Assembly (NCBI GenBank): GCA_028275885.1
Contig: JAPWTW010000003.1
Location: 1 to 32,000, forward strand
DNA: 32,000 nucleotides
DNA from: Candidatus Nanopusillus sp.
Lineage (GTDB): Archaea; Nanobdellota; Nanobdellia; Nanobdellales; Nanobdellaceae
Reading direction: 5' to 3'
Shown: positions 1 to 32,000 of the stretch, in pieces
Layout of the letters: every line of letters starts with the position of its first letter
How positions within the stretch are numbered: the stretch's first letter is position 1
The notes under the pieces: generated by a model
What the model was told of the DNA's origin: nothing
What the model saw: the letters and a program-made list of their open reading frames with translations, nothing else
Database searches by the model: none
Made by a program: the position numbers and the translations under genes

Positions 1-784
1 CTCCTAAATCTTGAGTATAATTATCTGGAGAGAAATCTAAATCTTTATCATACTCTTTTGTTGATCTTTCATGTAACATCAATATTCCAGTCAGTATTAA
101 TATATTTCCAAATATATTTAATGTATCCTTATTTTTTTCCAATTCTCTTTTAATTAAACTTCTAGCCATTCCTGTATTTAATACATTACTCATTTTTCCA
201 CCCATTCTACTAAATAAATTCATAGCAAAATTAATTAAACTCTCAATAACTTCTTCAGACATTTGATACTTATTAACTAATTCATTAATTGAAAATAAAT
301 TATTTAAATCATTTTCATTATATCTAACAATCTTTTTTCTTTCATTTTTATCTTTTAATTTTTTCAAAAATTCATCTACTTCTTTTTTATATTTTTCATA
401 ATCTTCCTTAAATTTTTTCTTATTTTCTTCAGATAATAATATTTCATACATTGTAGAATTCTGATTAATTATTTTCTTTAATTTATCAAATATCTTATTT
501 TTATTTACAAAATCTTCAAATGAATTATAATTTTTATCTTTTACATCCTTTAATTTTACCATTTGGAATAATAATACTAAACTTTTTAAAGAAAAATATA
601 GTGATTGTTCTAAATAATATATTGTCAAATTATAATTCTTCTTATTATATAAATCATATGAATCTGATAAGTTTTTCTTAGCATTTTCTATCAATTCCTT
701 TGAATATTCTATATTTTCCTGAGGTACTTTCTTAAATAAATTAAAACCAGTCATTAATTTTGCAAGATCAAATATACCAACCAT
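1..784 (-). CDS. Hypothetical protein, N-terminal 261 codons only (gene runs off the left edge); HEPN-like helical domain suspected
   Basis: My own minus-strand translation from ATG 784..782 stays open to position 2 (MVGIFDLAKLMTGFNLFKKVPQENIEYSKELIENAKKNLSDSYDLYNKKNYNLTIYYLEQSLYFSLKSL...LMLHERSTKEYDKDLDFSPDNYTQDLG). It is missing from the ORF track because it is edge-truncated. The first segment resembles the opening HEPN helices, and the last resembles the HEPN h..RYp....P..Yt.e.a segment. Function is a by-eye guess. Confidence 0.55.
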   Translation of the reverse strand, partial: MVGIFDLAKLMTGFNLFKKVPQENIEYSKELIENAKKNLSDSYDLYNKKNYNLTIYYLEQSLYFSLKSLVLLFQMVKLKDVKDKNYNSFEDFVNKNKIFDKLKKIINQNSTMYEILLSEENKKKFKEDYEKYKKEVDEFLKKLKDKNERKKIVRYNENDLNNLFSINELVNKYQMSEEVIESLINFAMNLFSRMGGKMSNVLNTGMARSLIKRELEKNKDTLNIFGNILILTGILMLHERSTKEYDKDLDFSPDNYTQDLG

Positions 785-799
785 TATTTTAATATGAAA

Positions 800-2008
800 T
801 TAAGGTTTAAGAATTTCTAACAGTATTTTTGCATCATTTATTATATCATTTATATTTATATATTCATTTGGCATATGCGCACTTTCATTATATGTACTCC
901 ATACAATTGAATTCAAACCTTTTTCTCTTAAATATTTTGCATATGTTCCTCCTCCAATACCAACTAATCTTGGTTCATTATTTTTATATTTTCTAATTGC
1001 TTCTCTTAATTCATTTAAAAATTCATTATTATCAATATTTTCTAATATTGATGGATAATCTTTATTTACAATTTCAATATTAACTTTACAATTATAATTT
1101 CTTTCAAATTCTTTACATATATATTCTATTGTTTGATATACTTCATCTAAATTATAATCTGGCAATATTCTACAATCATAATAAAATGTAAATTCTCCAG
1201 GTATTGTATTTACATTATCTACATTTTTCTCAACTTTTGTTGGTTCAAATGTACTTTTGGAAGGATTAAATAAATTATTTTCTTTATCATATTTTTCATG
1301 TAAAGAATCATATAATTGTAAAATTAACATAGATCCTAATTTTGTTGAATTAATACCTAAATCAGGAGTACTCGCATGTGCCTGTTTTCCAATAACCTTA
1401 AATTTTATCCATAATATTCCTTTCTCAGCAACTTCAATATCTAATCCATCAGAACTTCCTGCATCAGGTATTAAAATCCAATCATCCTTTTTAAATAAAT
1501 TTGAGTCTTTTTCCAAAATATATTTTAATCCATATTTACTTCCAGTTTCTCCATCTGAAGCCAATATTAATCCATAATTATATTTAGGTAGAATATTATT
1601 ATCTTTAAAATATTTTGCTAATAATATTCCTAAAACAATTCCATTTCCATTATCTAAAACTCCTCTTCCGTATATTTTATTACCTTCAACTGTAACATTA
1701 AATGGATCATATTTCCATAGATTTAAACTTCCCTCTGGTACAGTATCAATATGTGCAATTATCCAAAATGTTCTTTCCTTATTTTTTCCATATTTTATTG
1801 CAATAATATTTGGTCTTGATTTTTCTTTTATCCTTTCGTCAGGCGCTTCGATTATTTTAATTTCATCAAATAAATCTTTTACAATATTATATAATACTTT
1901 TGCCCTTTCCCATTCACCTTCTCCATTATTTTCTGGCCCAATAGATTTAATTGGTATAAATTTCTTATATAAATCTATTATATAATCTCTATATTCTTCT
2001 ATATTCAT
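800..2008 (-). CDS. M20-family metallopeptidase / deacylase (ArgE/DapE/carboxypeptidase-like)
   Basis: M20 signatures are present: WIIAHIDTVP (His ligand), YGRGVLDNGNG (bridging Asp), GKQAHASTPDLGINS, and C-terminal ESAHMPNEY. The track start at 2017 is TTG; the first ATG is at 2008 (MNIEEYRDY). The DEE motif reads DGE (see findings). Confidence 0.85.
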   Translation of the reverse strand: MNIEEYRDYIIDLYKKFIPIKSIGPENNGEGEWERAKVLYNIVKDLFDEIKIIEAPDERIKEKSRPNIIAIKYGKNKERTFWIIAHIDTVPEGSLNLWKYDPFNVTVEGNKIYGRGVLDNGNGIVLGILLAKYFKDNNILPKYNYGLILASDGETGSKYGLKYILEKDSNLFKKDDWILIPDAGSSDGLDIEVAEKGILWIKFKVIGKQAHASTPDLGINSTKLGSMLILQLYDSLHEKYDKENNLFNPSKSTFEPTKVEKNVDNVNTIPGEFTFYYDCRILPDYNLDEVYQTIEYICKEFERNYNCKVNIEIVNKDYPSILENIDNNEFLNELREAIRKYKNNEPRLVGIGGGTYAKYLREKGLNSIVWSTYNESAHMPNEYININDIINDAKILLEILKP

Positions 2009-2034
2009 AAATAACAAATATTCAATATATTTAT

Positions 2035-2610
2035 ATGAGTGTTATAAATGGGGAAGATGCAAAAAAATTTGTAAAAGAATATGTAAAAGTAAATCCTGCA
2101 GGAATTGATATAAAACCTAAAAAAATATATAAAATACCAGTCAAAAAAATAAAATATATATTAATTGATAAAGATAAGAGAGGATATTTCGTTAATTATA
2201 ATTTAGATTATGAAGATCTATTAGAAATTGCAATTAATGAAAATAAAAGAAAGGAATTATTAGAAAATTTGTTTAAGAAAATTCCTGATGCATTTATTGA
2301 GATAAAACCAAAAAATGATTATTGGATATTAAATAAAGGATTATACTATATAGTATTTCCTGAAGTTGAAATTCCAAATGATATGATTGCAATAGCATTG
2401 CCAAGATCTACATTTAATAGATTAGGAATATTAAAATTTGAAAGTGCATTATTTGATCCTGGATATAAAGGAGAATTTACTCAAACATATTATTTTCCAA
2501 TTAAAGCAAAAATAAATATAAATGAAGCATGGATACAATTAATATTTATTAAATTGGAAAAAGAATCAAAAGAAACATATAAAGGATATTGGTATGGAGA
2601 GAAATATTGA
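2035..2610 (+). CDS. dut: dUTP diphosphatase of the archaeal MJ1102-like dCTP deaminase/dUTPase superfamily
   Basis: AGIDIKPKKIYKI, ALPRSTFNRLGIL, FDPGYKGEF, AWIQLIFIK and the terminal YKGYWYGEKY match the GIDLRV / PRSSLLRxG / DPGYxG / IAQxVF / YxGxYxG blocks of archaeal dUTPases. There is an extra helical segment of about 30 aa between the first two blocks. Confidence 0.75.
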   Translation: MSVINGEDAKKFVKEYVKVNPAGIDIKPKKIYKIPVKKIKYILIDKDKRGYFVNYNLDYEDLLEIAINENKRKELLENLFKKIPDAFIEIKPKNDYWILNKGLYYIVFPEVEIPNDMIAIALPRSTFNRLGILKFESALFDPGYKGEFTQTYYFPIKAKININEAWIQLIFIKLEKESKETYKGYWYGEKY

Positions 2611-2800
2611 AAAATTTAATAATTTACTATATTTTTCTTTATTTTCAATATATTATAATTCTATTAGTCTTATTCTATATTTAATTATTTATTATAATCC
2701 AATACTATTATCCAATCATTTATACAATATTATTTTCTTATTAATTCCAATTTCTTTATTTTTAATATCTATAATAATATATTTAAATTTTATATATTAA
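2594..2800 (+). CDS. Possible small two-helix membrane protein (68 aa)
   Basis: ATG ORF overlapping the dut 3' end by 17 nt, with two long hydrophobic stretches. There is no homology signal. In DNA this AT-rich, I/L/F/Y-rich ORFs arise easily by chance. Confidence 0.25.
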   Translation: MERNIEKFNNLLYFSLFSIYYNSISLILYLIIYYNPILLSNHLYNIIFLLIPISLFLISIIIYLNFIY

Positions 2801-2929
2801 TCAATATATCAAAAATTTTCTCATTTTTTATAGCACAATTTTGGGAATATAAAATCTTTATTTCAATTTATTCAATGATTTTATTTGTTATTATGTATAA
2901 AAATATTTATATTTTAATAAAAAAGTACT

Positions 2930-3058
2930 CTACTTATTATATTTCTTAAATAAATCAAATATTTCTGGCGGTACTACAATTATTTTTGTATTTTGGCTAC
3001 TTCTTAACATTTCCAAAAACCTTAATACTATACCATAATCGCTTTTGGACAATATTTC
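2930..3058 (-). other. Out-of-frame continuation of the stomatin gene (42 codons plus TAG) encoding the conserved stomatin C-terminal tail
   Basis: Minus-strand translation starting at GAA 3058..3056 gives EILSKSDYGIVLRFLEMLRSSQNTKIIVVPPEIFDLFKKYNK*. This matches the usual stomatin tail pattern (AAEIL...ALQLRYLQTL...N.TIIFP.P). It is reached from the annotated frame by a -1 shift after ...YKKAA (GCC GCG at 3063..3058). Confidence 0.7.
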
Positions 3059-3672
3059 GCGGCTTTCTTATAGTTTTCTGCAGCTTGTAATTCACCTTGT
3101 GATTCTATAACTTTTGCCTGTGCCAACCTTTCTGCAATTGCTCTTTGAGTCAATGCAGATAGTATTTCTTGAGGAACAATTATATCCTGTATTTTTATTG
3201 CTATAATATCTACCCCCCATTCTCCAATTTCCTTCTGAATTATATCTCTTAATTCTATTCCAATTTCTTCTCTTTTCTGTAATATGTCATTTAAATTATA
3301 TTTTCCAAATATATCCCTTAAATTTGTTTGCGCATAATTTAATATTGCTTTATTTAAATCTCTTATATTCATTATAACTTTCCCAGGATCTATTATTCTG
3401 TAAAATACAGTACTCCTTACAGTAATATTTATATTATCTGCAGTTAATAAAATTTGCTCTGGCAACTCATAATTTATAATCCTCATATCTACTTTAATCA
3501 ATTTTTGAAAGCCTGGTAAAATGTATATTAAACCACCAGAAAGGACTCCAGAATAATATCCTAATGTAAATATTACTGCCTTTTCATAATTATATATTAT
3601 TCTTATTCCTGTCAATGTATATATTAATAGAAATGCTCCAAATACTATTCCCAATATTCCAAGAAACTTCAT
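3028..3672 (-). CDS. SPFH/Band-7 domain protein (stomatin/prohibitin homologue), apparently frameshifted near its 3' end
   Basis: N-terminal TM helix followed by a full SPFH domain (YEKAVIFTLG, ILPGFQKLIKVDMR, TADNINITV, FYRIIDP, LRDIFG, GVDIIAIKIQDI, AERLAQAKVIESQGELQAAE). The track start at 3693 is TTG; the first ATG at 3672 (MKFLGIL) has a TTTTTATA element about 28 nt upstream. The reading frame ends at 3028, but the conserved tail continues in another frame (next feature). Confidence 0.9.
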   Translation of the reverse strand: MKFLGILGIVFGAFLLIYTLTGIRIIYNYEKAVIFTLGYYSGVLSGGLIYILPGFQKLIKVDMRIINYELPEQILLTADNINITVRSTVFYRIIDPGKVIMNIRDLNKAILNYAQTNLRDIFGKYNLNDILQKREEIGIELRDIIQKEIGEWGVDIIAIKIQDIIVPQEILSALTQRAIAERLAQAKVIESQGELQAAENYKKAAKYCPKAIMV

Positions 3673-3792
3673 TAACAAAAATGACACTAACAATAGTATA
3701 AAAAATATCCCTCATTGTCTCATATTGCTGTATTCTTCCATATTTGGAATTTTCTAATTTTGCTTAAAAACTTTATTTTAAAATATTCAATT

Positions 3793-4047
3793 ATGAGCAA
3801 AGATGATAAAAGATTAAAAGAAATAGAAAATATATATAAATCAATATTACCATTTCTTACAAAAGAAGCAATTGATAGATTATCAAATATAAAAGTTGTA
3901 TATCCAGAAAAATTCATACAAGTTGTTCTTATTTTACATCAATATATACAAGCTGGTAAGATAAAAAAGATAGATGATGAATTATTAAAAAATATATTGT
4001 CAAGATTATCTGAAAGGAGAGAACCAAAAATAAAATTTATACATTAA
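3793..4047 (+). CDS. PDCD5/TFAR19-like dsDNA-binding protein (MTH1615 family)
   Basis: 84 aa: MSKDDKRLKEIENIYKSILPFLTKEAIDRLSNIKVVYPEKFIQVVLILHQYIQAGKIKKIDDELLKNILSRL. This fits the family pattern (ARxRLxxIxlvxPExAxxVExxLixlaxxGxixxxIxdxxLxxIL). The track start at 3715 is a TTG extension; the first ATG is 3793. Confidence 0.75.
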   Translation: MSKDDKRLKEIENIYKSILPFLTKEAIDRLSNIKVVYPEKFIQVVLILHQYIQAGKIKKIDDELLKNILSRLSERREPKIKFIH

Positions 4048-5162
4048 CTTAATATTTTCTCAGGATGTTCTAATTTATCTGGCAAATATTTATCTGCAAC
4101 AAATTCTAATGAATTTGCTGCTAATGCATCCTGTTCAACTTTTATTCCATAATCTAACATTTTTCTAAATTGTCTTTGCCATTCTTTGGATTTTTTAAAC
4201 CAAGGATAATTAGCTATTTCATTTATTCTTTTTATATCCCTTTGATTTAGCTTTATTACTGCTCCTTTTTTTCTTAAATCATATTCATCTACATCATCAA
4301 TTGTCATTCCTATGAATTTAACGTCTGGGGTAGCTAATAATTCAGAAAATTGTGATAAATTCATAGATCCTCTTTTAATTACAGAATATATATAGAATCC
4401 CCATGGGTCGCCATCTGTAAATACATAAACTGGTAAATTTTTTTCTTTTCTTAATCTATGAATTAATCTTCTAACACCTCTTGGAGGTTGACCTTTACTA
4501 GTAATTAATATTGCACCTTGTTTTTCTGGAAATCTTTCTTCAATTAATCTATCAAACATTGCTTCTTTCTCAACTACTAAAACAAAATCAGCATTTACAT
4601 CTCCAATTTCTATATCTTCAATTGTTGATGGAATACTCCATCCACCTCTTCCCAATTTTGAACAATTCCATTCATCACCTCTCTTTTTATCCCTTAAATA
4701 TATATCTCCATATATTGCACCTCTTCCTTCAGCTTTTATATGAAATTGTTCTCTTATTGCTTTTATTGCTCTTTCTAGATCTTCAATTACTGCATCTGAT
4801 TCTTCTTGTTCTTCTATTGTATTTACATTTAGTATTGGTATTGTATGTTTTAATTGATAATAAACTTCTCTTAAGCTTGCAGTTTTATCATTTTCTACCA
4901 ATTTTTTTGCTAAAGAAGCAACCAATAATGTTTGCATAAATCTTCTTACATGACCTAAATTAAAGAATTCTCTAGACCCTATTTTCTCTTTTAAAGTAAT
5001 TATATCTCTTTTTTCATCATATTCAATATTTTTTATATTACCTCTTACAGCAAGCTTTATTGATGGATTTCCAGATTGAAATTCATTATAAATTTCTTCA
5101 GCCAATTTTTTTATTCTATTTAAAACTTCCTCTTTAGATAATTTTTCTATATATTGGACCAT
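4044..5162 (-). CDS. top6A: DNA topoisomerase VI subunit A (Spo11-like)
   Basis: Winged-helix region with the catalytic Tyr context (LREVYYQLKH) and a Toprim domain (FVLVVEKEAMFDRL, VYVFTDGDPWGFYIYS). It lies directly downstream of top6B, the canonical B-A order. Confidence 0.95.
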   Translation of the reverse strand: MVQYIEKLSKEEVLNRIKKLAEEIYNEFQSGNPSIKLAVRGNIKNIEYDEKRDIITLKEKIGSREFFNLGHVRRFMQTLLVASLAKKLVENDKTASLREVYYQLKHTIPILNVNTIEEQEESDAVIEDLERAIKAIREQFHIKAEGRGAIYGDIYLRDKKRGDEWNCSKLGRGGWSIPSTIEDIEIGDVNADFVLVVEKEAMFDRLIEERFPEKQGAILITSKGQPPRGVRRLIHRLRKEKNLPVYVFTDGDPWGFYIYSVIKRGSMNLSQFSELLATPDVKFIGMTIDDVDEYDLRKKGAVIKLNQRDIKRINEIANYPWFKKSKEWQRQFRKMLDYGIKVEQDALAANSLEFVADKYLPDKLEHPEKILS

Positions 5163-5178
5163 TTTATTTTATTATAAG

Positions 5179-6921
5179 TTAATTTAATAAGCTCAACTTA
5201 TTCTTTTTAACATCATTTATTACTTCTATTATTATGTTTTCTAATTCTTTTTCACTTAGTAGATTAATTTTTACCGTATCTTTTAACATATTTTTAATTA
5301 ATGTTACTGCTCTATCTTCTTTTCCTTCTTTTAATAAATTTTTTACTTCCTTAACAGATTTTAATATTTCATATATATCATTTACTAATTCCTTCTTTAT
5401 TCTTTCCTTTACCCTTTCTTCTACTTTTTCCTTTTCAATATCTAATATAGAGCTTAGAGAATCTATAACTTCTAATCCATATCCATATAAATTTTTATAT
5501 TTATCACCAATTGTTTCTAAAGCCCTCTTTTTCTTAATATATATTGATAATTCTCTTAATGCATTTTTAATTCCCAATTCAATTTCCTTTACTATTTCAT
5601 CATACGGTGCAATTGCTTCTTTTGATTCTGAAGTAAATGGTAACCAAACAGATGCAACATGTACTAATATTGCCATTGGATCTTTTGGAAATTCTCCTTC
5701 AACTTCAAATCCATAATGTTTCCAATTAATTTCTTTTAAAGCATGTGTTATTGCATCTTCTCCTGGTTTATACAATAATGGTACTCTATTTGCAAATCTA
5801 TAATATTGAAATTCTGTTATTTCTCCACCATATGCAATTCCAACTTCTACTATAAATGGTATACCTCTGTATAATTTTGGCTTTCTTTTTATCGCAACCA
5901 TATATTCTGGCTTAAGTATATTTTCCATACTCTTTAATATAATATCTCTACCAAGTGTTATAATATATTTTGACGGTATTGCTCTTAATTTTGCATTTTG
6001 CAATGCATTATATAATTTTATAATCTGATCGTCATCCAAATTCTTTGGATCTGTATTTGGATCTAATTTTGCTTTTTTTAGTACTTCCATTGCAGTATTC
6101 TGTCCTACAGATGAAAATGTTTTAGTTAAAAAATTTAATAATGTTTTTTCATTTGTTTCTCTTATTAATCTTTCAAAATACCCTATTTCAATACCATAAG
6201 GATGAGGTCTTACTTCTTTTAGCTCCGGTATCTCATTTATTATTCTTTTATAAACAAATTTCTCTCCATCTGGATTTTTATAAGTTATATTAGCATGTGG
6301 ATTTATCATTGCAGTTAATCTAATATATTCGTCGACAGATTGTTTACCTTTTACATATTGACCTACTATTTTTGCCTTTACAATTGTTCCACTTTCTTTT
6401 TTTATTTCAATTTCTTCCTTTTCTAAAATTATTGGAGTATTTGTTTTTACATCAATCTTTATTTTATATTTTATCCCCTTTTCTTTATTTTTTATTTTCG
6501 TAATAATTTCTACAGGTTCTTTTGTTGTAAGTTGTGAATATAAAGTAACTGCTGAGGCTCCAATACCCTGTTTTCCTCTTGTTGATATAAATCTATGAAA
6601 TTTTGAACCAAATAGAAAGCTACCAAATATTTCTGGAACACTTTCATACGGTATACCGGGCCCATTATCTTCTACAATTACTTTATAAACATCATTTTCT
6701 AATCTATTTATTTCAACCTTTATATCTGGAAGTATTTTATATTCTTCACATGCATCCAAAGAATTATCAACATATTCTTTTACTGCAATTAGTAGTGCTT
6801 TTCTAGGACTATCAAATCCTAATAGATGTCTATTCCTTTCAAAGAATTCCGCTACAGATATTCTTTTAAACTTTTTATATAGCTCAATTTCCTGAATACT
6901 TTGCTTACTTTTTTCTTTCAT
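5179..6921 (-). CDS. top6B: DNA topoisomerase VI subunit B (GHKL ATPase)
   Basis: Bergerat-fold motifs are present: [38 protein letters not shown]. The transducer domain follows. There is a 16-bp gap to top6A. Confidence 0.95.
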
Positions 6922-6953
6922 TTAAAAAATATCTATTTTAATATTTTAAAATG

Positions 6954-7475
6954 TTATTTAACATATCTTGCAAATTCTTTATCTTTATTCTTTAAATCTT
7001 TTATGTACTTATCCAAATAATTGAATACTGTACTATGTTTTTCCCCTTTTATTATCCTTTTTATTCCTTCATATGCAGATTGTAAAGAAATATTGTCTCC
7101 AAGTATATATACATATTTATCTTTAATAATTATATCAGCATTTGTCCTTTTTCTCAATTCTTCTAATATTTTTCCCTCTTCTCCAATAATTCTTCCTTTT
7201 ATCCTAATTATATGGTTTATTTTCTTTTCAAATACTTGTTTTAAATCAATTTCTAATATATCCCAGTCATTATCTAATATATTTAATAATTTTTTAATAT
7301 CAAAACCTGCTTTTAATCCTTTTATAAATTTATCAAATTTATATAAGAAATAGAAGTCCTCATAATAGATAATTACTTTATTTTTATTTCTACTATATTT
7401 TATATTTCTTTCTTTCAATAAATTTTCAAGTTCATTTACTTTTATATCTTTTATATCAAACTCATATGTATACAT
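6954..7475 (-). CDS. KH-domain RNA-binding protein, archaeal Dim2/Pno1-like
   Basis: IIRIKGRIIGEEGKILEELRKRTNADIIIKDKYVYILGD...AYEGIKRIIKGEKHSTVFNYL matches the aDim2 second KH domain (kGRiIGexG...G.h..vy..Le). The track start at 7508 is TTG; the first ATG is 7475. Confidence 0.7.
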   Translation of the reverse strand: MYTYEFDIKDIKVNELENLLKERNIKYSRNKNKVIIYYEDFYFLYKFDKFIKGLKAGFDIKKLLNILDNDWDILEIDLKQVFEKKINHIIRIKGRIIGEEGKILEELRKRTNADIIIKDKYVYILGDNISLQSAYEGIKRIIKGEKHSTVFNYLDKYIKDLKNKDKEFARYVK

Positions 7476-7500
7476 AAAAATATATATATTGCAAAAATTT

Positions 7501-8361
7501 TTATACAATTATTCGACTTAAAACATCTAAATTTAATTCTCTATTTATTTTATAAAATGGTTGTACTTTTAATCCTTCATGCAATGTAATTCTGAATCCT
7601 TTATAAAATATACCAACAGGAATTTTTGCATCTTCTCTTAATGTATAATCATATTCTAAAGCCTTTTTTAATGCCTCATCAAAATTTGTCGGATCATGTC
7701 CAATATCTTCTAATTTATACATATGTGTTTCATAATATTTTCTTGTATCATGCTGAACAATACATGGTTGAATTATATCTACAAAGGCAAATCCTTTATG
7801 CAATATTGCTTCTTTCATTATATATTTTAAGTGATCTATCCATAATGCATATCCTCTAGCAACAAATGTAGCACCAGATACTAATGCCAATGCAATAGGA
7901 TTTAATGGTTTTTCAAATACTTTCATACCTAAAGATTTTGAATAAAATCCTTCTTCTGTTGTAAATGTATGTTGAGCAGTTGTTAATGCAAATACTTGAT
8001 TATTATGAACAAATAACTTTACATCTGCATTTTCTTTACATGAAGAAACAAAATGGTCTATTCCTTCATTATATGTATCTCCATCTCCTTGAAATACTAA
8101 AACAATTAATTCTGGATTTCCCATCTTTATTCCAATTCCCAATGGTAATGCTCTTCCATGTAATCCATTAAAAGAACTTAAATTTAGATAATTATGTATC
8201 TTTCCTGCACATCCAATTCCTGATGTAAATACAATTTTCCTTCTATCAATTTTTCCTTCAGATTCTAACTCTTTTAAAGTAGAAATTATTGCTGTATATA
8301 TACCAAAGTTTGTACATCCAGGACACCATGTAATTTGATAACTAGTCCTTAAATCTTCCAT
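7501..8361 (-). CDS. 2-oxoacid:ferredoxin oxidoreductase, beta (TPP-binding) subunit
   Basis: ITWCPGCTNFGI, SGIGCAG, GLHGRALPLGIGIK and VFQGDGDTYNEG (TPP/Mg GDGD motif). The track start at 8382 is TTG; the first ATG is 8361 (MEDLRTSYQITWCPGC). Confidence 0.9.
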   Translation of the reverse strand: MEDLRTSYQITWCPGCTNFGIYTAIISTLKELESEGKIDRRKIVFTSGIGCAGKIHNYLNLSSFNGLHGRALPLGIGIKMGNPELIVLVFQGDGDTYNEGIDHFVSSCKENADVKLFVHNNQVFALTTAQHTFTTEEGFYSKSLGMKVFEKPLNPIALALVSGATFVARGYALWIDHLKYIMKEAILHKGFAFVDIIQPCIVQHDTRKYYETHMYKLEDIGHDPTNFDEALKKALEYDYTLREDAKIPVGIFYKGFRITLHEGLKVQPFYKINRELNLDVLSRIIV

Positions 8362-8418
8362 AATATAAATAATATATACCAAAAAATAAAAGATTAAAGA
8401 TTAACTAAAAAGTGGAAA

Positions 8419-9834
8419 TTATTTTGTAATTCTTATAATTAATCCATTAGAATATTTAACTCTATCCCAAATTAAATATCTATATCTTAATTCTACTCTT
8501 GGTAATTCTATGTTTTTATATTCCTTTATATCTTTTGCTTCTAATGTATATGAAATAACTATTTCTTCATTTCTTCTTATATTGTCAAATTTCCAGTTCA
8601 AAGTATAGTTATTATCTACTTTATAAACAGATGATGGTTCTACAATTTTATATTCTTTTATTTTTAATGGTCCGTTTACCCTATCTATTAATTTAACTTG
8701 ATTTAATGGGAATATACTCTTATTTTTTATATTTATTGTTACATCTATTGTTTCTTTATCTAAATTAATCTTCAATATTTCTTTTGATATCTTTAAATTG
8801 TCTCTTAAGAATACATAAAATATTATAAATAATATTATTATTGTTGAAGCTATAATTTCAGCTAATAATATATAATTAAAGTTTTCATATATTATATAAG
8901 ATTGTCCTGGTAATAAAAATATATTATATATAGCATATTTAGATTCATTTATATTGCCAGTATAATATTGACTTGGATAAAATGTAGAAAATATTCCATA
9001 ATAATATTTTAAATAGTAAGTATAATTAATTGAATAATTGTAGGGATTTGTTATATTTATTATATATTTTAATCCTTCTTTAGTTATTTTTATTATTGGG
9101 GTTAAATTTAATTGAAAAACTGTGAAATTTAGATAATATGTATTATTATTTGAATATACTATTAATTGATGCTCTCCTATAGAAACATTATTCGATATAA
9201 ATATTGGAATTTGATATATATTTACTCCAGGAACTAATATTTCATTATAGAACGCTGAAAAATTAATATCAGAAGATATATTAATTGATAAATTTTGACT
9301 GAAATTATTTGGGTTATTTATTATTCCTATTAAATATATAAAGCTATTTTGAGCTACTGTTGAACTTGATAATTCAAAGTTTATTGATAATGGTAGAATA
9401 GTAGTTGAATTTGTTATAATTGGCTGATTATAATATAATACTGGAGTAAATTGAATTTTATTTGAATAATATTCTGAGGTAATATTTAGATTATGCAAAT
9501 ATATAACTATTTCTGGTATTTGATTAACAAAACCTAAAGGCCTCATATATATTTTTATTTCCTTTAATTGACCAGGATATAAGTATCCGGAAATCATTGT
9601 ATTATTTTCTCCTATAATAAAGAACCATTGAGAGGATAGTGAAGAAATACCATAATAATATGTATAATTTGTTGGATTATATATATTTATTTCATATACT
9701 GCATAACTATTTGGGTTTGATATATTAATTTGATTATTTATTACTACTGGATACCCAATTATTGGCTGCTGAGAATAAATTTCTAGCATAACTGATATAA
9801 TTAACATACCTAACAAAATTTTTTTCCAATCCAT
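8419..9834 (-). CDS. Predicted surface glycoprotein with signal peptide, one internal TM helix and a C-terminal beta-rich domain
   Basis: N-terminal signal-like MDWKKILLGMLIISVMLEIYSQQ. A long N/Y/S/I-rich region is dense in N-x-S/T sequons. The TM segment is LLAEIIASTIIILFIIFYVFL. The ~125-aa tail (LIDRVNGPLKIKEYKIVEPSS...YTLNWKFDNIRRNEEIVISYTLEAK) is reminiscent of DUF11/CARDB-type repeat domains. Confidence 0.6.
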   Translation of the reverse strand: MDWKKILLGMLIISVMLEIYSQQPIIGYPVVINNQINISNPNSYAVYEINIYNPTNYTYYYGISSLSSQWFFIIGENNTMISGYLYPGQLKEIKIYMRPLGFVNQIPEIVIYLHNLNITSEYYSNKIQFTPVLYYNQPIITNSTTILPLSINFELSSSTVAQNSFIYLIGIINNPNNFSQNLSINISSDINFSAFYNEILVPGVNIYQIPIFISNNVSIGEHQLIVYSNNNTYYLNFTVFQLNLTPIIKITKEGLKYIINITNPYNYSINYTYYLKYYYGIFSTFYPSQYYTGNINESKYAIYNIFLLPGQSYIIYENFNYILLAEIIASTIIILFIIFYVFLRDNLKISKEILKINLDKETIDVTINIKNKSIFPLNQVKLIDRVNGPLKIKEYKIVEPSSVYKVDNNYTLNWKFDNIRRNEEIVISYTLEAKDIKEYKNIELPRVELRYRYLIWDRVKYSNGLIIRITK

Positions 9835-9875
9835 GTATATTATGTTTTAATTTAAATATATAAATTATTGTATTC

Positions 9876-10676
9876 TTAACTATATATTAAACCTATTAGG
9901 CTAACTATTATTGCTATACTACCAAGCATATAGTTAATATAATATATTTTTTTACTTTTTGCTAATTTCATTAAAATACCAATAGTTAAATAACCTACAA
10001 TAAATGAAACAACTATTGCAGTTAAAATTCCATGATATCCTATATTAGATACTACATATATAATATTAGATTTAGAAGCTAATATAGTTAGAAAGAAAGC
10101 TCCGAGAGCTGCTGGTATATATAAAATATATGAAAGGGAAAAAGCAAATTTTGGATCATATTTCATTAATAACATAGTAGATGTTGTAATTCCAGATCTA
10201 CTAACACCAGGTAGAACAGCAAGCCCTTGTGAAATTCCAATAATTATTGTATCTCTTAAATTAAGATCTTTTTTATCTTTTATTTTTATCTTATTTCTTG
10301 TATAATATATATAGATACCATCTAAAATAAGTATTAATCCCAAAATTATCATTGGTATAGATGGATTATATACATTTTCTAATAATTTATCAGAAATAAT
10401 ATATAAAGGAGCGCCAACTAATCCTGTAAAAATTATTGCAATAATTATATAGTATAACATTTTTTTATCTTTTAATATTTGGTATATATCTTTCTTAAAG
10501 TATGATAAAGCAGAAAATACTGTTCCAATTTCCATAAATAATCCAAATGTATATCCAATTGATGGATTAATATTTAATAAATAATTTGAAGCTATTAGAA
10601 TTTGTGTTTTACTACTTATTGGCAACCATTCACTGACACCTTGAATTATTCCCAATATTATTGGATATAAATCCAT
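9876..10676 (-). CDS. uppP: Undecaprenyl-diphosphatase (BacA/UppP family)
   Basis: Polytopic membrane protein with both family motifs: GIIQGVSEWLPISSKTQ and LAVLPGVSRSGITTST. Confidence 0.9.
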   Translation of the reverse strand: MDLYPIILGIIQGVSEWLPISSKTQILIASNYLLNINPSIGYTFGLFMEIGTVFSALSYFKKDIYQILKDKKMLYYIIIAIIFTGLVGAPLYIISDKLLENVYNPSIPMIILGLILILDGIYIYYTRNKIKIKDKKDLNLRDTIIIGISQGLAVLPGVSRSGITTSTMLLMKYDPKFAFSLSYILYIPAALGAFFLTILASKSNIIYVVSNIGYHGILTAIVVSFIVGYLTIGILMKLAKSKKIYYINYMLGSIAIIVSLIGLIYS

Positions 10677-10728
10677 TTTTCATACTTTATTAAAATACCT
10701 TTAAAAACTTTATTAAAAAAAATAGTTT

Positions 10729-11514
10729 ATGATTAGAAATTATATATTATCATTAATTTTGTATATAGAATCTTCTATAGCTTTATACTTTTCTTATATA
10801 TATTTCTTAGATTTAATAAATAATTTATTATATTCAACAATAAATTATGTTCTTTTATTTATCTTATCAATTAGTTTATTATCTTTTTTAATAACATTTT
10901 ATTTAGGAACATATTTTTCAAGAGAAATAAAAAATAAAACCTTCTATTTAATTATTGGAATTATATATTATGTTATTGGTCTCTTACTATTTAATAATTT
11001 TATAAACATATATATAACGATTTCTCTATTCTTTATATTTAAAATAATAAAAAAGGAATATTCTTTTTTTGCAATGTTAATCTATTTTCTATCTATCTTA
11101 CTCGTTGTTCTTAATAATTCAATATTTATTAATATAATAAATCAATTTATACATAATAAGTTAGAAAATCTTTATATTTCAAACATTAAAGATCTATATC
11201 AAATGTATGAATATCAATTATTAAATACATATATTGGTGGTTATAAGACAGCAATAAATATTTTAGAAAATGAAGGAGATACAAATGGAGCATATATATT
11301 GTATAACAATTTGGCATATGTAAACCAAACTTTCTTAAATAACTTAAATTCTACAATAAATGAATATCTAAGTCAGTATAATCAAACTATTAATTATAAT
11401 TTAGAAAGCATTATAAATAATTTCTCATTTGAAATAAATGTATCAATTGCCCTACTCTTTATTACTTTGTTTGGAATATTTTTAGAAATTAATAAAAGAG
11501 TGGAAGGTTTATAA
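10729..11514 (+). CDS. Hypothetical polytopic membrane protein with an N-x-S/T-rich extracytoplasmic segment
   Basis: ATG ORF with about five hydrophobic helices, then a polar N/Y-rich segment (NQTFLNNLNSTINEYLSQYNQTINYN) and a final TM helix. No recognisable family. Confidence 0.5.
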   Translation: MIRNYILSLILYIESSIALYFSYIYFLDLINNLLYSTINYVLLFILSISLLSFLITFYLGTYFSREIKNKTFYLIIGIIYYVIGLLLFNNFINIYITISLFFIFKIIKKEYSFFAMLIYFLSILLVVLNNSIFINIINQFIHNKLENLYISNIKDLYQMYEYQLLNTYIGGYKTAINILENEGDTNGAYILYNNLAYVNQTFLNNLNSTINEYLSQYNQTINYNLESIINNFSFEINVSIALLFITLFGIFLEINKRVEGL

Positions 11515-11540
11515 ATCTTTCTATAATATAGTATATTTTT

Positions 11541-11855
11541 ATGAAATTTTGTCCAAAATGTGGAAGCTTAATGAAAAAAGAAAATAACTATTTAGTATGT
11601 CCAAATTGTGGATATAAAGAGAAAATAAAAGATGCAGATTCTTTGTTAATTAAAGAAAATATAAATAAATCTTCAGAAATTACAATTATGGAAGAAAATT
11701 ATGATTTATATCCAATTGATAATGAAGTTATATGTCCTAGATGCGGAAACAAAGGAGCATATTTCTGGTCTATTCAAACAAGAGCTGGAGATGAAGGTGA
11801 AACAAAGTTTTATAGATGTATAAAGTGCGGATATACATGGAGAGTATATGATTGA
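11541..11855 (+). CDS. tfs: Transcription factor S (TFS) / RNA polymerase subunit M, TFIIS-type
   Basis: There are two zinc ribbons: CPKCG...CPNCG and CPRCG...CIKCG. The TFIIS acidic hairpin context is IQTRAGDEGETKFYRC. Confidence 0.9.
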   Translation: MKFCPKCGSLMKKENNYLVCPNCGYKEKIKDADSLLIKENINKSSEITIMEENYDLYPIDNEVICPRCGNKGAYFWSIQTRAGDEGETKFYRCIKCGYTWRVYD

Positions 11856-12357
11856 AAAAATAAAAGAATTAATATTAAGAATATTTTTTGGAGATGATTA
11901 TTTAAGCGATATACTATTTATAATATTTATATTTGTTGTATATTTTATTATTCAAATTATATATCCACCATTATTTTCAGTAATAGTAACTCCAAGTATG
12001 GAACATTATTATTTTAATTTCCAAAAATATGAACAATATAATATTACACAACAAGAATTCTCCCAATTTCCATATCCAAATGGATTGTATGTTGGAGATA
12101 TAATAATAATTTTGCCAATTAATGCACAATATTTAAAAATTGGCGATGTAATACTATACAAAGGAATATCAATATATAAAAATAAAGATATATTTCATAG
12201 AATAGTCGGTTATAATAATAGTAACTTTATAATTATGGGAGATAATAATCCTGAACCATTAATATTTGAAGGTGAAAATAATATGGATCCAAATAGGATT
12301 ATTGGAGTTGGAATATTAAGAATTCCTTTACTTGGATATATTAAGCTTTTGATTTAA
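11848..12357 (+). CDS. Signal peptidase I, archaeal/ER Sec11 type (S26B)
   Basis: N-terminal TM anchor followed by the conserved boxes: TPSMEH (Ser nucleophile), FHRIV (His), MGDNN and DPNRIIGVG. It overlaps the tfs stop by 8 nt. Confidence 0.8.
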   Translation: MIEKIKELILRIFFGDDYLSDILFIIFIFVVYFIIQIIYPPLFSVIVTPSMEHYYFNFQKYEQYNITQQEFSQFPYPNGLYVGDIIIILPINAQYLKIGDVILYKGISIYKNKDIFHRIVGYNNSNFIIMGDNNPEPLIFEGENNMDPNRIIGVGILRIPLLGYIKLLI

Positions 12358-13428
12358 TTTTCTATATATTTCCTTTATTTCATAATAAGAATCTTTCTTT
12401 GATAAATTTCTATTTAATATTCCAAATTTTGCATTATATCCAAAATCCCACTCATAATTATCCACTAAAGACCAAATAAAGTATCCCTTTATATTATATT
12501 TTTCTCTATTTTTTATAAAATAATATAAATATCTTTTAATAATTCTAACCCTTAAAAATTCATCTTCAGTATTTATTCCATTTTCTGTTATAAATATTGG
12601 CTTATCTAAATTCTTTAGAATATCATCTAATATAGATACACTAAAAGATGGTCTTCTCTCATTTATATCCCTTATACTTTTATATATGCCATAATAATTT
12701 ATTCCATAGAAATCTATTTCCTTTGGAAATACTAAATGAATATTTGAACTTATTATATCCTTTAATAAAAAGTTAAATGGTAATTTTAATAATGATAAAT
12801 TTTCTGTATATATTAAATAAACATTAAATTCTTTAGTTATTTTGTATAATTCTTTATTTGCATAAAATATATTATCTAATATTGCTATTGCATTCTTTAA
12901 ATCTTCTATTGAATTTACTTTTTTAAATGGAGGCCATTTACCAAATACATAAGAAGATAATATATATATCCATGGTTCATTAAATGATATAAAATATTTA
13001 ACTCCAAATTTTGAAAATGTATTAATTACAAAATATGAATAATCAATAAAATATTCTATGTTTTCTTTATTCTCCCATCCTCCCAAATTATAAAACCATA
13101 AAGGGTTAACATAATGCCATAAGGTTATAAATGGTTCTATATTATTTTTTATCAATTTATCTGTAAATTCTACATATTTTTTCATACTATGATAATCGAT
13201 CTTATCTTTATTTGGATATATCCTAGCCCAATCTATTGAAAATCTAAAAGCATTTACATTTAGATCAATTAATAATGGAATTATATCTAAATATTTTTCC
13301 CATAAATTACAAGCATTATCTATTTCTGGTAATTTTCCTTGTTTAATAAAGTAATACCAATCTTGATTATTATAATTTCCTTCGGTTTGAAACGATGATA
13401 TTGAGAACCCTAGATAAAACTTATCCAT
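12328..13428 (-). CDS. Glycoside hydrolase family 1 (beta-glucosidase/galactosidase-like), short form
   Basis: SSFQTEG near the N-terminus, acid/base motif FNEPW, nucleophile motif FITENG, and C-terminal WSLVDNYEWDFGYNAKFG. It is 366 aa, clearly shorter than typical GH1 enzymes. Confidence 0.85.
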   Translation of the reverse strand: MDKFYLGFSISSFQTEGNYNNQDWYYFIKQGKLPEIDNACNLWEKYLDIIPLLIDLNVNAFRFSIDWARIYPNKDKIDYHSMKKYVEFTDKLIKNNIEPFITLWHYVNPLWFYNLGGWENKENIEYFIDYSYFVINTFSKFGVKYFISFNEPWIYILSSYVFGKWPPFKKVNSIEDLKNAIAILDNIFYANKELYKITKEFNVYLIYTENLSLLKLPFNFLLKDIISSNIHLVFPKEIDFYGINYYGIYKSIRDINERRPSFSVSILDDILKNLDKPIFITENGINTEDEFLRVRIIKRYLYYFIKNREKYNIKGYFIWSLVDNYEWDFGYNAKFGILNRNLSKKDSYYEIKEIYRKLNQKLNISK

Positions 13429-14305
13429 ATACTTTTAATAATGTATATATACCATCATAAATTACTTCTCTATTATACCCGCCTTCTAATATATATATAA
13501 CCTTATTGAACCTTTTTAAATAATTAAAAATATATTCATATGATTTCAATGTGATATTAAATACTGATAATGGGTCCTTTTTATGCATATCAAATCCTAA
13601 AGATATTAATATAATTTCTGGATTTATTTCTTCAATTAGTGGAAATATTTTGCCATTTAATAAATCAATATAGTAATTATCATCTATATTAAAATCTAAT
13701 GGAAAATTAAAATAATTATTTCCAGATTCTAAACCAGTATTTGGATATATATTTTTTGCATGAGTAGATATATAATAAATATTTCTCTTATTTTCAATTA
13801 TATCCTGAGTTCCATTTCCATGATGTAAATCTATATCAAAGATTAATACATTTTTATATATTTTCCTTGCATACATTCCAGCGATTGCAACATTATTAAA
13901 TATACAGAATCCAAGAGTTTTATCACTATTTAATGGATTTTTCGGAACATGATGACCTGGAGGTCTTGTAGGTATAAAAATATATTTCTCATTTATTTCT
14001 ATACTTTCTAGCACACCTTCAACAGATTTAAGAATAGAATAAAACGATAGAGGGGATATATATGTATCAGAATCTAAATAAATAATTTTATTATTTTTAT
14101 AAGAATCTTTCCAGATCCTTTTTATCATCCTAATATATTTCCAACTATGTGCATAATTTATGTATTTATATATATCTTTTCTTATTTTTCCTATTTTTTT
14201 ATAATTATTTTTTATCAATTTTTTTATTACTAATAATCTTTTATTATTTTCTATATGATTTGGATCGTTATGATATAATAAATATTTTGAATATAGTATT
14301 AACAT
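13421..14305 (-). CDS. Histone deacetylase-family (arginase-fold) Zn-dependent deacetylase / AcuC-APAH-like
   Basis: RPPGHH, DIDLHHGNGTQDI, GFDMHKKDPL and EGGY: all catalytic and metal residues of the HDAC fold are present. Its stop overlaps the GH1 start by 8 nt. Confidence 0.9.
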   Translation of the reverse strand: MLILYSKYLLYHNDPNHIENNKRLLVIKKLIKNNYKKIGKIRKDIYKYINYAHSWKYIRMIKRIWKDSYKNNKIIYLDSDTYISPLSFYSILKSVEGVLESIEINEKYIFIPTRPPGHHVPKNPLNSDKTLGFCIFNNVAIAGMYARKIYKNVLIFDIDLHHGNGTQDIIENKRNIYYISTHAKNIYPNTGLESGNNYFNFPLDFNIDDNYYIDLLNGKIFPLIEEINPEIILISLGFDMHKKDPLSVFNITLKSYEYIFNYLKRFNKVIYILEGGYNREVIYDGIYTLLKVYG

Positions 14306-14338
14306 AACATTATAATAGTTTTTTGTAATAAAAATATT

Positions 14339-15661
14339 ATGTATAATTGTATAATGATTGGTATTGACGAGATATGGACAAAATCTGAAAAAATAAAGAA
14401 AAAAATGATAAATATGTTAATAAATGATATTAAAAATAGAATAAATTTTGATAAAATAGAAAATAGAAGAGGTAGAATAATAATATGGGGTTATAAAGAG
14501 GAATGGATAAACATATTAAGAAATATTCCAGGAATAAAAAACATATATCCATCTATTTATTTTGAGACATCTATAGAAAATATAAAAAAATATTCTTTAG
14601 AATTTTTCAGCAATTTTATAGGAAATATCAACAAATTTAAGATATCTACAAAGAGGATTGATAAAAACTTCCCTTATAGATCTATAGAAGTTAATAAAAT
14701 TGTTGGAGAAGAAATATTAAATAAATATAAATTAAAAGTTGATGTAAAAAATCCAGAAAAAATATTATATATTGAAATTCATCAAGACTATACGTTTATT
14801 TATGATAAAATAATTAATGGACTTGGAGGATTACCAGAGGGATCTGAAGGTAGAGGAATTTTACTATTTTCAGGCGGATCTGATTCATCAGTAGCTGCAT
14901 ATATTATTTCAAAAAGAGGATTAAAAATAGATTTTTTATTTATTAACATTGCTGGAGATGTTTATTTACAGTATGTATATAATGTATATAATAAATTAAA
15001 AGAATATTTTCCAAATTCAAAATTATATGTATATAATTTAGATATAGGTCATTTATTTAATGTAAGGGAAGGATATAGACAAATATTATTTAAAGTAATA
15101 ATATATAAACTTGCAGAAAAATTCGCAAGGAAAAATAATTATGATTGTATAATTACGGGAGAATCTCTGGGACAAGTTTCTTCACAAACAATTGATTCAT
15201 TAAAAGTATTAGATAGTCTTGTAGATATTTTAGTATTAAGACCATTAATTGGATTTAATAAAAATGAAATATTGGAATTATCAAAGAAAATTGGTGTATA
15301 TGATATAAGAGCACCAGAAATATGTAAAATTGAAAATTATCCAACAACAAAACCAAAAATAGATATTGTAATTTCTGAATTAAATAAATTAAATATAAAT
15401 TTTGATAATGAAATTAAAAAGATTAGAGAAATTAATAATATAAATATTGAAGAATTCAATTTGAAAATTCCAGATAAAAAAGATCTAATAATTATAAAGT
15501 CTGAAGAATTTTCTAAGTATAATTTCGAAAAGGGTAAGAAATATCTATTAATATGTAAAAATGGCGTACTATCTAAATATTTTGCTAAGAGATTAAGAGA
15601 TATAGGAATAGAAGCATATTATATGGATGAAAAAACTGCAAAAATGTTAAAATACATATAA
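14339..15661 (+). CDS. thiI: tRNA 4-thiouridine synthase ThiI (THUMP + PP-loop ATPase + C-terminal rhodanese-like domain)
   Basis: PP-loop LLFSGGSDSSVAAY, ITGESLGQVSSQT, and a conserved Cys context (EICKIENYPTTKP). The C-terminal ~65 aa carry a rhodanese-like active-site loop (YLLICKNGVLS). Confidence 0.85.
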   Translation: MYNCIMIGIDEIWTKSEKIKKKMINMLINDIKNRINFDKIENRRGRIIIWGYKEEWINILRNIPGIKNIYPSIYFETSIENIKKYSLEFFSNFIGNINKFKISTKRIDKNFPYRSIEVNKIVGEEILNKYKLKVDVKNPEKILYIEIHQDYTFIYDKIINGLGGLPEGSEGRGILLFSGGSDSSVAAYIISKRGLKIDFLFINIAGDVYLQYVYNVYNKLKEYFPNSKLYVYNLDIGHLFNVREGYRQILFKVIIYKLAEKFARKNNYDCIITGESLGQVSSQTIDSLKVLDSLVDILVLRPLIGFNKNEILELSKKIGVYDIRAPEICKIENYPTTKPKIDIVISELNKLNINFDNEIKKIREINNINIEEFNLKIPDKKDLIIIKSEEFSKYNFEKGKKYLLICKNGVLSKYFAKRLRDIGIEAYYMDEKTAKMLKYI

Positions 15662-15702
15662 CTCTGTTATCCTTATAAGTCTTTCTCTTAATATAATAAG
15701 TC

Positions 15703-16542
15703 ATGAATATAGGTGAATATATTAAAATAGCAGATTATAATGATATAAAAAATATTACGGAATTTATTAGAAAAAATATTAAAGAAAATAGATTTTATTT
15801 TGATTTTGAAGAAAATGGAGAAAATTCGTATAAGATTTATAAAGAAGAATATGTAAAAGATTTGATAAATAAAGGAGATATTATTCTTTTATACATAATA
15901 GATAATTATGTGGCCGGACTATCTCACTGGACATATAAGGGTGAAATACTATATAATGTTTACACTGTTGTTGATAATAATCATTCTAATAAAGGAATTG
16001 CAAAAAAACTTTATTATTATTTCTTACAACAAAACGCACCTGTAGCCACAGATTTTGTTATATATTTACCAACTTCAAGCAAGATATTTAGAATATGGAA
16101 AAATTATGGAATAAGAATTTCCGGTTTTGCTTCATCTTTTATATATAGAGATAATGAAAACAATCCATACACAACAATTATTGGAAATAGATCAAATGAT
16201 AAAGTATTAAAATTAAAGATACCAAAATATTCTGAAGAATTCTTTAAAAAATTATGTATACTGAATAATTTAGATTGTAAAATCTATTCATCTGAATATA
16301 AAAGAAATGAAAATAATGAAAAATATCCAAAATTAATATATACAACAAATATGGAAGAATATGAAAGAAGAGGATATTATTTAACCGGATTTTTATATAA
16401 TAATGGTCAGATAATTTATGCATATTCAAGTAAAGTAGATAAAAACGTAAAAGAACCATTTGAAAAATTTTTTAATGATTTAGGACAAGAAGAAATGAAA
16501 AGGGCTATATTAGAATATATTGATAACTTATATAAACTATGA
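15703..16542 (+). CDS. Hypothetical protein with probable N-terminal GNAT acetyltransferase fold
   Basis: IILLYIIDNYVAGLSHW...VYTVVDNNHSNKGIAKKLYYYFLQ resembles GNAT beta4-alpha3 motif A (x-x-G-x-A). The C-terminal ~130 aa are unassignable. ATGA overlap with the next gene. Confidence 0.45.
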   Translation: MNIGEYIKIADYNDIKNITEFIRKNIKENRFYFDFEENGENSYKIYKEEYVKDLINKGDIILLYIIDNYVAGLSHWTYKGEILYNVYTVVDNNHSNKGIAKKLYYYFLQQNAPVATDFVIYLPTSSKIFRIWKNYGIRISGFASSFIYRDNENNPYTTIIGNRSNDKVLKLKIPKYSEEFFKKLCILNNLDCKIYSSEYKRNENNEKYPKLIYTTNMEEYERRGYYLTGFLYNNGQIIYAYSSKVDKNVKEPFEKFFNDLGQEEMKRAILEYIDNLYKL

Positions 16543-17351
16543 GCCTTGATAAGATTATGATGGATAATGAAAAAAAAGAAGTTATATTTTTGTTAGGAGC
16601 TACTGGCGGTATTGGTAAATTGTTGGCAAAAGAATTAAAGAAAAATGGATATATTGTTGTTGGAAATGGGAGAAAAGAAGACATACTAATTAGTATGAAA
16701 AATAAGGGGGATATTGATGATTATATAGTTGGAGATTTAACAAAAGATAGTGATAGAAAAAAGATAATAGAAAAAATAAAAGAATACAAATATAAAGGAT
16801 ATAAAGTAAAAATATTCTATAATTTAGGAATTTTACATGCTTATTCTGGAGAATTTAAGAATTATACAAATGATATGATAGAAAATTCATATAAAACAAA
16901 TGTAATTTCTATAGAAGAAATGGATAGAGAATTAGAAGAAAATGACCTCTATTTAGATACAATTTACATGGTATCAATATCTGCATTTTATAGAGGAAAT
17001 TGGGATCCTGAATATCAAAAAACAAAAGCTGCTCTTAAAGCACATGCTGAACTACAAATATTTAATAGCCATGGTAGAAGAATTATTGCTCTATTTCCAG
17101 ATACTATTAAAACTGGAGAAGAAGGAATGGGGAGTAAATTAAAAGATTATCCAAAAATACCTGGAGAACTATTTGCAAGAAAGGTTGTTGAAATTATAAA
17201 TGGAAAATACAAAGAATATTCTGGCTTTATGTTTGAAATAAATAACAATAATAAAGTTATATTATATGGATTGAATCCATCAAAGATTACAGGAGCATTT
17301 GAATATCATGAAAGAAAGTCTCTTGAAGAAATTGGAGAAGCTATTTATTAA
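16539..17351 (+). CDS. Short-chain dehydrogenase/reductase (SDR) family protein
   Basis: Rossmann motif LLGATGGIGKLLAKEL and catalytic YxxxK (YQKTKAALKA) at SDR-typical spacing. Confidence 0.75.
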   Translation: MSLDKIMMDNEKKEVIFLLGATGGIGKLLAKELKKNGYIVVGNGRKEDILISMKNKGDIDDYIVGDLTKDSDRKKIIEKIKEYKYKGYKVKIFYNLGILHAYSGEFKNYTNDMIENSYKTNVISIEEMDRELEENDLYLDTIYMVSISAFYRGNWDPEYQKTKAALKAHAELQIFNSHGRRIIALFPDTIKTGEEGMGSKLKDYPKIPGELFARKVVEIINGKYKEYSGFMFEINNNNKVILYGLNPSKITGAFEYHERKSLEEIGEAIY

Positions 17352-17370
17352 TTTTTATTAATATTTTTTA

Positions 17371-18237
17371 ATGATAATAATACCAGTTGCATATGACTCA
17401 TTTTCAACAAGATCTATGGCAACAATTGTTAAAACCAATATTAAAATATTTATAGATCCGTCTATTGCAATTGCTCCTTATAGATACGGTCTAAAACCAC
17501 ATAAAATTGAATTAGAAGAATTAAAAAATAGAAGAAAAGAAATAATTAAATTATCAAAAGATATTGATTTAATAATTATTACACATTATCATTGGGATCA
17601 CTGTCCAAACCCAAAAGAAGAACATTTCAAGATATTATTTAATAAAAAATTGATTATAAAAGATTTTAATAATCACATAAATAATTCTCAAAGAAGAAGA
17701 GGAAAAAATGTATATGAAAAATTAAAGAATAAATCTGAAATATATATCGGAGATAGTAAAGTATTTGAATTTAATAATACATATATAGAAATTTCTCCCC
17801 CATTATTTCATGGGGTAGAAAATTCGGTTTTAGGATATGTTATTGGTGCGTACATAGAATATAAAAACAAATCTTTGTTTTTTGGATCTGATATACAAGG
17901 TATTTTAACAGATTTTACACTAAATTATATAATAGAAAAAAATCCAGATTATATAATACTATCTGGTCCTCCTTTTTATCATACAAAGTGGAATATTTTA
18001 TATAACGAAATATTTTACAAAAATATCGAAAGATTATTAGAGAATACAAAGATTAGTAAAGTAATAATTGACCATCATATAGCTAGATCTATGAATTATA
18101 TAGAAATCTTAAGTAATTTAAATGAAATTGGAAAAAATTATGGTACAGAGTTTTTATCTGCTGCAGATTACTTAAATATTAAAAATATACAACTGGAAGC
18201 AAACAGAGAATTATTATATAAATATTATAATGAATAG
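17371..18237 (+). CDS. Metallo-beta-lactamase-fold protein (archaeal UPF0282-like)
   Basis: HxHxDH-type motif ITHYHWDHC. The N-terminus PVAYDSFSTRSMATIVKT...IDPSIAIAPYRYGLKPH resembles the archaeal UPF0282 family. Confidence 0.7.
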   Translation: MIIIPVAYDSFSTRSMATIVKTNIKIFIDPSIAIAPYRYGLKPHKIELEELKNRRKEIIKLSKDIDLIIITHYHWDHCPNPKEEHFKILFNKKLIIKDFNNHINNSQRRRGKNVYEKLKNKSEIYIGDSKVFEFNNTYIEISPPLFHGVENSVLGYVIGAYIEYKNKSLFFGSDIQGILTDFTLNYIIEKNPDYIILSGPPFYHTKWNILYNEIFYKNIERLLENTKISKVIIDHHIARSMNYIEILSNLNEIGKNYGTEFLSAADYLNIKNIQLEANRELLYKYYNE

Positions 18238-18310
18238 CGCCGCCGGTGGGATTTGAACCCACGACCTGCCGGTTAACAGCCGGCTGCTCTACCAACTGAG
18301 CTACGGCGGC
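18238..18310 (-). tRNA. tRNA-Asn (anticodon GTT)
   Basis: The reverse complement GCCGCCG-TA-GCTC-AGTTGGTA-GAGC-A-GCCGG-CTGTTAA-CCGGC-AGGTC-GTGGG-TTCAAAT-CCCAC-CGGCGGC-G folds as a perfect 73-nt cloverleaf. There is no intron and no encoded CCA. It has 48/73 G+C by hand count and abuts the TAG stop of the MBL gene. Confidence 0.95.
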
Positions 18311-18377
18311 ATATATATATAGATTACTTAATAAATTTTTAATAATCTTTTTATATATCATTTTCTATAAATAGTTT

Positions 18378-18842
18378 ATGGATATATTAGGCATAGGGTT
18401 AAAGTTATCTTTAGAAGAAGGTAAGGTAACAATAAAAAAGGAAAAAGAAAAAATGATATTAGAATATAATAATAAAATAATATCATCATTAAATTATAAA
18501 GACTATAAAAAGAATTGGCAAGCTACATTATTAATAAAAGATAATAAAATACAACTAATAGAAAGTAATATAAATTTATATATATACAATTTTAATGATT
18601 TAAGCGATAAAAATAAAATTTATGGTTTAAATCAACTGATATTTTTAGGATATTTACTAAAAAAATCTGAAGAATTTATATTAAAGTATGATAAATATTT
18701 ATTATCTCCAACTGAAAAAATATCTATTGGAAATGGAAAAATCAGATCAGATTTTGATTCAAAATTAATAAATGAAGAAAAAATTGCCAGAGATATATTA
18801 TATATTACAGATGGCCTTTTAATTATTAATAATATTATCTAA
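18378..18842 (+). CDS. Hypothetical protein (154 aa), no recognisable family
   Basis: ATG ORF filling the gap between tRNA-Asn and AGOG. No motifs recognised by eye. Confidence 0.45.
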   Translation: MDILGIGLKLSLEEGKVTIKKEKEKMILEYNNKIISSLNYKDYKKNWQATLLIKDNKIQLIESNINLYIYNFNDLSDKNKIYGLNQLIFLGYLLKKSEEFILKYDKYLLSPTEKISIGNGKIRSDFDSKLINEEKIARDILYITDGLLIINNII

Positions 18843-19532
18843 ATAATTTTTTAATAATTTAATTTTATTTCTAAGCTCTTCATCTTTTATTCTTTCTATT
18901 TTATTATTATTCAATCCCATAGTGATCCATATTAATGAATCTATATGCAATAATGGTATGTTTACTTCTTTTGATAGTCTTATCCAATAATTTTTATCTT
19001 TACTAATTTTTCCAATTCTATTATCTATTGGAATAAATATCTCAAATGGAAATATTATCTTATATCCAATAATTCTTAATCCATAACCATAAATTTTTGT
19101 TGAAAATACTATTGTTTTATCATAAATATTCTGTCCCATTACTTCTGCAATTTCTAAATTAAATTTAACTAAATCATCTTTATAAATTAACAAATCTTTA
19201 TCTTTAATCCAATTGTAAATTCTATTTAATCTTTTTATTTTTATTTCCTTATATCTCTTATTATATAAATTTATGAAAGATAGAAAATTATTATATATAT
19301 CATTATTATTATGTTTAGAAAAGTATACAGAAAATATTTTCCAGAATTTTTCTCCTTTATATGATAATTGAAATGCTAATAAAGAATTTATTACAATAAT
19401 CTTTAGAAATAAATCTTGATTTTTTATATTTTTATATAAAAATTTTAAATATTTATATTGCAAATCGTAATTTTCTTCAAAATACAATATTTCTTCAATA
19501 CTGAATTTAGATAAAATATCTGTAAGATCCAT
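18819..19532 (-). CDS. Archaeal 8-oxoguanine DNA glycosylase/lyase (AGOG family)
   Basis: Block-by-block similarity to Pyrobaculum-type AGOG: VINSLLAFQLSYKGEKFWKIFSVYFS, DKTIVFSTKIYGYG (catalytic Lys context), IFIPIDNRIGKI (catalytic Asp context), IPLLHIDSLIWI. Confidence 0.85.
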   Translation of the reverse strand: MDLTDILSKFSIEEILYFEENYDLQYKYLKFLYKNIKNQDLFLKIIVINSLLAFQLSYKGEKFWKIFSVYFSKHNNNDIYNNFLSFINLYNKRYKEIKIKRLNRIYNWIKDKDLLIYKDDLVKFNLEIAEVMGQNIYDKTIVFSTKIYGYGLRIIGYKIIFPFEIFIPIDNRIGKISKDKNYWIRLSKEVNIPLLHIDSLIWITMGLNNNKIERIKDEELRNKIKLLKNYLDNIINN

Positions 19533-19560
19533 TTATTAAACTTTTAAATAAAGTATATAA

Positions 19561-19833
19561 ATGGAAATAAATGAAAAAGAATTCTTTTATTATCTGAATA
19601 GAGAATATGAAAAATTAGAGTTAATATTTAAAAACATAAGATTTTTAGATAACAGGTTTAAAAAATTTGTTATATCTTATTATAATGACATGAAATATTT
19701 TTATGAAAATAAAGATTTCGTAAAAGCATTTGAATTAGAAAATTATATATGGGGGATATTGGATACACTAATTAATTTAGGATTAATTGAAGTACCTGAA
19801 GAATATAAAAAATGGTTTAAGTTATTTATTTAA
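19561..19833 (+). CDS. DUF357-like small archaeal protein
   Basis: 90 aa. YYNDMKYFYENKDFVKAFELENYIWGILDTLINLGLIEVP matches the DUF357 pattern (Y..Da.yf...gDy..A.....Ya.G.lDa...lGl). Confidence 0.55.
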   Translation: MEINEKEFFYYLNREYEKLELIFKNIRFLDNRFKKFVISYYNDMKYFYENKDFVKAFELENYIWGILDTLINLGLIEVPEEYKKWFKLFI

Positions 19834-20997
19834 GCTTTCATATATTCTAATTAATTCATTTAACTTTGCGATTCTCTCCCCATTTATAATTCCAAACTTT
19901 ACAAATGGAACTTCAAATCCAACTGCTAAATGAGCTAGTATATTACTTTCTGTCTCCCCAGATCTATGAGATAATATTGGTACTAGACCGTTTTCTTTAC
20001 AGAATTTTACAACCTCATATGCCTTAATAACCGAACCTATCTGATTTGGTTTTACTATAACACCTTTAATTGATTTATATATTAAAGATTTCTTTATTCT
20101 TTCTATATTTGTTACTGTTAGATCATCTCCAACAATTAAACTCTTTGTATTATTATTTATTTCTGCAAATCCCTCAAAATCTTCTTCATATAATGGATCT
20201 TCAACATAGAATAAATCATACGTATCTATAAGAAACTTTACATATTTTATTTGATCTTCTCTAGAGAATACTTTATTTTTATATCTATAAGCTCCATTTT
20301 TATATAATTGACTTGCAGCAAAATCAATTCCAAGATCAACTTTTATATTATAATCCATCTTAACTTCATCAAAAACCATTTTTATTACATTAAATACCGT
20401 TTCATCTTCAAGTGATGTTGTCCATGCACCCTCATCATTCCTTCCATATAAAAATTTGTCATCTAACAATTCAAGTCTTTTTCCTAATAATTTGTGTATA
20501 TATGATGCAATAAAGATAGATAAAGGTAAATTATCTGTATCAGGAGAAACTAAAAATTCTTGGATACTTGTACTTCTACCTTTTGAATGTGCACCGCCAC
20601 CAACAACATTTGCCAATATTCTTATATTTATTTTTGGATTTTTGTTAAAAAACTGATAAATTGGTTTTCTTTCATAATTAGACCATGCCCTTAATATAGC
20701 ATATTCAGTAGCAATTAATGTATTGCCTCCATATCTTTTTATTCCTCCAATTGATTCAAATTCACTTTCAAATTCTTTTAAATCATCTAAAGATGCTATA
20801 TCAAATGTTTTTAGAAAATCTATTAATTCATTATTAAATAATTCAGCAGCTTTTTTCGGATCTAAATATATAACTTCACCAGAACCCTTGCTTACCCCTT
20901 CAGGAGCAGCTTCAGAATAACCATTTATTTCAATTTCTAATGTAGGATCTCCTCTAGAATTTAAAACAACTCTTGCCTTTGCAGATTTAATTTCCAT
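19822..20997 (-). CDS. eno: Enolase (phosphopyruvate hydratase), short form
   Basis: LNSRGDPTLEIE, PEGVSKG (PSGASTG loop), YVEDPLYEEDFEGF, IVGDDLTVTN, VKPNQIGSV, SHRSGETE. It is 391 aa. Confidence 0.95.
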   Translation of the reverse strand: MEIKSAKARVVLNSRGDPTLEIEINGYSEAAPEGVSKGSGEVIYLDPKKAAELFNNELIDFLKTFDIASLDDLKEFESEFESIGGIKRYGGNTLIATEYAILRAWSNYERKPIYQFFNKNPKINIRILANVVGGGAHSKGRSTSIQEFLVSPDTDNLPLSIFIASYIHKLLGKRLELLDDKFLYGRNDEGAWTTSLEDETVFNVIKMVFDEVKMDYNIKVDLGIDFAASQLYKNGAYRYKNKVFSREDQIKYVKFLIDTYDLFYVEDPLYEEDFEGFAEINNNTKSLIVGDDLTVTNIERIKKSLIYKSIKGVIVKPNQIGSVIKAYEVVKFCKENGLVPILSHRSGETESNILAHLAVGFEVPFVKFGIINGERIAKLNELIRIYESLNK

Positions 20998-21054
20998 AAA
21001 TAGAAATATTTATAGAAATTATTTATTCTTTTAATTAACTACTAAAAAGTAAAA

Positions 21055-21555
21055 TCATGATAATGTATATCCATTAGATATTGGATTATCATAATAATAT
21101 ACATAAATAGTAGAACCAGCTAAAGAAGATATTCCAAAACTATTCATATTGACTGTCATATTTATTAGAAATATTGAATTTTGAGGTATTGTACCATTTA
21201 TTAATGAGGTAGCAGATGATGGATCTGTTATATTATAAATATAACATGCTAAATATCCTCCCATATTACTACTTAAAACTAAAGGACATTTTTGACTTTT
21301 TCCATTAGTAGAAGAAAATGATACTAAAAGATTATTTCCGACTAATTGAGCAGATCCTATATTTTGAACTAAAATAGATATATTACCATTTGAATTATTA
21401 TAAATTACCTGTAATATCTGAACTTGAGCACCTAAGTTTGAAACTTGACTACTAACATAACTTCTTGCCCATCCAACTATAATTGCACCTAAAGCTACTG
21501 TTAGAGCAATTAATATAATTGTTGCAATCAAAGGAGATACAGCTTTTATTTTCAT
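21055..21555 (-). CDS. Archaeal type IV pilin-like protein (DUF1628 / class III signal peptide)
   Basis: The N-terminus MKIKA-VSPLIATIILIALTVALGAIIVGW is the canonical archaeal prepilin signal (K-A cleavage context plus hydrophobic helix). It is followed by an S/N/G-rich beta-type domain with N-x-S/T sequons. Confidence 0.85.
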   Translation of the reverse strand: MKIKAVSPLIATIILIALTVALGAIIVGWARSYVSSQVSNLGAQVQILQVIYNNSNGNISILVQNIGSAQLVGNNLLVSFSSTNGKSQKCPLVLSSNMGGYLACYIYNITDPSSATSLINGTIPQNSIFLINMTVNMNSFGISSLAGSTIYVYYYDNPISNGYTLS

Positions 21556-21587
21556 AATATATTTAAAATTTTAGTAATATATAAACC

Positions 21588-21866
21588 TTATACCTTCTTC
21601 TTTATATTTACTTTTAACCTTTCCCATGGTCTTTTATCTATTAGTTTTCCATCTAAAAAAATTGAATAATCATTAAAATAAAAAATAAATTTTGATATGC
21701 TCTTTGGAACTATATATATTTTATCTTTACTCTTTATATAAAATGTATTCTTTGTTTCATCTATTATCTCTCCATAAATACCTATCAAACTTTTTATTTT
21801 ACAATCATATACTTCTACATTTAATCTAATAAATTCATAAGATAAAAAATATTTATTCAATTTCAT
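21588..21866 (-). CDS. rnp1: RNase P protein component 1 (Rpp29/Pop4)
   Basis: LIGIYGEIIDETKNTFYIKSKDKIYIVPKSISKFIFYF...LDGKLIDKRPWERLK matches the Rpp29 Sm-like core (G..G.VvdETrNtl.i....ipK....f.f...l.G..l..RP.eR.k). Confidence 0.85.
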   Translation of the reverse strand: MKLNKYFLSYEFIRLNVEVYDCKIKSLIGIYGEIIDETKNTFYIKSKDKIYIVPKSISKFIFYFNDYSIFLDGKLIDKRPWERLKVNIKKKV

Positions 21867-22167
21867 TAGATATTTCTATATTTTCTTCCTTAAAACCCAG
21901 ATCTAACAATAATTTTTTTATTTTTTCTCTATGATCTCCTTGTAATTCTATTAAATTATCTTTATATGTTCCTCCACAACCTAACTTTTGTTTTAAACTC
22001 TTCAATGTTTCTTTTGCAATAGCCGGATCTATACCTTCTAAAATTGTAACAATTTTTCCATAACTCCTTCTTTCAGCTCTTACTATAATCTTCTGAAACT
22101 CTTTCTCTATTTCTTTTGTTGTACTCTCTAAATCTATTGGAAGACCTGAGAAAAGCTTCTTTTTCAT
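21853..22167 (-). CDS. Translation initiation factor aSUI1 (aIF1)
   Basis: RRSYGKIVTILEGIDP...LKSLKQKLGCGGTYKDNLIELQGDHREKIKKLLLDLGF is the SUI1 domain signature. Confidence 0.9.
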   Translation of the reverse strand: MKKKLFSGLPIDLESTTKEIEKEFQKIIVRAERRSYGKIVTILEGIDPAIAKETLKSLKQKLGCGGTYKDNLIELQGDHREKIKKLLLDLGFKEENIEISNEIE

Positions 22168-22298
22168 CCTATAGCAATATTTTCTTTAGCCATTTTCTTT
22201 CTTAGATTCCTTATTGCTTTCGTATTACTTCCCAAATTTTTTCTTCTTGCATTGCTTCTCAATTTTATTAATTCAAGCAAAGTGCTCAGATCCGCCAT
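22164..22298 (-). CDS. Small ORF (44 aa) not in the ORF track; probable N-terminally shortened ribosomal protein uL29
   Basis: My translation is MADLSTLLELIKLRSNARRKNLGSNTKAIRNLRKKMAKENIAIG*. It aligns by eye with the C-terminal two thirds of archaeal L29 (DLKxELLxxRxxxAxGGxxENPGRIKELRKxIARIKTI). Its stop overlaps the SUI1 ATG (ATGA). The L29-SUI1-Rpp29 order is the conserved archaeal arrangement. Confidence 0.5.
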   Translation of the reverse strand: MADLSTLLELIKLRSNARRKNLGSNTKAIRNLRKKMAKENIAIG

Positions 22299-22327
22299 TA
22301 TAATATAATGATTTAGTAATATAATAT

Positions 22328-23524
22328 TTAAATTTTATATTCAATATCTTCAGGCCTCCAATATGGATTAATTCCATCAATTATATTCATATCATTTTTA
22401 TACCATAATATCCCGGTCCACGCAATCATTGCACCATTGTCATTTCCTAAATCTAAAGGGACAGTTCCAAATTTTATATTTCTTTCATTACACATTAAAT
22501 ATAAAATTTCTTGTAACCTTTTATTTACAGCAACTCCACCGGTTAATCCAAATTCTTTTTTATCTAATAAAGATAACCCCCTTTCAGATATTTCTGCTAA
22601 CATTGAAAATACATATTCCTGAATAGAATATGATAAATCATTTATATTAATATTTTCCTTTTTTATTAGATTTTTTATATATGTATATATACCTCCCAAT
22701 TGTATATCCATTCCTTTAACAGAATATGGTAATTTTATTAGATTTTTACCTTTTTTTGATAATTCTTCAATCTTCGGACCAGCAGGAAATCCAATATTTA
22801 ATAATCTGCCAATCTTATCTAAAAAATTTCCTACACCCATATCTAATGTTTCCCCAACAATTCTGTATTTATTTCCTTCAAATGATAATAACATTGTATT
22901 TGCTCCTGAAACTAATAAAATTAGAGGATCTGTAAATTTATTATATAATTTAACAATTTCAGCATGTGCTATTAAATGATTTACTCCAATTAATTTTGAA
23001 TTAAATATCTTTGAAAATAATTTACCACTAAAATATGCTTGAACTAATGTTGGATATAAACCAGGTCCTGCAGAATATGAAATTAGATTTATTTTTCTTT
23101 CAAAATTATTTAAATTTTTTATATATAAATTTAAATTATTTTCCAATTCTCTATTATTAGAAATTATTTTATTATTTTCAATCCATATTTTATTATTATT
23201 ATATATTATATATCTTTTTCTATTCCATGATTCATCATAAAATATTTCTTCAGATCCTTCTAATTTATTTTTTATTTCATATAATGCATCTATAATATAA
23301 AATTTACCATTTAATTTTTTGAAAACAAATCCAGCTTTCCATACAGAGTTTTTTAAAACATTAATACTCTCTTTTGAATGTAATTCTGCAGCCTCTCTTG
23401 GATGTATTCCTCCTTTCTCACTTTTATATATTATTCTTTCATTAGAATATATATTTCCATTCTCATCAACAATTCCAATTGAATATGTGTGAGCAGTAGA
23501 TTCTATTCCTAAAGAAATTATCAT
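22328..23524 (-). CDS. kae1: tRNA N6-adenosine threonylcarbamoyltransferase Kae1 (KEOPS catalytic subunit) with a lineage-specific insertion
   Basis: GIESTAHTYSIGIV, KGGIHPREAAELH, SAGPGL, GVNHLIAHAEI (metal His pair), YRIVGETLDMGVGNFLDK, GFPAGPKIE, GGVAVNKRL, GNDNGAMIAW. It is 398 aa versus about 325-340 aa for typical archaeal Kae1. Confidence 0.92.
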   Translation of the reverse strand: MIISLGIESTAHTYSIGIVDENGNIYSNERIIYKSEKGGIHPREAAELHSKESINVLKNSVWKAGFVFKKLNGKFYIIDALYEIKNKLEGSEEIFYDESWNRKRYIIYNNNKIWIENNKIISNNRELENNLNLYIKNLNNFERKINLISYSAGPGLYPTLVQAYFSGKLFSKIFNSKLIGVNHLIAHAEIVKLYNKFTDPLILLVSGANTMLLSFEGNKYRIVGETLDMGVGNFLDKIGRLLNIGFPAGPKIEELSKKGKNLIKLPYSVKGMDIQLGGIYTYIKNLIKKENININDLSYSIQEYVFSMLAEISERGLSLLDKKEFGLTGGVAVNKRLQEILYLMCNERNIKFGTVPLDLGNDNGAMIAWTGILWYKNDMNIIDGINPYWRPEDIEYKI

Positions 23525-23910
23525 TGAGATTTTTGTGATTTAAATTCTTCATATATTTGATTAAAATCTTTATTTCCATATTCTTCTATTTTAGTATTTA
23601 TTTGTACAATTTCTGGAGATATTGTATTTCCTCTAACCAATTTTTTAACTCTTACCTTTTTATTTTCATTATACCATACATATTTTTTACCCATTCCTTC
23701 AACATAATCTACCATTGGAGCTCCTTCAAATCCAGAACCGCCAGTTATTCTTAATTTATATCCGTCTAAATTAATTATTGATCCATCAATTATATCCCCA
23801 ATTTTCTTACCTATTAAAGATTCATCTTTTGTTTGTACTTGAATAGACTTTCCAGTTTTTGGATCTGATACTACAACTTTAAATATAATTTCTTTTCTCT
23901 TATTTGCCAT
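23521..23910 (-). CDS. rps6e: 30S ribosomal protein S6e
   Basis: FKVVVSDPKTGKS, IGDIIDG, GYKLRITGGSGFEGAPM, LVRGNTISPEIVQIN. ATGA overlap with kae1. Confidence 0.88.
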   Translation of the reverse strand: MANKRKEIIFKVVVSDPKTGKSIQVQTKDESLIGKKIGDIIDGSIINLDGYKLRITGGSGFEGAPMVDYVEGMGKKYVWYNENKKVRVKKLVRGNTISPEIVQINTKIEEYGNKDFNQIYEEFKSQKSQ

Positions 23911-23983
23911 TTTATATCAATTATGGAAAATATTTTTATTCTTTAATGAAAAATTTTTATATAACAAATACTTTAAATTTATT

Positions 23984-24457
23984 ATGAAAGAACTATTACA
24001 TATTGAACAAAATGATGAATTTCCAAATTTTTTTAATGGAATAATATTAAATTTGCCAGATACAAATGCAATAAATGTAATGGACTTTGATTTGAATATA
24101 AATACTTATATAAATTTAAAAGTATCATATCCTTTCTATTTTGGATTTATTCCTAGAACTTTTATTGATAATTTTCCATTATTTTTCTCTTTTTTCTCAG
24201 ATAAAAGATTTAATATATTTAATTTATTAAAATTAGAACCTTTACATTTTTTTAAAGTCCCAAAAGATATTACAATAAACATAATTTATTCAAGATTGCC
24301 TGGTCAAAACATAAATATAGATAAGAAAAGTATTGAAAACATATTAAAAGATTTCTTCGACACAGATTCCATAATTTCATTATCAAAACCATCTCATGTC
24401 TTAGAAAATATGAATAGAGAATATAATAGAAAATTTAGTAGAATTAAAAAATTATAA
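23984..24457 (+). CDS. Family I inorganic pyrophosphatase-like protein lacking the catalytic acidic residues (possible pseudoenzyme or relic)
   Basis: It retains the distinctive YPFYFGFIPRT block (family consensus YPxNYGFIPxT) at the right distance from the N-terminus. The flanking EIPxGSxxKYE and DGDPxD motifs read NLPDTNAINVMDF and IDNFPLF. Confidence 0.45.
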   Translation: MKELLHIEQNDEFPNFFNGIILNLPDTNAINVMDFDLNINTYINLKVSYPFYFGFIPRTFIDNFPLFFSFFSDKRFNIFNLLKLEPLHFFKVPKDITINIIYSRLPGQNINIDKKSIENILKDFFDTDSIISLSKPSHVLENMNREYNRKFSRIKKL

Positions 24458-26227
24458 TCCCCAAGCAGGATTTTCTTTTCTCATTATACTTGCTATTTCT
24501 TTTAATATTTCTTTTTGCTCATCACCCAAAAGATCTTTATTTTCCTTAAATTTTCTGTAATCATTTTCAGATATAAAAGTATATAATATGTCATCCTCAA
24601 ATATATTTCTTCCAACTATTGCATCATCTATGGATATAGCGACCTTATCATTTTTCATAGCTACATCTATATTCTTTTTTTCCTTTTGTATTGCTAAAAT
24701 TTTTCCAATTATTTTTCCATCTGAATTGATTAAATATACATCTTTCCTTATTTCTCCTCCTAAAACTTCAATTCCAACAATTGCAGGATTTGATCTTCTA
24801 AATATATTTCCTTTTAATATTCTTATCTTTCCCACTGGTGGCAATTCTTTTAATATTTTTTCTTTATTATATTTTATATCATTAATATATTTCTCAATTT
24901 TTTCAATTAGATCATATATAACATTTGATATTATTAAATTTATATTTGAAGATCTTACATATTCTTCATCATTCTTATTTATCCCAATATTAAATCCAAC
25001 TATAACAGAATATTGAGGATATTTTTCTTTCATAGATAATGCTATATTTACATCTTCCTTATTTATATCTCCTATATCTGCTTTTTTTATTGGAATGTTT
25101 CTATTTTTTAACATTTTTACTAATACTTCTAAAGATCCTAAAGTATCTGCTTTAACAATAATACCTTCTTTATCAGTTTGAAATATTATGTTTTCAATAT
25201 CTTTTTTTAATTTTTTTTCTATTTCTTTTAATTCTTTTTCATCATTATATACATAAACTGTAGAACCTGGTAGAGCATTATCTAACCCATCTGCAGATAT
25301 TCTTATCCCGCAAGCTGCATATGCAATATCTACTTCTTTAAATTTATTTCTACTAGCAAATCTAATATCTGTTAAAGGTACCGGTTTTAATATTAATTTT
25401 ACTTTTGTTGTTTTAATACCATCTCTTGATAAAAATGCAATTTTATCACCTTTCTTTATTTTACCATCATATAATATTACATCTATTACACTACCCAAAC
25501 CTTTTTCTTCCTTTACTTCTAATATTACTCCAACTCCATTTCCTTCAACATTTATTTTTAATTTTTCTTCTAAATATCTTTGAGAAAGTCCAGCAATTAA
25601 TAACAATAAATCTGGAATACCTTCTCCAGTTTTTGAAGAAACTGGAACTATCGCGACCTGTCTTCTAAAATCTTTTATTCTATCATATCTATCGGAATCA
25701 AATCCCAATTCATATAACTTAGCCACAATATTGTATGTATATTCTTCTAATTTATTTATTACTTTTTGATCTTGATATTTTATACTTTCTAAAAATGGCT
25801 TATTTTCATGAGGTTTCCATCCATCTATTTTATCTATTTTATTTAATGCAATTAAAAATGGTACTCTTAATTGTTTACATATTTCTATTGCTTCATATGT
25901 TTGTTTTTGAAATCCATCTAATATATCTACAACAATAATTGCTAAATCTGAGACAGACCCTCCTCTTTTTCTTAAATTACTAAATACTTCATGACCAGGA
26001 GTATCTATAAATAATAGAGAAGGAATTTTTAAGTCAAATTTAAACATATTTAATAATGGTTTTGCTATTTCTTTAATTACATCAATTGATACTTCTGTAG
26101 CTCCAATATGCTGAGTCATTTCACCAGCTTCTTTTTTTATATAGGATGTATTTCTAATCTTATCTAATAGAGAAGTTTTACCAGCTCCAACATGACCTAA
26201 AACAACGATTATTGGAGATCTTATCAT
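24452..26227 (-). CDS. infB: Translation initiation factor aIF5B (IF-2 homologue)
   Basis: GTPase motifs GHVGAGKTSLLD, DTPGHE, NKID and SSKTGEG, followed by the typical domains II-IV. It is 591 aa with no intein. Confidence 0.95.
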   Translation of the reverse strand: MIRSPIIVVLGHVGAGKTSLLDKIRNTSYIKKEAGEMTQHIGATEVSIDVIKEIAKPLLNMFKFDLKIPSLLFIDTPGHEVFSNLRKRGGSVSDLAIIVVDILDGFQKQTYEAIEICKQLRVPFLIALNKIDKIDGWKPHENKPFLESIKYQDQKVINKLEEYTYNIVAKLYELGFDSDRYDRIKDFRRQVAIVPVSSKTGEGIPDLLLLIAGLSQRYLEEKLKINVEGNGVGVILEVKEEKGLGSVIDVILYDGKIKKGDKIAFLSRDGIKTTKVKLILKPVPLTDIRFASRNKFKEVDIAYAACGIRISADGLDNALPGSTVYVYNDEKELKEIEKKLKKDIENIIFQTDKEGIIVKADTLGSLEVLVKMLKNRNIPIKKADIGDINKEDVNIALSMKEKYPQYSVIVGFNIGINKNDEEYVRSSNINLIISNVIYDLIEKIEKYINDIKYNKEKILKELPPVGKIRILKGNIFRRSNPAIVGIEVLGGEIRKDVYLINSDGKIIGKILAIQKEKKNIDVAMKNDKVAISIDDAIVGRNIFEDDILYTFISENDYRKFKENKDLLGDEQKEILKEIASIMRKENPAWGL

Positions 26228-26256
26228 TTAAAAATAATTTATAAAAAAACTTTTAT

Positions 26257-27051
26257 TTATGGCCATATCCATCTTCTATATAAACCTTTTTCATTTGCAA
26301 AATTATTTGCTCTTTGATAGGATTCTATTGTACCAATATCAAACCAATATTCATTATCATCATTATATACATATCCATATAATTTTTCTCCCCTTTTTAT
26401 TAAATATTCAAAGAAATTTCCTATAGAATCTTTACTATAATTAGAATTCATATATTCATCTAATAGATATAACTTTTCCTTTGGAATATAATATATTCCA
26501 GTAGATACTGTAGTATAAGATGGATTTTGAGGTTTTTCATAAAATTCCTTTATTATATTATTTTCTAATTTTACTACTCCATAATTTTTTGCATCATTAT
26601 AATTTTTTATATCATATATTGCCAAAGTTATAGAATTATTTTCATTTCCTAACTTAATTATTTTATTTAAATTAAAGCTAAATAAATTATCCCCCAACAA
26701 TATTAGTAAATTATTGTTTATTTCCATTTCTTTTATTGCATAATGTAAACCACCAATTGATCCTAGTTTATTTTCTTCAGAATTTGACGGCTCAATTACC
26801 AATCTTATTTTTCCAATCTGAGATGGTTCATAAAAAGAATATAATGATGCTAAAATGTGCCTAAAATGATTTTCATATTTTTTATTCGTAGATATAATTA
26901 TTTCATCTGACCCTGTTTCTAATGCTTTTTCTATTATATAGTATATTAAAGGTACTCCTCCTACTGGAAATAATGGTTTTGGTACATAGTCTGATAATGG
27001 TCTAAATCTCCTTGCAAAACCTCCTGCTAATATTAAAGTATCTAGACTCAT
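26257..27051 (-). CDS. Sugar-1-phosphate nucleotidyltransferase (RmlA/GalU/ManC-like)
   Basis: The N-terminal signature LILAGGFARRFRPLSDYVPKPLFPVGGVPLIYY, LLGDNLF, YGVV and EKP indicate the glycosyl-1-P nucleotidylyltransferase fold. Confidence 0.85.
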   Translation of the reverse strand: MSLDTLILAGGFARRFRPLSDYVPKPLFPVGGVPLIYYIIEKALETGSDEIIISTNKKYENHFRHILASLYSFYEPSQIGKIRLVIEPSNSEENKLGSIGGLHYAIKEMEINNNLLILLGDNLFSFNLNKIIKLGNENNSITLAIYDIKNYNDAKNYGVVKLENNIIKEFYEKPQNPSYTTVSTGIYYIPKEKLYLLDEYMNSNYSKDSIGNFFEYLIKRGEKLYGYVYNDDNEYWFDIGTIESYQRANNFANEKGLYRRWIWP

Positions 27052-27073
27052 AAAGAAAAATTATCAAAAAAAT

Positions 27074-30000
27074 TTATGAATAAAATAGTTGATAATTTCC
27101 AAATCCTTGGGGTACAAATGTATTATTTGTAGATATTATATTTCTATTACCTGCTACTATCTTTTCTACAATATAACTAGTAGCAGGTGGTAAATTAATA
27201 AATGTAATATTTCCATTTATAGTTCCTATTATTGATATACCTGCATAATAATTATATAATGTGTTATTTACTTTCGTATTATACATTATACTACTTAAAC
27301 TATTTATGAATCCTTGTGAATTATAATAATATACATCTACACTTCCTGTAGATGTTGTTAAATTATTTATATATCCGCTTCCATATATTGCAATTCCTAA
27401 CTGTGAATTGTATAATGATATATTTGCTGCATTACCTGTTAAATAATATCCAAATATTCCGCCATATGTTGTTACATTTATTATATTATTTGGTTGAGTT
27501 ATATATAATCCAAATACTTGTCCTACCTTTATATAAACATTTTTTATATTATTTCCTGATGATGTTAAATATATTCCAAATATGTTTGATTGTACACTAT
27601 TATTTATTATAATATTATTATTTCCGTTATTTATTCTTATTCCAAATATATTAGAAATTATATTACTGTTCTTTATTGTATTATTTATTGCAATTCCATC
27701 AAAATATACTCCAAATATTTGTCCATTTATGTTTGAATTATCTATTATTACATTATATGGATTATTAATATACACACCCCATACAGAAGATTGTATATTA
27801 GTATTATTTATTGTTGAATTTTGTATATAACCATATATAGATCCTATATTTCCCTTTATTGTAGAATTATATACATTTACTACTGATGGATTTTTTACAT
27901 TTATTCCAAATAATCCCGAATTTATATTTGAATTTATTAAATTTAATTCTCCATTATTTACATTTATTGCAAATAAATTTGTATTAATATTTATATTTTG
28001 TATTGTTACATTTGATGATAATATTTGTATAACAGGTAATCCTGGATTTGCAGGTTCAAATATTGTATTTTGTCCTAATAATGTTATATTTTTACCCTGT
28101 GGATCTATTACTAAGTTTACTAAATATACTCCTGGAGAGAATACTACTACAGGTATAGAACTATTAATTGCAGAATTTATTATTCCTTGTATTTGTGTAC
28201 TACTTAATGTATTATTTACTACAGATACATTATATGCATTTTGTGATATATATATTACTTGTGGATTTGTATATTGATTTAATCCATAACTATTATATGC
28301 ATATACCCTATACCATATGGAATAGTATCCATTACTATCTAATTTTGCATATTGCTGCAATATTCCATTATATAATATATCTGAACATGAATTTGCTATT
28401 GTTACCCATTGATTACTTGTTTGATTTAAGAATTGTATTTGACAATAATATTGACCTAAGGTATTATCATATATATTTGTATTAATTCCTAGTAACCATA
28501 TATTTTCTTTCGTACCATTCGATGGTGTGGGATATACATATGATACATTAAATATTGGTGGGGGTAATGTATAAACATATATTCCGGTTGAATTTATTTG
28601 TCCTAATGGATTGGATGTTGATAATTGTATTGTAATATTTCCCCCATTTGGTATAATATTATATAATCCTGGCAAATTATATGATGAATTTTGATAATTT
28701 AATTGGATAACATTATTACCTGGTGTTACACTTATATTATATGTATTTCCATTTATTGTTATATTTACATTTGGATAATTAATATAGAATGATATATTTA
28801 GTTGATAATAGTTTGATACTGAATTATTAGATGGAGAAATAATATATATTTCTGGATTAACTATAGGAATTACTGTAATTGTAGTAGAATTTGTAGCTCC
28901 ATTTAATGCAACACCAGTTACTGTTACACTATAAGTACCTGGTTGTATATTACTATTTGCACTTACTGTTAAAGTTACTGATGCATTTGGAGTAACTTGA
29001 GTACTTGATAGTGAACAAGATAAATAACTACTATTTGTAGAACAGGATAGAGTAACTGGTAATGGAGATCCACCACTTAATTGAGTAATATTTATTATTG
29101 TAGAATTTGAAGAACCAGCATTTACATATATACTATTTGGTCCCTGTATTGAAAATGAATATGGTTGTACATTAACTATTATAGCAGTAGAATTTGTAGC
29201 TCCATTTAATGCAACACCAGTTACTGTTACACTATAAGTACCTGGTTGTATATTACTATTTGCACTTACTGTTAAAGTTACTGATGCATTTGGAGTAACT
29301 TGAGTACTTGATAGTGAACAAGATAAATAACTACTATTTGTAGAACAGGATAGAGTAACTGGTAAAGCGGTATTTCCTGTTAATTGATTTACATATATTG
29401 TTGTAGAATTACTATAATTTGTATAAACATCTATACTACTTGGTCCTGTAATATTAAAGGTGAATACTGGAAATCCTAATACTAATGCAGAAACATATAC
29501 TGTTGATCCTCCACCACGATTAACAGTAAACGAGATACTATAAGTACCTGGAGCTAATTTATTGCATACCGCAGCATATACACTAGCTGCAGTTCCAGAA
29601 GATGTTAAAAATAATTGTGAACATCCGCTAGGTAATGTTACTCCACTAATAGTTCCTCCTCTATTTGTTCCCCCCGAAGATAATAATATTAATACTGTAT
29701 TATTTTGTCCAGAAATTGTAAATGGAATTGTTACCGTTGTTGTCGCAGTATATGTATTTGTAAAAGTAGTTAAAATAACTGGAACGGAATAATTATTTAA
29801 AGAGACCCCACCTATTACATAACTTGTAGCTGTAGTAGTAAATGAACATGAATTTGTACTAGAATTTCCAATTACTGCATAACCTCTGTTATTTACCATT
29901 ACATTAAAGCTTGGAGTAAGGGTTGAACCGGTAGAAGAAGCAACACAATAATATAAATTTGCTGTAGGTAATGTTATACTATTAGCTACAGCACTATTAT

Positions 30001-30100
30001 TTCCAACAACAGCCGCTCCTACTTGTGAATATATATTGGGTGCAAAAATCAACAATAGAAAATTTATTATAATAAAATATAATATCTTCTTTATCTCCAT
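27074..30100 (-). CDS. Large secreted surface protein: signal peptide, G/S/T-rich N-domain, two tandem 101-aa Ig-like modules, and a NosD/pectate-lyase-like right-handed beta-helix (candidate S-layer protein or adhesin)
   Basis: The best start is ATG 30100 (MEIKKILYFIIINFLLLIFAPNIYSQ, signal-peptide-like); an upstream in-frame ATG at 30151 is the track start. The beta-helix N-cap is TQIQGIINSAINSSIPVVVFSPGVYLVNLVID. About 10 coils of 20-25 aa follow, each with an h-F/W-G-h-x-h motif (LFAINV, LFGINV, WGVYIN, IFGVYF, IFGIRI, IFGIYL, VFGLYI, IFGYYL). There are very many N-x-S/T sequons and no C-terminal TM anchor. Confidence 0.85.
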   Translation of the reverse strand: MEIKKILYFIIINFLLLIFAPNIYSQVGAAVVGNNSAVANSITLPTANLYYCVASSTGSTLTPSFNVMVNNRGYAVIGNSSTNSCSFTTTATSYVIGGVSLNNYSVPVILTTFTNTYTATTTVTIPFTISGQNNTVLILLSSGGTNRGGTISGVTLPSGCSQLFLTSSGTAASVYAAVCNKLAPGTYSISFTVNRGGGSTVYVSALVLGFPVFTFNITGPSSIDVYTNYSNSTTIYVNQLTGNTALPVTLSCSTNSSYLSCSLSSTQVTPNASVTLTVSANSNIQPGTYSVTVTGVALNGATNSTAIIVNVQPYSFSIQGPNSIYVNAGSSNSTIINITQLSGGSPLPVTLSCSTNSSYLSCSLSSTQVTPNASVTLTVSANSNIQPGTYSVTVTGVALNGATNSTTITVIPIVNPEIYIISPSNNSVSNYYQLNISFYINYPNVNITINGNTYNISVTPGNNVIQLNYQNSSYNLPGLYNIIPNGGNITIQLSTSNPLGQINSTGIYVYTLPPPIFNVSYVYPTPSNGTKENIWLLGINTNIYDNTLGQYYCQIQFLNQTSNQWVTIANSCSDILYNGILQQYAKLDSNGYYSIWYRVYAYNSYGLNQYTNPQVIYISQNAYNVSVVNNTLSSTQIQGIINSAINSSIPVVVFSPGVYLVNLVIDPQGKNITLLGQNTIFEPANPGLPVIQILSSNVTIQNININTNLFAINVNNGELNLINSNINSGLFGINVKNPSVVNVYNSTIKGNIGSIYGYIQNSTINNTNIQSSVWGVYINNPYNVIIDNSNINGQIFGVYFDGIAINNTIKNSNIISNIFGIRINNGNNNIIINNSVQSNIFGIYLTSSGNNIKNVYIKVGQVFGLYITQPNNIINVTTYGGIFGYYLTGNAANISLYNSQLGIAIYGSGYINNLTTSTGSVDVYYYNSQGFINSLSSIMYNTKVNNTLYNYYAGISIIGTINGNITFINLPPATSYIVEKIVAGNRNIISTNNTFVPQGFGNYQLFYS
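28859..29464 (-). repeat. Two tandem 303-bp (101-codon) modules inside the surface protein gene, sharing a perfectly identical 179-bp core
   Basis: By direct comparison, 28884..29062 and 29187..29365 are identical base for base (gtagaatttgtagctcc...gagtaactggtaa), with an offset of exactly 303 bp. The remainder of each module is clearly diverged. Confidence 0.95.
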
Positions 30101-30173
30101 GATATATTTAGAAAATATTACCATATATAAAATTATGATTGTTAATAACATTAATCATTTATGATATCAAACC

Positions 30174-30247
30174 CGGGCCCGGGGGGATTCGAACCCCCGA
30201 TCTTCGGGTTAAAAGCCCGACGCTTTACCAGACTAAGCTACGGGCCC
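30174..30247 (-). tRNA. tRNA-Lys (anticodon TTT)
   Basis: The reverse complement GGGCCCG-TA-GCTT-AGTCTGGTA-AAGC-G-TCGGG-CTTTTAA-CCCGA-AGATC-GGGGG-TTCGAAT-CCCCC-CGGGCCC-G folds as a perfect 74-nt cloverleaf. There is no intron and no encoded CCA. It has 47/74 G+C by hand count. Confidence 0.95.
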
Positions 30248-30274
30248 AGCAATATTTAATTTATATTTATGATT

Positions 30275-30290
30275 CTTATATAAATTTTTC
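30275..30290 (-). promoter_or_regulatory. Candidate BRE/TATA promoter of tRNA-Lys
   Basis: The minus strand reads GAAAAA-TTTATATA-AG, with the TATA box centred about 32 nt upstream of the mature tRNA 5' end. That fits a short leader. This is a weak call because the whole genome is AT-rich. Confidence 0.4.
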
Positions 30291-30291
30291 A

Positions 30292-30978
30292 TTATCCATA
30301 TAAAGATATATAATTTATAGATCCATTAAAATATTGAAAATAATTTAAATGTACTGTTGGATAAATATTCATTAATATGTTTGGAAGACCAACAATTTTA
30401 TCTCCATTATACAAGTATAGTACAGTATTATAATTATTTATAATTAAAAATTTTTCATTTGTATTTATGTAAATACTAGAATTTCCAATTAAATTAAAAT
30501 TACAATATAGGAAAGTTCTTGTATATACACTAAAAAAAGATGAACTTAGATAATTGTTGCAATTATAATATGCAGAATTATTTGTTATACTAATATTTTG
30601 TGTTGATCCATATATATAAACTTGTAAAATAGATGATACATTTATATAAGAGTTCTGTATTATTTCTATATTGTTTGAACTCATATTATAAAAAAATTCT
30701 ATACAATTATTACAAATAAATGGATTTGTAGACAAAAATATAACTTTTGGAGTATAATAATATGAAAAAGAAAAATTTAAATAATTATATACTTTTTGTG
30801 GATCATAAAATTGAGAAAAATAAAAAGAACTGGTATATAATTTTTGATATTCAGACATTTTATACAATCCAGAAGAATATTGAGATAATCCATTGACTAC
30901 ATCTTGATACATATAAATTACAATATATAAAAATACAGCAAGTGTAATTAATACTTCAATCCAACTTTGAGACTTCAT
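30292..30978 (-). CDS. Hypothetical N-terminally anchored, pilin-like extracellular protein (228 aa)
   Basis: The N-terminus [24 protein letters not shown] is a short charged leader plus a hydrophobic helix. The rest is N/Y/S-rich with N-x-S/T sequons. The ATG overlaps the stop of the upstream TadC/FlaJ-like gene (ATGA). Confidence 0.6.
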
Positions 30979-32000
30979 ATTGTTACATTAATAATTTGCT
31001 TTTGTATATATCTTTTCCCATTATAGTTTAATATTGCTTCTACAATATATGTACCAGTATTATTTAAAGCAATAGACTGAGAATAATATCCATTTTGTAA
31101 TATTTGAAAATTCTGATAAACATAACTTCCAGCTGAATTTATTACATATATCGCTAATGGAGCATTTGTTATTGGTTGTGCATCAATATATCCATATACT
31201 TGTATGTTTATTGGGGTATATATATAAGCAGTTGTTGGGAAAACTTGTAAATTAAACGATACAAAAGATGGTAGAACAAAAATTACTATAGATAATAATC
31301 CTATTAAATTGTTTATTGCTAAATGTTTTACTGAAGATCTTATTTTTCCACTTTCAGCAATACCCATTATAATTGATGCCGAAATTCCTACCATGATTAT
31401 TGATAAGGCTGTAATAAATTTTAACCATGAATAATTTATTTGAGAAGAAAAGAAATTGAACTGTGTATGAACAGTAGAAGCTGAAATTTGACTTATTATC
31501 AATGGTTTAATTGTACTTAATATAGAAATTGATAATCCAATGAATATAATAAATATAGCATATAAAACTAATATTTGTTGCGATACATATGCTCTCTTTA
31601 GTCCATCCAATTCCTTTACAGATTCTAGATCATTGTATAATCTTTTTAAAACCTTTGAAATATCACCTCCACCTTTATATGTTTCTAATATTACATAATT
31701 AATCATCTTTATATTTGGAAGGTCTTCAAAATACATGTTAAATAATGTAAATGCTTTTTCAAATGGCATACCCCAAACAATCCAATTATATAATTTTTTA
31801 ACTAAAACAGATAGATATCCCAAATCTATTGATGATAAATATGCCAGAGCATCCAATAATGTCATTCCAGATGCTAAACTTTCAGATAGATAAGATAGAA
31901 AATATGTATAATTATTAGATATATTTTCATATATTTTACTTTCAATATACTTGTAAAATAGGTATGGAACTCCTCCCACAAGATATATAACTATTATTAA
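30975..32000 (-). CDS. TadC/FlaJ-type (T2SS-F domain) membrane platform protein of an archaeal type IV filament system, 3' portion; the gene continues beyond the right edge
   Basis: The T2SSF-like segment is LSESLASGMTLLDALAYLSS...WGMPFEKAF...ETYKGGGDISKVLKRL, followed by TM helices. The track start (GTG 31979) is arbitrary, because the frame stays open to position 32000. The C-terminal 92 aa form an extra soluble beta-type domain. Confidence 0.8.
   Translation of the reverse strand, partial: LIIVIYLVGGVPYLFYKYIESKIYENISNNYTYFLSYLSESLASGMTLLDALAYLSSIDLGYLSVLVKKLYNWIVWGMPFEKAFTLFNMYFEDLPNIKMINYVILETYKGGGDISKVLKRLYNDLESVKELDGLKRAYVSQQILVLYAIFIIFIGLSISILSTIKPLIISQISASTVHTQFNFFSSQINYSWLKFITALSIIMVGISASIIMGIAESGKIRSSVKHLAINNLIGLLSIVIFVLPSFVSFNLQVFPTTAYIYTPINIQVYGYIDAQPITNAPLAIYVINSAGSYVYQNFQILQNGYYSQSIALNNTGTYIVEAILNYNGKRYIQKQIINVTI

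Follow-up and report, generated by a model that had tools for sequence, protein, structure and literature searches.

The surface-gene block at the right-hand end of the window (the whole 32,000-nt stretch of contig JAPWTW010000003.1 analysed here, whose source is closely related to Candidatus Nanopusillus acidilobi) is, by a judgement slightly better than even, a conserved type IV-filament assembly core that later received a dispensable insert, and no single fixed unit. The core is a deeply conserved, translationally coupled pair consisting of a TadC/FlaJ-type platform gene and the gene for p228, a 228-aa protein that is most likely, judging from its N-terminal signature, a prepilin-type substrate. 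The insert is a lineage-specific, dispensable gene for a large secreted protein (hereafter BIG). The assignment of these genes to the cell surface of a genome-reduced episymbiotic nanoarchaeon is supported, and a service as host-contact toolkit is plausible. What is new here is p228, a previously unrecognised pilin-like gene; most of the other parts had already been annotated.

Results

Every gene listed in the first-pass annotation is present, in the order given there and on the minus strand (Table 1). The ATGA overlap and the 22-bp spacing were reported correctly, and the gaps on the two sides of the tRNA gene are 43 and 72 bp instead of 44 and 73. The BIG frame is open from 30151 as well, which would give a product of 1025 aa. 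The block had been taken for the only accessory part of the window, which is wrong, as a 166-aa pilin, a 471-aa surface protein and a BacA-type phosphatase are encoded there as well. The 166-aa pilin is PilA/UpsA-like, with the N-terminus MKIKA/VSPLIATIILIALTVALG, and matches the NCBIfam model TIGR02537 (arch_flag_Nterm) with 27.2 bits against a cut-off of 20, UpsA with an E-value of 9e-8, and Pfam Pilin_N with an E-value of 1.4e-4.

Table 1. Features of the locus and other surface genes of the window
Feature	Position	Strand	Remarks
Sequon-rich secreted or membrane protein	8419-9834		471 aa
Canonical archaeal type IV pilin	21055-21555	minus	166 aa; outside the block; NCBIfam and Pfam matches
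Sugar-1-phosphate nucleotidyltransferase	26257-27051	minus	264 aa, short form; Pfam NTP_transferase, E 4e-42
BIG, large ORF	27074-30100	minus	1008 aa; conserved start MEIKK
BIG, beta-helix domain	27311-28210	minus	about aa 631-930; Pfam Beta_helix and AlphaFold model
BIG, 303-bp tandem duplication	28883-29450	minus	Tandem Repeats Finder, 1.9 copies, 89% identity
tRNA-Lys(UUU)	30173-30248	minus	ARAGORN and Rfam (78.9 bits)
p228 ORF	30292-30978	minus	228 aa, prepilin-like; homologue of Nps_01910 and MJ1_0432
TadC/FlaJ-type half-platform (partial)	30975-32000, runs off window end	minus	Pfam T2SSF, E 1e-12
Platform, extra C-terminal domain	30978-31253	minus	about 92 aa; predicted extracellular

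A split platform and its conserved partner

The window holds the C-terminal 341 codons of a platform gene whose full-length product is a 418-aa protein (known from L001 and from Nps_01915 of N. acidilobi, 94% identical), so that by length the gene should extend to about position 32231, outside the window. A second TadC gene (288 aa), divergently oriented, lies just past the window end. The platform is thus split into two divergent TadC-type halves: in the ArlJ/FlaJ models, the N-terminal half is covered by the 288-aa protein and the C-terminal half by the 418-aa one. Each of the two carries one T2SSF domain. It is of the TadC type (arCOG01808) and lies outside any archaellum operon, none of the genes for FlaI, FlaH, FlaG, FlaF or archaellins being found beside it. 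A hydropathy scan predicts five membrane helices in the 418-aa half, in agreement with the number listed by Wurch et al.; with an odd number of helices behind an N-terminus rich in K/R, the C-terminus should lie outside. The extra domain of about 92 aa at this end is therefore predicted to be extracellular, and it is probably a small beta-sandwich. Weak Pfam hints of Big_7 and CarboxypepD_reg (E 0.02-0.04) come from distant homologues only, and the domain is kept down to 26% identity (L023, L024).

The order p205, TadC288 (divergent), TadC418, p228 is kept in 12 of 12 Nanopusillaceae loci in a genome scan and in 20 metagenome loci, in both sets where the contigs allow, and all relatives share the 4-bp overlap of the platform gene with p228. 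Within Nanopusillus the core is intact at 87-94% identity. Four distant relatives (L047, L023, L024 and L048), at 26-42% identity, still have a TadC gene with the extra domain and, overlapping it, a pilin-like gene whose product has Glu at +5. The extra domain is absent from TadC homologues exactly where the p228 family is absent, namely in two distant DPANN loci (L017, L018). There, the homologous TadC pair directly follows, on the 3' side, a gene for a FlaI/VirB11-type ATPase, and three pilins come next, all homologues of the 166-aa pilin of the window.

Extension of the contig to the right, where the first-pass annotation had suggested looking for the rest of a filament machine, gave the second TadC gene, the gene for p205 (a 205-aa, simple signal-anchored membrane protein) and housekeeping genes; an assembly ATPase, a prepilin peptidase and further pilins were not found on it. 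Likewise, ATPase and prepilin peptidase genes are lacking within 10 kb in every Nanopusillaceae locus examined, and no ATPase of clade 1 (Epd/EppA-type) is encoded in Nst1, a related genome. The TadC pair could thus be an orphan relic, with the gene order reflecting merely the general synteny of small genomes. Adjacency alone is indeed weak evidence, because the neighbouring housekeeping genes for IF2, S6e and TsaD are just as syntenic, and the proteome of N. acidilobi yielded no membrane or surface protein of the locus, although the very low K/R content of these proteins (1.9% K+R in BIG) hampers tryptic detection. Relics in reduced genomes would be expected to decay, however, as BIG and the nucleotidyltransferase do in some lineages, whereas about 30 genomes and contigs have the TadC pair and p228 intact, and in the distant relatives these genes are still recognisable, always with their overlap. 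Archaeal pilus systems served by ATPases in trans are also documented. We regard a functionally meaningless linkage as very improbable.

p228 as a candidate prepilin

The description of p228 as pilin-like holds for its N-terminal motif and does not extend to any family match: no Pfam or NCBIfam pilin entry was matched, and the archaeal pilin models TIGR02537 and PF07790 fail. The protein starts with MKS, with a putative cleavage site after the Ser, and the remainder is rich in beta-strands and contains four conserved Cys residues and seven sequons. Its family is small (15 representatives among 1.84 billion proteins), and the members share K/R at -2, G/A/S at -1 (Asn in one member), Trp at +3, an invariant Glu at +5 and a W-I-E pattern with a hydrophobic stretch of about 20 aa. 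The AlphaFold model has a helix at residues 6-49 followed by strands, at a mean pLDDT of only 54.

These features could also belong to an uncleaved, N-terminally anchored accessory protein, comparable to FlaF/FlaG or to a stator or alignment subunit, that has the platform's extracellular domain as its partner and uses the W-I-E pattern for an intramembrane contact. The failure of the pilin N-terminal models fits such a protein, as do the mostly Ser residue at -1 and the invariant Trp at +3, a combination which the FlaFind rule would probably leave unflagged. The strict co-occurrence with the extra platform domain suggests a stable partnership, and the neighbouring p205 is likewise simply signal-anchored. 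Nevertheless, an invariant Glu five residues past a small residue that follows K/R is a hallmark of prepilin processing and subunit packing, a simple membrane anchor would not normally conserve a charged residue, and the predicted long N-terminal helix with a beta domain is the architecture of pilins. We therefore consider an uncleaved accessory protein unlikely and treat p228 as a probable prepilin-type substrate.

BIG, a variable surface protein

BIG begins with a Sec signal peptide and an N-terminal region rich in G/S/T. About five beta-sandwich modules of the Ig-like kind come next, then a right-handed beta-helix and finally a conserved tail at the C-terminus. This architecture is the one first described, except that the two 101-aa Ig-like modules encoded by the 303-bp tandem duplication are only part of the Ig-like series. 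The AlphaFold model (mean pLDDT 73.7) shows about five beta-sandwich modules and then the beta-helix, and Foldseek matches are to tandem-Ig adhesion proteins. The number of 101-aa modules varies among orthologues, with one, two, three or four copies giving proteins of 909, 1008, 1108 and 1209-1210 aa. When the C-terminal 378 aa were scanned alone, the beta-helix scored 28.6 bits with Pfam Beta_helix against a gathering score of 25.9; it is modelled with pLDDT mostly above 85, with short strands every 22 aa or so and a capping helix at 634-646. BIG has homologues in N. acidilobi (Nps_01900), in Nanobsidianus (a 'putative secreted protein') and in Nanobdella (MJ1_0451 and MJ1_0776).

The first-pass annotation had proposed an attachment apparatus made up of platform, p228, BIG and nucleotidyltransferase. 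Spelled out, this reading would have the four co-evolve as one unit, with the filament machinery displaying or exporting BIG at the host contact. All of the genes are co-oriented with short gaps and their extracellular parts are all sequon-rich; moreover, BIG has no membrane anchor and therefore needs some means of retention. Both Nanobdella paralogues also lie near filament-subunit genes, with archaellin-type genes immediately upstream of MJ1_0451 and less than 4 kb away from MJ1_0776, but they sit elsewhere in the genome, away from the platform/p228 site. At the locus itself BIG is absent in Nanobdella, YN1 and KM4331-08, and among Nanopusillus genomes with an intact core it is reduced to a 3' remnant (78% identical) in L009 and fragmented in L005, L030, L032, L037 and L040. 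In addition, a tRNA gene separates BIG from p228 in Nanopusillus and Nanobsidianus (it lies 3' of the nucleotidyltransferase in YN1, KM4331-08 and Nanobdella), and where a genome of 600-700 genes holds several filament loci, it is not unusual for such genes to be neighbours by chance. A single apparatus including BIG is accordingly improbable; of the gene string, the platform-p228 core is kept, the nucleotidyltransferase usually follows and BIG varies.

BIG was also considered as the predicted S-layer protein and rejected, as that role belongs to Nps760 in N. acidilobi and MJ1_0160 in Nanobdella. The reservation made at the outset, that the platform might close an archaellum operon and BIG be a generic S-layer protein unlinked to it in relatives, thus applies only as far as the missing linkage.

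Whether the beta-helix head binds passively or acts as an enzyme, a polysaccharide lyase or glycosidase opening the glycosylated host S-layer, is a separate question. The fold is of the pectin-lyase type and is shared by phage depolymerase tailspikes. Conserved charged positions in the helix are just three, however (E682, D801 and K/R822), and E682 and D801 are about 120 residues apart, by estimate roughly five coils, which is far for a catalytic pair. Among solved lyases and hydrolases none matched significantly in sequence, and an Ig stalk that varies in copy number, in a gene that is often lost, is a pattern typical of an adhesin or a variable surface antigen. An enzymatic role, which has been proposed in print for MJ1_0451 and MJ1_0776, is consequently conceivable yet doubtful for BIG.

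The nucleotidyltransferase and glycosylation

The nucleotidyltransferase is the neighbour of p228 on its 3' side in five divergent lineages (Nanobdella, YN1, KM4331-08, L047 and L023), is decayed in one Nanopusillus (L041) and is absent from L048. Its nearest solved structures are short RmlA-type enzymes, and every NCBIfam match is far under the cut-off. In N. acidilobi, surfaces carry GlcNAc and the enzyme was detected in the proteome. The density of sequons noted for the surface proteins is real, with 4.1 per 100 aa in BIG (41 in all) and 3.1 in p228 as against 0 to 1 in cytoplasmic proteins, but the high count in BIG is mostly due to composition, since shuffled versions of BIG contain 32 +/- 5.

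Discussion

The explanation that we favour, at a little above even odds, combines a filament-assembly core and a prepilin-type p228 with a nucleotidyltransferase serving glycosylation and with BIG as a separate surface protein. The 418-aa half would present its added C-terminal domain on the outside of the membrane. A prepilin peptidase encoded elsewhere would cut p228 after the N-terminal K-S, and a secretion ATPase, also encoded elsewhere, would drive the platform to extract p228 from the membrane. The released protein may be a minor, priming or tip subunit, or form a short pseudopilus, and could work with the canonical PilA-type pilin of the window. The nucleotidyltransferase, as the usual companion of the core, probably provides an activated sugar for N-glycosylation of the surface proteins of the locus. 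BIG would be separately acquired, Sec-exported and heavily glycosylated, not an obligate part of the machine, and its Ig stalk of variable length with a beta-helix head probably binds glycans of the host envelope.

The arrangement had not been recognised as a described system, but its parts have precedents. In N. acidilobi, the annotation of the site names two genes as 'Flp pilus assembly protein TadC', one as 'uncharacterized secreted protein' and one as NDP-sugar pyrophosphorylase, and the Nanobdella homologues of BIG, MJ1_0451 and MJ1_0776, have been described as "pectin lyase-like" surface proteins. The literature also knows, as a theme, large secreted adhesins or S-layer-like proteins encoded next to type IV pilus genes of archaea. 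The signature of p228 agrees with the rules published for prepilins of archaea and with those for EppA-type substrates (Gln at +1 and Glu at +5). The split TadC pair, finally, resembles euryarchaeal-type pilus loci, in which two tadC genes per system are a published trait.

Results

Organization of the locus

The window has a G+C content of ~23%, and its proteins share 82-100% identity with their counterparts from Candidatus Nanopusillus acidilobi and from related genomes of hot-spring metagenomes. Five minus-strand features occupy its right-hand end. The first-pass annotation had read them as a platform protein, a pilin-like protein joined to it by an ATGA overlap, a tRNA-Lys, a beta-helix protein and a sugar nucleotidyltransferase, and this list and its order are borne out. 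Intergenic gaps of 43, 72 and 22 bp successively separate the 228-aa gene (p228), the tRNA-Lys gene, the gene of the large 1008-aa protein and the nucleotidyltransferase gene.

Features of the locus in order of transcription, followed by regions of the modeled large protein
Feature	Position	Strand	Evidence or remark
T2SSF-domain ORF (TadC418), off the window end	30975 to beyond 32000	minus	Pfam T2SSF, E 1e-12
228-aa ORF (p228), ATGA overlap with the T2SSF-domain ORF	30292-30978	minus	
tRNA-Lys(UUU)	30173-30248	minus	
1008-aa ORF (large protein)	27074-30100	minus	
264-aa NTP_transferase protein	26257-27051	minus	E 4e-42
Large protein, poorly predicted N-terminus	residues 1-106		AlphaFold
Large protein, about five beta-sandwich modules	residues ~108-630		AlphaFold
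Large protein, capping helix	residues 634-646		AlphaFold
Large protein, beta-helix	residues ~650-925		AlphaFold; pLDDT mostly >85, short strands every ~22 aa
Large protein, C-terminal tail			Low-confidence model; last 15 residues are the most conserved part of the family

The sequence to the right of the window was read from a 3.9-kb metagenome contig carrying an identical 228-aa gene and from the syntenic N. acidilobi genome. There the platform protein attains its full length of 418 aa, and directly upstream of it, on the opposite strand, lies a second T2SSF protein of 288 aa (TadC288), followed by a 205-220-aa protein with one N-terminal membrane helix (p205) and then by NDK and the ribosomal proteins L24e and S28e. 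The first-pass annotation had pointed to this side for the remaining parts of a filament machine. The extension supplied the second TadC; no FlaI/VirB11-type ATPase or prepilin peptidase was found within 10 kb in any Nanopusillaceae locus or elsewhere in the window, and over the same range the only further pilin was a 166-aa one, which is described below.

As the large gene sits beside the tRNA-Lys gene, an integrated element was also considered; it is unlikely, as the insert is a single gene and the 22-bp downstream gap leaves no room for an attachment-site repeat. Elsewhere in the window, a surface or membrane candidate of 471 aa (8419-9834, minus strand) bears 19 sequons besides its signal peptide, with one membrane helix near residue 330, and a 261-aa multi-helix membrane protein (10729-11514, plus strand) has 7 sequons; neither matches Pfam, and a BacA-type polyprenyl-diphosphate phosphatase is encoded between them (9876-10676).

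A conserved core of split TadC platform and p228

The gene order p205, TadC288(-), TadC418, p228 is kept wherever a contig reaches, both in the analysed genome loci of the Nanopusillaceae (Nanopusillus, Nanobsidianus Nst1, YN1, the KM4331 genomes and Nanobdella) and in 20 metagenome loci. At more distant loci (L047, L023, L024 and L048), a TadC with a C-terminal extension is likewise followed by an overlapping p228-type gene, the TadC418 identity in L047 being 42%. Secreted Cys- or sequon-rich proteins adjoin this TadC-p228 core in two of the distant loci, one of 452 aa in L023 (1973-3331) and three of 324, 187 and 790 aa in L047 (1-4484). They have no detectable similarity to the large protein of Nanopusillus, and the presence of such unlike surface genes beside the core suggests that the site repeatedly collects different surface-protein genes.

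TadC418 and TadC288 are members of the T2SSF/TadC-FlaJ platform proteins (PF00482, E 1e-12 for the part of TadC418 inside the window and E 2e-16 for TadC288), with five and four membrane helices by hydropathy, respectively. The N-terminal half of the ArlJ/FlaJ models is aligned by the 288-aa protein and the C-terminal half by the 418-aa protein, and the platform is therefore split over two genes. Identity with the archaellum platform ArlJ/FlaJ was ruled out by the NCBIfam ArlJ scores, which stay at 49 and 91 bits where 400-550 are required, with half of the model covered by each protein, and by the absence of archaellum genes within 10 kb of the platform genes; a separate 549-aa FlaJ is encoded in Nst1.

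Five transmembrane helices were also listed by Wurch et al. for the TadC418 homologue, and with this number and a K/R-rich N-terminus the last ~92 residues of the protein should face outward. This C-terminal domain is conserved down to 26% identity and is a putative beta-sandwich, judging from its sequence character and weak Big_7 and CarboxypepD_reg matches (E 0.02-0.04). It is lacking in the TadC homologues of loci without the p228 family, and this co-occurrence suggests that p228 and the domain interact. A FlaJ/TadC homologue has been picked out for its high non-synonymous diversity in Yellowstone Nanoarchaeota.

Among 1.84 billion representative proteins, a profile search recovered 15 members of the p228 family, all of 160-255 aa. 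Their N-terminus consists of Met, 1-3 K/R, a small residue and x-x-W(Y)-I-E-F/V-L-I-T/S-F/L, in which the Glu is invariant; K/R occupies -2 across the family, and the small residue at -1 is mostly Ser, also Gly or Ala, and Asn in one member. The predicted cut after the small residue would place the Glu at +5, ahead of a hydrophobic stretch of ~20 residues. In the window the protein begins with MKS| (the bar marking the predicted cleavage), that is, K-S|Q-S-W-I-E, and satisfies both the published rules for archaeal prepilins, which call for a charged -2 position followed by G/A/S at -1, and those for EppA-type substrates, where a Gln at +1 and a Glu at +5 are found as well (PMC4371748).

The complete processing motif (charged -2, G/A/S -1, hydrophobic stretch of ~20 residues, Glu +5) thus speaks for the earlier label 'pilin-like', but p228 gave no match at E <= 0.1 to the archaeal pilin/archaellin N-terminal models TIGR02537 and PF07790; the label is probably right, for an unrecognised and atypical family. 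That these models miss p228 may explain why cognate pilins were unidentifiable for one clade of nanoarchaeal ATPases in the 2016 census of Makarova, Koonin and Albers. The AlphaFold model of p228 consists of a 44-residue helix (6-49) followed by strands only, and as its mean pLDDT is 54, with the beta part mostly <50, it is taken only as a hint of pilin architecture. Weighing the motif against the missing model matches, we consider it rather unlikely that p228 is an anchored partner protein that stays uncleaved, and we prefer to read it as a prepilin-like subunit.

The 166-aa pilin is encoded at 21055-21555 (minus strand), 9 kb from the platform genes and among translation genes. It is a canonical PilA/UpsA-like archaeal type IV pilin with a textbook class III signal, MKIKA|VSPLIATIILIALTVALG (predicted mature start VSPLIAT...), and passes NCBIfam TIGR02537 with 27.2 against 20 bits. 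In Nanohaloarchaea GLR72 and Nanobdellati KA24, a 627-aa FlaI-like ATPase is followed directly by a TadC pair homologous to that of the platform, and then by three ~160-aa pilins homologous to this protein. The ATPases encoded elsewhere in the genome of the close relative Nst1 are three of clade 2, one of the archaellum and one of clade 4, with none of clade 1 in that genome.

The large beta-helix protein

By fold, the large protein is a right-handed parallel beta-helix (pectin lyase-like) protein. Its AlphaFold model has a mean pLDDT of 73.7, its Foldseek matches are tandem-Ig adhesion proteins and adhesin extender repeats, and Beta_helix (PF13229) is reached with 28.6 bits against a gathering score of 25.9 when the C-terminal 378 aa are scanned alone; the Ig-like modules and the beta-helix that had been proposed for it are thereby confirmed. 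The protein has a Sec-type signal without a membrane anchor, and K+R make up 1.9% of its residues. Its extracellular part had been described as saturated with sequons; there are indeed 41, as compared with 32 +/- 5 in shuffles of the protein, so that their density is largely explained by composition.

Its Nanobdella homologues, MJ1_0451 and MJ1_0776, show 48% and 59% identity, respectively. Together with MJ1_0701, they were described by Kato et al. (bioRxiv 2023) as 'pectin lyase-like' surface proteins with 36-52 N-glycosylation sites and 1-8 Ig folds, for which degradation of the host wall was proposed. The only charged residues conserved in the beta-helix are E682, D801 and K/R822. When the alignment of the large protein was run as a profile against solved structures, nothing matched in the helix region and the one hit, to Hoc, was insignificant. 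Both observations lend little support to catalysis by this protein. Membership of the pectate/pectin lyase or NosD functional families was rejected for want of a significant match to characterised members and with three conserved charged residues only. Identity with the S-layer protein was likewise rejected: the predicted S-layer proteins, Nps760 of N. acidilobi and MJ1_0160 of Nanobdella, are other genes, and the large gene is deleted or fragmented in several genomes.

The extreme C-terminus (window 27074-27120, minus strand), ..TFxPxGxGxYxLxYS, does not vary among the 11 aligned sequences of the family, some of which are paralogues at 40-54% identity, and could serve as a signal by which this unanchored protein is sorted, retained or docked to the S-layer. 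At the other end, local G+C rises to 0.32 at 29001-30000, as against ~0.23 elsewhere; this rise coincides with the G/S/T/A-rich N-terminal region, so that it reflects amino-acid composition and need not mean foreign DNA.

At this position the large gene is missing in YN1, KM4331-08 and Nanobdella, where the order is p228, nucleotidyltransferase, tRNA-Lys. In Nanopusillus RHS.bin.5 all that is left of it is a piece of the 3' end at 78% identity, beside an intact nucleotidyltransferase, and five further loci (L005, L030, L032, L037 and L040) have the gene in fragments. Intact orthologues differ by whole 101-aa Ig modules, of which there are 1, 2, 3 or 4 copies, and a 303-bp tandem repeat in the window agrees with this variation. 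The TadC pair and p228, in contrast, are intact at 87-94% identity. The large protein lies outside the conserved core and is a variable, expendable insert rather than a part of the machine, and the initial proposal of one integrated, undescribed apparatus is not supported by this comparison. A looser link could be kept alive by the two paralogues of Nanobdella aerobiophila, as both lie beside filament-subunit genes: archaellin-type genes of 196 and 205 aa stand directly upstream of MJ1_0451 (L025, 6690-11399), and a 159-aa archaellin-type protein and unknowns of 152 and 655 aa are encoded within 4 kb of MJ1_0776 (L026, 3916-11963). Given that there are several such loci, chance could also account for this.

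The nucleotidyltransferase and glycosylation genes

The 264-aa protein is a member of the sugar-1-phosphate nucleotidyltransferase family (PF00483, residues 5-253), and none of the NCBIfam equivalog cut-offs is reached by it. Its gene comes after p228 in Nanobdella, YN1, KM4331-08, L047 and L023, where the identity ranges over 43-58%, and L048 lacks it; this linkage to p228 outlasts what ordinary synteny would predict. A Nanopusillus metagenome locus (L041, WYEB01000225.1, 13905-14324) presents the reverse of RHS.bin.5, with the nucleotidyltransferase decayed to 51-58%-identical fragments and the large protein intact.

A few kb beyond the right end of the window, N. acidilobi (L003, 1-5229) and Nanobdella (L015, 1050-7285) encode a flippase-like (Polysacc_synt) protein, a GT4 (WecA/AglH-like) enzyme and a membrane protein of 1155-1192 aa with a weak match to the STT3/AglB core (E 0.006). 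These genes likely form an N-glycosylation cluster, and S28e, L24e, NDK and p205 alone separate them from the TadC genes. We infer that a role of the nucleotidyltransferase in the glycosylation of surface proteins is plausible. Small amounts of this enzyme have been detected in N. acidilobi, whose surface is bound by wheat germ agglutinin.

Discussion

The initial interpretation of this locus is partly supported, and the locus is not an undescribed type of apparatus. Three points appear to be new: the p228 family is recognised as prepilin-like and as a partner of the platform, it co-occurs with the extracellular domain of the latter, and there is evidence for the beta-helix protein being an insert that varies and can be lost. 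They bear on how nanoarchaea recognise and hold their hosts. Earlier surveys of archaeal pili did not find pilins matching the nanoarchaeal assembly genes, and p228 now provides a specific candidate. Its family is small, bears a Glu+5 prepilin signature of the bacterial style and is in every case coupled to a platform protein with an acquired domain that is predicted to face outward. The beta-helix glycoprotein, with its changing number of Ig modules and its repeated loss, behaves as one would expect a determinant of host range or antigenicity to behave. Two existing co-cultures, one of N. acidilobi and Acidilobus and one of Nanobdella and Metallosphaera, allow direct tests of both points.

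A more far-reaching possibility, to which we give very little credence, is that the split TadC platform, its extracellular domain and the E+5 protein are not an ordinary adhesive pilus. They would instead make up a short pseudopilus-type device specific to Nanopusillaceae and relatives, whose task would be to push large glycoproteins without an anchor, the beta-helix protein among them, through the symbiont S-layer or to hold them there, or which would form the filaments that are seen where symbiont and host meet. If this were true, archaea would have their own counterpart of type II secretion, one devoted to episymbiosis.

Several known systems invite comparison. The bacterial Tad/Flp pilus (TadB and TadC) also has a platform of two single-domain T2SSF proteins, and its accessory pilin-like proteins, the TadE/TadF pseudopilins, have a conserved Glu near the cleavage site. 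However, no Flp-type small pilin and no TadA, TadV, RcpA or TadZ genes are present at the window locus, and the organism is an archaeon with an S-layer, not an outer membrane. The Epd pili of Methanococcus maripaludis share a platform pair (EpdJ/EpdK) and substrates of EppA with a charged -2, Gln +1 and Glu +5, as in the window p228. Epd pilins are much smaller than the 228-aa, four-Cys p228. The EppA-dependent system was rejected as an identification since its clade-1 ATPase is not in Nst1 and Gln at +1, although present in the window protein, is not family-wide in p228, where Q, I, V, A or L occurs. The signature of p228 recalls Epd and the bacterial Tad/T2SS pseudopilins, while two defining features of Epd, the clade-1 ATPase (in Nst1) and a conserved Gln at +1, are missing. 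The large protein resembles the pectin lyase-like proteins of Nanobdella in its many sequons, Ig-like folds and parallel beta-helix, but their genes lie beside archaellin-type genes rather than at the TadC locus, and its Nanopusillus orthologues vary in the number of Ig modules and are often degraded.

The closest likeness is with the euryarchaeal-type (clade 2) pili. Archaeal type IV pilus systems are known with a pair of tadC genes each, with ATPases that act in trans and with PilA pilins encoded on their own, and large secreted 'adhesin or S-layer-like' proteins are often found beside euryarchaeal-type pilus loci (Makarova, Koonin and Albers 2016). In the N. acidilobi annotation, the genes of this site already appear under the names 'Flp pilus assembly protein TadC' (two genes), uncharacterised secreted protein (arCOG06957) and NDP-sugar pyrophosphorylase. 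Our locus shares with the clade 2 systems two separate TadC genes, a stand-alone PilA-type pilin, an ATPase possibly in trans, an adhesin-like neighbor, and homologous DPANN loci in the canonical order of ATPase, TadC, TadC and pilins. It differs in its divergent tadC genes and unlinked ATPase, in the extra extracellular domain on the second TadC, and in a linked subunit from a small E+5 family that standard pilin models miss. By analogy, then, the locus would operate in the manner of an archaeal type IV pilus module of the euryarchaeal type (clade 2) whose platform is split.
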